The position numbers and the translations under genes are program-made. Positions 1 through 64,000 of a DNA stretch of 64,000 nucleotides are shown here, piece by piece. The notes beneath the pieces are model-generated. The model was not told where the DNA came from, searched no databases, and worked only from the letters and a program-made list of their open reading frames with translations. The stretch's first letter is position 1, and the number at the start of each line of letters is the position of its first letter. Origin of the DNA: Dehalococcoidia bacterium (GTDB taxonomy: Bacteria > Chloroflexota > Dehalococcoidia > Lucifugimonadales > UBA3495); NCBI GenBank assembly GCA_965237745.1, contig OZ250156.1, positions 95,596-159,595 of the forward strand, in the 5' to 3' direction.

Positions 1-109
1 AGAGCCGTGGCACGCCCCAGACGAGGCCCCCCGCCGCCGTCGCGGCCTCCCATCCCGGCCACGCGGGGCGACCGTTCGCCACGGTGGATTCAAGTATCAG
101 TACGCCCTT

Positions 110-313
110 TTGGCGGGAATCGGCCTCATAGTAATCGGCGCGATTTTCCAGTGGTTGTACTTCTTCTTTGCGGGATTGGCACTGCTGGTGGCGGGATACG
201 TCATGTACTACCGCGCCCCCCGCACCAGCGGCGGCGCCCCGCGGCCCCCCCAGATGTGGCGCGGCCGCTCAATAGAGCCGGACGATCCCCCGGGCCGCCG
301 GCGACGCCGGTAG
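110..313 (+). CDS. hypothetical small membrane protein (67 aa)
   Basis: ORF with a long hydrophobic stretch (GIGLIVIGAIFQWLYFFFAGLALLVAGYVMYY) followed by an Arg/Pro-rich tail. No family recognised. Overlaps GC-driven shadow ORFs. Confidence 0.3.
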   Translation: MAGIGLIVIGAIFQWLYFFFAGLALLVAGYVMYYRAPRTSGGAPRPPQMWRGRSIEPDDPPGRRRRR

Positions 314-329
314 CAGCCCTGTCCGAGCG

Positions 330-1223
330 CTAGGCCCCGGTTGTGGGTTGCGCCTCTTTCAGGAAGTGTTCGGCCAGCGCCAGCACCAGATTGCCCATGT
401 GCGGATGGTCCGGCTCGACGTCCACCTTCAGTCCGTTCTGCAGCAACCGGCGCGTGCAGACCGGCCCCACCGACGCGACGGCGACCGTTTCTGAGTTGAG
501 GCAACGGCGCAAAGTGTCTTCGAGGCCTGACTGCGCCGCGATGGACAGCAGGCTGGGCACCTGGGGCTGGCTGGTGAAGGCGACCGCGTCCACTTCGCCC
601 GCCTCCAGACGGGCGATCAGGTCCAGCACGGGCGACAGGTCGTCGGGCAGTCCCCAGCTGTATAGGGACACCTCCCGCACATTCGCTCCCCGCTCCCGCA
701 GCGTTCGGGTCAGCAGGTTGTTGGGACCGCCGTAAGCTTGGACCGCCACCTCGCGACCGGCAAAGTCCACGTTTTTCGCTGTCTCGATTAGGTCCTCGGT
801 GGCGAACGGTTCGGGCGGCATGAGGTCGATGCGCACCTTGTTGCGTCGCAGTACCGAGGCGGGCTTGGGACTGCGCGCGATGACGGTGACGCGGTCCAGG
901 GCGGCTAACAGTTCCTTCCCGCGGCCCAGGGCCTCGGCGGCTCCGAACAGAGCGCGAGTTCCCACCCCGGTCTGCAGCACTGCGATGTCCACCCGCCCCG
1001 CGCACAGGTCGTCGATCAGTCCGGCGACCTCGGGGGTGTCGGTGTTGTAGACCTCCTGCAGCACCGGCGCGGCCAGTGGGATGCCGCCGTGCCTCTCCAC
1101 CAGCGCCCCCATCTCCGACTGCATCCGCGCTTCGATGCAGGCAATGACTTTTCCGTCCAGCGACGCTGCCAAGGCGCCTCCCTGTGTTCTGAACTCGCCG
1201 AAAAGCAGTCCGTTCGCCCTCAC
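330..1223 (-). CDS. uroporphyrinogen-III synthase (HemD)-like protein
   Basis: 297-aa ORF whose two-lobed alpha/beta pattern recalls the HemD family (VLQTGVGTRALF, AVAFTSQPQV). Co-oriented with and 71 nt downstream of the siroheme sulfite reductase. Confidence 0.55.
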   Translation of the reverse strand: MRANGLLFGEFRTQGGALAASLDGKVIACIEARMQSEMGALVERHGGIPLAAPVLQEVYNTDTPEVAGLIDDLCAGRVDIAVLQTGVGTRALFGAAEALGRGKELLAALDRVTVIARSPKPASVLRRNKVRIDLMPPEPFATEDLIETAKNVDFAGREVAVQAYGGPNNLLTRTLRERGANVREVSLYSWGLPDDLSPVLDLIARLEAGEVDAVAFTSQPQVPSLLSIAAQSGLEDTLRRCLNSETVAVASVGPVCTRRLLQNGLKVDVEPDHPHMGNLVLALAEHFLKEAQPTTGA

Positions 1224-1294
1224 TTGTTCAAAGGACGAACGGACAATGGTGTCTTATTCCCGGTTTACGCCAGGTTCATTGGAAAACCCTAGGA

Positions 1295-3136
1295 CTATAC
1301 GGCGCATTCACCCTCGCCGCGCTCCAGCTTGTACAGGTTGGTGCGTTCCCAGTCGACGTACATATCGGAGCCGGGAGCCGCGTCCTGAGCCGACTTTTCG
1401 GCGGCGATTGCAACCTCGGTCAACTCCTCCAGCCCCACCCGGTCGAGGAACTGGTTGAACTTTTCCGACTCATCGGTGCGGTTGGCCTGGTAGTAGGTCA
1501 CAATGGTCTTCAGCACGCCGGGAGCGGCCCTGGCAGGGACCTTCACGCGCGGTATGCGGGTTCCAACGCGGGAGTCCTCCACCCGGTTGTCGCCATAGTT
1601 GCCGCCCAGGAACAGCTCGTAAGCCGGGACCTGCTGTCCGTCGGGGCCCTTCAGCGCAGCACCGTGGAAGCCAATGTTGGCGATGTGATGCAGGCCGCAG
1701 CCGTTGGGGCAGCCGGACATCTTGATGCGGATGTCCTTCACGCCCTGGTCGTCCAGCAACTCGCCGCCCCAGTTGTCCATCTCATCCCGCAGCGCCTTGG
1801 CCAAGCCCATTGAGGACGTGATGCCCAGTTTGCAACTGTCGGTGCCGGGGCAGGACACCACGTTGGTGATGGCGCTCGCGTCGGCCTCGGCCAGCCCGAT
1901 GCGGTCCAACTCCTCCCAAACGGTGTGCAGTGAGCCCTCTGGAATGAAGCGCAGCACTAGGTTCTGCTCTTGGGTGGTCCGGGCGCGGCCCCCGGTGTGG
2001 CGGCGCATGATGTCGGCCAGCGCGCGGAATTGGGTGCCGTTGAGATCACCGCGTTCCGGCTTGACGGTGATAGCGTAGTAACCCTCCTGACGCTGCCGTT
2101 CCACATTGGTTTCCCGCCACCTGTGGAACTCCTCGGAGGCTCCGGCTCCGTTGCCGCTGATGGCCGGCGGGGGAGTCTCCCGGAGCAGGTCGTCCACTTC
2201 CATGTACGGAGCCGGGTCGATGGGGCCAATCTTTTCCAGTTCCGCGTCGACCATGGTGCGGAATTCGTCAAGGCCGATACGGTCGATCAACACCTTGAGC
2301 CGCGCCATCATCCGGTTCTTGCGCAGCATGTCGGCGTTATTGAATACCGTCCAGATGGCCAGGGCCACCCGCAGGTAATCGTCGGTGGAGACGAATTCGT
2401 ACAGCGGCTTGGCCAGTCGGGGCATGATGGAGGTGCCGCCGCCGACGAACACTTTGAAGCCCCGCTGCTCCTCTCCGTCCACCTCGCGAACCTGCGACAC
2501 GTAGGTCAGGTCCTGGATGGCTGCCGATACGTGGTCGCGGCTGTCTGTGCCGGTGAAAGCCGACTTGAACTTACGCGGGAAACCCTGCGTGATGGGATGA
2601 CGGACTCCGAAACGGACGTATGCCGCCAAGTAAGGCGTCGGGTCAAACACTTCATCAGGATCGACGCCCGCAAAGGGGGACCCCACCACGTTGCGCACCG
2701 TGTTGCCACAGGCCTCGCGGGTGGTCAGCCCCACCGCGCCCAGCAGCCGCAGCACCTCGGGACACTCGGCAAGAGGGATGTGATGAAACTGCACATTTTC
2801 GCGAGTGGTGATATGCCCCTTCCCCAACGGAGCGTAACTCTCGGCCACCTCACCCAGTCCCTCCATGCTTTCCGGGGTGACGATGCCGCCCGGCACCTTA
2901 ACTCGGATCATCTGCACATCGGCCTGCCGCTGACCGTAGACGCCCTGCTTCAGACGGAAAGGCGTGAAGGTGGTGTTATCCTGCTCTCCGGCCTCAAAAG
3001 ACGCGGACTGCTCCTCAAGCCGCACGATCTCCTCATCCATGAACGGGATGATTGACTGCGACGACCTGGCTAATTCCAGACTGTCTCGGTGAATGTCCTC
3101 TTGGGTACGCTGATGGCTAGAGGTCTGACTACTCAA
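1295..3136 (-). CDS. ferredoxin-type sulfite/nitrite reductase hemoprotein (siroheme, 4Fe-4S)
   Basis: 613-aa ORF with Cys clusters CPGTDSCKLG and SGCPNGCGLHHIANIG typical of NirA/Sir enzymes. TTG start at 3136 lies 3 nt after GGAGGAG. Confidence 0.85.
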   Translation of the reverse strand: MSSQTSSHQRTQEDIHRDSLELARSSQSIIPFMDEEIVRLEEQSASFEAGEQDNTTFTPFRLKQGVYGQRQADVQMIRVKVPGGIVTPESMEGLGEVAESYAPLGKGHITTRENVQFHHIPLAECPEVLRLLGAVGLTTREACGNTVRNVVGSPFAGVDPDEVFDPTPYLAAYVRFGVRHPITQGFPRKFKSAFTGTDSRDHVSAAIQDLTYVSQVREVDGEEQRGFKVFVGGGTSIMPRLAKPLYEFVSTDDYLRVALAIWTVFNNADMLRKNRMMARLKVLIDRIGLDEFRTMVDAELEKIGPIDPAPYMEVDDLLRETPPPAISGNGAGASEEFHRWRETNVERQRQEGYYAITVKPERGDLNGTQFRALADIMRRHTGGRARTTQEQNLVLRFIPEGSLHTVWEELDRIGLAEADASAITNVVSCPGTDSCKLGITSSMGLAKALRDEMDNWGGELLDDQGVKDIRIKMSGCPNGCGLHHIANIGFHGAALKGPDGQQVPAYELFLGGNYGDNRVEDSRVGTRIPRVKVPARAAPGVLKTIVTYYQANRTDESEKFNQFLDRVGLEELTEVAIAAEKSAQDAAPGSDMYVDWERTNLYKLERGEGECAV

Positions 3137-3168
3137 ATTCTCCTCCGCGAATATCCTGCCAAAAATTT

Positions 3169-3207
3169 AACAAAAGAAAACCCGCCGACTATATATGCAT
3201 TGGCGGG
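3169..3207 (-). terminator. intrinsic terminator inside the sulfite reductase leader (attenuator segments 3:4)
   Basis: On the minus strand, CCCGCC (3207-3202) pairs with GGCGGG (3186-3181) and is followed by TTTTCTTTTGTT (3180-3169). It lies between the promoter and the RBS of the reductase gene. Confidence 0.6.
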
Positions 3208-3255
3208 CGATCAGGACTGGTTGCGTCGACTGGCCGACGCAGCTTTTTCACCCAC

Positions 3256-3309
3256 CTATGTGGGCGGACAAGAGCAACAAAGAGCGGCGTCAAGCCAATT
3301 TATATTCAC
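3256..3309 (-). CDS. candidate leaderless leader peptide VNINWLDAALCCSCPPT (17 codons, 3 Cys)
   Basis: GTG lies 6 nt after the -10 hexamer. Codons 11-14 are TGT TGC TCT TGT. The TAG stop sits in the loop of hairpin 3266-3249. There is no Shine-Dalgarno, hence the leaderless inference. Confidence 0.45.
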   Translation of the reverse strand: MNINWLDAALCCSCPPT

Positions 3310-3315
3310 TAGGGT

Positions 3316-3344
3316 AATATACTCTGGGGTCTAACATTAGTCAA
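3316..3344 (-). promoter_or_regulatory. sigma70-like promoter of the sulfite reductase leader
   Basis: Minus strand: TTGACT (3344-3339), 17-nt spacer, TATATT (3321-3316). Confidence 0.55.
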
Positions 3345-3453
3345 TCGCCACTGTCGCCAGGGCAATCGCGTTTTAGCTGCGCAGGACTTTGAGGAGGTAG
3401 TCCTCTCTCCAGCCTGCTTGCAGGCGTTTGCCCTGAATTCCCACTTTCAGGCT

Positions 3454-3481
3454 GGTTTCCTGCTTCAGGTTTCCTGCTGCA
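3454..3481. repeat. 14-bp tandem duplication inside the transposase
   Basis: GGTTTCCTGCTTCA followed by GGTTTCCTGCTGCA. Removing one unit restores the family-like C-terminus QQETSLKVGIQGKRL. Confidence 0.85.
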
Positions 3482-3542
3482 GCAGGTTGTGGGAGATCTG
3501 CCTTAGCGTAGCCATGTTCTGCGCGCTGTGGTCCAAGCGCAT

Positions 3543-3568
3543 CCGGCTCTGGTCCTCGGCTCTGGTCC
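3543..3568. repeat. 13-bp tandem duplication inside the transposase
   Basis: CCGGCTCTGGTCC followed by TCGGCTCTGGTCC. Removing one unit restores EDQSRMRLDHSAQNMATLRQISHNLLQQET. Confidence 0.85.
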
Positions 3569-4257
3569 TCCCGGAAGGTTACCTCCAAGCTCCAGTGCAG
3601 CGAGTTCTCAATGCTCCAGTGGGTCCGCGCCGCACCCAGCAACTGCTCAGCCGACCCTGCGAGGCTGCTGATGTAGTACTTGGACTGCACTGTTGTGCCC
3701 GTCTCCGTCTCACGGTGCCCCACCACCTTGACCACGGACCGCAACCCGGGCCAGTCCCTCCCGGTGCTCAGATATTCCAGACAGCCCGGGTCGCTGATCG
3801 CCCAGCACTCCCGCCGCTCAATGCGCCCGTGCCCCTTGTTGAGTGTGGTGGCATAGTCGTGGGGTACACCGTCAAAGCCCGCCTCCTCCGCAACCTCGAA
3901 CAGGTCCCGCAGGTCCTCGTACAGCCGTCCCTGGTTCTTTTTGACCGCCAGCAGATAGTCGGCCTCCCGCTCCAGAATCCCTTGGGCTATCTCCTTCTGG
4001 CACCCCATGGCGTCTCTGGTTACGATGCACCCGCTCAACTCCAGCAGCTCCAGCAGCCGGGGTATGGCGGTGATTTCGTTGGACTTCCGGTCGGTCTTCA
4101 CCTGTCCCAAGGTCAGGGTGTTGGCCGAGCCCCAGGCGCTGACCAGCTGGATGGCCTGCTTGCCTGCCCTTTTGTCGTGGGAGCGGCGCACCGTTTGGCC
4201 GTCGATGGCCACCACCTCTCCGGGCAGCAGGTCTGCCACCCCTTGGCTCCACTCCAC

Positions 4258-4293
4258 GAAGCACTCTCGGAAGCACTCTCGGAAGCACTCTTG
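4258..4293. repeat. 12-bp x3 tandem repeat inside the transposase
   Basis: GAAGCACTCTCG GAAGCACTCTCG GAAGCACTCTTG, encoding ECFRECFRECF. Confidence 0.9.
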
Positions 4294-4817
4294 GAACCGG
4301 TCCGGATCCAAGCGGGAGAACACGTCGCCGAAGGTGTCACGGGACGGGATGCCCTTGGGCAGATCCAGAAAGGAGCGGAACCATTCCTCCTTGCTCTTGC
4401 CGAAAAGCTCCACCTAGACCCAGGAGTCCGCGCCGCAGATGACGGCGCAAATGGCGATGGTGATGTCGTCCAGCAACTGGTGCCGCTTGCACCGCTCAAT
4501 CCCCGGGTCCTCCAATTCTCCAAAACACTCCATGACGGACGCTCCCCTCCCTTTCCTCATCACTCCCCTCTATCGTCACCCACATCCTCGGTCTCCCATC
4601 CAACGACAAGTCTATCCTCTATAACGCGATTGCCCTGACACTGTCGGGCATTTCCCGGCAGGTTTGTGAAAGTTCTGCGCCGTGGGCTGGACCACTCCGC
4701 AATTATGCCAATACGCTGGGCCGCGGGCTTGCCAGCGCCCCGCCCGCCGGGTAACTTTACTCCACAGTTTGAAGACTCGCGACAAGCTCTTTCGTAGAAA
4801 CAACAGGAGGCACTGGC

Positions 4818-5984
4818 ATGAGGTCTACGGCGGACGTGGTGGTCATCGGCGGAGGCGTGATGGGATGCAGCATACTCTTCAACTTGGCCAAACAGGGCAT
4901 AACCAACACTGTGCTGCTGGAAAAGGACATTCTCAACGGTGGCTCCACCGGTCGCAGCCAGTCCATCTGCCGCATGCACTACTCCAACCCGGTGACAGCC
5001 ACAATGGCATGGGAGAGCCTCAAGGTATTCACGAATTTCGAGGACATCGTCGGCGGTCCGTCGGGGTTCACCGAGACCGGCTACCTGGTGGTCGTCAACG
5101 AGGAAGACCGGCCTGGCCTGGAATTCAACTGTGCCATGCAGGTCCGCCTGGGTATCGATACCATGGTGGTGACTGCCGCAGATCTTGCCGACATCGCGCC
5201 GATGGTTTCCGTTACCGAGGACGAGGCCATGGGGTGGGAGCCACAGTCGGGCTACGCAGACCCCTATCTGGTCACGTCGTCCTACGCCAATTCTGCTCGA
5301 GATTTGGGAGCCGAGATAAATCTGGGCTTACAGTCCACTGGCATAGTGGTCGAGAACGGGCGAGTCCGCGCCGTCGACACGCTACAGGGCCGTATCGAAA
5401 CGCGGGCTGTGGTCATGGCCGCCGGGCCTTGGTCGAAGGCCGAGCTGGCCAAGGTGGGTGTGGACGTCCCTTTGGTAACCGTGAGGCACCAAGTGGCGTC
5501 CCTGGCCCGGCCCGTCGACCGGTTGCCATTGCATCCCGCCGTGGGCGACATTGCGCAGTCCTTCTCCTTCCGCCCCGACGGCTCGAGGATGACACTCATG
5601 GGTTTCGGCGACGACGAGGAGGCGGATGTGGAGACCTACAACCAGCTGGCGGGGCTGGACGATATGGGGTTGGCTAAGGAGAAGCTGGCGCGTCGCATCC
5701 CGGCCATGTCGGATGCCTACTTCCGCGGTGGTTGGGCCGGACTGTTCACCACCACGCCCGACTGGCACCCTATCCTGGGCCGGGCTCCGGGCATCGATGG
5801 GCTATATTGCGCGGTAGGATTCAGCGGCCACGGTTTCAAGCTGTCGCCCATGATCGGCCAGACCATGGCCGAGCTGGTTGCCCAAGGCGAAGCTACAACA
5901 ATCGACATCTCACCGCTCCGCTTCAGCCGCTTCGAAGAGGGTGATCTGATGGAGTCCAGCTACCGCTATCGGGTGCTTGCCTAG
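4818..5984 (+). CDS. FAD-dependent oxidoreductase (DAO / sarcosine oxidase beta-like family)
   Basis: 388-aa ORF with N-terminal dinucleotide fold VVVIGGGVMGCSILFNLAKQG. AGGAGG RBS precedes the ATG. Confidence 0.75.
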   Translation: MRSTADVVVIGGGVMGCSILFNLAKQGITNTVLLEKDILNGGSTGRSQSICRMHYSNPVTATMAWESLKVFTNFEDIVGGPSGFTETGYLVVVNEEDRPGLEFNCAMQVRLGIDTMVVTAADLADIAPMVSVTEDEAMGWEPQSGYADPYLVTSSYANSARDLGAEINLGLQSTGIVVENGRVRAVDTLQGRIETRAVVMAAGPWSKAELAKVGVDVPLVTVRHQVASLARPVDRLPLHPAVGDIAQSFSFRPDGSRMTLMGFGDDEEADVETYNQLAGLDDMGLAKEKLARRIPAMSDAYFRGGWAGLFTTTPDWHPILGRAPGIDGLYCAVGFSGHGFKLSPMIGQTMAELVAQGEATTIDISPLRFSRFEEGDLMESSYRYRVLA

Positions 5985-6032
5985 AAAGCCTGTCCCGGCG
6001 ATGCTTTCCATCCTTGCGAGAGAATTCGGGCA

Positions 6033-7319
6033 ATGGCCTCTCGGGAGATGGCTATGAAGACGGCCCTCCGGGGCGATCCGCCTGCCGTCATGTTGCCTCG
6101 TGTCTTCCGGAGCGCCCTCCGAGGTTTCTCGCAGGGACTGATGGCGTTGGCTCTGGTCGCCCTGCTGCTGTGGGCGGGAAAAGACTACCGGCCCACGGAG
6201 GCGGAGGCCGCGATAGCGTCCTATCGTTTCAATCTGCTGGCTTGGGAAGCGGGCAACGTGTTCGACAAGTGGTACCACGAGCTACTCGCCCTGCTCCCAT
6301 GGAACTCACCCTTGCCTCCAGAACAGAGGACGGCTTTGGCAGCGGAGTTTTTCCGTTTGGGCGAGGAGGAACGGCGTCTGGAAGGGGAGCTATTTGCTGC
6401 CGAGGCGACGCCGAGAGCTGACGAACTTGAACGGCAACTCGCCGAAGTCCATAATCGCCATCTAAGCCTGCGGACCATCGTAGAGCAGACCGTTGAACGA
6501 GAGGTCAGTTCAATCCTGGTTGATGAGGGCTTCTCCTCCCGCATCGGCGTTATCCTTCCGCCGGTGGACACGGTGCTCGGTCGCTCTCCCGCCTTGCTGG
6601 TGACCTCCCCTCGCGATCGTATATTCAGGCAGAGCAACACACTGTTGCGCCACGGCGTCCGCCCTGGTGACCGCACCATGCTGGAGGAAGCCACGCTGCG
6701 GGAACGCAACCTCTCGGCCATCGTCGTCGACACCGGGGGGGTCGGCACCTTCCCCAGTGTGGTTTCCGCAGAGGGCAGCTTGCACTTCGCAGTCACAACC
6801 GTGGCCCACGAATGGCTGCACAACTGGTTCTTCTTCCAACCGCTGGGACAACATTTCTGGGACAGCCCCGAGATGACCACCCTCAACGAGACGGCAGCCA
6901 CCCTGGGCGGCTGGGAAATCGGCGACCGGGCCTACGAAATCATGACGGGAATCGTGTTCGACCGGAAACCACCAGCACCGCCAGCGGAACCCGACCCCAA
7001 CGCTTTCGACTTCAACGCCGAGATGCGGAAGACCAAGCAGCGGGCTGAGGAGTTGCTGGCCCAAGGCCGCATAGAAGAGGCGGAGAGTTACATGGAAGAA
7101 CGGCGCTTGCAATTGCTGGAGCGGGGCTACCGAATCCGTAAGATCAACCAGGCATTTTTCGCCTTCTACGGCTCCTATGCCACCAGCGCCGCTTCAGACA
7201 GCCCCATCGAGGAGCAACTCCGAGAACTGCGGGCTCGAAGCGGGTCTTTGGGGGAGTTCCTGAGGGTTGTGGCCCAATTCTCGACCTACCAAGAATTCCT
7301 GGACCATCTTGAGGAATAA
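6033..7319 (+). CDS. hypothetical membrane-anchored protein with HExxH motif (putative zinc peptidase)
   Basis: 428-aa ORF with an N-terminal hydrophobic helix (LMALALVALLLWAG) and HEWLHNW at about residue 270. Family not recognised and the start codon is uncertain. Confidence 0.45.
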   Translation: MASREMAMKTALRGDPPAVMLPRVFRSALRGFSQGLMALALVALLLWAGKDYRPTEAEAAIASYRFNLLAWEAGNVFDKWYHELLALLPWNSPLPPEQRTALAAEFFRLGEEERRLEGELFAAEATPRADELERQLAEVHNRHLSLRTIVEQTVEREVSSILVDEGFSSRIGVILPPVDTVLGRSPALLVTSPRDRIFRQSNTLLRHGVRPGDRTMLEEATLRERNLSAIVVDTGGVGTFPSVVSAEGSLHFAVTTVAHEWLHNWFFFQPLGQHFWDSPEMTTLNETAATLGGWEIGDRAYEIMTGIVFDRKPPAPPAEPDPNAFDFNAEMRKTKQRAEELLAQGRIEEAESYMEERRLQLLERGYRIRKINQAFFAFYGSYATSAASDSPIEEQLRELRARSGSLGEFLRVVAQFSTYQEFLDHLEE

Positions 7320-7371
7320 GGCAACCTGGGAACCGCCTGCACTTTCTAAAGATTTTCCGATAGAAAGCCCT

Positions 7372-7773
7372 CTAGCTCGGCGCAGACTCTTCGATGTCCT
7401 CCAAGATATCTGCCGGCAACTCGACGCCGCGTTTCAGTAGGTACTTCAGGGCTTGCTCACGACCTTCCTGCCGACCTTCCTGTCGTCCTTCCTGCCGACC
7501 TTCCTCCACACCCTCACGGCGGGCTTTGTCCATGTCCTTCTTGCGTTGCGCCAATGCCCATAACATCCTGACCAATCCCTCCAGTAGCAAGATACTCGAG
7601 CCGTATACAATGCCGCCAAGTGGCACTACTTGGCCTGTCAACTCCAAGGTGTCACTGTCATTCCACCATCGGCCTGCTCCGACGGAAAATGCCAGAAGCC
7701 ACGTCACTCCCAAGGTGCCAAGCGGTAAGATCGCCAAGTGCAACTTGAGCCAGTTATCCCTGATCCAATCCAC
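7372..7773 (-). CDS. hypothetical membrane protein with EGRQ tandem repeats
   Basis: 133-aa ORF with two N-terminal hydrophobic helices and a charged C-terminus EGVEEGRQEGRQEGRQEGREQALKYLLKRG. Confidence 0.45.
   Translation of the reverse strand: MDWIRDNWLKLHLAILPLGTLGVTWLLAFSVGAGRWWNDSDTLELTGQVVPLGGIVYGSSILLLEGLVRMLWALAQRKKDMDKARREGVEEGRQEGRQEGRQEGREQALKYLLKRGVELPADILEDIEESAPS
7461..7508. repeat. 12-bp x4 tandem repeat (codes for EGRQ units)
   Basis: GACCTTCCTGCC / GACCTTCCTGTC / GTCCTTCCTGCC / GACCTTCCTCCA. Confidence 0.85.
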
Positions 7774-7885
7774 AAATCAAGTATAACATTGCCCTGAATT
7801 CGGACTCGCCCGTCATTTGGCCTGACATGCTGCGCTCAGGCAAACTTATGAGTGAGACGACCAGAAGACCAGAACAGGGTAATCC

Positions 7886-9781
7886 CTATCGCAACACACG
7901 TTCGTCGCCGTTGCGGCGGGTAATCTGCTCCTGGTCCATTCGCTCCAGCAACGGCAGAATGTACTTGCGGCTGGTGTTGAACAGAGTCCGAGCCTCTGCC
8001 ACCGTGATGTTACCGTGCTCCCGCAGGTGCTCCACGATGCGTCCGGTCATATCCCGGTACGCCGTGGCGGTGAACACCACCGAGTCGCCTACTCGGACCA
8101 CCTTGCCTTGCTCCACCAACGCACCGAGCAGTTCGGCTTCCAGCGGCTGGTCAGTCGGTGGCGAATATGGTTCCTGCTCCAGTGACTGCAGGTATCGTGT
8201 GGCCTGCTGCTCCATCCGCGGGGTGAACTGTACTTCGTGTCCGGGCAGCCGCACTGCCTGGCCGTCTTCTACCACGAACCCCTCTTCGCTCAGACGCGCC
8301 AAGGCCCGCAGGTACACCGGCTGCGTCAGCCCCAACCGGCTGCGAATCTCCTGGGCAGGCGCGCCCTTTCGCAGCGGGTACTGATCGTGATACGACCGCA
8401 ATGCGCCGGCCATTCTGCCCTTGAGGGTTCCCCATCCCAGAGCCGAATAAACCACTGCGTCGCTGTCGCTGGCTAGGTCACCCAAGGCCACCAAGTCACC
8501 CTCATCCGCTAGGCCTACCGCCCGCTCCAAGGCTTCCTCCACGGGCAAATTGGCGCGTCGAGAGAGGTCGGTCAGGCCACACGGCCCCCACTGCTCTGCT
8601 ACGGTGACGATCACATCTTCGTCGGCCCCTTCGTCCAGCAGCATCAGCCGTTCCGACACGTCAGCATCGAAACGGCGGTGGCGGCGTCGAGGGTTGGGGT
8701 CCACCACCTGCCCGCCGCCCAAGGTGCTTTCCGACGAACGCACCACGAAGTAGTCTCCCTTGACTACTGGTAGCGACTCAGACAGCAGCAGTTGCACCCA
8801 CCCCTCGGCCCCGGCCCCCAACTCCTCGGCGTCCAGCAGACGCACCCGGGCCGGCGACTCGCTGGTGAAGAGGTAGAAGGTAACACCCTCGTTGTGTTTC
8901 AGGGGGTGGGGTGCGTCGTTCACCATCCGCACGCGGACGTCCAGCCTCCGCGCCGGACGCAGCCAGCCCGGTGAGGTCAGAATTTCGCCCCGTTGTATGT
9001 CGTCTCGGGAGATACCCGACAAGTTAACCGCCAGCCGCACGCCAGGCTCGGCACTGCTCACCTTTGTTTTGTGGCTCTGCAGCCCTCGAATTCTGGCCCG
9101 CTGCTGCGATCCAGCCAGTTCGATTTCCTGGCCCACTGCCAGCGAACCATCAATGAGAGTTCCGGTGACCACCGTGCCAAAGCCGGAAATGGTGAAACAG
9201 CGGTCGATGGGGAGGCGGGGCCGGCCCAGGTCTCGTCTCATCTCCGTGTCGTCCAGGATCTGGTCGATCATTCCCCGGAGTTCGTCCAGCCCCGAGCCTG
9301 TGTAGGCCGATACCCCTACCATGGGGCAGCCCTCAAAGGATGTGCCCTGCAGCGTGTCCTCCACCTCGGCCTTGACCAGCTCAACCAGCTCTTCGTCAAC
9401 GAGGTCGGTCTTGGTCACCACCACCATCCCCCTGGTTACCTGAAGGATATCGAGGATGGCAAGATGCTCGCGGGTCTGGGGCATCACGCTTTCGTCAGCG
9501 GCCACAATGAGCAGGGCCAGGTCGATGCCGCCCACGCCGGCCAGCATGTTCTTGATAAAGCGCTCGTGGCCGGGCACGTCGACGATGCTGACCTCGCGGC
9601 CACTGGGCAGCGTCATCCAAGCGAAACCCAGATCGACCGTCATCTCCCGCTCCTTCTCCTCCGGGAGCCGGTCGGGGTCGATGCTGGTCAGCGCCTTGAC
9701 CAACGTGGACTTGCCATGGTCAACGTGTCCCGCAGTGCCGATAACGTACATAGCAGCTCTAACTAGCTCCCGCGCCGTCAA
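7886..9781 (-). CDS. selB: selenocysteine-specific translation elongation factor SelB
   Basis: GTPase motifs GTAGHVDHGKSTL, DVPGHERF and TKTD, followed by a long winged-helix-type C-terminal extension. About 620-630 aa. The true start is probably the ATG at 9751 (MYVIGTAGH). Confidence 0.8.
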   Translation of the reverse strand: MTARELVRAAMYVIGTAGHVDHGKSTLVKALTSIDPDRLPEEKEREMTVDLGFAWMTLPSGREVSIVDVPGHERFIKNMLAGVGGIDLALLIVAADESVMPQTREHLAILDILQVTRGMVVVTKTDLVDEELVELVKAEVEDTLQGTSFEGCPMVGVSAYTGSGLDELRGMIDQILDDTEMRRDLGRPRLPIDRCFTISGFGTVVTGTLIDGSLAVGQEIELAGSQQRARIRGLQSHKTKVSSAEPGVRLAVNLSGISRDDIQRGEILTSPGWLRPARRLDVRVRMVNDAPHPLKHNEGVTFYLFTSESPARVRLLDAEELGAGAEGWVQLLLSESLPVVKGDYFVVRSSESTLGGGQVVDPNPRRRHRRFDADVSERLMLLDEGADEDVIVTVAEQWGPCGLTDLSRRANLPVEEALERAVGLADEGDLVALGDLASDSDAVVYSALGWGTLKGRMAGALRSYHDQYPLRKGAPAQEIRSRLGLTQPVYLRALARLSEEGFVVEDGQAVRLPGHEVQFTPRMEQQATRYLQSLEQEPYSPPTDQPLEAELLGALVEQGKVVRVGDSVVFTATAYRDMTGRIVEHLREHGNITVAEARTLFNTSRKYILPLLERMDQEQITRRNGDERVLR

Positions 9782-9869
9782 CGTATTTCAGATAATGACC
9801 GTCCGATGGGCCCTCCGAAGCCAAGGAGTGACTTTCGGAAATGGGCGGGACACGGCCCAGCACACCCGT

Positions 9870-10106
9870 TCAATCCAGATTCCATTTCCAGTATCTCTTA
9901 AACTTGTACTCGCCCTCATCTAGCGGGGGGACATCACTGGCGTTTAGGTCTTCCAATGCAGCAGTAAAGCCCGTCTGAAGAACGAACTCAACCATGTAGG
10001 CATTTCCATCGGCGAAAATATCCACAACCGTCCCCAAGTCACCTTTCTTCAAATGCGTACCTTCGAGATCCCTCGTCAGTGCGGCCGTATCAAATTCTTT
10101 TATCAT
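9870..10106 (-). CDS. DUF4926 domain protein (putative antitoxin partner)
   Basis: 78-aa ORF (MIKEFDTAALTRDLEGTHLKKGDLGTVVDIF...). Its ATG overlaps the stop of the upstream DUF6883-like frame (ATGA). Confidence 0.6.
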   Translation of the reverse strand: MIKEFDTAALTRDLEGTHLKKGDLGTVVDIFADGNAYMVEFVLQTGFTAALEDLNASDVPPLDEGEYKFKRYWKWNLD

Positions 10107-10458
10107 CCACTCCCACTGCCTGCTGGTTCTTGCGGGTATGCCGTTACCAACTTGGGAACGCTCTCACCGTGAGCAACAAACCAAGCCGTGAGAACCACCA
10201 AATCTCCTCCACGAGGAGGTTGAATCACGCCATATATAACATAGTTAAGCCCGTGTTGTGTCCGTACGACACCTGATGCCAGCTGACTCCGTGCAATCCC
10301 GACGATGTCCTCCCCATCACAGCGACATTGAGTTCGTCATACCCTCTTCTGCGAAATTCCTGTGCCTTGCCCCATCCATCCGGATGATTCACATTCAGCA
10401 GATAGTGGATAATCTTTGCCTCAGGAACGTATGCAAGATAACGATTGGGCAACTCCAT
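10103..10458 (-). pseudogene. DUF6883-like protein, frameshifted
   Basis: The N-terminal frame (MELPNRYLAYVPEAKIIHYLLNVNHPDGWGKAQEFRRRGY) stops at 10225. The family-like C-terminus (HGLNYVIYGVIQPPRGGDLVVLTAWFVAHGESVPKLVTAYP) continues in another frame to 10103. Confidence 0.55.
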
Positions 10459-10488
10459 CGCCCGAATATACCACGCCGCGAAGAGAGG

Positions 10489-11667
10489 TTACAGGAACCG
10501 CGTGAACACTTGGTTCGCGATCAGGTACGCCGACGGATCGAGCCGGATCGCCTTGCCCTCTCGGCGCAGCAGTCCCAGTCCCAACAAGTCTTCGATCTCT
10601 GCCCCGTAGCGGCCGGCAAGGTCGTGGCCGACTGCGGCGGAGGCTTTGGCCAGGTCCAGCCCGTCCAGCAGGCGCAGGCCAAGGAACATGGTCTCGGCGC
10701 AAGCCGTGTCCGGATCAATGCGCTCCCAGCCCTCCACCGTGCGGGCTTCGCGCAATTGCACCTCTCTCAAGGTGGCCCACCCGTCCGAGTTCTCCTCCGA
10801 CCAGACGGCCGCGCGGCTGGCGTACTCGCGCGGCGACAGCACCGTCCAGAACCGGTAGTCCCCCAGCCGGGAGTGCGCCCCTGGCCCCACCCCGAGGTAC
10901 GGCTCGTTGCGCCAGTAGATGAGATTGTGCTGGGACTCCCGCCCCGGCTGCGCCCAGTTGGAAATCTCGTAATGATGATAGCCCGGCGCAGCCAGAACGC
11001 GGCGGGCCATCGCGTACATATCGGCGGCCAGGTCCGGGTCCGGCTCGGGTATCTTGCCTTGGTCCGCCCACAATCGCATTGGAGTGCCCTCCTCCAGCGT
11101 CAGGGCGTAGAGGGATATATGCTCCGGCGACAGGGTGGCCAGCCTCCCAATCGTATCCTCCCAATGGGCGAGGCTCTGGTTGGGCAGGCCATACATCAGG
11201 TCGAGATTTATGTTATCGAACCCTGCTGTCCGGGCAGTTTGAAAGGCCGCAACGGCCCCATCGGCGCTGTGGCGTCTCCCCAGAAGATGCAAAAGGCCGT
11301 TGTCCAGGCTCTGCACACCGATACTCAGGCGGTTCACTCCCTGACGCAGCAGTGCGCAACATGCCGAGCCATCCAGGTCGCCCGGGTTGGCCTCAATGGT
11401 GATTTCGCCCCTTGGGTCGATCTCGAAAGCGCTGGAAGCCGCGTCCAGGATGGCAGCGATGTATCCGTCGGGCAGGTACGAAGGCGTACCACCGCCGAAA
11501 AAGACCGTCCGCACCGAAGGGTGTCTCAGGGCTTCTCCCCACAGACGCAACTCTCCGGTCACTGCCTCTAGGTAGCTCCCCATCTGCCCCTCGATTCCTT
11601 GGTAGGTGTTGAAATCGCAGTAGGGGCACTTGGTCTTGCAGAAGGGCACGTGAACGTAGAGCCCCAT
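10489..11667 (-). CDS. hemW: radical SAM heme chaperone HemW (coproporphyrinogen III oxidase-like)
   Basis: 392-aa ORF starting MGLYVHVPFCKTKCPYCDF (CxxxCxxC), with typical HemN/HemW length and layout. Confidence 0.8.
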   Translation of the reverse strand: MGLYVHVPFCKTKCPYCDFNTYQGIEGQMGSYLEAVTGELRLWGEALRHPSVRTVFFGGGTPSYLPDGYIAAILDAASSAFEIDPRGEITIEANPGDLDGSACCALLRQGVNRLSIGVQSLDNGLLHLLGRRHSADGAVAAFQTARTAGFDNINLDLMYGLPNQSLAHWEDTIGRLATLSPEHISLYALTLEEGTPMRLWADQGKIPEPDPDLAADMYAMARRVLAAPGYHHYEISNWAQPGRESQHNLIYWRNEPYLGVGPGAHSRLGDYRFWTVLSPREYASRAAVWSEENSDGWATLREVQLREARTVEGWERIDPDTACAETMFLGLRLLDGLDLAKASAAVGHDLAGRYGAEIEDLLGLGLLRREGKAIRLDPSAYLIANQVFTRFL

Positions 11668-11833
11668 CCCCGGCGCGGCGACAATATCGCTCCCATCGTG
11701 CCGCGGTTCGGACGCGGGATTGCAGAAGTTGGGACGGACAGAGGAGGTGGAGATAAGACAACTCCCGAGGGGATTAGCCGGCTATCGCCTCGGCCGCTGG
11801 ACATCCCGGACGACAGAGCCCCGGCAATGGTGT

Positions 11834-12211
11834 CTATTCATCTTGCTCGTCGATAATTCGGCTTGTGCCGTCAACTACGTTGTCCGGGTCCTTGTCTTCG
11901 GGACGGTCAGACGGTGGAATGACACCGTTGTGTTCGTCCACGACATCTTTGGGCGAAAGCTTGACCAGCAGCAACAGGGCCAAGGCAAGGAATATCAGAT
12001 CGTCAAACCGGCCCAGGATGGGCACAGAGTCCTTGATAAAGTCGATGGGCGAAACGGCGTACAGGATGGCCACCGGCAACAGCAGCCGGAGGAACAGCGG
12101 TACCCGCTTGTCGAAGGTGAGCCGCCACACCAGTCGCCCAAAACGTATCGCCGCAGGCAACAGTTTGGGCGCGAAAAACATGAGGATGGGGATGGCTATC
12201 CGGTAGAACAT
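11834..12211 (-). CDS. DUF1232 (YkvA-like) membrane protein
   Basis: 125-aa ORF with YAVSPIDFIKDSVPILGRFDDL, typical of DUF1232. Confidence 0.6.
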   Translation of the reverse strand: MFYRIAIPILMFFAPKLLPAAIRFGRLVWRLTFDKRVPLFLRLLLPVAILYAVSPIDFIKDSVPILGRFDDLIFLALALLLLVKLSPKDVVDEHNGVIPPSDRPEDKDPDNVVDGTSRIIDEQDE

Positions 12212-12302
12212 GACCTACCCCTCCGCGCTCCGCCGCTGCGTTCAATTATAGGGCAAGTTGTGTTAAGTTTGTACAATCCCCGGCAACGGCCCTGCAAGCG
12301 GG

Positions 12303-13736
12303 ATGGTCAGCGCCGGTTTGGAGCCATTATTGATGATTGATTACAGTTCTCTGAGAACTATAGATGACCTGCGAACCAGCGGTTACGTGGCGCGCCCCGT
12401 CCGCGAGGAAATACGCGACAACCTGATCAATCGTATCCGGACCGAGGAAATGGTCTTCCCCGGCATCATAGGATTCGATGAATCGGTGATCCCGCAGCTT
12501 GAGAACGCCATCCTGGCAGGTCAGGACGTGATCCTGCTGGGTGAAAGAGGACAGGCCAAATCGCGCCTGATTCGCGGACTGGTCGGCCTGCTGGATGAGT
12601 TCATCCCCAAGATCGCCGGCTGCGAAATCAACGACGATCCGTATCGTCCGATCTGCCAGGCCTGTCGCAACCGGGTGGCCGAGGACGGCGACTTCACGCC
12701 CATAGAGTGGCTGCCGCGAGAGGAGCGGTACTCCGAAAAGCTGGCCACTCCGGACATTTCCATTGCCGACCTCATCGGCGAGATCGATCCCATCAAGGTG
12801 GCGGAGGGCCATTATCTCTCCGACGAACTCGTCATTCACTACGGCCTCGTGCCACGTACCAATCGGGGTATCTTCTGCATCAACGAGCTGCCCGACTTGG
12901 CCGAGCGCATACAGGTGGGCCTGTTCAACCTGATGGAAGAACGGGACGTGCAGATCAAGGGGTATCGCATCCGGCTCCCACTCGATGTCTACGTGGTCTC
13001 GACCGCAAACCCGGAGGACTACACCAACCGCGGCCGTATCGTAACCCCCCTGAAGGACCGCTACGGTTCCCAGATTCACACCCACTATCCCCGCAATCTC
13101 AAGGACGAGATAGCCATCATGGAGCAGGAGCGCAACCACTTCCCCAACGAGGAAAGGCTGGTGGTCCCTGACTACATGAAACGCATCCTCGCAGAGATTA
13201 CGGCCCAAGCGAGGTTGAGCAGCGAGATCAACCAGCGCTCCGGCGTCAGCGTTCGGGTCTCCATCGCCAACTTCGAGACCTCCCTGTCCAACGCCGTGCG
13301 CCGCAGCATAATCAACAATGAGGAATGGGCATGCCCACGGGTCAGCGACCTTTCCTACATCGTCGCTTCCTTCGCGGGCAAAATAGAGTTGGAGACCTTC
13401 GAAGAGGGGCGCGAATCGCGTGTCACTGACGAGCTGACTCGTCGCGCTGTGCTGCGGATCTTCGGCTCAATGTTCGACCTGGACGAACTGGAGGACATCA
13501 TCATGTCCTTCGACCTGGGCCAGACAGCCCTCACAGGCAGCGAACAACCGGCCGCCGGGTACCCGGAGATCGTGGCGTCCATCGACGGGATGACGGGCGC
13601 GGTGTCGAAGCTGACCGATGGCGACCGTCGTCCCGAGGTGATAGCGGCGGCGGCCGAGTTCGTCCTTGAGGGTCTGCATCTCAGCCGGAGGCTCAACTGC
13701 GACCGCTCCGGCGACAGCTATCGCTACACTCGATAG
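12303..13736 (+). CDS. AAA+ ATPase, Mg-chelatase ChlI-like/sigma-54-interaction-type family
   Basis: Walker A variant LLGERGQAKS and Walker B CINELPDL. About 470 aa. The likely start is the ATG at 12333. No vWA partner gene is adjacent. Confidence 0.55.
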   Translation: MVSAGLEPLLMIDYSSLRTIDDLRTSGYVARPVREEIRDNLINRIRTEEMVFPGIIGFDESVIPQLENAILAGQDVILLGERGQAKSRLIRGLVGLLDEFIPKIAGCEINDDPYRPICQACRNRVAEDGDFTPIEWLPREERYSEKLATPDISIADLIGEIDPIKVAEGHYLSDELVIHYGLVPRTNRGIFCINELPDLAERIQVGLFNLMEERDVQIKGYRIRLPLDVYVVSTANPEDYTNRGRIVTPLKDRYGSQIHTHYPRNLKDEIAIMEQERNHFPNEERLVVPDYMKRILAEITAQARLSSEINQRSGVSVRVSIANFETSLSNAVRRSIINNEEWACPRVSDLSYIVASFAGKIELETFEEGRESRVTDELTRRAVLRIFGSMFDLDELEDIIMSFDLGQTALTGSEQPAAGYPEIVASIDGMTGAVSKLTDGDRRPEVIAAAAEFVLEGLHLSRRLNCDRSGDSYRYTR

Positions 13737-13836
13737 CCTCCCCTCGTCGTCGCCTGTTATCGCCCGTTGGCACCCGTCGTCGCCCATTGGCACCCATTGG
13801 CACCTGTTGCCGCACTGACAGCATCGCGGTCCGCCT

Positions 13837-14808
13837 CTAGGCGGTGAGTGCCAGTTCCAGTTGCCCGGCGCGATGCTTGGCGACGGTGCGCCGGCGCGGT
13901 GGCTCTTGGGCCAGGCTGAGTTCAAGTTGCCCCCGAATGGGCTTCGGAGCAGGGTCTCTTTGCCTACGGTCCAGGCCCCAGCGCCGCCGCTCGCGGTCGA
14001 CGATGGACAGCACGCTCTTGGTGTATTCCTCCGGGGCGTAGGTCTTGCGGTACAGCTTGGCGTAACCTCGCTCCAAGTGCGGGTAGGTCTCCCGCAGCAT
14101 GGGCATGAACCACTCCTTGGAGCCGGGTTTCAGGAACAGCACGTTGGAACCCAGGAACTGCGCGCCGTGATCGTGGGCGGCAGCGGCCACCGCCGCGATG
14201 TTCTCCTCGTGGTCGCTGATGCCCGGAAGCAGAGGCGCCATCATCACGCCGGCGTTTATGCCGTTCTCGACCAGGTGCTGCATCGCGTCCAAGCGGGCCT
14301 GCGGGCTGGGCGCGCCCGGCTCCGTGAGCTTCCATACCTCCTCGTCCACTGTGCCAATGCTGAAGTTGACACTGACCTCGGCAATCTCGCTCAACCGGCC
14401 CAGCAGGTCCGCATCACGCTTCACAAGCACTCCCTTGGTGGTTATGGAAGCCGGATTGGAGAAGTCGATCAGCACCTGCAAAACGCCGCGTGTCAGCTGA
14501 TATTCAGCCTCTGCTGGTTCGTAGGGGTCCGATGCGGTGCCGATGGCGATTGATTCGCCCCGCCAACTGGGGCGTTTCAGCTCTTGGCGCAGCACCTGCG
14601 GGGCGTTGACCTTGGCGAATACCCGCTGCTCAAAGTCTCGCCCGGCGTCCATACCCCAGAACTCGTGGGTGGGCCTGGCGTAGCAGTAGCTGCAGGCGTG
14701 GCGGCATCCCCGGTAGGGATTGAGCGTCCACCGGAAGGGGAAGGACGGGATGTCCAACCGGTTGAGGAGAGTCTTGCAGTGAATTTCCGTTACTTGAGCG
14801 CCTGCCAT
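13837..14808 (-). CDS. radical SAM protein, SplB-like (COG1533 DNA repair photolyase family)
   Basis: 323-aa ORF with NPYRGCRHACSYCYARP (CxxxCxxC) near the N-terminus. Confidence 0.75.
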   Translation of the reverse strand: MAGAQVTEIHCKTLLNRLDIPSFPFRWTLNPYRGCRHACSYCYARPTHEFWGMDAGRDFEQRVFAKVNAPQVLRQELKRPSWRGESIAIGTASDPYEPAEAEYQLTRGVLQVLIDFSNPASITTKGVLVKRDADLLGRLSEIAEVSVNFSIGTVDEEVWKLTEPGAPSPQARLDAMQHLVENGINAGVMMAPLLPGISDHEENIAAVAAAAHDHGAQFLGSNVLFLKPGSKEWFMPMLRETYPHLERGYAKLYRKTYAPEEYTKSVLSIVDRERRRWGLDRRQRDPAPKPIRGQLELSLAQEPPRRRTVAKHRAGQLELALTA

Positions 14809-14831
14809 GCTATTACCTCTTGGAAACTGGT

Positions 14832-14849
14832 GTTCGGAATATATGTTCT
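14832..14849 (-). promoter_or_regulatory. Cheo-box-like operator AGAACATATATTCCGAAC
   Basis: Immediately downstream of the -10 hexamer of the radical SAM gene. Nearly identical to the motif at 31817-31835. Matches GAAC-N4-GTTC with one G-to-A change. Confidence 0.5.
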
Positions 14850-14850
14850 T

Positions 14851-14879
14851 ATAATAGGAGACATAAACCAGCGTGTCAA
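14851..14879 (-). promoter_or_regulatory. sigma70-like promoter of the SplB-like gene
   Basis: Minus strand: TTGACA (14879-14874), 17 nt, TATTAT (14856-14851). Confidence 0.55.
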
Positions 14880-14947
14880 GTTGCCTGTGTCAGCAGGTAA
14901 CGTTTGGTTTAAGGCGGACGGGTTCGAGAACATCACCTTCCCGTGGC

Positions 14948-14976
14948 GTAGGGGCGGGTTTCAAACCCGCCCCTAC
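14948..14976. repeat. palindromic GC hairpin repeat GTAGGGGCGGGTTTCAAACCCGCCCCTAC
   Basis: Perfect 14-bp arms. A second copy lies at 24569-24599. It generates the RGGFETRPY peptide seen in several shadow ORFs. Confidence 0.85.
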
Positions 14977-15110
14977 TGGGTGTAAACCACCTTAACCGGA
15001 ACGCTACCGCGTCAACACTGGATACGTAACATTGGAAATGGGAGAAAGCGATCTTAGCGGGCGGCGACGAAAAGAGTCCGGCATCCCATTGGAGACACCG
15101 GACCTTGTGG

Positions 15111-15848
15111 TTAGCTGGAGGTTGTGAGCACCCGCTCACGTTGGGTGGGCCGAATTGGCGAGGCGGGTATCGCCAAGTTGGTGCCCTTGACTAGGAAGAT
15201 TACCTGTTCGGCGATATTGGTGGCGCGGTCGGCAATCCGTTCCAGGTCGTGGGCCACCCAGATCAGGTAGGTGGCGCGCTGGATGGTGTCCGGGTCGTTG
15301 ATCATGTATTCCAGCAGGTCGTGGTAGACCCGGTCGTATAGGTCGTCAACCTCGTCATCGGCCTCGCACACCGCTTCGGCCTTGTCAGTGTCGCGGTTCA
15401 GCAGCGCCTCAATGCTGTCGTGCAGCATATCCGTCGCTTTCTGGGCCATCAAGGGGATGTCAATAAGGGGCTTCAGGGTTTGCTCGTCGCCAATGGACAG
15501 GCTGATTTTGCCAATGCCCTCGGCGTAGTCGCCCATGCGCTCCAACTCGACGCCGATATGGAGCAACGCGATGATGGACCGCAGGTCACGCGCGACCGGC
15601 TGCTGAGTGGCTATGAGGTCGATGCAGCGGGACTCGATTTCGGACTGCTTCAGGTCGATGTAGTCGTCGTCCTCGATGACCTGCCGGGATACGACTAGGT
15701 CCCGATTCTTGAGCGCGTCCACCGCTCGGTGGACAGCCTCACCGACGTAGTAGGCCAGTCCCTCGACTTCCGCTTCCAGACCGACCAGCTTGAGGTCGAA
15801 TTCTTCCCGGCGAGTGCGTGCGGGCATGGCCTTACTCCACCGGCACAA
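15111..15848 (-). CDS. phoU: phosphate signalling complex protein PhoU
   Basis: Two PhoU repeats with ELERMGDYAE and DLERIADRATN. The likely start is at 15827 (MPARTRREEF). Confidence 0.8.
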   Translation of the reverse strand: MCRWSKAMPARTRREEFDLKLVGLEAEVEGLAYYVGEAVHRAVDALKNRDLVVSRQVIEDDDYIDLKQSEIESRCIDLIATQQPVARDLRSIIALLHIGVELERMGDYAEGIGKISLSIGDEQTLKPLIDIPLMAQKATDMLHDSIEALLNRDTDKAEAVCEADDEVDDLYDRVYHDLLEYMINDPDTIQRATYLIWVAHDLERIADRATNIAEQVIFLVKGTNLAIPASPIRPTQRERVLTTSS

Positions 15849-15875
15849 ATCCCGGTAGCCCGCCCGCTATATCTA

Positions 15876-16340
15876 CTAAACTCGAGTCCAGAAGGGGGGC
15901 CGCTGGCGCTGCGCCTCTAACAAAGTCTCGTCCAAAAGTTCGAGTTTTACCCCTGGAACAGGAGGCAATGGCATATTATATCCTATGGCGTCAAATACTG
16001 TCAAATCTGTGTAGTAGCCGTTGTAGACCTGCAGCACCAATTGGCTGAAGAAGTTTGTGTGGGACGTCTCCACGGTCCGCAGCGATTCGTCCTTCGCCTC
16101 GTCGACCAGCGCGGCGAAACCATCGGCCCCGCGCTCGGCGGCGGCAATTTCTATGGCCGCGAGACCCTGCATGAACAGCCGGATGAGGCCCGGCTCTCCG
16201 ACGGCCACGGACTCCACGAAGTCCCCGATACCCACCGCCCCGGCGCCGGGACGGTTACCCTCCGTCGGGATAATGCGGTCCAGCACGGCATCCAGCAGTT
16301 CGCGCTGGGACGGCGAGAATACTTGGCGGGATGTGCTCAT
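15876..16340 (-). CDS. gluconate 2-dehydrogenase subunit 3-like family protein
   Basis: 154-aa ORF. The N-terminus FSPSQRELLDAVLDRIIP resembles this family. No GMC oxidoreductase partner is adjacent. Confidence 0.45.
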   Translation of the reverse strand: MSTSRQVFSPSQRELLDAVLDRIIPTEGNRPGAGAVGIGDFVESVAVGEPGLIRLFMQGLAAIEIAAAERGADGFAALVDEAKDESLRTVETSHTNFFSQLVLQVYNGYYTDLTVFDAIGYNMPLPPVPGVKLELLDETLLEAQRQRPPFWTRV

Positions 16341-16515
16341 GTTTTCCTGTTTCCTTGTTTTGAGATTCTCATACGGTCCCGGTAGGGACGGATTCTCCCC
16401 ATAGGGGCCGCGGCCGTACGCCCTGCATGCCGGTCCCGGAATTATTCCGGAGTGCTCCAGAACAGGGAGCTCGGTTGTACGTCCTTGGGGACATGGCTGT
16501 ATGCGAATATCAACG

Positions 16516-18273
16516 CTACCGCGGAATCACCGGCAACGTCGCATGGGAGGGGTATTCCGGCGTGTGTAGCACCGTTTGCAGGGCCGTTTCCAGCTGCGCA
16601 TCCACCCCAATAGCTGCACCGGTGTTCGGGTTGCGGTCAAAGCGGGGAAAGTTGCTGCTGGAAATCTCCAGCCGCAGCCGGTGGCCCGCGAACAGCACAT
16701 GACTGGTCGACCACAGGTCGATCTCGTACTGATAGACCCTTCCCGGCCGGATAAGCGACGGCTCCGCCACCGATGTTCGGAAGCGGGCCCGCACAATGCC
16801 GTCCTGCAGGTTGTGGGCATAGCCGTCGGGCCGCACGTCCACCAGCTTGGCGGTGAAGTCGGTGTCAACCGCGGTGCTGGCCGCGTACAGGGTGACGCTT
16901 ATGGGGCCAGTGAGTTCCAGGTCCCGCTCCAGCGGGTCCGAGGTGTAGACCAGCACATCCTCCCGGGCCTCCACCTCCCGGTGGTCGGCCACGCCCTGTG
17001 GAATGATCAGCGTGGAGCCGCCGCGCGTCGGGACAGGGTCGGCAGGGTCATACGTGTAGACATCCGGCGGTTCCTCCCCAGGCGGTGAGGTGGACAGAGT
17101 ACCTGACCCGTCCAGAGTATTGGCCGAGCCGTCGGAGTGCAGATACCACTTGGTGTAGTGGGTGCGGGCCAAGGGCCAGTCCTGCTCGGACCGCCAGCGG
17201 TTCTCGCCCATGACGAAAATCTGCACCGGCGGCTCGTCCATCACGCCGGTCTCGATGTCCTTGAGCCAGTAGTCGAACCAGCGCAGCAGGTGCTCGTGCA
17301 GCTCGATGAGCGCCTCGGAGCCGAAGTCAATGTCGCCGGTTTCCCGCGAGGTGGGCGAGGTGTAGGGGCGAATGTGGGCCCAAGGACCGACCAGCAGCCG
17401 CTGGCTGCGCCGCGCCTCGGCCGTGGCGGCCCGGTCCCGCAGCGCTTGGTAGCCGTTCAGCGCCCCCTCCAAGAATATGTCGTACCACGAGCTGACGTGA
17501 AACATGGGCAGCGAAATCTTTTGCGCGTTTCGCATCAGGTTGATGGGCGACCAGTAGGGACCATCCCGCTCTTGGTCGAAGTACTCGTGGAAGTACGGAG
17601 CGGCCTCCTTGAGACGGTCAATCCAGTCTCGCAGCGGCAGGTGAGAGAACCATGCGTCGGTCAGTGGCTGCGCGAAGTTGTCGGGAGGCAGGACGTACTC
17701 GTCCATCTGTGCCAACAGGTCCTCGCGGCCCGCCCGCAGCAGGGTGTTCCGTCCCTTGTGGATGGCGTAGGGCACCATCCAGCCCCACTCCATCGCGCCG
17801 CCGGTGTGGTAGACCCAGCTCTGATGGAAGTCCGCCGAGGCCGACACCGGGGCCATGCAATAGAGGTGAGGCGGAGGCGGCCCGGCGGCCAGCGTGTACT
17901 GCGTGGCGCCGAGGTACGACTGCCCGGTCGTGGCCACGCGCCCGTTGCACCAAGGCTGGCGGGCCGCCCACTCCACGGTGTCGTAGCCGTCCTGCCCCTC
18001 TTGGAACAGCGGGTCGTAGTAGTCGCCCTCCGAGTCGAAGCGGGCCCGGCAGTCCTGGCTGACCACCACGTAGCCACGCTGGGGGAAGAACCAGATGGAA
18101 TGCTCCTGGTTATCGGCGTAGCCGTCCTTGCCATACGGCCCGCGAGTGACCAGCGCCGGAAAGCGCCCCGGCGAGTCGGGGCGGTAGATGTCGGTGGCCA
18201 GCCGCACGCCGTCGCGCATCGGCACCATGACGTTGCGTTCGCGTGTGACCCGGTACTGCTCTGCCTGCGCCAT
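16516..18273 (-). CDS. CocE/NonD family hydrolase (S15 X-Pro dipeptidyl-peptidase-like)
   Basis: 585-aa ORF with nucleophile elbow GQSYLG and a C-terminal beta-sandwich region typical of the family. Confidence 0.75.
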   Translation of the reverse strand: MAQAEQYRVTRERNVMVPMRDGVRLATDIYRPDSPGRFPALVTRGPYGKDGYADNQEHSIWFFPQRGYVVVSQDCRARFDSEGDYYDPLFQEGQDGYDTVEWAARQPWCNGRVATTGQSYLGATQYTLAAGPPPPHLYCMAPVSASADFHQSWVYHTGGAMEWGWMVPYAIHKGRNTLLRAGREDLLAQMDEYVLPPDNFAQPLTDAWFSHLPLRDWIDRLKEAAPYFHEYFDQERDGPYWSPINLMRNAQKISLPMFHVSSWYDIFLEGALNGYQALRDRAATAEARRSQRLLVGPWAHIRPYTSPTSRETGDIDFGSEALIELHEHLLRWFDYWLKDIETGVMDEPPVQIFVMGENRWRSEQDWPLARTHYTKWYLHSDGSANTLDGSGTLSTSPPGEEPPDVYTYDPADPVPTRGGSTLIIPQGVADHREVEAREDVLVYTSDPLERDLELTGPISVTLYAASTAVDTDFTAKLVDVRPDGYAHNLQDGIVRARFRTSVAEPSLIRPGRVYQYEIDLWSTSHVLFAGHRLRLEISSSNFPRFDRNPNTGAAIGVDAQLETALQTVLHTPEYPSHATLPVIPR

Positions 18274-18336
18274 ATCCGGCCCCCTTTTCGTTGCGGCCCT
18301 AGTCTAGCACAAGAGGACACCAGAGGGATGGAACCA

Positions 18337-19713
18337 CTAGCGCCGTCGCTGGTCGCGGTAGTTGGGGGCGTCGATGGCCACCCATTCCACGACCATGCTG
18401 TCCACCAAACGGGAGGCTATGCGCGGCTTGCCGTCCTCAAGTTCCTGCATTGTAGACGCCGTGGTGATGACGGTTGCCAGCTTGGCTTCGTGCCGGTGCA
18501 CCACCATCTGATACAGCTTCTCCTCAGCCCACGGAGTGCTGTTCTCCGATCCCAAGTCGTCGAGTATCAGCAGCGGGACGTTGAGGACCTGCTCGAATAG
18601 CTCATCAAAGTGCACCGGGCTATCGGGGCTGTAGGTCATACGCAGGTGGTCAAGCAGAGTGGGAACAAAGGCGAAGAAGACCTGCCGTCCTTGCCGCAGG
18701 CTCTCCCCGGCGATGGCAACGGCCAAGTGGGTCTTCCCGGAACCGCGACTGCCGGTGAACAGCAGCCAGCCCTCGGGAAAGGTGGCAAAGGTCTGGGCGG
18801 CGTGGAGGGCCCGGGCAATTTCCTCTTGGTCCTTCCTTGTCGCCCCGAGACCTCCGGCCACGTCAAAGTCGGCAAAGGTCATGCGAGACAGCATCTCTGG
18901 GCGCACTTCGCCAATTCCCAGCGCCAAGCGGCTGTTGAAATGCCCCAGCTGCAGCACCGTCGAACGCCCCTCGGCCTCCAGCCGGGTGCGGGATGATTCG
19001 TCCAGCTTGGTCAATGGACCCCGGACGGTCAGCACGGTGGGCAGGGAGTTGTTGTACCGATGGTTTATCACTTGGAACAGCTTCTCCTGTGCCCACGGCG
19101 TTGAGCTGTGAGCGCCCAAGTCGTCGAGAATGAGCACCGGCACGTTTCTCACCTGCTCGAACAGCTCGTCGTAAGCAATCTCGCTGGTCGGCGAATAGGC
19201 GGCCCGCAAGTGGTCCAGCAGGTCGGCGACCATTATGAAGAATGCCGTCTGCTGCCGTTCAATGCAGCGGTTGGCGATGGCGGCTGCCAGGTGCGTCTTG
19301 CCGCTGCCGGAGGGGCCGGTCAGGACCAGCCATCCATCCGGGTTCTCCGCGTAGGCGGCCGCAGTGGGCAGGGCCTCGGCGAACATTCGCCGCGACGCCA
19401 CATCGGACAGCGGGCCCTCAGCGCGGGTCGCCCCGAAGGTGAGGCGAGACAGGGCCCCAAGGTTGCTGTAGCGGCGCAGGGACTCCAGCCGCGAGGGGAG
19501 CGAGTCCTCCGTCTGACGGCACTGGCAGGGCGTGGCCTGCCCGAAGCTCGGGTGCCCCACATGCACGCGCTGCGTCACCCAGCCACTGCCGTTACAGTGG
19601 GGGCAGCCGTCAGCGCGTTCCGGTTCGGGGGCTGGCACGACCCCGCCGCCGTTCGTAGTCTTGGCTATACTTCTTTCGCTGATCCTGCGGAGAATTTCGC
19701 CCAGGCTTTCCAT
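18337..19713 (-). CDS. DnaC/DnaI-like helicase loader with two tandem ATPase modules and an N-terminal Cys cluster
   Basis: CPHCNGSGWV...PCQC at the N-terminus. Module 1 has LVLTGPSGSGKTHLAAAIAN and VLILDDLG. Module 2 has LLFTGSRGSGKTHLAVAIAG and LLILDDLG. The two modules align along about 150 aa. Confidence 0.7.
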   Translation of the reverse strand: MESLGEILRRISERSIAKTTNGGGVVPAPEPERADGCPHCNGSGWVTQRVHVGHPSFGQATPCQCRQTEDSLPSRLESLRRYSNLGALSRLTFGATRAEGPLSDVASRRMFAEALPTAAAYAENPDGWLVLTGPSGSGKTHLAAAIANRCIERQQTAFFIMVADLLDHLRAAYSPTSEIAYDELFEQVRNVPVLILDDLGAHSSTPWAQEKLFQVINHRYNNSLPTVLTVRGPLTKLDESSRTRLEAEGRSTVLQLGHFNSRLALGIGEVRPEMLSRMTFADFDVAGGLGATRKDQEEIARALHAAQTFATFPEGWLLFTGSRGSGKTHLAVAIAGESLRQGRQVFFAFVPTLLDHLRMTYSPDSPVHFDELFEQVLNVPLLILDDLGSENSTPWAEEKLYQMVVHRHEAKLATVITTASTMQELEDGKPRIASRLVDSMVVEWVAIDAPNYRDQRRR

Positions 19714-20374
19714 CTTGCTTACTACTCCCGCCAGGCCAGTTGCCCTTGCCCTCCGAACCCCAGCGGGCGAGGATGGCGGCTATGTACTGCCAGCTTCGCT
19801 TGTTTTCCAGCGCCGCTATATCGAAGGCCTCCCGGATCCAGCCGGGAGGGTAGCGCCCCTCTGCCTCTTTGAGCCGCTCGGCTACGATGGGCGTCAGCAT
19901 TCCGATGGTGTCCTCGTAGAGGGCGAAGATGTTGAGACGCTCTCTCGGCCTTGCCGGCGCCTCATCTGCGCCGAGACCCGCGTCGTTCCCGGTCCCTGAT
20001 TCCCTCATACGGGATACGGCGCGACGGCCAACGTCGTTGTTCAGCACGAAAACCGAATCGTCCGGCCCGCTGCCGTGTACCAAGAACACGCCCCGCCGCA
20101 CTGCCATGCGCAGGCCGCGGCGGATCTCCTCCGCCGCGCTGTCCCCGCTCCCAGATGCTTCGCCGGGTTGCAGCCCGCGCTGCAGGGCCGGGTCGGAGAG
20201 GAATTCTTCCAAGGAGACCGATCTCGGCCCCTGACGCTTGTGGTGCAATAGCCAGATGCCCCGCAGCGTGACCTTCAGTTCAGCCAGGTCCTGTATGTCC
20301 TCCAGGAGCGGGCCGAAGAGCGGGTCGGGTGTGGGCGTATATAGCGTGTCGCGGGGAAATCCCTCGAAAACCAT
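19610..20374 (-). CDS. DnaD-domain replication protein
   Basis: C-terminal DnaD/DnaB_2-like region NIFALYEDTIGMLTPIVAERLKEAEGRYPPGWIREAFDIAALENKRSWQYIAAILARW. ATG at 20374 lies 17 nt after the dnaB stop. The basic tail overlaps the next gene. Confidence 0.6.
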   Translation of the reverse strand: MVFEGFPRDTLYTPTPDPLFGPLLEDIQDLAELKVTLRGIWLLHHKRQGPRSVSLEEFLSDPALQRGLQPGEASGSGDSAAEEIRRGLRMAVRRGVFLVHGSGPDDSVFVLNNDVGRRAVSRMRESGTGNDAGLGADEAPARPRERLNIFALYEDTIGMLTPIVAERLKEAEGRYPPGWIREAFDIAALENKRSWQYIAAILARWGSEGKGNWPGGSSKQDGKPGRNSPQDQRKKYSQDYERRRGRASPRTGTR

Positions 20375-20390
20375 GGCCTGCCCACCCTGT

Positions 20391-21764
20391 TTAGTAGACG
20401 GGGACGCGAGCGAAGGAGTCGAAGCGCACCAAGTTGTCGCGAAATTCCAGCTGTATGTTTCCCGTGGGGCCGTTGCGGTGCTTGGCGACAATGATGTCGG
20501 CGATATTCCGGGGGTATGGCTGCCCCGGCCGCTGCTGCTCCCACTCTTCCTCGGTGGTGTAGAGATCCTCTCTGTGGATGAACATTACCACGTCGGCGTC
20601 CTGTTCGATGCTGCCGCTGTCGCGCAGGTCGGAAAGCATGGGCCGGTGGCTGGGACGGTTCTCGACCATGCGGCTCAACTGCGAGCAGGCGATGAGCGCA
20701 ATGTTCAGGTCTCGGGCCAAGCCCTTGAGTGACCGGGAAATCTCGCTGATTTCCTGCACCCGGTTGGCGCTGTAGCCGCGCCCCTGCCCCTGCACCAACT
20801 GCAGATAGTCCACCACCAGAAGGTCAAGGCCGTGCTCCAGCGACAGTCGCCGGGCCTTGCTGCGCATCTCAACCATGCTCTGGTAGGGCGTGTCGTCTAT
20901 GTACACCGGCAGGTCGGAGAGCTGACCGATGGCGTCGATCATCCGCTGCTCTTCGGCCATTGTGTACAGTCCCAGACGAAGCCGGTGAGAGTCGATCTCG
21001 GCCTCCGACGACAGGATCCGCATGGCCAGTTGCTCGCAACTCATCTCCAGGCTGAACACCCCGGCGGTTGACCCGTTCTTGGCGGCGTTCAGGCACATGT
21101 TCAGGGCCAGCGTGCTCTTGCCCAGCGAGGGCCGCGCCCCAAGGATGAGCATATCGGACCGTTGCACTCCGCCCAGCAGTTCGTCCAGATCGCTGTAGCC
21201 GGACATCACTGGGCTGGTCGACTCCGACAGCGGCTCCACAACGCTGGCACGGTCCTGCAGGTACTGGTCATAAATCTGCCTGAGGGGGACGAAGCCCCGC
21301 GTTTGTCCCGCTCCGCGAATGGCGAACAGGGCGTCCTCCGCTTGGCGCAGCGTCGTGTCCACATCATCGGTGTCGTTGTAACCCAGCTCCGATATGCGGG
21401 CGGCAGCGGAGATGAGCTTCCGCATGATCGCGGTGCGGGAAACTATCCCCGCGTAGTCCTCTGAGTGGACGGAGGTCGGAGTAATGGAGACCAGGTGCGA
21501 CAGGTAGGCCATGCCGCCGGCGGCGTCCAGCTTCTCGGTGCGCGCCAGCTCGCTGGCCAGCGTGGTCTGGTCGATGGCATCGTCCCGTTGGAAAAGGGCC
21601 ATCGCCGCGTCGTAGCAGAGCTGATTCCGCTCGCGGTAGAAATCGCCGGGCTGCAACAGCGGAGCGATGCGAGTGAAGCATTCGCCGTCGATCAGCAACG
21701 AGCCGATCAGCGCTTCCTCCGCCTCGATGTTGTGCGGCAGCAGTCTTTCGGCGTACATGGTCAC
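20391..21764 (-). CDS. dnaB: replicative DNA helicase DnaB
   Basis: 457-aa ORF with Walker A GARPSLGKST, Walker B LLVVDYLQL and the typical N-terminal domain (LPHNIEAEEALIGSLL). Confidence 0.9.
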   Translation of the reverse strand: MTMYAERLLPHNIEAEEALIGSLLIDGECFTRIAPLLQPGDFYRERNQLCYDAAMALFQRDDAIDQTTLASELARTEKLDAAGGMAYLSHLVSITPTSVHSEDYAGIVSRTAIMRKLISAAARISELGYNDTDDVDTTLRQAEDALFAIRGAGQTRGFVPLRQIYDQYLQDRASVVEPLSESTSPVMSGYSDLDELLGGVQRSDMLILGARPSLGKSTLALNMCLNAAKNGSTAGVFSLEMSCEQLAMRILSSEAEIDSHRLRLGLYTMAEEQRMIDAIGQLSDLPVYIDDTPYQSMVEMRSKARRLSLEHGLDLLVVDYLQLVQGQGRGYSANRVQEISEISRSLKGLARDLNIALIACSQLSRMVENRPSHRPMLSDLRDSGSIEQDADVVMFIHREDLYTTEEEWEQQRPGQPYPRNIADIIVAKHRNGPTGNIQLEFRDNLVRFDSFARVPVY

Positions 21765-21766
21765 GG

Positions 21767-22216
21767 TTATTCTTCGGTCTCCGCGTTAACGCGAATCGTC
21801 GCCGTGATCTCGGTGGAGAAACGCAGGATGACGTCGTACTCGCCCGGCTCCCGGATGGGTTCTGCCACCTCAATCCAGCGCCGTTCCACCTCGCGGCCGG
21901 TGACCTCGGCCAGCGCCATCGAGATGTGGGTGCTGGTGATAGCGCCATAGTAGCGGCCTGTGGGAGTGACCCGGGCCTGGACGGTGACTTGGGTGTCGTC
22001 CAAGGCCTCCTTCAACTCCTCCAGCACGTTGGTCTCGCGCAGCCTGACCTCGTCGCCCGCCGTTTTGATCTTGTGCAGGCGCTTCAGCGCCTCGGGGGTG
22101 GACATCACCGCCAGCCCCTGGGGCAGCAGGTAGTTGCGCGCGTAGCCGTCCGGGACCTTTCGGACCTCGCCAGCGCGGGCTTTGTTTTGCACGTCTTGAG
22201 TGAAAATAACTTCCAT
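21767..22216 (-). CDS. rplI: 50S ribosomal protein L9
   Basis: MEVIFTQDVQNKARAGEVRKVPDGYARNYLLPQGLAV. The conserved rplI-dnaB arrangement is present. The ATG at 22216 was chosen over the longer ORF. Confidence 0.85.
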   Translation of the reverse strand: MEVIFTQDVQNKARAGEVRKVPDGYARNYLLPQGLAVMSTPEALKRLHKIKTAGDEVRLRETNVLEELKEALDDTQVTVQARVTPTGRYYGAITSTHISMALAEVTGREVERRWIEVAEPIREPGEYDVILRFSTEITATIRVNAETEE

Positions 22217-22407
22217 AGATATCACATCCGTGGTCATTGAGTGGGGGTTGAAGCTAATTATACGCCGAGGGCTGGCAGTGCGGGAAGGAGCGTCCGTCAC
22301 CTGTTAATCGGCAGAAGGAATCCTGTCGGTACCTTCCGGGCGAATTCCCTCTGCTACAATTACCCCACGCGGCGCCCCATCTACAACACGCGGGCACGGA
22401 GCCGACT

Positions 22408-23004
22408 ATGACCACCGACGCAGAACTCCGTACCGGAACCCGGATGTCCCTCGGCGAGTTCCTGGCCCTCGGCGAAACCGACGGCAAATGGGAACTCGAC
22501 GACGGGGTGCTTTACATCATGTCTTCCGGTACGCGCGACCATCAATTCTTGGGGCTCGAATTCTGTCGGCACATCCTCGATTATGTTGACAGCTTCGAGC
22601 AGCCGCCGGCCCATGTCTATCAAGAAATGACCACCATTCTTTCACGGCAACTGCAACGCGCCCCGGAACCCGATATAGTCATCGTCCGTGAAGGACGGCC
22701 GGGCATCATGGAAGGCAGATGGGTTGAAGGTGCGCCCGACATCGTGGTCGAGATACTGTCCACCGACCGTAACCGGGACTTGGTGCGGAAGCGGCAGATA
22801 TACGCCGAGGCGGGCGTACTAGAGTATTGGCCCATTGACCCCCGAAACGACACAGTCACCCAGCTGGAGCTACGGGATGGCGTCTACGTTGAGCGCTCTG
22901 TGCTGGGCGCAGATGATACCCTGACCACGCCGCTGCTGCCAGGCCTCTCCGTACCGCTGGGCGACATATTCCGTCATCGCAGGCGCCCCGCCCAGGATGA
23001 GTAA
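22408..23004 (+). CDS. Uma2 family endonuclease (DUF820)
   Basis: 198-aa ORF with PDIVVEILSTDRNRDLVRKRQIYAEAGVLEYW, typical of Uma2. Confidence 0.7.
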   Translation: MTTDAELRTGTRMSLGEFLALGETDGKWELDDGVLYIMSSGTRDHQFLGLEFCRHILDYVDSFEQPPAHVYQEMTTILSRQLQRAPEPDIVIVREGRPGIMEGRWVEGAPDIVVEILSTDRNRDLVRKRQIYAEAGVLEYWPIDPRNDTVTQLELRDGVYVERSVLGADDTLTTPLLPGLSVPLGDIFRHRRRPAQDE

Positions 23005-23683
23005 GGGGCTGGAAATGAGCTTCATCGACGGTGTAGAGGAGCGTTCCCTCCCCATCCGGCAGGCCATCCTGGAGCACCCCTTCGTGCGAGGTATCGGAGA
23101 GGGAGGTCTCGATGTAGAGCGGTTCAAGTTCTATGTGGCCCAGGACTACGTTTACCTCATCGACTACGCCCGGGTGTTGGCGTTGGGCGCGGCGCGTGCT
23201 CCCGAGCTCGAGGTGATGTCTTGGTTCGCCGAATTGCTGGACGAGACTCTGAACACCGAGATGGAGCTGCACCGGGGATACTGCGCCCAGTTCGGCATCA
23301 CTCGTGAGGAACTGGAGGCCACCCGGCCCGCGCCAACCACGGTGGCCTACACCTCATACCTCCTGCGGGTGGCGTCGCAGGGCAGCTTCGGCGAACTGGC
23401 AGCATCACTTTTGCCCTGCCAGTGGGGCTACTGGGAAATCGGCGAACACCTTTCACGCCGAGGTGCGCCCACCCACGCACCGCTCTACGCCGAGTGGATC
23501 GGCATGTACTCATCCGGCGAGTTCCGCGACCTGGCCACCTACCTGCGAACCCTGACCGGCCGCATCGGCGACGCGGCCAGCACAGAGGAGCAGACCGCCA
23601 TGGAGACAGCCTACGTTACCAGCCTCCGCCTTGAGCACCAGTTCTGGGACATGGCCTGGAACCTGGAGCAGTGGCCGGTTTGA
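22997..23683 (+). CDS. tenA: TenA family thiaminase II / aminopyrimidine aminohydrolase
   Basis: HPFVRGIGEGGLDVERFKFYVAQDYVYL and overall length fit TenA. The start may be the ATG at 23015. Confidence 0.7.
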   Translation: MSKGLEMSFIDGVEERSLPIRQAILEHPFVRGIGEGGLDVERFKFYVAQDYVYLIDYARVLALGAARAPELEVMSWFAELLDETLNTEMELHRGYCAQFGITREELEATRPAPTTVAYTSYLLRVASQGSFGELAASLLPCQWGYWEIGEHLSRRGAPTHAPLYAEWIGMYSSGEFRDLATYLRTLTGRIGDAASTEEQTAMETAYVTSLRLEHQFWDMAWNLEQWPV

Positions 23684-23740
23684 TTCACCACAGAAAATTT
23701 TAGGGATACAAACAAAAACTCTGTGTCCTCTGTGGTTGAA

Positions 23741-24550
23741 TCACCCCTTCACGGCCCGGAAAATCCAGCAGGGCCACGAGAACAGAAAGTCCCCGTCCTC
23801 CTCAACCTCCCCCACCTGGAACGCCTCTTTCACCTCTGGTGTGGCCTCCTGAAACTCCCGCCTCAGGGCCGCCACTTCCTCACCGGGCACCTTCGTCCGG
23901 GCTACCCAGTCGTTGAACCAAAGGTAGACCCGTTCGTTCTCGCTGCCAGCCACCTCGAAACCCCGGTCGGCCAGCAACTGCCGGATCACCGAGATTTTGC
24001 GGTTCTGTATGTGGCTGAAGTCGCGCCTCAGCTCGATGTCGTTCATCCATTCGGCCACGACGTCATCCTCCGGCGCGATGCTGTCGGCGATCACCAGCGA
24101 GCCGCCTGGCCGCAGCGTGCGGCGGGCCTCGTCCAAGGCCGCCTGAAAGTCTCGAAAGTGATGGGCGGCCACCCGTCAGGTTATCAGGTCCAGGCTGCCG
24201 TCGGCGAAGGGCAGGGACTCGGCAGCGTTCTGGGAAAGCCTGACATTGGGCAATGCCCGTTCTCCGCTGATGCGCCTGGCCTGGCGCAGCATTGGCTGGG
24301 TGATGTCCGTGGCCACCACATGCTCCGACACCTCGGCCATGGCGAAGGCGGTGAACCCGGCGCCTGTGCCGATATCCACGGCCCAGCGGTAGGGCGTGCT
24401 GCCTTTCAGAAAGTCCGGGCCGGTCAGCCGCTGCACCGAGTCCAGGCTGTCGTCGCGGATATGCACCTTGCTCTCGGCATAGACCCCGGCCTGCGGTCCG
24501 AACATCTGTTGGGCCAACGTGCCGCCGGTCTGTTCACGATTCTGCGTCAT
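23741..24550 (-). CDS. class I SAM-dependent methyltransferase (YcgJ-like) with a single in-frame TGA: candidate selenoprotein or nonsense pseudogene
   Basis: SAM motif VDIGTGAGF. The reading frame is continuous except for TGA at 24176-24178, giving LDLIT[TGA]RVAAHHFRDF where family members have ..TCR.AAHHF. The C-terminal half (GGSLVIADSIAPEDD...) is in the same frame. Confidence 0.6.
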
Positions 24551-24568
24551 GGGTACTCCATAGAAAAA

Positions 24569-24599
24569 TGTAGGGGCGGGTTTGAAACCCGCCCCTACA
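24569..24599. repeat. palindromic GC hairpin repeat TGTAGGGGCGGGTTTGAAACCCGCCCCTACA
   Basis: Second copy of the 14948-14976 element. It lies 19 nt upstream of the methyltransferase ATG, between convergent/divergent genes. Confidence 0.85.
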
Positions 24600-24670
24600 A
24601 CCGATCAGAGGTCTGACGGGTAGGGGGTTGTGCCCCCAACCCAATCTTTCCAATGGAAGAGAACTACTGG

Positions 24671-25732
24671 CTAGACCAGCACCGGTTCAGCGTTCTTCTG
24701 GTAGACCTGGAAGCGGTGCCGCATGGTGTCGGCGATGACGACTCGGCCACTGTCGTCCACCTTCACCGCGACGGGGGCCCAGAGGACCTTCTCGGGCGTG
24801 AAGTCGCGGACGCCGTTGCGCTGGCGGATCATGTCCGGGTTGGACGCAATCTTCTGCTCGCCCAGCTTGGACAGGGCGGCGTCGCCAGTGAACTCGGTGA
24901 TGAACCTGCCCTCGGGGGTCAGCACCTGCACCCGGTTGTTCAGCCAGTCGGCCACGTAGACGTCGCCGTCCTTGTCCACGGCCACGCCCGTGGGTCGGTT
25001 GAAGAGACCCACAGGGCGGTTGACCAAGTGGAAGCCGCCGTGGTCACGGGCGACGGAAGCATCGCCGCCGGTGCCGGGCTGTCCGAAGCTGGCCAGCCAC
25101 TGCCCATCGCTGGTGAAGGACTGGACGCGGTCGTTGCGCCAGTCGGCGATGAAGATGTTGCCTTCCGTGTCCAAGCCGATGCCCCAGGGAGTGTTCAGCT
25201 CGCCGGGGCCGCTACCGAAGCTGCCGAACTGGGAGATGTACTGTCCGTCCAGGGTGAACTTCTGCACCCGGCTGTTGCGGCTGTCCACCACGTATAGCAC
25301 GTCGTCGCGAATGGCCAGGCCCGCTGGCCGGTCCAGCTCGCCGTCGCCGGAGCCGTGCGTGCCCCAGTGGCTGACGTAGTTGCCGTCCTTGTCGAATATG
25401 GTAATGCGATGCAGATACTCGTCTGACACGTAGACGTTGGTCTCGCTGTCCAGGGCGAGGGACATGGGCCACATGAACTGGCCGGGGCCTTCGCCATAGC
25501 CACCGAACTCGGTCACGTAGTGTTCGGTCCCATCATCATCCAGGGTGAACAGGTTGATACGGGTGCCGTCAGAACGGGACTCGTAGGAACGGTTCACGAC
25601 ATAGATCGAGTTTTCCGGCCCGAAGGCGAAATCCATCGGGTTACGGAACCCGGTGCCTTGGAACTCGGATCGACCTGCGACATAACTATAGGTGAACGTG
25701 CGGTCGTTGATGCCGAGAAATACACTTGCCAC
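24671..25732 (-). CDS. NHL repeat beta-propeller protein (cassette A)
   Basis: 353-aa ORF with about six repeats of the type G.G.G.F..P.G.A.D..G..YV.D..N.R.Q.F. No signal peptide is evident. Confidence 0.75.
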   Translation of the reverse strand: MASVFLGINDRTFTYSYVAGRSEFQGTGFRNPMDFAFGPENSIYVVNRSYESRSDGTRINLFTLDDDGTEHYVTEFGGYGEGPGQFMWPMSLALDSETNVYVSDEYLHRITIFDKDGNYVSHWGTHGSGDGELDRPAGLAIRDDVLYVVDSRNSRVQKFTLDGQYISQFGSFGSGPGELNTPWGIGLDTEGNIFIADWRNDRVQSFTSDGQWLASFGQPGTGGDASVARDHGGFHLVNRPVGLFNRPTGVAVDKDGDVYVADWLNNRVQVLTPEGRFITEFTGDAALSKLGEQKIASNPDMIRQRNGVRDFTPEKVLWAPVAVKVDDSGRVVIADTMRHRFQVYQKNAEPVLV

Positions 25733-25798
25733 GGCTTGCCTCCTTAGTTGCTGCAGTTGCGGGGGCGCGTACGCCCGCCAAGCTCTGCACTACCTCGC

Positions 25799-33857: not shown

Positions 33858-33957
33858 CCCCTCTCGGACACCCGCAAAAGCTAGCCCGAAAAACTAACCT
33901 GGTCCCTACGTCAATTTACCCCATCCCTCTGCGCATTTCACTTTGGCTTTGGTTTAG
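32704..33957 (-). mobile_element. IS630-family insertion sequence
   Basis: 28-bp imperfect terminal inverted repeats CTAAACCAAAGCCAAGGTGGGATGTGCA (32704-32731) and TGCGCATTTCACTTTGGCTTTGGTTTAG (33930-33957), 24/28 matching. TA is present at both junctions. Encodes HTH plus DDE_3 transposase. Confidence 0.85.
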
Positions 33958-34664
33958 CATCCTTCGAACTGGTTAGCATCATTCCAACGAACTGATGAAC
34001 CGCAAGCATGTCCACCACGGTTTCGCAATTTTCCGTTGGCGCTGCCACGAATTATATCGGCGACACCGCGAGGGTAAGGTGCGAAGAGGATTCACTGCGC
34101 GACAGTGCGGATCGCGGTCAAGGATGAGTCGGAGAGCTGCAGGAAGATGTCATACCCCGGACGCACATCGTCGAGTGCGGCGCGTACATGGATGAGGACG
34201 AGATGGCGAATCCGGACAACGAAGTTGGCATCATGGACCGAATCACCAAGGGTCTTGCCGACCAAGGCAGCAACGACCAGTGGTCGTTGGGGCTGCACGG
34301 TTTCGTGCTGGAGGGTCGTCGCCCTACGGGCTGGCCTCCATGTCGCAGCACAGGGCGCCGTAGAAGGTGGCCCAACTCCGGGAGATTTTCGAGAACCATT
34401 ACTTGAGCGAAATCTCTGTAAGGATGAGTTGTTGCAGCAGGTTGGGCCTGGCGAAGATTCTCCGGCAATTGTGTTCCCCGGCAGGGTCGTTCTCCATTGA
34501 AACCATCATTTCAAAGCAGTTGGAGCACTGGCGGCGTGGCCGGACTGCCACCTTCGCATAGCGAAGAGGACCCCGTTCGTCCCGGCGCCGGCTCAGTATG
34601 AACGGAGTCCTTTCATTCTCGTTCTCATTCGTCGCATCGCCCGCTTTCCGCAAGTTCGGGAGGA

Positions 34665-35021
34665 ATGGTATGGTGTGTGATTGGCCGAATGCGGGATATT
34701 GTGGATGAGGTGCAGATGACCAGCGAGAGTTTCAGTTTGCAGGTCAAGATAGTCATGCTGACCGGAAGGGAAATTGCGCATGACTACGAACTCGTTGTTC
34801 CATCAATAGCAAATCTTGATGCGATTGAAGAAGAGACAAAGAGGTTGCTCTTTGAGTTACTTTCTAAAATATATAATGCCCAGCCGCTGTTCGTTATGAA
34901 CAACCCTCCGGTATTGTATAACCGCGATCACCTTGTGCGGATTGAGTGGGACGTATCCGGCCCCTCTCAGGATATCGCAGAGGTCAGGAGACGGATTGCC
35001 GGTCTGAACATTCCCAGATAA
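34665..35021 (+). CDS. hypothetical protein (up to 118 aa) in a low-GC patch
   Basis: An ORF with visibly lower GC than its surroundings. No family recognised and the start is uncertain (MRDIVDEV or MTSESF). Confidence 0.3.
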   Translation: MVWCVIGRMRDIVDEVQMTSESFSLQVKIVMLTGREIAHDYELVVPSIANLDAIEEETKRLLFELLSKIYNAQPLFVMNNPPVLYNRDHLVRIEWDVSGPSQDIAEVRRRIAGLNIPR

Positions 35022-35115
35022 CGACCGTTTGACCGATGTTGCGACCGACTGTAACAGTTCAAACCCGGTCTTTTTAAACCCAGTCTTTTCAAACCTGGTA
35101 TTCGGGAGGATGTAC

Positions 35116-35910
35116 CTACACCCGCCGCAGCGCCTCCCGTTGAGCGCGAAACACCGGCTCAAGCCCACGCGCCGCCAGCGACAGCACCTGTTCCACCATC
35201 GGACGGGCGAAGGGACGGGCCTCCGTCGCGCCCTGCAATTCCACCAGCCCACCATTCGCTGTCATCACCACGTTGAAATCCACGTCGGCCTCGTAGTCCT
35301 CGGAGTAGCAAAGGTCGAGCAACAGCTCATCCCGCAGTATCCCCACGCTGACCGCCGCCACCGGGCACTCCAGAGGCACCCGGCGCAGGACGCGATTGCG
35401 CACCAGCATCGTCATGGCCTGATGCAGGGCCACGTATGCCCCGGTGATGGACGCCGTCCGGGTTCCCCCGTCGGCCTCGATAACGTCGCAGTCGATCTGC
35501 ACCGTCCGCTCGCCCAGCGCCGCCATGTCGGTAACCGCCCGCAGGGATCGCCCGATGAGCCGCTGGATTTCCTGAGAGCGCCCGCTGACCCGGCCCGCGT
35601 CCCGCTCGCGCGACGAGCGCGTGTTGGTGGCCCGGGGTAGCATCGAGTACTCGGCTGTCACCCAGCCGGTGCCCTGTCCGCGCAGGAAGGCGGGCACCCG
35701 CTCCTCCAGCGACGCCGCGCAAAGCACCTTCGTGCCGCCCATCTCGATCAGCGCCGACCCCTCCGCCTGGCTTTGATACCCCACGATGATGCTCACCGGA
35801 CGCGGCTCATCCCACCACCGCCCGTCAATCCTCTCAATGTCCGTCAATGCCAATGCTCCCAATTTATGCTTCGCCCAAGAACCATAATGCAGCGACATAG
35901 AAAAGGGCAA
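35116..35910 (-). CDS. rph: ribonuclease PH
   Basis: RIDGRWWDEPRPVSI...AEGSALIEMGGTKVLCAAS...GRSQEIQRLIGRSLR...DGGTRTASITGAYVAL. The N-terminal extension suggests the true start may be internal. Confidence 0.85.
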   Translation of the reverse strand: MPFSMSLHYGSWAKHKLGALALTDIERIDGRWWDEPRPVSIIVGYQSQAEGSALIEMGGTKVLCAASLEERVPAFLRGQGTGWVTAEYSMLPRATNTRSSRERDAGRVSGRSQEIQRLIGRSLRAVTDMAALGERTVQIDCDVIEADGGTRTASITGAYVALHQAMTMLVRNRVLRRVPLECPVAAVSVGILRDELLLDLCYSEDYEADVDFNVVMTANGGLVELQGATEARPFARPMVEQVLSLAARGLEPVFRAQREALRRV

Positions 35911-35955
35911 CCGCTGTGGTTGCCCTTCCCGGTAAGACTTTGGACGATTTCAGGA

Positions 35956-37071
35956 TCAAGATTCCAGGTAGCGCTGCGCCGTCTCCCGAAGCTGGTCGGC
36001 GTGCTCGTAGATGTCGTTTAGAGATTCGATGGTAGACCGATTCTCCACTAACGTACCTCCCTCATGTCTGCTCCCGTCGAACAGGCCGATATATTTTTGA
36101 CTCCCGTCAAAATAGAGTCGGCACAATAGCCTTCGGTTATTGTTGTCCAAGAGGATGGCGCAGTAACTTTGGGCGTCACGAATTGTTACCCTTTCGGGTT
36201 CAACTACATCCTGCTCAATGTCTTTGATAATGTCGTAGGCTTGCAATTCTTGGGCCGTGGTTATAACCTTCCGCTCACCCTTACTTTTGTCCTCACCAGC
36301 GGAATCTGGCTGCGGAGGATCAATCTCGTCTTCTGGAATTCGAGTAAGATTCTGGGCGGCCCTCAATGTGTCGGTGATGCGATCGTTTACGAATTCGTGA
36401 AAAGCCCTTCGTGTCAGATGAGAGAATTGCGCTCTAACAGCTTGGGTCATTCGGCCGGAGTATACTCGGCGACCAAGCCATTCCACAAAATCTTCTTCGG
36501 GCTGATTGTATTGCTGGGTCAATGCCTGCTTCATGCCGTTGATATATCTCAACCGCGACGCCGCCTCCACTGTGTCGTCGACGTTGAAACCCTTGGTGAA
36601 CTGTCCTAATTGCTCCAGTGAACCAGCGTCCAAATTTTCTAGGTCAATCTCTAAGAATGGACTCGTGTCCATTACGTTCGGGGATTCAAGATCGCTGAAA
36701 AACTGGTAGATCACACCGTTGGTCAGCACTCCGATACGGGCTTTGGTAGTGCCAAAATACCGGAATAGCTGGGAAACTTTTTTGTCTGATGAAAGGTTGT
36801 CTGAGATCCTCTTGCATTCAATTAGAATGACAGGATCGCCATCTGAAATGACGGCGTAGTCAACTTTCTCGCCTTGCTTTGTCCCGACGTCAGCCGTGAA
36901 TTCAGGCTCAACCTCAGAGGGGTCGAACACGTTGTAACCCAATGCTTGAAGAAAAGGGAGAACCAAAGACTGCTTCGTCGACTCTTCAGTCGATAGTCTG
37001 TCCTTTAAGGATGGGATGCGCCCCGAGATAGCTCTGATTTCATCTTCGAGAGGCACGACTAATCCCTCCAT
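35956..37071 (-). CDS. HsdR-N-terminal-domain (PD-(D/E)xK nuclease fold) protein with uncharacterised C-terminal domain
   Basis: 371-aa ORF. SLVLPFLQALGYNVFDPSEVEPEF...KVDYAVISDGDPVILIECK is typical of the type I restriction enzyme R N-terminal domain. GC is clearly lower than in the flanking genes. Confidence 0.6.
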   Translation of the reverse strand: MEGLVVPLEDEIRAISGRIPSLKDRLSTEESTKQSLVLPFLQALGYNVFDPSEVEPEFTADVGTKQGEKVDYAVISDGDPVILIECKRISDNLSSDKKVSQLFRYFGTTKARIGVLTNGVIYQFFSDLESPNVMDTSPFLEIDLENLDAGSLEQLGQFTKGFNVDDTVEAASRLRYINGMKQALTQQYNQPEEDFVEWLGRRVYSGRMTQAVRAQFSHLTRRAFHEFVNDRITDTLRAAQNLTRIPEDEIDPPQPDSAGEDKSKGERKVITTAQELQAYDIIKDIEQDVVEPERVTIRDAQSYCAILLDNNNRRLLCRLYFDGSQKYIGLFDGSRHEGGTLVENRSTIESLNDIYEHADQLRETAQRYLES

Positions 37072-37139
37072 GATGAGAAATAGAGTGTAAAAATACCATC
37101 GATATATTATGTCATCTGCTCCGAAGTGTCAACCGAACC

Positions 37140-39605
37140 CTACCGCTCTGTCCGCACCCACAACGACTCGCCATCACTCACCACCTCGACATCACCATGC
37201 AGGTCGGTGCGGTACACGTTTTCCGCCCCAACCGCCGCTTCCAGCCGCTCCATTACCTCCGAGGCAGGATGTCCATAGCGGTTGTCCAAGCCCGCTGATA
37301 CCACCGCTATTGCGGGGTTTACTGCATCCAGGAATCGCGGCGTGGTAGACGTGTTGCTGCCGTGGTGGGCCACTTTCAACACTGTACTTTGCAGTTGCGC
37401 GCCGTTGTCTGCCAATTGATGTTCGGCTTCGGATTCAATATCTGCGGTCAATAGAAAACTGACATTTCCGTAGCTCAGACGCAGGGTCATTGAGTCGTTA
37501 TTGAAGTCGTTAAACAGGCGGTCTCGTGGCGGATTTATAACCGCAAGCTCCACGCCGTCGCCCAACTCTATAACGTGTCCGGCGCGCACCTCCACCGGCG
37601 CAATGTCGTATTGTTGCAGCCGTTGCTCCCATTGCGCCTGCATCTCGTTGCCGCGCGGCTGCGGGCCGGACAGCACGGCCCCGACGGCGTGCCGGTCCAG
37701 CACCTCCAGCAAGCCTTGACTATGGTCGGAGTCCAGATGGGTCATGACCACCAGGTCCAGACTCCTGTCGCCTCCCGGCATGGCTCCGGCCAGGGCCTGC
37801 GACACTCCGTCGCCGTCCGGCCCGCCGTCTATGAGAGCCCGCCGGCCCGACGGCGTTACGATAAGGGTACTGTCGCCCTGCCCGATGTCGAGGAAATGAA
37901 CGTGCAGGTACCCGTCCGGTCCGTCAACCACTCGCAGCCACAGGATTGCTGCGGCGATGCCCAAGGCAACGGCCGCAGCAACGGTGAAGTACGGATTGGG
38001 CAGAGGCCAGCGGATCCCGGCCCGCTCCTCACCTGCCGGGCTCTGGGGTGAACTCCCCGTGAACGTCTCCGTCACTCTCTTCGTAGCGGAGCGGACGGCT
38101 TGCCGCAGCCTCAGCGTCCGGCGCGGTTGCGCCGCCAGCAGGGCCAGGCCCAAGCCTCCGTACCACGCCAGCAACAGCGGGCGGCCCACCCAGTCGGCCT
38201 CCATTGTCCACGACGGAAAGGCTGAAATGACAGCGATAAGATATGCAGTCGGGGCCACTGCAATCCAGCCAAGCAGTTCGCCAAGGGGCGGCAGAACCAT
38301 CCCGGCCGTCGCCGCTACCATCGCCGTGGCGATGAGCGGAGCCATCGCGGGGATCGTCAGCAGCGACACCGGCACGCCCAGCAGCGCGACCTGCCCGAAG
38401 TTGGCGGCAGCCAGCGGCCAGGTCGCCAGCGTGGCAGCCGCCGAGACTACCGCCAAGGTTGATGACCATCCCAGCAGCCGCCTCCCCCATTCCGCCGGGG
38501 TGGAGCTGCCCCAGTTGAGCCTGCCGCCGAACATGGCCAGCGCCAGCGCGATACCGCCAACGGCAGCGAAGCTCAACTGGAAGCTCACCTGACGAACTAG
38601 GCCGGGCGACACGGCGGTCATTGCAGCTGCGGCCAAAGCCAATGCCGGCAGCGCGCTCGACGGGCGGCCAATGCCCAGCGCAGCCAGGTACACCGTCCCC
38701 ATCACTGCCGCCCGCAGAGCCGACGGCGATGCCCCGGCAGCCAGGACGTACAACCAGATCACCGCCGCGGCAAGAATCAGGTAGGTCGGCCGTTGCCTTC
38801 CCAGCAGCCAGGCCGCCGCTCCGGCCGTTGCCGCCAGCAACACGCCGACGTGCAGCCCCGAGATTGCCAGTAAGTGCGCCGCGCCGGTGCCTCGAAACTT
38901 CTCGACCAGATCAGGGGGCAACGATTCACGCTTGCCCAGCAACATCGTCGTTGCCAGCGCCGATTCCGGGTAGGGCATCGACCGCTCGATGCTTTCGGCC
39001 AACCGCCCGCGAATGAAGTAGATCGCCGACCGCCAGCTTGACCCTCCATCGGCGATGACACTCCCTTCCGTCGCGAACAACGTCGCCGTGATTCCTTGGG
39101 CAGCCAGGTATGACGGATAATCGAACCCGTCGATGGGCTGAGGTTGCGACGGCGTCCCCTGAACGGTCACCCCGTCGCCGTAGCGAAAGAACGGCGCGTT
39201 CCTGCGGGAGACCAGATCGTCAGGTGGCCTGACATAAATCAGCCATCGCTCGTCCACGTCCGGGATTTCGGCGCCATTGACCTGTGCTTGGTGAATCTGC
39301 AGCTCGAAGCGCACTCGCCGCGCTGTGGTCTCCGGGTCGCTGGCAATAGTGCCGATGGCGACAACACGCTGGCCCTGCAGGTCGGATGCTCCGTAACTCG
39401 GGGCGTCCAGCGAAGCACGTCCCAATCCCAGCAACAGGACAACCGCCAGCACCGCCGGGAAGGTGGGCATTCGCGCCAGCCGCAGCCCGATGGCTGTCAG
39501 GGCGGCCGCTCCGGCCAGCAGCAACGCTCCTGCTGGGTCCAGTCCCGCGGATAGCCCCAGCAACACGCCTGCCAACCACGCCGCCGACAGCAGCCCAAGC
39601 CTCAA
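37140..39605 (-). CDS. comEC: DNA internalisation-related competence protein ComEC/Rec2
   Basis: 821-aa polytopic membrane protein with a C-terminal metallo-beta-lactamase domain (VVMTHLDSDHSQG, KVAHHGS). Confidence 0.85.
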   Translation of the reverse strand: MRLGLLSAAWLAGVLLGLSAGLDPAGALLLAGAAALTAIGLRLARMPTFPAVLAVVLLLGLGRASLDAPSYGASDLQGQRVVAIGTIASDPETTARRVRFELQIHQAQVNGAEIPDVDERWLIYVRPPDDLVSRRNAPFFRYGDGVTVQGTPSQPQPIDGFDYPSYLAAQGITATLFATEGSVIADGGSSWRSAIYFIRGRLAESIERSMPYPESALATTMLLGKRESLPPDLVEKFRGTGAAHLLAISGLHVGVLLAATAGAAAWLLGRQRPTYLILAAAVIWLYVLAAGASPSALRAAVMGTVYLAALGIGRPSSALPALALAAAAMTAVSPGLVRQVSFQLSFAAVGGIALALAMFGGRLNWGSSTPAEWGRRLLGWSSTLAVVSAAATLATWPLAAANFGQVALLGVPVSLLTIPAMAPLIATAMVAATAGMVLPPLGELLGWIAVAPTAYLIAVISAFPSWTMEADWVGRPLLLAWYGGLGLALLAAQPRRTLRLRQAVRSATKRVTETFTGSSPQSPAGEERAGIRWPLPNPYFTVAAAVALGIAAAILWLRVVDGPDGYLHVHFLDIGQGDSTLIVTPSGRRALIDGGPDGDGVSQALAGAMPGGDRSLDLVVMTHLDSDHSQGLLEVLDRHAVGAVLSGPQPRGNEMQAQWEQRLQQYDIAPVEVRAGHVIELGDGVELAVINPPRDRLFNDFNNDSMTLRLSYGNVSFLLTADIESEAEHQLADNGAQLQSTVLKVAHHGSNTSTTPRFLDAVNPAIAVVSAGLDNRYGHPASEVMERLEAAVGAENVYRTDLHGDVEVVSDGESLWVRTER

Positions 39606-39671
39606 CGGATGATTACCTCAAGGGCCAATTTGCGGTGCCTGGCCGCCGGAATTATGGAGGGCATTGCGCCA

Positions 39672-40313
39672 CTATGGTCTGCCGGACACAGTCACCAGCG
39701 CTCGAATGGACTCCAGGGTCTTGGGGCCGATACCCGGAACGCTTTCAACGTCATCGACGGTGGCGAAAGGGCCGTTTGCCTCCCGGTGGGCGATTATCCT
39801 GTCCGCCATCACCGGGCCGATACCGGGGAGCGTTTCCAGCTCCTGCGCTGCCGCGGTGTTGAGATCAATTGGCGACGTGGCAGGCTTATCCCCCCGCGTT
39901 GCGGGCCCGGACAAGATGGGAGCGGGCTGTGTCTCGCCTAGGAACGGCACATGGTAGTGGGCCTCGTCCTGCACGCGGCGGGCCAGGTTGATGCCCGACA
40001 GGTCGCCGTTGGGGCGCACACCTCCGGCCGCTGCGATGGCATCCATCACCCGGTCGCCCTCGGTAACAGCGTACACGCCGGGAGACATCACAGCCCCACT
40101 GACCTGTACCCTCATGTCTGCCGCCACCTGTTGGGCCGGCGCCGTCGGTTCCGGCGCGATAATGACCACCGGCGCGGCATCGTCCCCGCGAGTCAGCAGC
40201 AAAACGGCGGCGACCACCAAGGCCAGCGCCGCCAGCATGGCCAGCCCCGCGCCGACGACCCTCACTGCCTGTCCCTTCATGCGACCCCAACTCCCAGACG
40301 GGCCGGGAGGCAA
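39672..40313 (-). CDS. comEA: ComEA family DNA-binding protein
   Basis: N-terminal membrane anchor and a C-terminal tandem helix-hairpin-helix (LETLPGIGPVMADRIIAHR...VESVPGIGPKTLESI). Confidence 0.8.
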   Translation of the reverse strand: MPPGPSGSWGRMKGQAVRVVGAGLAMLAALALVVAAVLLLTRGDDAAPVVIIAPEPTAPAQQVAADMRVQVSGAVMSPGVYAVTEGDRVMDAIAAAGGVRPNGDLSGINLARRVQDEAHYHVPFLGETQPAPILSGPATRGDKPATSPIDLNTAAAQELETLPGIGPVMADRIIAHREANGPFATVDDVESVPGIGPKTLESIRALVTVSGRP

Positions 40314-40455
40314 GCTGTGCCCCGGATGAGCCAGCCGCGATTATAGACCACTGTCATCCGTGCCGGATTGAGGCGCGGATATGTACCAACGGCGGTTATA
40401 CCATCGCTTCGAAGCAGGTCTATGCTCAGGCCTTAACAGATGCTTCGCCTGCAGG

Positions 40456-40485
40456 TTGTCACCTATTTGCGATTTCCAATATAAT
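40456..40485 (+). promoter_or_regulatory. sigma70-like promoter of ilvE
   Basis: TTGTCA (40456-40461), 18 nt, TATAAT (40480-40485), about 30 nt upstream of the AAGGA RBS and ATG. Confidence 0.4.
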
Positions 40486-40516
40486 CAAACCCTGAATCTG
40501 ACCAAAGGACGTTGAA

Positions 40517-41485
40517 ATGACCAACCGCACGGCTTCCGACAGCGGCGCGCCCCTACCCCAGTTCGCCTTTTTCCGAGGCGAAGTGGTGCCCTTGGAGGAC
40601 GCCCGTGTGAGTGTTATGACCCATGCCCTCCACTACGGCACCGCCGTTTTCGAGGGCATCCGAGGCAACTGGAACGCAGAGCACGAAAGCACCTACATCT
40701 TCCGCCTCCGCGAGCATTACGAGCGTCTCAAGCTGGGATGCCGCATGCTCATGCTGGACATACCCTACAGCGTGGACGACCTCTGCAAGATCACCGTCGA
40801 GCTGGTGGAGAAGAACGGCAACCGCTCCGATGTCTACATCCGGCCCCTCGCCTACAAGAGCGAGGAACTGGTGGCGAACCTCAAGCTGCACGAGATTGCC
40901 AGCGACTTCACCCTAATTGTCGTTCCCTTCGGCAACTACCTCGGCACCGAGAACCTGCGCTGCTGCACCTCTTCTTGGCGCCGCCTCGAAGACCAGATGA
41001 CCCCCACCCAGATCAAGACCTCGGCCAACTACCTGAACAGCATCCTGGCCAAGACCGAGTCGGTGCTGGCCGGGTTCGACGAAGCCATCCTGCTCAACCA
41101 GGACGGACACGTCTCCGAGGGATCGGGCGAGAACCTGTTCATGATGCGAAAGGGCAAGCTGATCACCCCCATCCTGGAGGATAATCCGTTGCCCGGAATC
41201 ACCCGCGATACAGTAATGGAACTGGCCCGCGAAGACCTTGGGATCGAGGTGGTGGAGCGCCGCATCGACCGCACCGAGCTTTACTTGGCCGACGAGGTGT
41301 TCCTCAGCGGGACCGCTGCCCATCTGACTCCCGTGATCTCGCTGGACAGCCGTCCCATCGCCGACGGCAATCCCGGCCCGGTGTCCACGGCGCTGAAGAA
41401 GATGTACTTCGACATCGTGTTCGGCCGCAACCCCAAGTACCTGCACTGGTGCACCGCCGCCGTTCCCAACATGGTCGCGGCCTAG
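40517..41485 (+). CDS. ilvE: branched-chain amino acid aminotransferase
   Basis: 322-aa class IV aminotransferase pattern (HALHYGTAVFEGIRG..., ANYLNSILAKTE, EGSGENLF). Confidence 0.85.
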   Translation: MTNRTASDSGAPLPQFAFFRGEVVPLEDARVSVMTHALHYGTAVFEGIRGNWNAEHESTYIFRLREHYERLKLGCRMLMLDIPYSVDDLCKITVELVEKNGNRSDVYIRPLAYKSEELVANLKLHEIASDFTLIVVPFGNYLGTENLRCCTSSWRRLEDQMTPTQIKTSANYLNSILAKTESVLAGFDEAILLNQDGHVSEGSGENLFMMRKGKLITPILEDNPLPGITRDTVMELAREDLGIEVVERRIDRTELYLADEVFLSGTAAHLTPVISLDSRPIADGNPGPVSTALKKMYFDIVFGRNPKYLHWCTAAVPNMVAA

Positions 41486-41574
41486 AACGCTCCTGCTTCG
41501 AATGCTCACTCGCTGCCCAAAGACCGAAGCGCCATCAACCTCGTTTCCGGTTGGTGTCCAAGTGGTCAGAAATT

Positions 41575-42057
41575 ATGACGACTGAGCAGAGGGCCCGGAA
41601 GATAGAGTCCTACGGCAGTGGCTACGAACAGCTGGTCAGCGCATTGGACAATTTCCCATGGGAGATGTGGACCTTCAGGGACGAACACGGCTGCTGGAGC
41701 ATCTACGAGCACTTAATCCACATCGCCGACAGCGAAGCCAACAGCTACATCAGGTGCAGACGGCTGATTGCCGAACCGGGCAAGTCCCTGATGGCCTACG
41801 ACGAAAACCAGTGGGCAAATGAACTCGCCTATCACCATCAGGACATAACGGACACCCTGGAGCTCTTCAGATGGCTCCGCCGCAAGACCTTTGCATTGAT
41901 CAAAGAACTGCCCGAAGCAACATGGCGGCAATCGGCCTACCATCCCGAAAATGGAAATATGACCCTCGACGACTGGCTCGACGTATACGAGAGCCACGTT
42001 CCTGAGCACCTGCAGTTCATGCAGGAGAACTACGCTGCTTGGTCGCTCCGCGCCTGA
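41575..42057 (+). CDS. DinB family protein (DinB_2 four-helix bundle)
   Basis: 160 aa. WSIYEHLIHIADSE ... YESHVPEHLQ contains the His triad typical of DinB/YfiT-like proteins. Confidence 0.65.
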   Translation: MTTEQRARKIESYGSGYEQLVSALDNFPWEMWTFRDEHGCWSIYEHLIHIADSEANSYIRCRRLIAEPGKSLMAYDENQWANELAYHHQDITDTLELFRWLRRKTFALIKELPEATWRQSAYHPENGNMTLDDWLDVYESHVPEHLQFMQENYAAWSLRA

Positions 42058-42149
42058 AGCAACTATTCCAAATCCACAACCAAATCGCCAATTGCCAGCG
42101 GCCTTTTTATTTTGGATAATCCATCGGTGGGTCAGGGCAACTTGACCTT

Positions 42150-42178
42150 GCAGGGGCAGGCTTTCGTCCTGCCCCTGC
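42150..42178. other. perfect 11-bp inverted repeat hairpin
   Basis: GCAGGGGCAGG, CTTTCGT, CCTGCCCCTGC. It lies 29 nt upstream of the plsY GTG and has no U-tract. Confidence 0.6.
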
Positions 42179-42206
42179 CGCATAGGGGAGACGGCCAGAG
42201 GCGCTT

Positions 42207-42818
42207 GTGGAAACTTTGACGGTAATAGCCCAATGGCTCGGGCTGGGGCTGCTGGCCTACTTGATAGGCTCCATTCCAACCGCCTATCTGTTCACCCGCT
42301 TCGTGGTGGGTCGAGACATACGCAGCATGGGCGACAACAACAGCGGCGCAGCCAACGTATTCCGCGAGGTTGGCCCGCGGACTGGACTGGCCTGCGGCGT
42401 TTTTGACATCATCAAGGGCGGGGTTGCCGTCATAGTGGTGGGGGTAATCGCCAATGACACCGGTATCAAGATGCTGGCCGGCCTCTGCGCCTTCGCTGGT
42501 CACATCTGGCCCATTTTTCTGCGTTTCAGGGGCGGACGCGGCGCCGCCGTTTCCGTGGGAGTTCTGTTCGCCATGGCGCCGGTGATTGCTCTGCCCTTTG
42601 GCGCGCTGTGCTTGGTGGTCCTGTATCATACCCGCAAGGCGATCGTTGCCTTGGGAATGTTTCTCGTCGCCATTCCGTTGCTGACATGGATCGCGGTCTT
42701 AACCGTCGACTACACCATTGCCATTGCGAGCTATGCCCTGGCCATCGCGGTCTTAACCGGATTAAGCCATTTCTATTCAACGTTGCTCCTGCCCAAACTC
42801 CAGGCTGGCGCCTCCTGA
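42207..42818 (+). CDS. plsY: glycerol-3-phosphate acyltransferase PlsY
   Basis: GSIPTAYLFTRFVVGRDIRSMGDNNSGAANVFR and FAGHIWPIFLRFRGGRG motifs. GTG start. Confidence 0.85.
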   Translation: METLTVIAQWLGLGLLAYLIGSIPTAYLFTRFVVGRDIRSMGDNNSGAANVFREVGPRTGLACGVFDIIKGGVAVIVVGVIANDTGIKMLAGLCAFAGHIWPIFLRFRGGRGAAVSVGVLFAMAPVIALPFGALCLVVLYHTRKAIVALGMFLVAIPLLTWIAVLTVDYTIAIASYALAIAVLTGLSHFYSTLLLPKLQAGAS

Positions 42819-42841
42819 TACCGCTGCAAAAGGGAGACCAA

Positions 42842-43966
42842 ATGTCCGACATAGAAGTAATCGGCATGATTGGTGTGAACCGCGAGCGGGACTCATCTCG
42901 CGGCGTTACGGTCAGTCTATTCGGCGGAGGCATCAACCCCGCCGACGAGATCCCGTCGGGCATTGACCCGGAATACATCACCGAGTTCTCCCAAACCCAC
43001 GAGGAGAGCGGCTTCGACAAGGTGTTGATCGGTTACTCCTCGGCCACCGCCGACGGGTTCGCCGTGGCTGGCTACGCTGCAACGCGCACCGAGAGACTGG
43101 GCTACCTCATTGCCCACCGCGCCGGGTTCATGGCCCCGACGCTGGCCGCGCGACACGCCGCCACCCTCGACCAACTCAGCGGCGGACGCATCGCCCTGCA
43201 CGTCATATCCGGGGGCAGCGACGAGGAGCAGCGCCGCGACGGCGACTGGCTGGACCACGACTCCCGCTACCGGCGCACCGGCGAGTGGATGGACATCGTG
43301 CGCCGCATGTGGACCGAGTACGCTCCCTTCGACTACGAGGGCGAGTTCTATCACTTGGAGCAGGCCCACAGCCAAGTGAGAACCAAGCAGCGCCCTCACG
43401 TTCCGCTCTACTTCGGCGGCGCGTCCGAGGCGGCCATGGAGGTCGGGGCAAGGCACGCTGACATATACGCGCTGTGGGGCGAGCCGATTGCCGCCATCAA
43501 GGAGCAGATCGCAGAGATACGCTCCCGCGCCTCCCGGTACGGGAGAGACATACGCTTCAGCCTGTCGGTGCGTCCCATCCTGGGCGACACGGAGGGAGAA
43601 GCTTGGGAGCGCGCCAAGGGCATCCTTGAGCGGGTGCGCGGGTCCGTGGGCGACTCGGTCGGAGCAAACCGCCCGGCGCGGCTGCAGTCGGTGGGCTCTC
43701 GGAGGCTGCTCGACTTTGCGGCGCAGGGCGAGCTTCACGACCAGCGCCTCTGGATGCCCATCGCAGCCGCCACCGGTGCGGCGGGCAGCACCACAGCCCT
43801 GGTCGGCACCGCCGAGCAGGTGGCCGAGTCACTGCTGGCCTACTACGACGCCGGCTGCACCACCGTGTTGATTCGCGGCTTCGACCCGCTGCAAGACACC
43901 GTGGACTACGGCAGGGAACTGATCCCCACCCTGCGGGCCGAAGCCGCTGCTCGTTCATACTGCTAA
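42842..43966 (+). CDS. LLM-class flavin-dependent oxidoreductase (luciferase-like monooxygenase)
   Basis: 374 aa starting MSDIEVIGMIG. TIM-barrel LLM pattern (LDQLSGGRIALHVISG, YFGGASEAA). Confidence 0.7.
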   Translation: MSDIEVIGMIGVNRERDSSRGVTVSLFGGGINPADEIPSGIDPEYITEFSQTHEESGFDKVLIGYSSATADGFAVAGYAATRTERLGYLIAHRAGFMAPTLAARHAATLDQLSGGRIALHVISGGSDEEQRRDGDWLDHDSRYRRTGEWMDIVRRMWTEYAPFDYEGEFYHLEQAHSQVRTKQRPHVPLYFGGASEAAMEVGARHADIYALWGEPIAAIKEQIAEIRSRASRYGRDIRFSLSVRPILGDTEGEAWERAKGILERVRGSVGDSVGANRPARLQSVGSRRLLDFAAQGELHDQRLWMPIAAATGAAGSTTALVGTAEQVAESLLAYYDAGCTTVLIRGFDPLQDTVDYGRELIPTLRAEAAARSYC

Positions 43967-43985
43967 TCCTCAGCTTGTCTCAGGA

Positions 43986-45179
43986 CTAGCCCCTTGGTGC
44001 AGCGCCTTCCATCTGCACTGCACACTCTATGGCCGCTCCGAACAGACTCATGAAGGCTCCTTCGTCGCCTGATCCCAGAATAGCGGCCATGCCCTCTGGC
44101 CCTCCGAGTCTTTCCATTACGCACTGCGAGGTTTCCTGGTCTCCAGCTGAGTCGGCCTCCATTTGCATCCCCCCGCATTCCATAGCTGCGCCGAATATTG
44201 CCAAGATGCCGCTCTCGTCACCGGGTTGCAGCGATGTAGCCATACCTTCAGGACCGCCCAGCGCTTCCATAACGCACTGCGAGATCTCCATCCCGCCAGG
44301 GGCCATCCCTGTGTCTGGCACGATGGCCTCCATTTCCTCTTCGTTCAAGCAGGAAAACGTCGGGTTTAGGACGGTCATACTGCCAACCATAGCGGTTTCT
44401 TCGTCGCCCCCTATGCCCGCCAGCATTATCGAACGCAGGTCAACCCCTTCCATTGCAGTGCGTATGCACATCGAGGTCTCTTCACTCAACTGTCCGTAGT
44501 CGGCAATGAAACCCGTGAGGAATAAGCGCAAGACCGTTTCGTCCTCCATACAGCCTATCAGTTGAGTTTGCTCTTCAGGGGACGCCAGGTCAGGCGACGC
44601 GAACAGTTGCAATAATCGGCCCGTTTCTGCGGTCCCCGCCAGGCAGGTCAACTCCGACTCCGTAAGTTCGGACGCAATCTCCACTGGGTCGTCCAGCAGT
44701 AGGGGAGCGATTCCGCCTGATCCGGGTTCGTTTTCAGTCTCCGGCATGGCAGTAGGCTCGGCGGTCGCCGTAGGTTCGGGCATCGCCGTAGGCTCAGGCA
44801 TGGCCGTGGGTTCGGGCATTGCTGTGGGTTCTGGAACAGCCGTAGGTTCTGCCATCGCCGTGGGTGCCGCCGTAGGTTCTGCCATCGCCGTGGGTGCCGC
44901 CGTAGGTTCAGGCATCGCCGTGGCTGCCGCCGCTGGTTCAGGCATCGCCGTGGCTGCCGCCGTAGGTTCAGGCATCGCCGTGGCTGCCGCCGCTGGTTCA
45001 GGTATCGCCGTGGCTGCCGCCGTAGGTTCAGGCATCGCCGTGGCTGCCGCCGCTGGTTCTGCCATCGCGGCGGGTGCCTCCGTGGCATCCTCACCACCGC
45101 ACGCCAGCAGCGCAACCAGCGCAACCAAGGCCACAAAATAAAGAACTTTTAACATTTCTTGCTTTCTATCCTTGCTCAT
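43986..45179 (-). CDS. lipoprotein with Ala/Pro/Thr-rich tandem repeats and a duplicated Cys-containing C-terminal module
   Basis: Lipobox LVALLAC-GG, then EP(A/T)AAATAMP and EPTAMP repeats. Two copies of SQCVME.LGGPEGMA...FGAA.EC follow. Confidence 0.6.
   Translation of the reverse strand: MSKDRKQEMLKVLYFVALVALVALLACGGEDATEAPAAMAEPAAAATAMPEPTAAATAIPEPAAAATAMPEPTAAATAMPEPAAAATAMPEPTAAPTAMAEPTAAPTAMAEPTAVPEPTAMPEPTAMPEPTAMPEPTATAEPTAMPETENEPGSGGIAPLLLDDPVEIASELTESELTCLAGTAETGRLLQLFASPDLASPEEQTQLIGCMEDETVLRLFLTGFIADYGQLSEETSMCIRTAMEGVDLRSIMLAGIGGDEETAMVGSMTVLNPTFSCLNEEEMEAIVPDTGMAPGGMEISQCVMEALGGPEGMATSLQPGDESGILAIFGAAMECGGMQMEADSAGDQETSQCVMERLGGPEGMAAILGSGDEGAFMSLFGAAIECAVQMEGAAPRG
44746..45075. 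repeat. in-frame 18-bp and 30-bp coding tandem repeats
   Basis: About five GGCATCGCCGTAGGCTCA-type units, then about nine units such as GGCATCGCCGTGGCTGCCGCCGCTGGTTCA. Confidence 0.85.
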
Positions 45180-45306
45180 GAATTTGCGTCTGACTTCCAT
45201 CGTACAGGGAAGATTTCAGACCTTACATACTGACGGGCTCGAAAATACGCGTATTTTCGAACACTCGGAGCCGATAGCCAGCCCGAGGGCCAAGCGACAG
45301 CCGCAA

Positions 45307-46209
45307 TTACAATCCCCGCCAAGCGAACAACTGGCTGATCAGGGCGAAGAAACGACTTGCGTCCACGCCGTCTGCCAGCGAGACAGGGCCTGGCTCACCC
45401 ACGATCGGTGTCTCGCCCCAGTGGTCGCCCGGCTCGGTGACAACGGTGAGGGCAACCTGCCGCATCGTCGCCACTCCGGGGTCCAAGGCCAGGGCCACGG
45501 CCAGAGGGTCGTAGAACTCGAATCGTTCCCGCCGTTCGTCGCGCCTGAACCATCCCTGCAGGACCTGCAGGGCCAGTATTCCGACCGGTGAATCGGTCGA
45601 TAGCCCAAACGCCAGGTCTCTGCTGATTCCCACCTGTCGGCACGATGCCAGGTCCGCCAGGCTAACGGGAACTCCCAAGCCAAGAATGTGCCCCGCCGCC
45701 AAGGGATCGCTGTGGAAATTGAACTCGGCCCAAGGAGTGACGTTCCCGCGAGTCTCCACCGCGCCGCCCATTATGACCACACTCGCTGATTGGGAAAGAG
45801 TTCCGGGATGCCGGTCCTCCAGACGCGACAGGTTGGTCAGCGGGCCGAGGGCAATCACGGTTACGCCGTTCGGATCAGACGTGATTTTTTCGTACAGAAA
45901 CTCTGGGGCTGTCTCTCTCACAGGCGTCTGAGACGATTCGGGCAACCGTACCGACAGCCCTCCCGGGCCGTGAAAGGCCACCGACGGTCTGTAACGTCCT
46001 GTTCGGGGCCGCGCCGCGCCCCGCGCCACCGGTATGTCCCGGCGTCCGGCGGCCTCCAGCAACGCCAGCGCGTTGCGGGTGGCGCGCGCCCTTGGCACGT
46101 TTCCGCCCAGGGTGGTCAACCCCACAACTTCAACCCCGGGCGCAGCCAGCGCCATCAGGATTGCGATCGCGTCGTCCACTCCCGGATCTGTGTCAATTAT
46201 GAGGCGCAA
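45307..46209 (-). CDS. nucleoside hydrolase (IUNH family)
   Basis: MRLIIDTDPGVDDAIAILMAL (DxDxxxDD motif), 300 aa. Confidence 0.8.
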   Translation of the reverse strand: MRLIIDTDPGVDDAIAILMALAAPGVEVVGLTTLGGNVPRARATRNALALLEAAGRRDIPVARGAARPRTGRYRPSVAFHGPGGLSVRLPESSQTPVRETAPEFLYEKITSDPNGVTVIALGPLTNLSRLEDRHPGTLSQSASVVIMGGAVETRGNVTPWAEFNFHSDPLAAGHILGLGVPVSLADLASCRQVGISRDLAFGLSTDSPVGILALQVLQGWFRRDERRERFEFYDPLAVALALDPGVATMRQVALTVVTEPGDHWGETPIVGEPGPVSLADGVDASRFFALISQLFAWRGL

Positions 46210-46271
46210 TGGAGGTCATGAAGAGAAGCCCGCTTCGAGTTTCCACGTATTGGGTCAACGCAGGTGCGCAT

Positions 46272-47252
46272 TCAGCGGATCGCGGACAACTTGGGAAGGT
46301 GCCCTTGGAATTCGTCGTTATAGTTGACCAAGGATGCCACGGCCTCCAAGGCGGTACGGCGATACCGATAGCCAGTCGCCTGATGCAACCTTGCCGTACT
46401 CATTACCACAGGCCAGCGGTCCAGGTAGTGGCTGTAGGCCACGAACGCGCCTCCGGTCAGCCGCCTCATCGGATATACGATGCCCGCTGGCAACTGGATT
46501 CGGCGCGTTGACAGCGCCTCGGCCAGCTCTCTCAGGAAAACAACTCCACTCGCGGCGACGTTGAAAACACCGGGCAGTTCTTCTTCAATCGCCAAGCACA
46601 GAATCCGCGCCAAGTCATCATCGCTGACGAATTGCAGTGGCGGGTTGTGGTCCGAAAGCCCCAGCCAGCCCGGAAAGTACAGCTCGCGCAACAGTCCCAT
46701 CGATGTCTTTGTTCCCAAGGCGGGACAGCAACGGAAAATGGTCACTTTGATCTGTGGGAAATTCTCGGCCAGCTCTAGCAGAGCCTGTTCGGCGCTGTGG
46801 TTATCCTGTGCGTAAGGGAACCCCAGGGCCGGGTTTGGAGGCCGGTCTTCCCCAATCGGCATCGGGTTGTTGGCTCGGCCGCCGTATACGGCATGGGAAC
46901 TCACATAAATAAGATGCTCGACACCGGCCGCAAGGCACGACTCGATTACGTTCTCAACCATCTCCCGGTTTCGTTCGCTCATGGCTGCCGCGTTCGGACG
47001 CCTCAAGCGGCTCTCCCAGCCGAACGCCAGATGCACCAGCGAAGTGACCCGGTGCTTGATCAGCTCCTCGTGTATGGGCTTGGAAACGTCCTTGCGATAG
47101 GCAGCGATGTTGTGGACCGGTGCGCGCAGTGCCCGAAGGTCAAAGGCGACCAGCTTGCCCAAGTGAGGAATCTCCTCAAGATGCTCCAGGAGCTTGGCGC
47201 CAAGATGCCCCGACGAGCCGGTTATCGCCACCACTTTTTGCCGCGACGTCAT
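46272..47252 (-). CDS. NAD-dependent epimerase/dehydratase family protein
   Basis: VVAITGSSGHLGAKLLEHL Rossmann motif, 326 aa. Confidence 0.65.
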   Translation of the reverse strand: MTSRQKVVAITGSSGHLGAKLLEHLEEIPHLGKLVAFDLRALRAPVHNIAAYRKDVSKPIHEELIKHRVTSLVHLAFGWESRLRRPNAAAMSERNREMVENVIESCLAAGVEHLIYVSSHAVYGGRANNPMPIGEDRPPNPALGFPYAQDNHSAEQALLELAENFPQIKVTIFRCCPALGTKTSMGLLRELYFPGWLGLSDHNPPLQFVSDDDLARILCLAIEEELPGVFNVAASGVVFLRELAEALSTRRIQLPAGIVYPMRRLTGGAFVAYSHYLDRWPVVMSTARLHQATGYRYRRTALEAVASLVNYNDEFQGHLPKLSAIR

Positions 47253-47345
47253 GAGGTAATTCTAGCAGTTTCTGCATGGCAGGGAGGGAATGAGCCGGGG
47301 GTGATACAGAACAATTGCAGAGTCATTCAAGCACCCAAGCCGTTG

Positions 47346-47412
47346 GTCTTGAGCTTGTCGATGAATGGGCCGGGAGAATCCGTTCGTGGTTTGACAGGCT
47401 CATCACCAGCGG
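47346..47412. repeat. dispersed palindromic repeat, copy 2
   Basis: GTCTTGAGCTTGTCGATGAAT ... TTTGACAGGCTCATCACCAGCGG. Confidence 0.6.
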
Positions 47413-47490
47413 TCTCTCAGGGACTTTGATCGTCTTGGCGGATCAAAGGCTCTTTGGCTTCTTTCGTCGCAAGGCGCGCCTGCGCCACAG

Positions 47491-48375
47491 TCACCGGAGT
47501 CCAGGCAGCGAGAGCGTGCTGGCCAGCCAAGAGCGTGCGGTGATCCGGGCCTTTTCGCCCGTGGTCAATGCTATACGGGTCTCCCCCAGCACGTCGTAGC
47601 CAGAGGCCTCGATGCGGTCCAGAACTCGCGAGTAGATGGCTCCGAGCACCGCCGGGCAGGCCCTGCTGCGCCGCGATAGGTACGGCAACAGCCGGAAGCC
47701 GCTGCGGAAATACTCCCGGGCCCGCTGGCCCTGAAAGCTCAGCAACTCGACGAACGCCTCGTTGCGTATCCCGTCGCCGAGCTGTTGCTCGGTGTAACCG
47801 AAGCGGGACATTTCGTCCTGGGGCAGGTAGACCCGGCCCATGCTCCAGTCCTCCCGAACGTCCCGCATGATGTTTGTCAGCTGCATGGCCAAGCCGAGGT
47901 CCACCGCGTACTCCCGCGCGGCCTCATCCCGGTACTGGAAGATTTGGAGGCAAACCAAGCCCACCACCGAGGCGACCCGGTAGCAGTACTGCCGGAGTTC
48001 ATCAAAGTCCCGGTAGCGCGTTTTGACCAGATCGCTTTCAACCCCCAGGATTATCTCTTGGAAATAGTCTTGGGGAATTGAGTAGCGGTCAGCCGTGTCT
48101 GCGAGGGCCAGGAACATAGGCGTGGGAGCGCGGTCCTGGTAGGCCAGCTCAAGACCGGTCTGAAGCCCCGCGAGGGCCGACAGCTTGTTCTCTGCCGACG
48201 CCGCCTCATCCACCGAGTCGTCGCAGTGGCGGCAGAAAGCATAGGCGGCGCAAATGGCCTTCCGCTTTTCCAGCGGCAGGGTCACGATCGCATAATAGAA
48301 GTTCTTTGCCTCTCGCCGCGTCAGCTTCTGGCAAACGGCGTAGGCCAGCTCCAGTTCCGTATTCGATGCCGCCAT
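47491..48375 (-). CDS. squalene/phytoene synthase family protein (HpnC/HpnD/Sqs-like)
   Basis: Asp-rich motifs FCRHCDDSVDE and NIMRDVREDW. The ATG at 48375 (MAASNTELELAY) was chosen. Confidence 0.75.
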   Translation of the reverse strand: MAASNTELELAYAVCQKLTRREAKNFYYAIVTLPLEKRKAICAAYAFCRHCDDSVDEAASAENKLSALAGLQTGLELAYQDRAPTPMFLALADTADRYSIPQDYFQEIILGVESDLVKTRYRDFDELRQYCYRVASVVGLVCLQIFQYRDEAAREYAVDLGLAMQLTNIMRDVREDWSMGRVYLPQDEMSRFGYTEQQLGDGIRNEAFVELLSFQGQRAREYFRSGFRLLPYLSRRSRACPAVLGAIYSRVLDRIEASGYDVLGETRIALTTGEKARITARSWLASTLSLPGLR

Positions 48376-48444
48376 AACCACCGGGCTTTCAGAGTGCAGC
48401 GCGGTGCGAATCCACACCCGCGCTCAGTTTTTCGGATCAGGAGT

Positions 48445-48888
48445 CTATTCGCCGACCACCTGCACCATCACCTCCCGGTTGCGGGGGTGGTCAAGCTCAA
48501 TGAAGAATATGCTCTGGTACGTACCGAACTGCATCTCGCCGTTGAGTATCGGCACGGTCTCGCTGGTGCCCAGCAGAAGGTGCTGCAGATGGGCATGGCC
48601 GTTGGGCGATTCGTCGGGCGTCATATTGACCGTGCGAATCTCGAAATCGTTGTGCCGGTATGGCGCATGCCGGGGAGCTACGCCCTCCAGAAAGACCGCC
48701 ATGTCTTCCAGCAGCAACGGCTCGTTCTCGTTGATCTTCACCGCCGCGGTGGTGTGCTTGGAATAGATGACGGCAAAACCGTTGTTAATCTGGGACTCCG
48801 CCACGCAGCCGGACACCCAGTCGGTGATGTCGATGAACTCCGGGGCCTCTTTTGTTTTGACGCTGAGACAGAAAGACTTGGTAAGCAT
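48445..48888 (-). CDS. yjbQ: YjbQ family (UPF0047) secondary thiamine-phosphate synthase-like protein
   Basis: 147 aa. FIDITDWV...HTTAAVKINENE...GHAHLQHLLLG is typical of YjbQ. Confidence 0.7.
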   Translation of the reverse strand: MLTKSFCLSVKTKEAPEFIDITDWVSGCVAESQINNGFAVIYSKHTTAAVKINENEPLLLEDMAVFLEGVAPRHAPYRHNDFEIRTVNMTPDESPNGHAHLQHLLLGTSETVPILNGEMQFGTYQSIFFIELDHPRNREVMVQVVGE

Positions 48889-48900
48889 GCTTCGCTTCCT

Positions 48901-50985
48901 TTAAGCTCGCCTATGGCTTGCGGTTTGTGGGGAGGTCGCGCCCTCAAGGCGGCGTTGTTCCCCCGGATTGGATTTGTCTATGGCCCGGGCGAAGCGTCCC
49001 AGCGCCAGCAGGGGCCAGTAGTTCCTGTAAAGGTGGTAGTTGATCATGAATCCAGCCGACATCTCCAGGCCCTGGTAGCCGACTTCGCCAGCCTTGGGCA
49101 TGCCGTCCTGACGCCGCCCAATTCCGTATCCTGGAAATCCTGTGCCAGTGAAATAGGGTTCGTCCCAACTACCGTCGGACTGTTGTATATCAAGCAGGTA
49201 TTGGACTCCCCTCTGGCAGGCTTCCGAGCCGGACTCGCCGGCGGCAATCAGGGCGAGGAGCGCCCAAGCAGTCTGCGAAGCGGTGGACGGGCCTACACCC
49301 CGCAGGGAATCGTCCACGTAGGACCCGCAGCACTCGCCCCAGCCGCCGTCTTCGTTCTGGTGCGCCAGCAGCCAGTCCACCGCTCGGCGAACGTGGGGTT
49401 GGCTCATATCCTCGCCGATGGCTTCCATCGCGGGCAGCGCCGCCCCGGCGCCGTAGATGTAGTTGACCCCCCAGCGGCCAAACCAAGGGCCGTCGGCCTC
49501 CTGCTCCTGCCGCAGGTAGTTGTAGCCTCGCTGCACCGGACTATGCGACTGCGAGTAGCCCAAGCGCCCATACATCTCCACTATGTGGGCGGTCACATCG
49601 GCGCTGGGCGGGTCCAGCGTTTCCCCGAAGTCGGAGAATGGTATTTTGGCCACGTACTGTCGGTCGTTGTCCTTGTCGAAGGCGGCCCAGCCCCCGCTTC
49701 TCGACTGCATACCTTCAATCCACTCCACGCCGCGGCGGATGGCCTCGAGCCGCTTGGTTTCCTCCTCTCCCTCCATCCTTGCCAGCGCGAGGGCGATGAT
49801 GACCTCCGAGGAATCATCGATATCAGGGTACTTGTCGTTGTGAAACTCGAAGGCCCAGCCGCCTGGAGGGGTCCCCTTGGCCCGCACCGACCAGTCGCCC
49901 TCGGAAAGGATCTGGTTGTCCACCAGCCAGCGGGTCGAACCCTGCACCATCGGATCGTCCGGCGCGAGACCGGATTCCAGTAACGCCACCTGCGCCAGGC
50001 AGGTGTCCCACACCGGCGAGATGCAGGCCTGGACCGTGCAGGTGTCCTCGTCCTCAATCGCAAAGGAATCGAAACCGTCGAATCCCTTGTTCAGTGCATC
50101 GGCGAATTCATCGCCCCCAGCGTGGTGCAGAGCGATCAGCGAATATACCCACGGCGGCTGTATCCCACCCCAGGCGCCGTCCGCCTCCTGGTGGTCCAGA
50201 ATCCACTGTAGCGCTCGCCTGCGGGCGAATCCCCTCAGAGGCTGCATCGGTACCTTGCGGTACAGGTTCATCAGGCGGTCGAGGGTAAACAGCCCTCGAG
50301 AGATCCAGTCGTCGGGCACAGACAGCGAGAAGTCCGTAGCCTCCCGTCCGTCCGGATGCAGCTCGTCAATCTTGGCCGAGTCGGGTATCTCGCAATAGGG
50401 CCGCTCGGTTAGGATGATGCTCATCGGCACGATGGTGGCACGGGCCCAACTGGAAAACTCGTAAATGTTGAAGGGCGCCCACGAAGGCAGCAGGATCAGC
50501 TCCGGCGGCAGGTTGGGCGTTCCTCTCCATTCCCACTGGCCGAACAGGGCCAGCCAGATCTTCGTGAACACCCGCGTTTTGGGAACGCCGCCCTTGCCGA
50601 GGATGAATTCCCGCGCTCGGAGCAACTCCGGCGAGTCCGCGGAATGGCCCGCCAGCTTCAGGGCGAAGTAGCACTCGACGCTGGTGCTGATGTCGCCGGG
50701 AGCCTCGTAATACTGCCCCCACGAGCCATCGGCCTGTTGCTTGGTCAGGATGTAGTTGGCCACCTTTCGCCAGCGTTCGGGGTTCTTCTTTCCCAAGAAG
50801 TGGCTGAGCATCAGATATTCGGCTTCCATGGTCGGGTTCGATTCCAACTCACCCCACCAGTATCCGTCCCGGTGCTGGGCGCCCCGGAAATATTTATGAG
50901 AGTGGCTGATAGCCCCCTTGACCCTTTCCACCAACCCGGCTGGCTTGAACAGCCCGTCCAGCGGCGAATTCGCAGGCTCTGCCAT
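48901..50985 (-). CDS. shc: squalene-hopene cyclase
   Basis: Repeated QW motifs (DGSWG, DGAWGG, SGGWAAF, DGGWGE) and the catalytic DIDD motif (YPDIDDSSEV). The start ATG overlaps the hpnA stop (TGATG). Confidence 0.9.
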   Translation of the reverse strand: MAEPANSPLDGLFKPAGLVERVKGAISHSHKYFRGAQHRDGYWWGELESNPTMEAEYLMLSHFLGKKNPERWRKVANYILTKQQADGSWGQYYEAPGDISTSVECYFALKLAGHSADSPELLRAREFILGKGGVPKTRVFTKIWLALFGQWEWRGTPNLPPELILLPSWAPFNIYEFSSWARATIVPMSIILTERPYCEIPDSAKIDELHPDGREATDFSLSVPDDWISRGLFTLDRLMNLYRKVPMQPLRGFARRRALQWILDHQEADGAWGGIQPPWVYSLIALHHAGGDEFADALNKGFDGFDSFAIEDEDTCTVQACISPVWDTCLAQVALLESGLAPDDPMVQGSTRWLVDNQILSEGDWSVRAKGTPPGGWAFEFHNDKYPDIDDSSEVIIALALARMEGEEETKRLEAIRRGVEWIEGMQSRSGGWAAFDKDNDRQYVAKIPFSDFGETLDPPSADVTAHIVEMYGRLGYSQSHSPVQRGYNYLRQEQEADGPWFGRWGVNYIYGAGAALPAMEAIGEDMSQPHVRRAVDWLLAHQNEDGGWGECCGSYVDDSLRGVGPSTASQTAWALLALIAAGESGSEACQRGVQYLLDIQQSDGSWDEPYFTGTGFPGYGIGRRQDGMPKAGEVGYQGLEMSAGFMINYHLYRNYWPLLALGRFARAIDKSNPGEQRRLEGATSPQTASHRRA

Positions 50986-51998
50986 CAACATCTCGCCCCA
51001 TCCTTGCCGTGATCCGTGTAACCGTGAGCGGTGAACCATTCAGCCGCTCGCTCCAGAGCCTCCTCCACCGGGCTCTGTGGCATTCCCAGCTCGGTAACCG
51101 CCCGCTGGCTACTCACCCATGCGGGCTTTTTCGACGCCAGCACTCCCTCCACGGGGATGCGCGGCTCCTTCCGCAGCAGTCCCGCAGATACGGCCTGCTC
51201 GGCGTAACCGGCGCCCACCACCAGCCAGTAGGGCAATCGCACCCTTGGCGCGGGCAGTCCGGTTATCCGGCTGAGCATTCCAAACATTTCTTTCAGCGTC
51301 ACGTTCTGGTTGCCCAGAATGTACCTTTGTCCCACTTGGCCCCGCTCCAGGGCCAGAATGTGCCCTGCGCTGACATCGGCCACGTCCACCAAGTTAAGCC
51401 CGGTGGCCAAGTAAGCCGGAATCCGCCGCCGCAGGAAATCCAACACTATCTTGCCCGTCGGCGTTGGCTTCACGTCCCACGGCCCCACCGGAGCCGTCGG
51501 GTTTACCACCACCACCGGCGCGCCCTCGGCGGCCAGCCGCAGCGCCTCCCGCTCGGCCTCGAACTTTGACTGCTTGTAATGCCCGTGAAGCTTGTGCGGC
51601 GATAAAGGAGTCGTCTCGTCGCCCAGCTCCCCGTCTTTGGGCATCCCGATGGTCGAGACCGTGCTGGTATACACGATGCGTCCCACTCCAGCGGCTGCGG
51701 CGCTTTCCAACACGTTGACCGTGCCCTCCACGTTGGCCCGCCGCACACCCTGCGGATCCTTGGACCAGAAGGTGTACGCGGCGGCGCAGTGAAAAACCGC
51801 CTCGCAGCCGGTCATTGCCCGGCGCAGCGACTCCCGGTCCAGGATGTCGCCCTCGACCCGCAGAATACTGGTGCCTTCCATTGTTAAAGTGTTGCTGCCG
51901 GGACGGGCCAAGGCCCGCACTTCGTAGCCGCGAGCACAGAGCTCACGAGCCAAGTTTCCGCCGATAAACCCCGTGGCCCCGGTTACCAGGACTCTCAT
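50985..51998 (-). CDS. hpnA: hopanoid-associated sugar epimerase HpnA-like (NAD-dependent epimerase)
   Basis: MRVLVTGATGFIGGNLAREL, 337 aa, translationally coupled to shc. Confidence 0.65.
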   Translation of the reverse strand: MRVLVTGATGFIGGNLARELCARGYEVRALARPGSNTLTMEGTSILRVEGDILDRESLRRAMTGCEAVFHCAAAYTFWSKDPQGVRRANVEGTVNVLESAAAAGVGRIVYTSTVSTIGMPKDGELGDETTPLSPHKLHGHYKQSKFEAEREALRLAAEGAPVVVVNPTAPVGPWDVKPTPTGKIVLDFLRRRIPAYLATGLNLVDVADVSAGHILALERGQVGQRYILGNQNVTLKEMFGMLSRITGLPAPRVRLPYWLVVGAGYAEQAVSAGLLRKEPRIPVEGVLASKKPAWVSSQRAVTELGMPQSPVEEALERAAEWFTAHGYTDHGKDGARC

Positions 51999-52036
51999 CT
52001 CCGCCCGTTCCGCTCCGCCTCAATTTCCAAGAGGTC

Positions 52037-52189
52037 CTAGTATTACAACGACAGTTGGTTCCGAGAGGTAGCTGATGTGCGGATTTTGAGGCTGGCACTA
52101 CGCGGGCGCGAGCCTCTGACAAGAAAGGCCTCATAGCTGGAAGACTAACCCCCGGCCCGGGTTTACTCAATATGTCGTTGTAATACTAG
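52037..52189. mobile_element. MITE-like 153-bp element with 17-bp perfect terminal inverted repeats
   Basis: CTAGTATTACAACGACA (52037-52053) and TGTCGTTGTAATACTAG (52173-52189) flank 119 bp with an internal GAGGCT...AGCCTC hairpin. The right repeat contains the hpnG stop codon. Confidence 0.55.
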
Positions 52190-52983
52190 TAGATGGCCTC
52201 GCTGGCCGCTTTTTCTCTGGCGCTCCTTCGCCTCTGGGCTTCCAGCTTGAAGTAGGACATCCCAAATTGGGTCAGCACTGACTGGCACAGGTCCATCTGC
52301 GACTTGAGTTTCCTAAGCGTGGGGATGCGCCACGGCTTCATGAGTATTTCGGTAAAGATCGCGTTGCGGTTCCGGGTCAGCCCGGGCAGGTAGCCAGGCA
52401 GCGTCTGCTCCGCAGTGTCCAAGATCGCCCGCACCGACAGGAAGGGCACACCGGCTTTCCTGGCTGCGGCGGCCATGGCATGGTCCTCCATGTTGACGCT
52501 CCCCACACCGTAACTCTCGCGCAACTGCTGCCTTTCCCATCCCTCCGCAATGAGATGGTTCACCGTCAGAGAGTCGCCCCGGCTGACCGGCATCCGCAAA
52601 CCGGTGGCGGCCGCCTCGGCCACTTTCAGCATCTCAGGATCGGGGATGATCGAATCGGGATCTCCCGCGGAGTCCAGGGCGTAGCTCCCGGCCAGAACGA
52701 TTTCGCCGGTCTCCATGCCTGGCTCCACCGCGCCGGCGACGCCCAGCATCAGCACGCCGTCGGGGCGGCGCCTGGCCTTTGACAAGACCTTCGTCAGCGC
52801 GTCGCTGGACCTCTTGGGGCCGACGCCCACCAAGTGCAGCTCCACCGGAAATCCCACGGCGCGCGAAGAACCCAGGGGCTCCAACTCCTGCTGGAGTCCC
52901 GCCAGTTCTGTTTCCATGCTGGCTACGACGTAAAGCAATGTTACCTTGCCCTTACCCGCTCTCCCCCGGAGGCAGTACGCCAT
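52186..52983 (-). CDS. hpnG: hopanoid-associated phosphorylase/nucleosidase HpnG-like
   Basis: PNP_UDP_1-like pattern (MLGVAGAV, VNMEDHAMA). Its ATG abuts the hpnH stop (TAGATG). Confidence 0.65.
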   Translation of the reverse strand: MAYCLRGRAGKGKVTLLYVVASMETELAGLQQELEPLGSSRAVGFPVELHLVGVGPKRSSDALTKVLSKARRRPDGVLMLGVAGAVEPGMETGEIVLAGSYALDSAGDPDSIIPDPEMLKVAEAAATGLRMPVSRGDSLTVNHLIAEGWERQQLRESYGVGSVNMEDHAMAAAARKAGVPFLSVRAILDTAEQTLPGYLPGLTRNRNAIFTEILMKPWRIPTLRKLKSQMDLCQSVLTQFGMSYFKLEAQRRRSAREKAASEAIY

Positions 52984-54036
52984 CTAGGCGGCGGTGATTC
53001 CGCCCTTGTGGGCCGCCCCCGATTTGATCAGTGTGGCCCAGTCCCGCGGAGACTGCACCGCGTTGAAGATGGTGGCCGATTCGAAGCCGCAGTGCATCAT
53101 GCAGTTGGCGCAGCGAGGATCCTTGCCCACGCCGTAGTTATCCCACAGGTCCTTGTCGAACAGCTCCGCGACGTGCTCCACATGCTCATCGGCCAACGGA
53201 TAGCACGGCTTCCGCCAGCCCATCACCGTATAGGTCGGATTGGACCAGGCCGTGCACTGGTACTCTCGATTTCCCTTCAGGAAGTTCAGGTAGAGCGGAT
53301 TATTGTAGAACTTGGCCCCCTCCGAGTTTTCCGGATCGAGCAGTTGCCGGAAGAGGGCGTGCGACTCCTGCCGCGTCAGGAAGATTTCTTGGTCCGGCGC
53401 GTCGGTGAAGTCGTACCCCGGCGAGATCATCGAGCCCTCGACGCCGATGCCGCTGACCAGCCGGAACATCTCCGAAAGGTCCTCCACATCGCTGCCCCGG
53501 AAGACGGTGGTGTTGGTGCAGACCCGGTACCCTCGATCGAGAGCCTGCTCGATGGCCGACACCGCTTTCTTGAAGACGCCCGCGCGGGCCACCGACTCGT
53601 CGTGCTTTTCCTCCATACCGTCGAGGTGCACCACCCAGCACAGGTACTTGGAGGGTGGCACCTTGTCCATCACCCGCTCCAGCAAGAGGCCGTTGGTGCA
53701 GCAGTAGACGAAATACTTTTCTTCCACCAGCCGGTTGATGATCTCGTGAATGCGGGGATGGATCGTCGGCTCGCCCCCGGCGACAGACACGATGGGCGCC
53801 CCCGACTCCTTGACCGCGTTGATGGCCTCGTCCACAGGCATCATCTTGTCCAGTACCGGCTTGTACTCGCGGATGCGCCCGCAGCCGATGCAGGCCAGGT
53901 TGCACATCTCCAAGGGCTCCAGCATGGTTACCAAGGGGAACTTGCGCCTTCCCTTCGCCTTGTTCTTCAGAATGTAGGCGGCAAGGCGGACGGATAGCTC
54001 CACGGGCCGCTTGGCGCGCTTTGCGGTGATTGTCAT
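52984..54036 (-). CDS. hpnH: adenosyl-hopene transferase HpnH (radical SAM)
   Basis: MLEPLEMCNLACIGCGRIREY radical SAM motif and a conserved C-terminal Cys-rich region (CANCMMHCGFE). The ATG at 54036 was chosen. Confidence 0.8.
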   Translation of the reverse strand: MTITAKRAKRPVELSVRLAAYILKNKAKGRRKFPLVTMLEPLEMCNLACIGCGRIREYKPVLDKMMPVDEAINAVKESGAPIVSVAGGEPTIHPRIHEIINRLVEEKYFVYCCTNGLLLERVMDKVPPSKYLCWVVHLDGMEEKHDESVARAGVFKKAVSAIEQALDRGYRVCTNTTVFRGSDVEDLSEMFRLVSGIGVEGSMISPGYDFTDAPDQEIFLTRQESHALFRQLLDPENSEGAKFYNNPLYLNFLKGNREYQCTAWSNPTYTVMGWRKPCYPLADEHVEHVAELFDKDLWDNYGVGKDPRCANCMMHCGFESATIFNAVQSPRDWATLIKSGAAHKGGITAA

Positions 54037-54133
54037 CGGCTGTCCTTTGCGTAAGCCAAATTTGGAGTTCGGAAATATGCCCCGGGCATACATTCCGAGC
54101 TTCTTGGTTCCATACTTTCCAACCTTTCAGTAT

Positions 54134-55216
54134 TCAGTATTCCCTTCTGGCGAGGAAATCCACCAGTTCCTCGGCCTCCGCCCGGGCCCAGTCCGGCAGG
54201 GTTACGGGCGCCAGGGCGTCCAGCGCCCGATTGGCGGCCGCCTCCGTGATGGCTTGGGACTGCCCGCGGGCGCCCACCTCGTCCAGGATCGCCAGAACTC
54301 GTTGAACGTCGTCCTCTCCCAGCTCCGTCTGGCCGTAGATGCGCTTCAATTCCTCCAACGCCGCTCCGGAGGCTCGTTCCAAGGCGAACACCACCGGGTA
54401 GGACTTTTTGCGTCGGCGTATGTCGTTGCCTGTCGCCTTGCCAAGGGTCGCCTCGTCGCCCCAGATTCCCAGGTAGTCGTCCCGAATCTGGAAGGCGCGG
54501 CCCAAACCGTCGCCGAAGCTGGCGAACGCTCGCACGGCGGATTCGTCGCCGTCGGCCAGCAGGGCGCCCGTCTCCAGCCCACAGCGGATGAGGGCGCCGG
54601 TCTTGCAGGCTATCATGTGCAGGTATTCGCCGGTGGTTATGTCGGTACGGCCCTCGAACTCCAGGTCGAGGCACTGGCCCTCGATCATCGCCAAGTAGCT
54701 GTCGCTTAGGATCTCGGAGACCCGCAGCACAGCTTCCGGCGAAACGCCCTGCTGCTCCGTCCGCACCGTCGCCAGGTCGCCGGTGGAGTGCATCGCATTG
54801 CCCGCAACCAGGGCGCGGGGCACGCCCCAGACGCTCCAAGCCGTCGGCTGGTGCCGTCGCTCCAGGTCCTGATCCTGGATGTCGTCGTGCAGAAGCGAGA
54901 AATTGTGGATCAGCTCCAGCGCCGCCGCAGCCGGCAGGGCGCGGTCAAATGCGGAGGCCAGCGCTTCGCAGGCAAACAGGCAGAGGGTGGGGCGCAATGC
55001 CTTACCTTGGGAGGAGCCGGTGGCAGCCGGCGTACCCTGCTGGTCCAGCCAACCCAAGTGGTAGCCCAACAGCAGATGAACGTCCGCCCCACTGGTTCCG
55101 GGAACGGCGTGCTCAAGCTCACCCTCGATCCGGCTCTTGTACCGGGTGAACATACCCGGGAGCTTCGGACCGGAGGGCGCAACTGCTGGAGAACCGGAAG
55201 TCGAATCCGATGCCAT
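54134..55216 (-). CDS. polyprenyl diphosphate synthase (FPP/GGPP synthase family)
   Basis: First Asp-rich motif LLHDDIQDQD and second FQIRDDYLG. Confidence 0.85.
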   Translation of the reverse strand: MASDSTSGSPAVAPSGPKLPGMFTRYKSRIEGELEHAVPGTSGADVHLLLGYHLGWLDQQGTPAATGSSQGKALRPTLCLFACEALASAFDRALPAAAALELIHNFSLLHDDIQDQDLERRHQPTAWSVWGVPRALVAGNAMHSTGDLATVRTEQQGVSPEAVLRVSEILSDSYLAMIEGQCLDLEFEGRTDITTGEYLHMIACKTGALIRCGLETGALLADGDESAVRAFASFGDGLGRAFQIRDDYLGIWGDEATLGKATGNDIRRRKKSYPVVFALERASGAALEELKRIYGQTELGEDDVQRVLAILDEVGARGQSQAITEAAANRALDALAPVTLPDWARAEAEELVDFLARREY

Positions 55217-55370
55217 CGCCAGAGTTTCTACACCGCCTTTCGCACAAAAATCATCAAACTACGGCGGTCAACATCGGCAGCCGATGTATGGCAAAAGATA
55301 TTAGCGATGCCCCATATCAGTGTCAAGTCAAAATCCCGGCGGTATCAGGGCGAATCCAGAGCTCCCGAGG

Positions 55371-55443
55371 ATTCGTCGCTGGTCGGACAGGCTCACCACC
55401 AACGGTTTCTCAGGAGCCGTCCTTCGACAAGCTCAGGGCCAGC
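55371..55443. repeat. dispersed palindromic repeat, copy 3 (inverted orientation)
   Basis: TCGGACAGGCTCACCACCAACGG ... CCGTCCTTCGACAAGCTCAGGG. Confidence 0.65.
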
Positions 55444-55599
55444 GGCGTCGGCGCTGGAACAACTTTGCAATCGTCGCAATCGTCGGCAGTGGGTATGAGG
55501 CGGTACTATCGCCAAGCGTCCGGGAGGAGCTGGATTCCTGATCCTCCCATCTCTTGTACCTGACTTGGGCGACGGCGCGACAGCCGGGTCCGGTGGCTG

Positions 55600-57861
55600 T
55601 CAACCAGCCTCCGGCTGGGCAGGAACCAAGTAGGCCACGTAGAGCGTCCGGCCGCCCTCCACGCCCTCGCCAACTTTCACCGCGCCCGCGTATTGGGCCT
55701 CCAGCGCTTGTGCGAGGGGCAGATACTTGTCCAGCAGCACGAAAATCGTATCCTCCGAAATTTCGTCCGCTGGCGGCAAGACGCCGTCTCCCCCGTATTC
55801 TTCGGCCCCGTCGCCCCCTCTGGCGCCCGGCAGGACGAACCGCCGTATGCCGCTGTCGAAGGGCTGCCGGACGGTGTAGTACCGCACCGGATGTTCCGCC
55901 ACCAGTCCGCTGATAGACAACAGCGATTCGTGGTATTCGTAGTTGAAATACCACTTCACCGATTCGCTGTTGCCCCACCTCTCAATCTCCTGCAGGTTGG
56001 GTGCGGAGAACAGCGCGACGTAGGCCACGGTGATGATTAAAACTGTCGCGGTCGCCAGCCGCCATGCCCCTGTCGCCGGGAAACTCCGCTCCCTGAGATA
56101 TTGCCGCAGGCGGTGGAACACCGGCTTCAGGACTGTATCAACACCGGCGGCAACGATTACCAGCACAAAGAATATGCCCAGCAGATACCGCCTGCTTTCG
56201 ACCCCGGGGATGATCAGGATTGGCGCCATGCCAATAAGCCAGGCCGCCAGTAGAAGCCGGTAACGGGGCTGTTTCATAAACAACAAGGAGGCAAACAGTC
56301 CTGCCCAAAAGAACGGCCCGGCAACCAATGGCAGAACGGGGATGGACGGCGGGGCATCGGTGCTGTTGCCGTCAATCGGCAGATGCGCCAGCAGCGCCGC
56401 GTCCAAGGCCAGACCCGGAATCTTCAGCCAGGTTGAAGGCGAACTCAAGGAAACTTGATAGAGGTCGTTCAGATTCGGACCAATGTAGCCCGAGGTGGCA
56501 TAGAACCACAGGATCGGCGCGCCCACCATCGCCGACAGCCCCAGGGTCAGCCATATCTGCCGATTCCACCTCAACTCGCGGTTGATCAACATCGACAGCA
56601 GAGCCACACCCCAGATACCCGTGTAGTAAAGGAGGAAAGTCTTGAAGCTATAGAGTCCCAGCCCAAGAGTGATGCCTGCCACCACTGCCACCCAGCGGCG
56701 TTTCGACTGCACAGCCGCGACGATCAGCCACATGGCCAGCAGCGCCATGAACACCGAAGTGATTCCGCCGAAGGCTATCCGGCTCTGAATCACGAACCAG
56801 ATTGAGACCGTCAGCATGACTGCCGAAAGAATCGCCACCCGGAAGGGAAACAGGCTCCGAACCAGCAGGTAGCCCACGGGTATGATGGCGATACCGGGAA
56901 TCGTGGAGGCCAGCCGCATGGTTGTAACGTCTGCTCCGCCCAACCGGAAAATTAGCGCCATCCAGTGCACATAGCCCGCAGGATTGCCCAGGGTCACGCC
57001 GGTCCAGATGCCGACGCTTTCCCCCCGCAGCGACCGCAGTGCCTCCATGGCCATCTCGGTCTCGTCGCCGTGAATGCCGACGGGCGCTTCAGGCAAGTTC
57101 CAGGCTCTCAGGAACAGGGCAAGCAGTGTCAGCCCGAACACCGCTGCCACCTCAACGTATCGCGGGATCACCAGTTCCTTCCCCGGGACCAGCGCCTCCT
57201 GCACTCGCACCCTTGCCGCTACAACCCTGCGGCGAGCGCCATGAAGCCGCTTTCCCAAGCCGGCGGGCGGCAGACGCCAGCCGGCACCCGCCGTCTGCAT
57301 CCTCCGCCCGGCCGGGAACCGGGCGATGGGCCGCGTCCCTGCCGAACCGGGGAGACGCACAGGCGGGTTCGCCCTTCGCGGGAGTGCGTGCCGGACCAGC
57401 AGCGCCCGCGTCAGCAATTCAGCAGCGGCCTGCAACGGCTCACCAAGCACGCTGTTTTCCATCGCGGGCCTTGCGACAACAGGCGGCGGCTCAATCGGCT
57501 CACCAATTGGTTCAACGGGAAGGGCCGCAGAGGAGCGAGACACCGCTTCCCCGTCGCCTTCCAGTGGATCCCGGACGGGCGAGGGGGCAACCACGGAGGA
57601 GGGCGCGGTACCCCGAGGCCGATAGCCGGATTGCCCCTGATTTATGAGCAATGCGCGAGCCAACCGGTAGAAGCCGGAACGGAAGGAACCCGGCGGAGGC
57701 AGGCGCGACTCATCCGGCGGGCGACGCGGGACAGACGGGGACTCCGCAGGCGGGCTATGCCCCTGGGGTTCCTGCCGGTCGGCCAGCGGCCCTCCGCACT
57801 GGTGGCAAAAGGCGTGGTCTGGCGGGTTTGGGTTGGAACACGAAGGGCAGATTTTGCTCAA
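55600..57861 (-). CDS. GT39/ArnT-like membrane glycosyltransferase with N-terminal zinc ribbon and Pro/Arg-rich linker
   Basis: MSKICPSCSNPNPPDHAFCHQCGGPL, then about 230 low-complexity residues, then about 11 hydrophobic helices typical of PMT_2-type transferases. Confidence 0.6.
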   Translation of the reverse strand: MSKICPSCSNPNPPDHAFCHQCGGPLADRQEPQGHSPPAESPSVPRRPPDESRLPPPGSFRSGFYRLARALLINQGQSGYRPRGTAPSSVVAPSPVRDPLEGDGEAVSRSSAALPVEPIGEPIEPPPVVARPAMENSVLGEPLQAAAELLTRALLVRHALPRRANPPVRLPGSAGTRPIARFPAGRRMQTAGAGWRLPPAGLGKRLHGARRRVVAARVRVQEALVPGKELVIPRYVEVAAVFGLTLLALFLRAWNLPEAPVGIHGDETEMAMEALRSLRGESVGIWTGVTLGNPAGYVHWMALIFRLGGADVTTMRLASTIPGIAIIPVGYLLVRSLFPFRVAILSAVMLTVSIWFVIQSRIAFGGITSVFMALLAMWLIVAAVQSKRRWVAVVAGITLGLGLYSFKTFLLYYTGIWGVALLSMLINRELRWNRQIWLTLGLSAMVGAPILWFYATSGYIGPNLNDLYQVSLSSPSTWLKIPGLALDAALLAHLPIDGNSTDAPPSIPVLPLVAGPFFWAGLFASLLFMKQPRYRLLLAAWLIGMAPILIIPGVESRRYLLGIFFVLVIVAAGVDTVLKPVFHRLRQYLRERSFPATGAWRLATATVLIITVAYVALFSAPNLQEIERWGNSESVKWYFNYEYHESLLSISGLVAEHPVRYYTVRQPFDSGIRRFVLPGARGGDGAEEYGGDGVLPPADEISEDTIFVLLDKYLPLAQALEAQYAGAVKVGEGVEGGRTLYVAYLVPAQPEAG

Positions 57862-58418
57862 ATTGGGATGACTCTCAAATGGAGTTGGCCCGTCTGGCTA
57901 TTTTCAGAAATTCCGCATTGGCAATTGGCGCCCCGACAGAACGCCCGCGGAGTCGCGTCAGCGCCTGCGCCGTCAGTCCCGAGCCTGCCGAAGGATAGTC
58001 CCGGACCTGTCAAGGTACGTGCGCCGGAATCCGTTCGTTGATGGGTTCGTGGCGTTCGTGGATCGGGGGGCTGACCCGAACGGACTCCCAAGAACTTTGC
58101 AATGGTCCTGCCTGCGCCCAGGGCCCCAGGGTCTTCCGGTTGTTACCCACAGCGCAGCGAAGAACATCTACTTCCGGGGGACACCCTTCGCCCCACTCAG
58201 GCCGCAATTTCCTGACACTTTCCCCTTGCCGGGCCCCATGACACCCTCCTACCAAATCTTCAGTAAGGCCCAGAGCATTCCGCCCAACCCGGCCAAGTTA
58301 TCCGCCAGTTGGCCGAAAATGTCCGGAGAATCAAAATTTTAGCCACCCGGCTTTGCACAATAAATGTTTTTTTAATCTGATTTGTTGTGCAGGATCTTTT
58401 GTAATTCAGCCTCCGGGT

Positions 58419-59024
58419 TCAGGCGGGGATATCAATGACTCGGGTGTTTCTTCCTTCCGCCTCTTGGACCAGTGCCGGGCGAGGGTCGAGGGTGGCGATC
58501 ACTGGGGTGACGCCTTCGCCGGTGGCGGTTTGGAGGATTTCGGAGCGCCGCACGGCGCGGGAAATGTCGTCTCGGTTGGGTCCCAGGGAGATTTCCACGA
58601 CCGCGTGGCGGCGGTTCTGTCCGTAGACGATGAGGTCGGCCTGTAAGAGGTCCCTGAACTCCTCCCGGGAGATGAGACCGGACTGGACTGCTGCTTGGAG
58701 TGCTTGATTGAAGTTGGGATGGGCTGTGTCAAACTTGGAGAAGGCTGCTCTCGGGCCCTCGATTCCCAGTTCTACGCTGGCGAGTTGGACGGCGGTGCGG
58801 GCCGCGTTTTCTTCGTACTGGTTGCCTTCGATGTTGCCCAACCGGCCTTCCACACGGTTCATCCGTGTCTTCAGCTCATCCATGTCCGTCCTGAGCAGGA
58901 GAAACTGGGTGGGGAGTTGCAGGAGCTCCTCAGTGAGGATGTGCGTTCTGAGTTGGTTCCTCAGATCAGGGTTTTGCTCCAAGGCACTCAGTATGTCCTG
59001 TAAGGAGTTGACCGGCATTGTCAT
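58419..59024 (-). CDS. hypothetical protein: coiled-coil N-terminus plus possible PD-(D/E)xK-like C-terminal domain
   Basis: 201-aa ORF. LLRTDMDELKTRMNRVEGRLGNIEG, then ADLIVYGQNRRHAVVEISL...DISRAVRRSEIL. Family name not recalled with certainty. Confidence 0.45.
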   Translation of the reverse strand: MTMPVNSLQDILSALEQNPDLRNQLRTHILTEELLQLPTQFLLLRTDMDELKTRMNRVEGRLGNIEGNQYEENAARTAVQLASVELGIEGPRAAFSKFDTAHPNFNQALQAAVQSGLISREEFRDLLQADLIVYGQNRRHAVVEISLGPNRDDISRAVRRSEILQTATGEGVTPVIATLDPRPALVQEAEGRNTRVIDIPA

Positions 59025-59478
59025 GACGGGTTCTCTCTCTGTTGGTGCATTGATCTTATCACGCTCAGTCAGGCCGACGGGCTGGGTCTTCTCCTGTGAG
59101 GCGCAGGGATTTTCCGTTCAGGTTTCGGTCGGAATTGCTCGACACATGATCTCTCGTGCAAAGCCAAGCCACCCAGGCAGCACCAGGATGTGAGTCCATG
59201 ACCCTGAGCCAGATCCGAAATCGCGTCAACACCCTGCTCCGCACTGCCGCGCGCCTGCGAAGGACGCTGCCCGGAAGATGGGGATGGCCGGGGCGACGTC
59301 TCAGCATTCTCTCTCGCGAAAACATGCTTTGAACTCAACTCGGGAGGTCGGTCAATCAACCGGAACGCAACGCGATTGGGGTACATCCATTGCCGTTCTT
59401 GGCCTGCTGATTCCGTTCGTGGCGAGCTTTCCGCAGGGCCAACGGGATGGACGACAACTGGAAGACCCTGCCAAGGGC

Positions 59479-60702
59479 CAGGACGATTGCAAAGTCGGGC
59501 AAGATGGATTACAAAGAGAGGGAGACGAGAGAGGGGAGTGTGTGGATATGGGTGCTGCGGAATCTCTATTCCAGTGCTTGGAGCAGGTGCCGGACCCCCG
59601 GAGGGCCAGGGGAGTGCGCCATCCCTTTCAAGCCATACTGCGTTTGACTCTGCTGGGCTTGGTCTGCGGTCAGACCACTATGGCCCACATCGCGTTGTTC
59701 GCCAGGATGCACTGGCCTGCGCTGAGGGAGCCGCTGGGCTTTCTCAGGGACCATCCTCCCCACGCTACCACCATCTCCCGCACCCTGGCTGGGGTGCCCT
59801 GTGAGCAGTTGCAGGGTGCCCTGACCGGCTGGGTGGCCCGCGTGGTGGCGGACCAGGAGTTGGACGCCTCGGTGGACGGCAAGTGGGCCAAGCAGTCGGA
59901 GGACGCCCAAGGCAATCCCCTGGTGATGGTGAACGTGCTGGCCCATGACCTGAAGCTGTGCCTGGCCCAATGGCCGGCGTCGGAGAAGCGTTACGAGCCC
60001 GGGGTGTTGCGGGAGCAACTGGGCCGCCTGTTCGAGGATTATCCCGGCCTGCGGCTTTTGACCATGGACGCCCTGTATGCGGAGCGGGACCTGTGCCAGG
60101 CGATAGTCGGCCACGGACGGGACTATCTGGTACGGGTCAAGGGAAACCAGCCCACGGTGCTGGCGGCGCTGACCGACGGGTTTGCCCCAGAGGAACTGGG
60201 GGAGCCGCAGGCGGAGACCCTGGAAAAAAAGCGGGTGTGATCGAGAGGCGGCGGATCTGGACCGATGAGCTGCTGGCCGGCTACGTCCGGGATGAACTGG
60301 GGTTTCCCGGGGCGAGGCAGGGGGCGATGGTGGAGAAGGAGAGGGTGGATATAGCCACTGGGGAGGTGGGCCGGGAGCGCTGGTATCTGCTGACCAGCCT
60401 GAGTTCCCGGCGGTGCGGACCAAAGGAACTGCTTAGAGTGTTCCGCCAGCACTGGAGTGTTGAGAACAGCCTGCACCACGTGAAAGACCGCAGTTGGGAT
60501 GAGGACGTCCACACGCTGCGCCGTCCGGGGTTGGGCGAGGTATTCGCCACCCTGGTGAACACCGGGCTGAACGCCCTGCGCCTGGAGGGAGGATTTCCAT
60601 CAGGGATGTCCATGCCCCTGCGAGCCAAAAGCTGCGCCTTCCGCCCCATCCAGACCATCGCCCGCCTCTATGGCCGTGTTACCTGACTTTGCAATCGTCC
60701 TG
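59479..60702 (+). mobile_element. ISAs1-family-like insertion sequence (1224 bp)
   Basis: 18-bp perfect terminal inverted repeats CAGGACGATTGCAAAGTC (59479-59496) and GACTTTGCAATCGTCCTG (60685-60702). 10-bp target duplication TGCCAAGGGC at 59469-59478 and 60703-60712. Confidence 0.85.
59548..60686 (+). CDS. DDE transposase in two frames joined by a -1 shift at A_AAA_AAG
   Basis: Frame 1 (MGAAESLFQCLEQVPDPRRARGVRHPF...) ends at TGA 60238-60240. The -1 frame continues from 60231 as AGVIERRRIW...HWSVENSLHHVKD. The A7 run is at 60224-60230. Confidence 0.7.
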
Positions 60703-60803
60703 TGCCAAGGGCCGCGGGTCCATGATTTACCGCCGCGCATATAGTACAATAACGACTCGGTAATACCGGCGAAATGACAATGCCTCAACTGCCGCAAAGG
60801 TGG

Positions 60804-60832
60804 TTGACACGTTTCCCTGATTGCCATATATT
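60804..60832 (+). promoter_or_regulatory. sigma70-like promoter of cassette B
   Basis: TTGACA (60804-60809), 17 nt, TATATT (60827-60832). This leaves a leader of about 150 nt ending in AAGGAGGAGGA before the ATG. Confidence 0.55.
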
Positions 60833-60991
60833 TCTATCTTGTAATGAATGTTACATAAGGGCGACATCCCAAGCTGGCAAGCCGTGCCGGAATGGGGTGT
60901 CTCCCTTGCTGTAACAGCACGAAAGTGCCCATACTTGATAGCCTGGTATCCGAGCACAAGAAAATAAGCAAAAGTAATAAAGGAGGAGGAT

Positions 60992-62410
60992 ATGGCTGAC
61001 CAGGACATTGCATTGGTAGCTCACCTGATGCGCCGCGCCGGTTTCGGGGCGAGCCGGGATGAGATTGAGGCCAAAGCAGCGCAGGGCTACGACAACGTAG
61101 TACAGGAGCTGCTCAATCCCACCGGCGGCATCGACGACGACATATTGATGCGCTACAACCCGTCGTATTACGAACCCGGCGCCATCGAAGTCAATACCCA
61201 GATCTGGGTATACAAGATGATCAACAGCCCCAACCAGTTGCAGGAAAAGGTCGCGCTGTTCTGGCACATGATTTTCTGCGCCGGCCACAGCAAGATCGAC
61301 TCCGGTCAGGAAATGGGCATCATGGTCAACATGTTCCGGGAGCAAGGTATGGGCAGCTTCCGTGACCTGCTGGTCGCGCTGTCCACCAACCCCGGCATGA
61401 TGTACTACCTGGACAACACCGAGTCCCACAAGGCCAACCTCAACGAGAACTATGGCCGTGAGCTCCTCGAGCTCTTCTCCCTCGGCGTCGGCATGGACGA
61501 GGGCTTCAACTACTCCGAGGACGACGTAAAGGTCTGCGCCCGCGCCTTCACCGGCTGGAACGTGGCCCCGTCCTACCCGCCCTTCCCCCATGGCCGCAGC
61601 CCCTGGGTCTTCCGCTTCGACCCTGCTGACCACGACAACAGCGAAAAGACCTTCCTGGGTGAGACCGGCCATTGGAATGGCGATGACATCATCGACATCA
61701 TCTGCAAGCAGCCGGCCACCGCCCGCTTCCTCGCCCGCCACCTGTACAACTACTTCGTGGCCGACGAGCCGCAGATCCCCGCTTGGCGTCTGACCCCGCC
61801 GCGGAACATCGAGGCGATCGAGACTCTCGAGAAGGCCTACTTCGATTCCAACTACTCCATCAAGGCCATGCTCGAGGCCCTGTTCACCTCCGAGTTCTTC
61901 AAGGACGAGTCGGTCCACTACCAGAAGATCAAGAACCCGGCTGAGATGGTCGTCAGCCTGCTCCGAATGGTCGGCGAGCACCAGGATCTCAAGCCCGGCC
62001 TGTTCGAGATTTCCCAGGAGCCCAAGTACATGGGCCAGGACCTGATGAACCCGCCCACGGTGGAGGGTTGGCATACCGGCCGCGAGTGGATCGACAGCGG
62101 CACGTTGGTGGAGCGGATCAACTTCGCCGCCGAGTTGCTGGGTAACACCGAGCTTGACGGCGTCCGCGGCCTGGTCGACCGGCTGATGGCCCGCGGCGAC
62201 AGCCTGACTCCGGAGCAGTTCGTGGACGGCTGTCTGGACATGACCGGCCCGGTGCAGGTCACTTCCGACACCCATTCCCAGTTGGTCGCTCACGCCTCCC
62301 AGGAAGGCAACCTCAGCCACGGCAACGACGATGAGCGCGTCACCTTCACCCGCCGCACCGGCGAAATGTTCCAGATGATCGCCGCCACGGCCGAGTTCCA
62401 GTTCGAGTAA
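60992..62410 (+). CDS. DUF1800 domain protein, cassette B
   Basis: 472-aa paralogue of 27349-28773 (MADQDIALVAHLMRRAGFGAS...), alignable end to end. Confidence 0.75.
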   Translation: MADQDIALVAHLMRRAGFGASRDEIEAKAAQGYDNVVQELLNPTGGIDDDILMRYNPSYYEPGAIEVNTQIWVYKMINSPNQLQEKVALFWHMIFCAGHSKIDSGQEMGIMVNMFREQGMGSFRDLLVALSTNPGMMYYLDNTESHKANLNENYGRELLELFSLGVGMDEGFNYSEDDVKVCARAFTGWNVAPSYPPFPHGRSPWVFRFDPADHDNSEKTFLGETGHWNGDDIIDIICKQPATARFLARHLYNYFVADEPQIPAWRLTPPRNIEAIETLEKAYFDSNYSIKAMLEALFTSEFFKDESVHYQKIKNPAEMVVSLLRMVGEHQDLKPGLFEISQEPKYMGQDLMNPPTVEGWHTGREWIDSGTLVERINFAAELLGNTELDGVRGLVDRLMARGDSLTPEQFVDGCLDMTGPVQVTSDTHSQLVAHASQEGNLSHGNDDERVTFTRRTGEMFQMIAATAEFQFE

Positions 62411-62427
62411 ACCTGTTTCCAATAAGT

Positions 62428-62468
62428 CCAATCGCTCTTCCTGAGCCTGTCGAAGGAAGAGCGATTGG
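62428..62468. repeat. intercistronic hairpin (14-bp perfect stem, 13-nt loop), variant of the dispersed palindromic repeat
   Basis: CCAATCGCTCTTCC, TGAGCCTGTCGAA, GGAAGAGCGATTGG. It starts 18 nt after the DUF1800 stop. Confidence 0.8.
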
Positions 62469-62524
62469 GCGGTCAGTCAAGCCAACAGCAAACACGCAAA
62501 TCACAACGCTAGAAGGAGTGACAA

Positions 62525-63664
62525 ATGGTATCGACCGCGAAAGATCCTGTCCTGGCAGTCCTCTCTCTGTCGGGCGGCAACGACGGCCTGAACACCGTCA
62601 TCCCCCGCAATAGCTCGCTCTACCGGGACTTCCGCCCCACCATCGGTGTGCCGGAAGACCAGATCCTGCCCATCAACGACGAGTTGGGTTTCCACCCGAC
62701 CATGTCTCCCCTAATGAAGTATTGGGAAGCAGGACAGCTGGCAGTATTCGTGGGCATCGGCTACCCGACTCCCAGCTACTCCCACTTCCGCTCCATGGAC
62801 ATCTGGCACACTTGTGAGCCCGAAATCATCGGCACCGAGGGCTGGCTGGGCCGCGCCGCCAAGCTGATGGACCCCACCGCCGAGAACGTGCTGACCTCCG
62901 TCAACTTCGGTCGCGGCCTGCCTCGCGCCTTGGTGATGGAAGGCGTCCCCGTCGCCTCCGTCGGTAACCTCGAGACCTACGGTCTGCTCACCGGCATCGA
63001 CGGCGAAGACCAGCGCAACTCCGCTCTGGACGTCTTCGGCCGCATGTACTCGCCCGCCATCGGCTCCGGCGCCGTAATGGACTACATCCACTCCACCGGC
63101 ACCGACGCTCTCAAGGGCGCCGACATCCTGTCCACCGCGCCGGACAACTACACCTCCAACGTCGAGTACTCCAACACCGTCATCGGCCAGTACATGAAGA
63201 ACATCGCCCAGACCCACCTGGCCAATTTCGGCACCCGCGTGCTCTATACCACGTCGCCCTACAACGGCTTTGACTCCCACGCCAACCAGGCGCAGGCCAA
63301 CGCCGCCCTGTGGACCGACGTCTCCAACACCGTCGACACTTTCTTCACCGACCTGCGTGACCACGACGCCAGCGACAACGTAACCCTGTTGCTGTTCAGT
63401 GAGTTCGGCCGCCGCGTCAACGACAACGGCTCCGGCACCGACCACGGCGCTGCCAGCGTGGCCTTCGCTGTCGGCGAGCACGTCAAGGGCGGCATCTACG
63501 GCAGCTACCCGTCCCTGACTCCCGCCGAACAGGAAGAGGGCGGCAACCTGAAGTTCAACTTGGACTTCCGCTCCGTCTACTCCACCATCCTGGAAGACTG
63601 GTTCAACCTCGAGGCTGAACCCATCGTCAATGGCAACTTCGAGCGCGTCAAGTTCTTGAAGTAG
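62525..63664 (+). CDS. DUF1501 domain protein, cassette B
   Basis: 379-aa paralogue of 26103-27239. AGGAG RBS. No twin-arginine signal. Confidence 0.75.
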   Translation: MVSTAKDPVLAVLSLSGGNDGLNTVIPRNSSLYRDFRPTIGVPEDQILPINDELGFHPTMSPLMKYWEAGQLAVFVGIGYPTPSYSHFRSMDIWHTCEPEIIGTEGWLGRAAKLMDPTAENVLTSVNFGRGLPRALVMEGVPVASVGNLETYGLLTGIDGEDQRNSALDVFGRMYSPAIGSGAVMDYIHSTGTDALKGADILSTAPDNYTSNVEYSNTVIGQYMKNIAQTHLANFGTRVLYTTSPYNGFDSHANQAQANAALWTDVSNTVDTFFTDLRDHDASDNVTLLLFSEFGRRVNDNGSGTDHGAASVAFAVGEHVKGGIYGSYPSLTPAEQEEGGNLKFNLDFRSVYSTILEDWFNLEAEPIVNGNFERVKFLK

Positions 63665-63689
63665 TCCACCTCCGGCCATCGAATCTAAC

Positions 63690-63714
63690 GGAGGGCGCCC
63701 CAACAGCGCCCTCC
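63690..63714. other. intercistronic hairpin (9-bp perfect stem)
   Basis: GGAGGGCGC, CCCAACA, GCGCCCTCC, between DUF1501 and the NHL gene. Confidence 0.7.
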
Positions 63715-63742
63715 CGCTCACAAAGCACGATGAGGTAAGGAT

Positions 63743-64000
63743 ATGGCAACACATTTCTTCGGTCTGAAGGACCGGACGTTTTACCATAGCCATGCCGTCG
63801 GCCGGAACGAATTCGCCGGCACCGGCTTCCGCAACCCGGTGGACATGGCTATCGCTTCCGACGGCTCGGTCTATGTCGTCAACCGCTCCTACGAGAACCG
63901 CCCCGACGGCGTGCATATGACCGTCTGCACGCTGGACGAGGAATACATCTCGGCCTTCGGCGAGTACGGTGAGGGCAACGGCCAGTTCATCTGGCCCACG
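63743..64000 (+). CDS. NHL repeat protein, cassette B (5' part, runs off the window)
   Basis: MATHFFGLKDRTFYHSHAVGRNEFAGTGFRNPVDMAI... parallels the N-terminus of the protein at 24671-25732. Confidence 0.7.
   Translation, partial: MATHFFGLKDRTFYHSHAVGRNEFAGTGFRNPVDMAIASDGSVYVVNRSYENRPDGVHMTVCTLDEEYISAFGEYGEGNGQFIWPT

Follow-up and report, generated by a model that had tools for sequence, protein, structure and literature searches.

A leaderless ORF with cysteine codons and a putative transcription attenuator precede the sulfite reductase operon of Dehalococcoidia

Introduction

What decides whether RNA polymerase proceeds into a sulfite reductase operon when a short ORF with cysteine codons and a predicted intrinsic terminator lie between the promoter and the first gene? 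To our knowledge, cysteine has long been missing from the amino acids sensed by leader-peptide attenuation. The sole tested cysteine case is mycobacterial and translational, and the terminator type is represented only by a prediction, made for cysS in Rhodobacterales. The mycobacterial elements, the poly-Cys leaderless small ORFs (sORFs) Ms5788A, Rv2334A and others, were described by Canestrari et al. 2020 (bioRxiv 10.1101/834739; Mol Microbiol 114:93). There, the RNA of the Cys tract pairs with a downstream Shine-Dalgarno (SD) sequence, and cysteine does not affect transcription beyond the leader (bioRxiv 10.1101/834739). For the Rhodobacterales element, uORFC-8-2, attenuation by means of Cys codons and a terminator was predicted (Brewer et al. 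2021, PMC8632094). The candidate Cys leader peptides of actinobacteria have no conserved terminator hairpins, and Rho-dependent termination was proposed for them (Seliverstov et al. 2005, PMC1262725).

We analyzed a candidate of this kind in a Dehalococcoidia genome, within a window of 64 kb, i.e., the whole stretch of DNA under analysis (64,000 nucleotides), to which all coordinates refer. An initial annotation, made from the letters of the window and a list of its ORFs, had proposed ribosome-mediated attenuation upstream of the sulfite reductase gene, sir.

Results

All features of the leader and of the operon are on the minus strand of the window. A -35 hexamer, TTGACT (3339..3344), and a -10 hexamer, TATATT (3316..3321), separated by a 17-nt spacer, were read directly in the sequence and recovered by a promoter scan. 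This was the only promoter found between positions 2800 and 3800, with 10/12 matches, and 0.3 such sites were expected from shuffles. The -10 box is separated by six nucleotides (ACCCTA) from a GTG start codon (3309-3307), and transcription is predicted to start at ~3310-3309. The GTG opens the leaderless ORF VNINWLDAALCCSCPPT (3256..3309, stop codon included), which reads GTG AAT ATA AAT TGG CTT GAC GCC GCT CTT TGT TGC TCT TGT CCG CCC ACA TAG (3309-3256). Codons 11, 12 and 14 of this sORF, in the stretch TGT TGC (TCT) TGT (3268..3279), are the putative regulatory Cys codons. We rejected an origin of the promoter in an upstream IS, since this IS stops at 3358, 13 nt short of the -35 box, and IS-free relatives share the promoter.

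Four RNA segments lie at the end of the sORF and downstream of it. Segment 1 (CGCCCAC, 3260..3266, i.e., 3266-3260 in the direction of transcription) overlaps the Pro-Pro-Thr codons and is the 5' arm of hairpin 1:2, in which it pairs with GUGGGUG (3255-3249); the AUAG loop of this hairpin holds the UAG stop codon. Segment 2 (GGUGGGUG, 3249..3256) is either the 3' arm of hairpin 1:2 or the 5' arm of an antiterminator, in which it would pair with segment 3 (CGCCCGCC, 3202..3209); the two are complementary over 8 bp, including two G.U pairs. Segment 3 can alternatively act as the 5' arm of a predicted intrinsic terminator. The terminator stem joins GCCCGCC (3208-3202) to GGCGGGU (3186-3180) around a 15-nt loop, and segment 4 consists of GGCGGGU and the T-tract UUUUCUUUUGUU (3180-3169), which form the 3' arm and the tail (together 3169..3186).

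The minimum free energy (MFE) structure of the leader (-48.3 kcal/mol, z = -2.8) contains hairpin 1:2 and the terminator. The 2:3 fold had an energy of -28.2 kcal/mol (z = -3.65), and 0/200 shuffles were as good. With its 7-bp stem and an energy of -13.9 kcal/mol in the comparison of loci (-15.1 kcal/mol, z = -2.57, when folded on its own), the terminator of the window is among the weakest of its family. It was missed by a simple terminator scan because its 15-nt loop exceeds the maximum of that scan, which accepts loops of <= 8 nt only, and the region was folded instead. The promoter, the spacing of the GTG, the leader ORF and the Cys codons within codons 11-14 are thus where the initial annotation had placed them, as are the stop codon in the loop of hairpin 1:2, the 8-bp pairing between segments 2 and 3, and the terminator upstream of the ribosome-binding site and TTG start codon of sir. 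A central hairpin, GCGUCG/CGACGC (3223..3240), is present in a fold of -11.5 kcal/mol; it lies between segments 2 and 3 (3240-3223), inside the antiterminator, and is absent from the initial annotation.

The SD sequence of sir, GGAGG (3142..3146), is followed by a TTG start codon at 3136. The gene (1295..3136) codes for a siroheme/4Fe-4S sulfite (NirA/SirA-type) reductase of 613 aa, with Pfam matches to NIR_SIR (3.4e-46) and NIR_SIR_ferr (4.4e-36). Downstream of it, a second gene (330..1223) codes for a HemD-like uroporphyrinogen-III synthase (Pfam HEM4, 1e-36). These matches agree with the sir-HemD-like operon that had been annotated, and the sir-hemD gene order was also found in the locus of a relative (L001).

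For comparison, we assembled 79 orthologous sir loci, among the matches listed, from Dehalococcoidia/SAR202-type genomes (Chloroflexota MAGs), making 80 loci with that of the window. The loci of the relatives were found through the Sir protein (68-89% identity), not through the leader. A promoter of the form TTGACA-17-TAnnnT precedes an orthologous sORF in 80/80 loci, with a -35 box TTGAC[A/T/G/C] at the equivalent position in each of them. The ATG or GTG start codon of the sORF lies 6-9 nt past the -10 box in 80/80 loci, which leaves no space for an SD sequence; SD-like 4-mers were found before sir in 71/80 loci and before the sORF in 17/80. The sORFs have 16-22 codons (48-66 nt), with 1-6 Cys codons near the end. 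All 80 loci have a hairpin over the end of the sORF (1:2), in a clade-dependent sequence and register, as well as a terminator ending in a T-run (80/80; -12.0 to -23.1 kcal/mol). The repetition of the entire layout in 80/80 loci is the strongest evidence against chance. A promoter-like site was found before the sORF in 80/80 loci and between the terminator and sir in 0/80, arguing that expression of sir must pass the terminator.

The conserved layout also bears on a mode of control known from mycobacteria, in which ribosomes halted at the Cys codons would release the SD sequence of sir from the RNA of the Cys tract, termination being non-regulatory. The window shares a leaderless poly-Cys sORF with the mycobacterial system, and Ms5788A, the closest experimentally studied system, works translationally and explicitly not by termination (bioRxiv 10.1101/834739). 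Nevertheless, we regard translational attenuation as highly unlikely here. In the fold of the full leader, the only partner of the sir SD is the nearby beginning of the coding sequence, and the Cys tract takes no part in this pairing. Between 26 and 251 nt separate the terminator from sir, depending on the locus, and therefore no fixed SD-sequestering helix is conserved. SD sequestration of the mycobacterial type was rejected on the basis of this fold and of the variable spacing. In addition, a translational model has no need for the strong and covarying intrinsic terminator with a T-run that is present in 80/80 loci.

A metagenome scan revealed the same leader design before a second type of operon, coding for a ThiF/MoeB-like E1 protein and a cysteine synthase (cysK/M), on 38 contigs, and before sir on 16 further contigs. 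About 56 of the 120 matches had no promoter and leader architecture and were treated as chance. All ThiF-cysK leaders end with a CPPT-type tail, which does not count as independent evidence because the scan pattern required a C[ST]CPPT* tail (the asterisk denotes the stop codon). A gene for an Rrf2-family regulator is located directly upstream of the leader in the ThiF-cysK loci. A scan covering the 80 genome loci and the whole 64-kb window gave no further leaderless Cys sORF, and the window has no ThiF-like or cysK/M gene.

Conservation of the pairings was assessed on alignments. RNAalifold run on all 78 elements recovered the terminator alone because hairpin 1:2 and the 2:3 helix shift register between clades; the set was therefore split into two alignments, in which the named structures were tested. 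Pairs of the terminator switch between GC and AU (45/32 and 33/29). In the 52 sequences of the clades other than that of the window, hairpin 1:2 and the terminator were 86.8% paired, versus 39-51% in slid controls, and showed 59 double-change cells, versus 29.8 in shuffles, a level reached by 0/500 of them. In the same 52 sequences the antiterminator was 95.1% paired, versus 37-57% when slid, with GC to UA compensation at one pair (34/6) that 0/500 shuffles reached. In the clade of the window, the 2:3 helix was paired in 90.6% of cells, and its pairs are nearly invariant, which reflects conservation rather than covariation there. The central hairpin is variable in relatives, with 74.8% of cells paired (helix 2). 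As a way to check its model, the initial annotation had pointed to the upstream regions of sir orthologues. In these, a Cys-containing sORF is present in 80/80 loci, and the terminator and hairpin 1:2 covary. The 2:3 pairing is kept in both clade groups (90.6% and 95.1%) with a few compensatory changes and is almost invariant in the clade of the window.

How the alternative structures would compete was addressed by constrained folding. When segment 1 was masked and segment 4 had yet to be transcribed, the MFE structure of 75/78 loci had segment 2 bound to the basal part of the 5' arm of the terminator. Once segment 4 was added to the masked RNA, equilibrium still favoured the terminator. This preference led us to reject a purely thermodynamic switch, and it implies that a 2:3 switch must be kinetic, as in trp. 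Pairing to the terminator arm persisted in 74% of the trials in which segment 2 was shuffled, with a mean energy z of only -1.4, indicating that G-rich/C-rich composition accounts for much of the 2:3 pairing. In a clade-swap duplex test, native 2:3 partners were barely better than swapped ones (-13.98 vs -13.24 kcal/mol). Altogether, the alignments support a conserved alternative 2:3 pairing, predicted from sequence, with limited compensatory change.

Alternative hairpins of this kind are generic to the expression platforms of riboswitches, and a ligand or an RNA-binding protein might control the terminator, the ORF being incidental. The Rrf2-family gene next to the ThiF-cysK leaders could supply a regulator, but Rrf2 proteins are DNA binders. 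No Rfam match was found at E <= 1 in positions 1-8000 of the window, nor at the gathering score in 7 related loci. The stretch between segments 2 and 3 differs in length and sequence between clades, and hence there is no aptamer-like conserved core. Moreover, neither a start codon fixed at 6-9 nt past the -10 box nor in-frame Cys codons, both seen in 80/80 loci, would be expected of an untranslated RNA. We therefore consider a switch run by a ligand or protein extremely unlikely.

The sORFs have a marked coding and Cys signal. In a set of 77 distinct leader peptides, 19.9% of the residues are Cys, with 191 TGT and 103 TGC codons, and TGY codons number 294 in frame versus 51 and 13 in the two other frames. 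All length differences between the sORFs of the 80 loci are multiples of 3. Only 1-2 Cys codons are present in 10/80 leaders, and one sub-clade keeps a non-Cys peptide, MR[LF]EDDLF[HY]LC.

Such a signal might stem from an independent gene for a functional Cys-rich peptide, e.g., with a metal-binding or redox role, that has its own terminator, with sir expressed by constitutive leak-through. The N-terminal parts of the leader peptides are indeed under mild purifying selection (pN/pS of 0.50, vs 1.02 and 0.64 in the other frames), and several clades keep whole peptides, e.g., MLKVNGNPCASCCTCTCYIGIR and the MR[LF]EDDLF[HY]LC peptide, with synonymous changes. However, the peptide sequence is not conserved between clades outside the Cys block. 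At the RNA level, the conserved CPPT tail is an arm of hairpin 1:2, with covariation between its synonymous sites and segment 2. The lack of a sir promoter downstream of the terminator (0/80 loci) also speaks against leak-through from a separate gene, as does the fact that both leader-bearing operons make cysteine. A functional peptide thus appears very unlikely to account for the element.

The nascent peptide might instead act by arresting the ribosome, the C-x-C-P-P-T tail or MRLEDDLFHLC sensing sulfide, metal, redox state or EF-P rather than plain hunger at Cys codons. Pro-Pro motifs slow ribosomes, and the C[ST]CPPT* tail is conserved in 54/80 sir leaders as well as in all ThiF-cysK leaders, where the pattern required it. 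Arrest would also fit the comparison of two loci (L046 and L047), which differ by seven synonymous changes over the first 11 codons with no amino-acid change in their acidic peptide. Still, clades whose leaders have no Pro-Pro (tails YIGIR* and LSP*) retain Cys codons and the RNA switch, and the conservation of the Pro codons is sufficiently explained by their role as an arm of hairpin 1:2 that covaries with segment 2. In our estimate, nascent-peptide arrest is a highly improbable basis for the regulation.

Discussion

The element upstream of sir is probably a trp-type, ribosome-mediated transcription attenuator that senses Cys-tRNA and is driven by a leaderless or near-leaderless sORF. Conservation of the leader and of a switchable stop across marine Chloroflexota suggests that it most likely raises cysteine synthesis when charged Cys-tRNA is low. 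From the sequences we infer where transcription starts, that the sORF is translated, that ribosomes stall at its Cys codons and that read-through depends on cysteine. The loci combine what a classical attenuator is expected to have, namely, an early ORF, Cys codons within it, a predicted terminator with no later promoter, and mutually exclusive 1:2 and 2:3 pairings. The attenuation logic put forward in the initial annotation has thus held up, in that each step that can be tested on sequence is conserved in the 80 loci.

The mechanism might operate as follows. Transcription would start at the GTG at 3309 or within ~2 nt of it, so that a ribosome would load on the emerging 5' end of the mRNA. 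If Cys-tRNA(Cys) is plentiful, the ribosome would reach the UAG in the loop of hairpin 1:2, where its footprint, extending ~12-13 nt past the A-site codon, would mask segment 2. Once the ribosome is gone, hairpin 1:2 would form instead, and segment 3 would be free in both cases. Pairing of free segment 3 with segment 4 would then cause termination in the T-tract near 3175-3169, yielding an RNA of ~140 nt and leaving sir-hemD untranscribed. If Cys-tRNA(Cys) is scarce, the ribosome would stall with Cys codon 12 or 14 in its A site, thereby covering segment 1; a ribosome stopped at the first of the Cys codons (3279-3277) would, in the clade of the window, fall short of this segment. Segment 2 would then pair with segment 3 before segment 4 exists, and this pairing would block the base of the terminator and let the polymerase read through into sir-hemD.

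The proposed attenuator has much in common with those of the enterobacterial trp, his, leu, thr, pheA and ilv operons: a small ORF in the leader that is enriched in codons for the end product, four segments that form either 1:2 and 3:4 (the terminator) or 2:3 (the antiterminator), a stop codon placed such that the terminating ribosome masks segment 2, and, directly ahead of the first structural gene, an intrinsic terminator with its U-tract. It differs from them in that the amino acid proposed to be sensed is cysteine, there is no SD sequence, and the start codon lies 6-9 nt after the -10 box. It is also found in Dehalococcoidia/SAR202-type Chloroflexota, upstream of sir and HemD-like genes, and matches no Rfam leader family.

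With the mycobacterial sORFs it shares a leaderless AUG or GUG start, a Cys tract near the C-terminus, a location upstream of genes for cysteine and sulfur assimilation, the proposed sensing of charged tRNA(Cys), and an occurrence before several operons in one organism group, i.e., as a regulon. In contrast to them, it has a conserved terminator/antiterminator and no SD sequestration, and it belongs to another phylum and has no sequence homology with them. The initial annotation had mentioned poly-Cys leaderless sORFs from mycobacteria, which indeed exist in the form of Ms5788A (bioRxiv 10.1101/834739), though that system is translational. The best reading of the sequences appears to be a leaderless poly-Cys sORF of the mycobacterial style combined with a terminator switch of the trp type.

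Like our leaders, uORFC-8-2 has conserved Cys codons, a stem that contains or adjoins them, and then a terminator stem with a U-run. It is found in alpha-proteobacteria, where the gene downstream is cysS, for a tRNA synthetase; its two Cys codons are in tandem (positions 14-15), and it is not described as leaderless, whereas the leaders reported here have up to 6 Cys codons and precede biosynthetic operons (sir-hemD and ThiF-cysK/M) in Chloroflexota. The actinobacterial candidates, likewise small ORFs located upstream of cys operons, have their runs of Cys codons close to the stop; unlike them, our loci all have a predicted Rho-independent terminator (80/80). The initial annotation knew of no description for this operon type. 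Our literature search found no paper describing the sir-leader element, but a Cys-codon terminator attenuator has been predicted for cysS in Rhodobacterales (PMC8632094). The sir leader would represent a well-conserved terminator-type cysteine attenuator that has a leaderless sORF, occurs in a different phylum and serves two different cysteine-synthesis operons.

A bolder view, which we hold to be unlikely as a whole, is that these leaders form the first terminator-based cysteine attenuator regulon, comprising at least sir-hemD and ThiF-like E1-cysK/M and widespread in abundant marine SAR202/Dehalococcoidia. Leaderless initiation would then enforce coupling, and the C-x-C-P-P-T-stop tail would be a pause or arrest peptide that times the ribosome on segments 1 and 2, not merely an RNA arm; the MRLEDDLFHLC sub-clade would have moved towards nascent-peptide sensing. 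Against the attenuator reading in general, leaderless genes have been predicted to represent a minority of the genes in Chloroflexi, ~4.7% (PMC3160421).

The element offers a testable handle on the control of sulfur assimilation in largely uncultivated Chloroflexota of the ocean and of sponges, and it may be a compact natural part that joins leaderless translation with an intrinsic-terminator switch. From SAR202, isolates have been described. It also helps to interpret the genes downstream, since the shared leader ties the pair of ThiF-like E1 and cysK/M to cysteine synthesis. As for Sir, its best NCBIfam match is 'NirA family protein', with a score under the cut-off of that model. As the protein stays under every NCBIfam cut-off, sulfite rather than nitrite is a putative substrate only, and the presence of a putative cysteine leader supports naming this NirA-like enzyme a sulfite reductase.

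Organization of the sir leader

All features of the leader lie on the minus strand, and re-reading it placed each element of the initial annotation where it had been located. A -35 hexamer (TTGACT, 3344-3339) is followed, after a 17-nt spacer, by a -10 hexamer (TATATT, 3321-3316), and six nt past the -10 box a GTG (3309) opens a small ORF (sORF) coding for VNINWLDAALCCSCPPT, with Cys codons TGT TGC (TCT) TGT at 3279-3268 and a TAG stop codon at 3258-3256. This near-consensus promoter was the only one reported by a scan of the 2800-3800 region (10/12 matches, 0.3 expected). The end of the sORF forms hairpin 1:2 (CGCCCAC/GUGGGUG, 3266-3249), whose AUAG loop indeed contains the stop codon. Segment 3 (CGCCCGCC, 3209-3202) can pair with segment 2 or with the 3' arm of a terminator (GGCGGGU, 3186-3180), which is followed by UUUUCUUUUGUU, ending at 3169. 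Between segments 2 and 3 there is a central hairpin (GCGUCG/CGACGC, 3240-3223) that the initial annotation lacked. The sulfite reductase gene sir has a Shine-Dalgarno sequence (GGAGG, 3146-3142) and starts with TTG at 3136.

Folding of the whole leader (-48.3 kcal/mol, z = -2.8) yielded hairpin 1:2 and the terminator. In a fragment running from segment 2 to segment 3 (-28.2 kcal/mol, z = -3.65), the postulated alternative helix 2:3 did form, enclosing the central hairpin. The terminator search of the tool used for the promoter scan misses the window terminator solely because of its 15-nt loop. With a 7-bp stem and -13.9 kcal/mol (3180-3208), this terminator ranks near the weak end of the range in the 80 sir elements compared below (-12.0 to -23.1 kcal/mol), and it has an A/C mismatch at a position where its relatives pair G-C or A-U.

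The genes 3' of the leader code for a 613-aa NIR_SIR protein and a HemD-like protein, in agreement with the operon initially described. Among NCBIfam models, "NirA family protein" gives the reductase (1295-3136) its best score (238.5 bits against a cut-off of 523), and none of the models for sulfite or nitrite reductases is matched above its cut-off. The case for a sulfite reductase comes mostly from the Cys leader and the neighboring HemD-like gene.

The leader is conserved upstream of sir orthologues

A scan with the Sir protein, using one genome per species, identified at least 80 loci. Those listed all belong to Dehalococcoidia, SAR202 or other Chloroflexota MAGs, with Sir identities of 68-89%. 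As they were found through the Sir protein, their upstream regions represent an unbiased sample. L034, an incomplete locus, was left out, and the remaining 79 loci plus the window gave 80 elements. In all of them, a promoter of the form TTGAC[N]-(16-18, nearly always 17)-TAnnnT is followed after 6-9 nt by an ATG or GTG that opens an ORF of 16-22 codons. The sORF and its Cys codons, whose occurrence in related genomes the initial annotation had left to be checked, are therefore present in 80/80. One to six Cys codons are found near the sORF end (at least three in 70 of the 80 leaders), and Cys makes up 19.9% of the residues of the 77 distinct leader peptides. TGY codons number 294 in frame versus 51 and 13 in the two remaining frames, and both synonymous codons are used (191 TGT, 103 TGC). 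The sORFs are 48, 51, 54, 57, 60 or 66 nt long, so that all indels are multiples of three. The pN/pS ratio of their N-terminal part, outside the hairpin, is 0.50, compared with 1.02 and 0.64 in the alternative frames. An SD-like 4-mer precedes the sORF in 17/80 loci and sir in 71/80.

Every locus also has a hairpin over the sORF end and, 26-251 nt before sir (median 42.5 nt), a strong hairpin with a T-run. No promoter-like site was found between terminator and sir at any of the 80 loci, while the same criterion detects one before the sORF in all 80; sir must therefore be transcribed only through the terminator. It is unlikely that the sORF is an independent gene for a small Cys-rich peptide, since conservation of the peptide does not extend across clades and sir lacks a separate promoter. 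Translational attenuation of the mycobacterial kind is also improbable, as the Cys tract does not sequester the sir Shine-Dalgarno sequence and the spacing is variable.

In one sub-clade (L045-L048 and L058), the leader peptide begins MR[LF]EDDLF[HY]LC, has only one or two Cys codons and is encoded ~110-235 nt upstream of sir. The first 11 codons of L046 and L047 show seven synonymous and zero amino-acid differences, suggesting that the peptide itself is under selection. This sub-clade may use a different sensing mode involving the nascent peptide. Nascent-peptide arrest is a possible sensor in some sub-clades, although superfluous for explaining the data. L045 and L048 carry a ~40-nt insertion between segments 2 and 3. 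L023 has the longest terminator-to-sir spacer of the 80 loci, ~250 nt with G-rich imperfect tandem units (GGGGCGGGATGYGG...CGGGTT...).

Alternative RNA structures

RNAalifold recovered the terminator from all 78 aligned elements, with pairs that switch between GC and AU (45/32 and 33/29). Because the register of hairpin 1:2 and of the 2:3 helix in the window's clade differs from that in the remaining clades, the two groups were aligned separately. For the 26 sequences of the window's clade, pairing across hairpin 1:2, the central hairpin and the terminator amounts to 87.8% (33-44% in slid controls); the 2:3 helix GGYGGGUG:CGCCCGCC is 90.6% paired with scarcely any variation. Among the 52 sequences of the other clades, hairpin 1:2 and the terminator are 86.8% paired versus 39-51% in slid controls, with 59 double-change cells versus 29.8 in shuffles, a value reached by 0/500 shuffles. 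Their antiterminator, GGG.GCAGG:CCUGC.GCCC, is 95.1% paired versus 37-57% in slid controls, and shows GC<->UA compensation at one pair (34/6); here too, 0/500 shuffles attained the observed value. The covariation suggested as a test in the initial annotation thus holds for hairpin 1:2 and the terminator; helix 2:3 is conserved and hardly varies in the window's clade, with a single compensating pair elsewhere.

When segment 1 is masked and transcription has yet to reach segment 4, the minimum free energy structure joins segment 2 to the base of the terminator 5' arm at 75/78 loci; with segment 2 shuffled, the segments being G-rich and C-rich, such pairing still occurred in 74% of trials (mean energy z = -1.4). 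Swapping 2:3 partners from clade to clade had a small energy cost. Once segment 4 is present, the equilibrium fold favors the terminator; the antiterminator, though well conserved, would therefore have to act kinetically, as the trp attenuator does. A riboswitch or protein-operated switch is made unlikely by the strict conservation of the ORF, the lack of an Rfam match in 1-8000 of the window and in seven related loci, and the lack of a conserved core between segments 2 and 3.

Proposed mechanism

The layout kept in 80/80 loci, the lack of a promoter after the terminator and a second cysteine operon with the same leader argue for the attenuator proposed initially. Most probably, judging from sequence comparison, the leader controls transcription by classical ribosome-mediated attenuation, sensing charged tRNA(Cys) via a leaderless or near-leaderless sORF. 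Established ribosome footprints place the leading edge ~12-13 nt beyond the first nucleotide of the codon in the A site. If that codon is Cys codon 14 (3270-3268), segment 1 (3266-3260) would be covered and segment 2 left free; if it is UAG (3258-3256), segment 2 (3255-3249) would be covered. In the window's clade, a ribosome halted at the first Cys codon (3279-3277) would fall short of segment 1. In the other clades, the last Cys codon is itself part of segment 1 (ACC UGU CC...), and in some of them the stop codon is just past segment 2 (tails PPKSGAG* and YIGIR*), which fits the attenuation model.

A second cysteine operon has the same type of leader

A metagenome scan with the motif TGYNNNTGTCCNCCNACATAGG matched at least 120 contigs, which were sorted by gene content and leader architecture. 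In at least 16 contigs, the motif is followed at a distance of 118-165 nt by sir, with Sir identities as low as 59%. In at least 38 others, the leader precedes genes for a 281-aa ThiF/MoeB/MoeZ-like adenylyltransferase and a 316-aa cysteine synthase (Pfam ThiF, 1e-81, and PALP, 3e-72; NCBIfam cysKM, 356 bits, above the cut-off of 344), with an Rrf2-family regulator gene just upstream. These leaders have the promoter TTGACA-17-TAGACT, an ATG ~10 nt later, peptides such as MITTFSELTCACTCPPT, and a hairpin UGUCCGCCC/GGGCGGGCA followed by a long terminator. The base of this terminator, GCCUGCGC/GCGCAGG, overlaps the sequence to which segment 2 is complementary. At least 10 further contigs with the leader architecture end before the downstream genes; the remaining ~56 listed matches lack it and were taken as chance matches.

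The common leader of two unrelated cysteine-synthesis operons is the strongest functional argument that cysteine would be the signal. The E1-like gene adjoining cysK/M hints at a cysteine route dependent on a sulfur-carrier protein, and the Rrf2 gene hints at a second layer of control at the DNA level. A thioesterase gene lies upstream and nusA-infB downstream of the ThiF-cysK/M operon; examples are L091, L104 and L158, the last with its motif at 5628 of the oriented locus. ThiF-like and cysK/M genes are absent from the window, and neither the window nor the 80 genome loci yielded a second leaderless Cys sORF.

Relation to described systems

The window element would operate like a trp-type attenuator and has the leaderless poly-Cys sORF in common with the mycobacterial system, yet it is outside both families. 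The mycobacterial precedent invoked initially thus stands for the sORF and probably not for the mechanism: the mycobacterial sORFs control translation, not termination, and uORF-mediated attenuation for cysteine was stated to be previously undescribed (Canestrari et al. 2020, bioRxiv 10.1101/834739). Cys leader peptides without terminators occur in Actinobacteria (Seliverstov et al. 2005, PMC1262725), and a Cys-codon uORF with an intrinsic terminator was predicted upstream of Rhodobacterales cysS (Brewer et al. 2021, PMC8632094). In Chloroflexi, leaderless genes are predicted in some genomes only (~4.7% of genes; PMC3160421). Our literature search yielded no account of an element of this kind in Chloroflexota/SAR202 or before sulfite reductase genes. 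It appears to be a clean, widely conserved regulator, undescribed in the literature and databases searched, that in concept builds on a classical mechanism; the lineage in which it occurs is of ecological importance.

An insertion sequence adjoins the leader in the window

Immediately 5' of the leader is a DDE transposase gene, part of a 1,280-bp ISAs1-family insertion sequence (3358-4637; DDE_Tnp_1) that has inverted repeats of 19 nt (CAGGGCAATCGCGTTTTAG; 3358-3376, 4619-4637). It ends 13 nt upstream of the -35 box and is transcribed in the direction of the leader. Relatives lack it and have other genes there, e.g., a Cu/Zn superoxide dismutase gene in L001. Read-through from the insertion sequence could bring unregulated transcription into the attenuator, and together with the weak terminator its proximity may mean looser control in this genome. 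The copy may be defective, because the listed transposase ORF begins within the DDE_Tnp_1_assoc domain (profile positions 41-86 of 88) and its 3' part contains an apparent 13-nt tandem duplication (AGGACCAGAGCCG twice, 3544-3569, minus strand).

What the first reader, a model, noticed from the sequence alone, without database searches (positions are those of the whole stretch)
14832..14879. Shared Cheo-box-like operator over two promoters: SplB-like radical SAM gene and the zinc-ribbon/RuvC-like operon
AGAACATATATTCCGAAC (minus strand, 14849-14832) lies directly after the -10 of a TTGACA-17-TATTAT promoter for the COG1533 radical SAM gene. AGAACATATATTCTGTTAC (31817-31835) fills the spacer of a TTGAAT-17-TACATT promoter for the zinc-ribbon plus RuvC-like pair. 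The two share 13 identical nucleotides (AGAACATATATTC). The core GAAC-ATAT-ATTC is the Gram-positive-type LexA box GAAC-N4-GTTC with one G-to-A change. Both sit at repressor-type positions, in the same orientation relative to the gene, and both downstream genes are DNA-repair-related. This suggests a small SOS-like regulon.
Basis: partly seen in the sequence, partly recalled or inferred. Interest (0 to 1): 0.55.

Follow-up and report, generated by a model that had tools for sequence, protein, structure and literature searches.

The report
Conserved LexA-type SOS operators, two promoters
Two promoters in this uncultured marine or sponge Chloroflexi (Dehalococcoidia/SAR202-type) genome carry the same short palindromic repressor site, which matches the known binding site of the DNA-damage repressor LexA and is kept in about 80 related species; this is an ordinary kind of regulation, with one target operon not described before.

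Summary
AGAACATATATTC occurs exactly twice in the window, at 14837-14849 (-) and 31817-31829 (+), each inside a core promoter.

Phylogenetic footprinting makes it an operator. All 80 orthologous loci of the radical SAM gene (66-89% aa identity, Dehalococcoidia/SAR202 MAGs) keep TTGAC-17-TAnnAT followed at once by AGAACAnATGTTy.

A weight matrix built from those ortholog sites scores the second window site highest (21 bits). It finds almost nothing else in 64 kb of window plus 569 kb of related loci. The Zn-ribbon/RuvC-like operon keeps the box in the -35/-10 spacer in homologues only 44-54% identical.

The motif fits the Gram-positive/Chloroflexi LexA box GAAC-N4-GTTC. Four Chloroflexota-type lexA promoters, picked without knowledge of their DNA, all carry perfect boxes in the same two registers. 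The radical SAM protein belongs to the Rv2578c family, a ChIP-seq-proven LexA target in M. tuberculosis.

The lexA gene of this genome was not found, so LexA as the binder is inferred. The RuvC-like protein has the RuvC fold but lacks two catalytic acids.

Verdict: new member of a known kind, of modest interest.

The parts
14874..14879 (-). -35 hexamer TTGACA of the radical SAM gene promoter
   Evidence: Promoter scan, 11/12 match. TTGAC is conserved in about 80 orthologous promoters.
14851..14856 (-). -10 hexamer TATTAT
   Evidence: TAnnAT is conserved at 1.8-2.0 bits in the ortholog alignment.
14836..14849 (-). LexA-type box 1, AGAACATATATTCC. It starts 1 nt after the -10 and so covers the expected transcription start.
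   Evidence: Exact 13-mer shared with site 2. PWM score 20.7 bits. A box is present at this position in all 80 orthologous loci.
14823..14836 (-). LexA-type box 2, CGAACACCAGTTTC, in tandem with box 1 (centres 13 bp apart).
   Evidence: PWM score 11.8 bits. About 23 of the 32 closest orthologs have a second GAAC-N4-(G/A)TT(T/C) box 13-14 bp downstream, with a variable N4, e.g. L003 CGAACAAATGTTTA-AGAACAAATGTTTG.
13837..14808 (-). Radical SAM gene, Rv2578c/COG1533 family ('SplB-like'), 323 aa, monocistronic
   Evidence: Pfam Radical_SAM E 8e-16. NCBIfam NF038135 Rv2578c family E 1.3e-94. CxxxCxxC motif CRHACSYC.
31810..31815 (+). -35-like hexamer TTGAAT of the Zn-ribbon/RuvC-like operon
   Evidence: Homologous loci have TTGTAT, TTGTAA and TTGAAA at the same distance from the box.
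31817..31830 (+). LexA-type box AGAACATATATTCT, filling the 17-nt spacer
   Evidence: Top PWM hit in the window, 21.2 and 20.9 bits on the two strands. Identical 14-mer in L082 and L083; GGTACAAATGTTCT in L084 and L086.
31833..31838 (+). -10-like hexamer TACATT
   Evidence: TATCTT, TAACTT, TAATGT and TAATTT sit in the same register in homologues. The consensus scan does not call it.
31891..32103 (+). Small zinc-ribbon protein gene (70 aa, CxxC...CxxC); GTG start
   Evidence: Conserved and always directly upstream of the RuvC-like gene in L081-L086. No Pfam, NCBIfam, PHROG or PDB match.
32106..32666 (+). RuvC-like protein gene (186 aa from GTG 32106). Its start lies 2 nt after the Zn-ribbon stop.
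   Evidence: Pfam RuvC 25.8 bits (gathering cut-off 22.2). PDB RuvC by profile, E 8.8e-6. AF2 model pLDDT 83, with bacterial RuvC as top fold hits, TM about 0.8. The equivalents of catalytic D7 and E66 are replaced.

Best explanation
Both sites are operators for the SOS repressor LexA of a Dehalococcoidia/SAR202-type Chloroflexota bacterium. Its binding motif is the Gram-positive type palindrome (A/C)GAAC-RNRY-GTTy.

At the radical SAM (Rv2578c-family) gene, two tandem boxes start 1 nt after the -10 and cover the transcription start and the early transcribed region. Bound LexA dimers would block open-complex formation or promoter escape there. At the Zn-ribbon/RuvC-like operon, a single box fills the -35/-10 spacer, so bound LexA would exclude RNA polymerase.

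After DNA damage, RecA-stimulated self-cleavage of LexA would derepress both units.

What is shown: the sequence, its position and its deep conservation; the specificity of the motif; the same motif in the same registers at lexA promoters of related bacteria; and the family identity of the targets.

What is inferred: that LexA is the binding protein in this organism, that the sites repress, and that the genes are damage-inducible.
For: 1. Footprint at the radical SAM gene. In 80 orthologous loci from different species (66-89% aa identity) the promoter and a box directly after the -10 are kept. Information content is 1.3-2.4 bits per column in the box, against 0.5 or less in most flanking columns. 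The consensus is TTGAC-N-TAnnAT-T-AGAACAnATGTT.
2. Motif centre. Of 47 distinct ortholog boxes, 36 have the full RNRY centre of the refined Gram-positive LexA box. GAAC is nearly invariant (G 47/47, second A 46/47, C 42/47).
3. Specificity. A PWM built from those sites puts the unrelated second promoter at the top of the window, at 21.2 bits. Shuffled windows have a mean maximum of 14.7. In 569 kb of related loci the only hits of 15 bits or more outside radical SAM promoters are the RuvC-like operon promoters and one orphan site.
4. Footprint at the second operon. Homologues only 44-54% identical keep the box inside the spacer. TAGAACATATATTCT is identical in L082 and L083; L084 and L086 have TGGTACAAATGTTCT.
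5. lexA promoters. Four Chloroflexota-type LexA genes chosen by protein sequence alone (L327, L330, L335, L336; GC 0.60-0.64) all have perfect GAAC-N4-GTTC boxes. They sit either in the spacer (TTGACA-n-box-nn-TAnAAT) or directly after the -10; L335 has both. The chance of a perfect box is about 0.0014 per 120 nt. In L277 and L235 the spacer boxes were also not required by the search pattern.
6. Literature.
- GAAC-N4-GTTC is the LexA box of B. subtilis and M. tuberculosis (PMC3323433, PMC3381160).
- GAACnnnnGTTT and GAACnnnnnTTC variants are used as LexA operators in Clostridium (PMC4234289).
- Rv2578c/Rv2579 is a ChIP-seq LexA site with RecA-dependent induction, and ruvC is LexA-regulated in M. 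tuberculosis.
- COG1533 'SplB' is a recurrent SOS regulon member in several phyla.
- From my own knowledge: Dehalococcoides LexA binds GAAC-N4-GTTC (Fernandez de Henestrosa et al. 2002, J Bacteriol 184:6073). I could not retrieve that paper.
Against: - No lexA gene was found in the window or in any held Dehalococcoidia locus. The lexA of this clade was never reached. Autoregulation in the same genome, and even the presence of LexA there, is therefore untested.
- The four 'blind' LexA loci have no established taxonomy. Their nearest named relatives are Anaerolineae and Chloroflexi MAGs.
- Both window boxes have ATTC rather than GTTC in the right half-site. Box 2 scores only 11.8 bits.
- The site 2 promoter matches the sigma-70 consensus poorly, 8 of 12.
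- The window holds no canonical SOS genes (recA, uvrA and so on), so the regulon cannot be cross-checked.
- The PWM training set includes L006, whose box is identical to the window's. This is a slight circularity for site 1, though not for site 2.
Confidence: 0.8

Rival explanations
1. The palindrome is bound by a different, non-LexA repressor specific to this lineage, for example an XRE-, MarR- or PadR-type protein. That protein happens to recognise a GAAC-N4-GTTC-like site and controls a small private regulon.
For: - No lexA was seen in this genome.
- The sites deviate from the perfect box (ATTC and GTTT half-sites).
- Only two units are seen in 64 kb.
Against: - The motif matches the LexA consensus in half-sites, spacing and RNRY centre.
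- The same motif sits in the same promoter registers at four of four blind-picked Chloroflexota-type lexA genes.
- The radical SAM family is a proven or recurrent LexA target elsewhere.
Confidence: 0.1
2. The small zinc-ribbon protein encoded just downstream of site 2 is itself the DNA-binding repressor. It would autoregulate its own operon and cross-regulate the radical SAM gene.
For: - It is a Zn-ribbon protein of unknown function, always first in the operon, with the most strongly conserved operator directly upstream.
- It matches no known family.
Against: - A search of 5.8 billion proteins for homologues of its partner, the RuvC-like protein, which is always encoded next to it, found only 7 clusters. 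The radical SAM operator, by contrast, is conserved in at least 80 species and 137 matched loci. The regulator must be far more widespread than this operon. The Zn-ribbon protein itself was not searched for.
- The lexA promoters carry the same motif.
Confidence: 0.05
3. There is no repressor site. The shared AT-rich 13-mer is a chance match, or a promoter-intrinsic element such as a discriminator, initially transcribed sequence or spacer.
For: - AT-rich sequence is expected in promoters of a 61% GC genome.
- The loose GAAC-N4-GTTC core is not enriched in the window.
Against: - The exact 13-mer is expected about 3e-4 times more by composition. The observed count exceeds all 100 shuffles.
- The two sites sit in different promoter registers (after the -10, and inside the spacer), so they cannot be the same promoter element.
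- A palindromic half-site pattern with a variable N4 is conserved across 80 species.
Confidence: 0.03

Closest known systems
Gram-positive type LexA operator (Cheo box, GAAC-N4-GTTC; B. subtilis DinR/LexA, M. tuberculosis TCGAAC-N4-GTTCGA, Clostridium GAAC-N4-GTTT/TTC variants; reported for Dehalococcoides)
   Same: Same half-sites, same 4-nt spacer and the same purine/pyrimidine pattern in the centre. The sites overlap the core promoter, and tandem boxes occur (PMC3323433, PMC3381160, PMC4234289).
   Different: The flanks here prefer T-AGAAC...GTTCT-A rather than CGAAC...GTTCG. Both window sites carry ATTC in one half-site. Binding by the cognate LexA is not shown.
M. tuberculosis Rv2578c/Rv2579 LexA site (ChIP-seq peak 20, RecA-dependent induction)
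   Same: The regulated gene belongs to the same radical SAM family (NF038135, E 1.3e-94). The operator is of the same motif class.
   Different: The phylum differs (Chloroflexota versus Actinomycetota). The protein scores below the equivalog cut-off (317 versus 430 bits). Here two tandem boxes lie directly after the -10.
SOS-regulated 'splB' (COG1533) in Alpha- and Betaproteobacteria, Verrucomicrobia and Bacteroidetes
   Same: The same COG sits under LexA control across clades whose LexA motifs differ. That argues the gene is a genuine SOS function (PMC3323433, PMC8565304, PMC3765255).
   Different: Those clades use other LexA motifs. None of the papers read here covers Dehalococcoidia or SAR202.
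LexA-regulated ruvC (M. tuberculosis ruvCAB)
   Same: A RuvC-fold gene lies behind a LexA box.
   Different: The protein here is a rare paralogue, with 7 clusters found. It is not followed by ruvAB, is paired with a Zn-ribbon protein, and lacks the equivalents of catalytic D7 and E66.

Membership tests
LexA (SOS) operator, GAAC-N4-GTTC type | Palindromic half-sites GAAC/GTTC separated by 4 nt, with an RNRY centre | tested here: met
   Window sites are GAAC-ATAT-ATTC (twice) and GAAC-ACCA-GTTT, each with one half-site mismatch. Of 47 distinct ortholog boxes, 36 have the full RNRY centre.
LexA (SOS) operator, GAAC-N4-GTTC type | Overlaps or abuts the core promoter of the regulated gene (repressor position) | tested here: met
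   Site 1 starts 1 nt after the -10. Site 2 lies within the 17-nt spacer. Both registers are conserved in orthologs.
LexA (SOS) operator, GAAC-N4-GTTC type | Conserved upstream of orthologous genes while the surrounding non-coding DNA drifts | tested here: met
   80 of 80 radical SAM loci keep it, and 5 of 5 RuvC-like loci that include upstream DNA keep it.
LexA (SOS) operator, GAAC-N4-GTTC type | The same motif upstream of lexA itself (autoregulation) and of core SOS genes in the same genome | not testable with these tools
As a proxy, 4 of 4 blind-picked Chloroflexota-type lexA promoters carry perfect boxes in the same registers.
LexA (SOS) operator, GAAC-N4-GTTC type | Bound by LexA; the target is induced by DNA damage in a RecA-dependent way | not testable with these tools
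   This needs EMSA or ChIP and expression data, and the organism is uncultured.
Rv2578c-family radical SAM protein (COG1533, 'SplB-like') | Radical SAM CxxxCxxC cluster motif and full-length match to the family model | tested here: inconclusive
   CRHACSYC is present. NF038135 gives E 1.3e-94 and 316.8 bits over positions 36-316 of 317, but this is below the equivalog cut-off of 430.
Spore photoproduct lyase (SplB proper, TIGR04070) | Match to the SP lyase equivalog model | tested here: not met
   15.4 bits against a cut-off of 400. 'SplB-like' is only a superfamily-level label.
RuvC Holliday junction resolvase | RuvC (RNase H-like) fold and Pfam PF02075 match | tested here: met
   PF02075 at 25.8 bits, above the gathering cut-off of 22.2. 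PDB RuvC profile hit, E 8.8e-6. AF2 model pLDDT 83, with the top 12 fold hits all bacterial RuvC (TM normalised to target 0.73-0.83).
RuvC Holliday junction resolvase | Catalytic acidic tetrad (E. coli D7, E66, D138/H, D141) | tested here: not met
   The GIDPG Asp is R, Y, T or A in the family. By my reading of the alignments, the IEQ Glu aligns to an invariant Ser. Only C-terminal Glu residues (EWEA) remain. The protein also falls below the NCBIfam RuvC equivalog cut-off, 22.7 against 163 bits.

The most novel reading that the evidence does not exclude
The Zn-ribbon plus catalytically degenerate RuvC-fold pair is a previously undescribed, lineage-restricted SOS-induced module of SAR202-type Chloroflexota. 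It would be a non-cleaving junction-binding or regulatory factor, or an accessory, possibly mobile cassette that sits beside tRNA genes and IS hot spots. Its operator is kept identical (TAGAACATATATTCT) across lineages whose proteins are only about 45-50% identical, which would imply tightly tuned LexA control.
Probability: 0.3. Interest if true: 0.5.

Novelty: new member of a known kind. Interest (0 to 1): 0.3.

Why it matters
It gives a clean footprint for the SOS operator in an abundant, uncultured marine and sponge-associated lineage (SAR202/Dehalococcoidia), supported by about 80 species. It extends the known LexA control of the Rv2578c/COG1533 radical SAM family to another phylum. That strengthens the case that this still uncharacterised enzyme has a real role in the DNA-damage response.

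It also flags a rare Zn-ribbon/RuvC-fold gene pair as a candidate new SOS function. The derived weight matrix and the two promoter registers can be used directly to map the SOS regulon in the many complete Dehalococcoidia MAG chromosomes now available.

None of this changes the current understanding of how SOS regulation works.

Tried and rejected
- Exact-protein look-up of the window's radical SAM protein: not on record.
- Search for lexA in the window and in 86 related loci with tblastn and an HMM built from E. coli and B. subtilis LexA: nothing found.
- Protein search with B. subtilis LexA: returned only Bacillus. This search was wasted.
- Composite DNA pattern (box + N{85,115} + GYPPxxREI codons) on metagenome contigs: returned 120 lexA loci.
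- LexA profile built from the loci I guessed were Dehalococcoidia-like: the named hits were Anaerolineae or generic Chloroflexi, not SAR202.
- Matching 'longest_contig' values or source names to the contigs, to tie a LexA to the same genomes: the cluster look-up gave no organism names and no matching lengths.
- The Dehalococcoides LexA paper could not be retrieved.
- Weak PWM hits in the window, rejected as operators because of poor half-sites and scores within the shuffle range: 58357-58370 (15.8 bits, in an AT-rich intergenic stretch), 23779, 24499, 48292, 63748.
- Alternative -10 (TATATT) inside the site 2 box: rejected, because there is no -35 at the right distance and the element is absent from the L084 and L086 boxes.
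- PHROG, NCBIfam, Pfam and PDB sequence searches for the Zn-ribbon protein: no match.

Full report
**Observation.** The reported sequences are present as described.

- Site 1, minus strand: TTGACA (14879-14874), 17 nt, TATTAT (14856-14851), one A, then AGAACATATATTCC (14849-14836).
- Site 2, plus strand: TTGAAT (31810-31815), T, AGAACATATATTCT (31817-31830), GT, TACATT (31833-31838).

The 13-mer AGAACATATATTC occurs exactly twice. With up to two mismatches, 3 matches are found, the third being the palindromic self-match of site 2. Shuffles give 0.31 on average, and none of 100 reaches 3. The flanks are unrelated, so this is not a duplicated segment.

The bare core GAAC-N4-GTTC with one mismatch is not enriched in the window (25 found, 23.4 expected). 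The case cannot rest on the core alone.

The promoter of site 1 is called by the consensus scan at 11 of 12 matches. That of site 2 matches only 8 of 12 and is not called.

**Context.** The window is about 61% GC and is ordinary chromosomal DNA. It carries hemD, a sulfite/nitrite reductase, selB, phoU, dnaB, L9, comEA/comEC, a hopanoid cluster, two tRNAs and IS elements. No canonical SOS gene is in it.

- The gene behind site 1 (13837-14808, minus strand) is a radical SAM protein with a CxxxCxxC motif. Its best family is the Rv2578c family (NF038135, E 1.3e-94). It is not a spore photoproduct lyase proper (TIGR04070, 15 bits).
- Behind site 2 lie a 70-aa zinc-ribbon ORF (31891-32103) and, 2 nt after its stop, a 186-aa RuvC-like ORF (32106-32666).

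**Footprinting, site 1.** One scan of species-representative genomes with the radical SAM protein returned 80 loci, 66-89% identical. All are Dehalococcoidia, SAR202 or Chloroflexota MAGs, which places the window in that lineage.

Every locus keeps a TTGAC-17-TAnnAT promoter. Starting one base after the -10, every locus also keeps a box whose consensus is AGAACAnATGTTy. Column information is 1.3-2.4 bits inside the box, against about 0-0.5 bits in most of the surrounding non-coding columns.

Among 47 distinct boxes:
- G2 is invariant, A4 is 46/47 and C5 is 42/47.
- Positions 6, 8 and 9 are R, R and Y in 45, 41 and 41 cases.

This is the RNRY centre of the refined Gram-positive LexA consensus (that comparison rests on my own knowledge).

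In about 23 of the 32 closest relatives a second GAAC-N4-(G/A)TT(T/C) box follows 13-14 bp downstream, with a freely varying N4. The window has it too: CGAACACCAGTTTC at 14836-14823.

**Specificity and site 2.** A weight matrix built from the ortholog boxes was used to scan the window.

- Site 2 ranks first, at 21.2 and 20.9 bits on the two strands. Site 1 box 1 scores 20.7.
- One doubtful AT-rich intergenic hit scores 15.8 (58357-58370).
- Box 2 scores 11.8.
- Mononucleotide shuffles give a mean maximum of 14.7.

In 569 kb of related loci, the only hits of 15 bits or more outside the radical SAM promoters are the promoters of the RuvC-like operon and one orphan site in L011.

The RuvC-like protein has only 7 homologous clusters in the 5.8-billion-protein index. 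In each of their five contigs that include DNA upstream of the Zn-ribbon gene, the box sits inside the spacer of the promoter in front of that gene:
- L082: TTGTAT-TAGAACATATATTCTTT-TATCTT
- L083: TTGTAA-TAGAACATATATTCTGT-TAACTT
- L084 and L086: TTGAAA-TGGTACAAATGTTCTGT-TAATGT / TAATTT

The proteins are 44-54% identical, yet the 14-mer box is identical in three lineages.

**Who binds it.** I could not reach the lexA gene of this lineage.

- It is not in the window or in the held loci.
- The protein searches led to Bacillus or to Anaerolineae.

Indirect evidence is nevertheless strong.

First, a composite DNA pattern was run on metagenome contigs: the box, a gap of 85-115 nt, then the codons for GYPPxxREI. 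It retrieved 120 lexA loci. There the box is present by construction. In the Chloroflexi-type subset, however, it sits precisely in the spacer (cTTGACAt-AGAACnnnTGTTCn-nn-TATAAT). L277, L214 and L235 also have spacer boxes that the pattern did not require.

Second, an exhaustive phmmer search with one such LexA (P0143) gave 150 representatives. I picked four by amino-acid composition alone and fetched their DNA. All four have perfect GAAC-N4-GTTC boxes in the core promoter:
- L327: TTGACA-C-CGAACGGATGTTCG-TT-TATAAT
- L330: TTGACA-T-CGAACGCTTGTTCT-GA-TAAAAT
- L335: TTGACA-A-AGAACAAATGTTCC-TG-TACAAT-AGAACCGTTGTTCT (both registers in one promoter)
- L336: TACAAT-AGAACAGATGTTCG

A perfect box is expected about 0.0014 times per 120 nt at this composition. 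The two registers, in the spacer and directly after the -10, are exactly those of window site 2 and window site 1.

Third, the literature.
- GAAC-N4-GTTC is the LexA box of B. subtilis and M. tuberculosis (PMC3323433; PMC3381160).
- GAAC-N4-GTTT and GAAC-N5-TTC variants are treated as LexA operators in Clostridium (PMC4234289).
- The Rv2578c/Rv2579 intergenic region is a ChIP-seq LexA peak with RecA-dependent induction, and ruvC is LexA-regulated in M. tuberculosis.
- COG1533 'SplB' is a recurrent SOS gene in Alpha- and Betaproteobacteria, Verrucomicrobia and Bacteroidetes.
- That Dehalococcoides LexA binds this motif is my recollection of Fernandez de Henestrosa et al. 2002. I could not retrieve the paper.

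**Mechanism.** The most likely mechanism is classical SOS repression.

- At the radical SAM gene, two LexA dimers on tandem boxes cover roughly +1 to +21, directly after the -10.
- At the Zn-ribbon/RuvC-like operon, one dimer sits between the -35 and the -10.
- In both cases repression would be relieved by RecA-stimulated LexA self-cleavage.

Shown here are position, conservation, motif class and the parallel with lexA promoters. Inferred are binding, repression and inducibility in this organism.

The recurrent G-to-A in the distal half-site (ATTC) is conserved at site 2 in three lineages. It may tune operator strength. That is speculation.

**The second target.** The RuvC-like protein matches Pfam RuvC just above threshold. 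As a family profile it matches PDB RuvC proteins end to end. Its AlphaFold model (pLDDT 83, pTM 0.82) matches bacterial RuvC structures best, with TM about 0.8.

The Asp of GIDPG (E. coli D7) is R, Y, T or A in the family. By my reading of the alignments, the Glu of IEQ (E66) aligns to an invariant Ser. The protein is therefore probably not a conventional resolvase. That is an inference.

The Zn-ribbon partner has no detectable relatives of known function. The pair is rare. In the window it lies next to tRNA-Pro and tRNA-Arg. In two 98.7%-identical strains, two different IS elements sit at the same point just after it. This is the only part of the finding that is not already textbook.

**Comparison and verdict.** The operators work like, and by sequence belong to, the Gram-positive type LexA box. 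Membership is met for motif, position and conservation. It is unmet only for features that need the full genome or experiments.

LexA control of the Rv2578c/COG1533 family is already known in other phyla. Here it is extended to SAR202-type Dehalococcoidia, with an unusually deep footprint.

I rate the finding as real and correctly interpreted: a new member of a known kind. Confidence that LexA is the regulator is about 0.8, and interest is about 0.3. The Zn-ribbon/RuvC-fold pair remains a modest lead as a candidate new SOS module.

Noticed in passing
window 32707-33954; L081 3467-5054: Two strains 98.7% identical in the flanks carry different IS elements at the same point just 3' of the RuvC-like gene. 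The window has an IS630-type element (DDE_3 + HTH_33, ORF 32704-33816, minus strand). L081 has an IS5-type element (DDE_Tnp_1 + DUF4096). This looks like an insertion hot spot.
   Followed up: partly
L082 3614-4496; L083 1163-2048; L084 4185-5073; L085 1218-2106: In the more distant loci the Zn-ribbon/RuvC-like pair is followed by a very conserved, overlapping pair of unknown proteins (82-94% aa identity). One begins MPVVQRPYVPPEDQTP... (122-125 aa); the other begins MPD... (171-176 aa). The only family hit is a weak match to phrog_7919. The pair is absent from the window.
   Followed up: partly
window 14874-14898 (-) and the same position in many of L001-L080: A second TGACA lies about 13 nt upstream of the -35 TTGACA of the radical SAM promoter (window: TGACAC-N7-TTGACAC). 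It is inside a hairpin-like inverted repeat (14880-14901). It could be an upstream terminator stem, an alternative -35 or another factor's site.
   Followed up: no
L011 2467-2480: An orphan near-perfect box, AGAATATATATTCT (18.7 bits), lies in non-coding DNA about 530 bp upstream of the radical SAM gene. No convincing ORF is next to it.
   Followed up: partly
window 58300-58420: An AT-rich intergenic stretch holds a weak matrix hit, ACAATAAATGTTTT (58357-58370, 15.8 bits). It has a poor first half-site and is probably not an operator.
   Followed up: partly
window 31369-31552 (-): tRNA-Pro(TGG) and tRNA-Arg(CCG) lie directly upstream of the site 2 promoter. In other genomes the operon sits next to pheST or proS instead. 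The operon therefore looks like an accessory cassette that has moved.
   Followed up: no
window 26103-28773 (-) and 60992-63664 (+): Two copies of a DUF1800 + DUF1501 gene pair occur in one 64-kb window.
   Followed up: no
window 41449-42057 (+): A DinB_2/DinB-superfamily protein, a family named after a damage-inducible B. subtilis gene, has no LexA-type box upstream.
   Followed up: no
Some contigs carry several copies, e.g. L097 with three within 850 bp. These are presumably LexA-controlled phage promoters.
   Followed up: no
L235 and L330 lexA promoters: Two related lexA promoters share a further conserved element, AGCACAAATGAACGA, downstream of the -10, in addition to the spacer box. It resembles a degenerate half-palindrome of the LexA box.
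   Followed up: no
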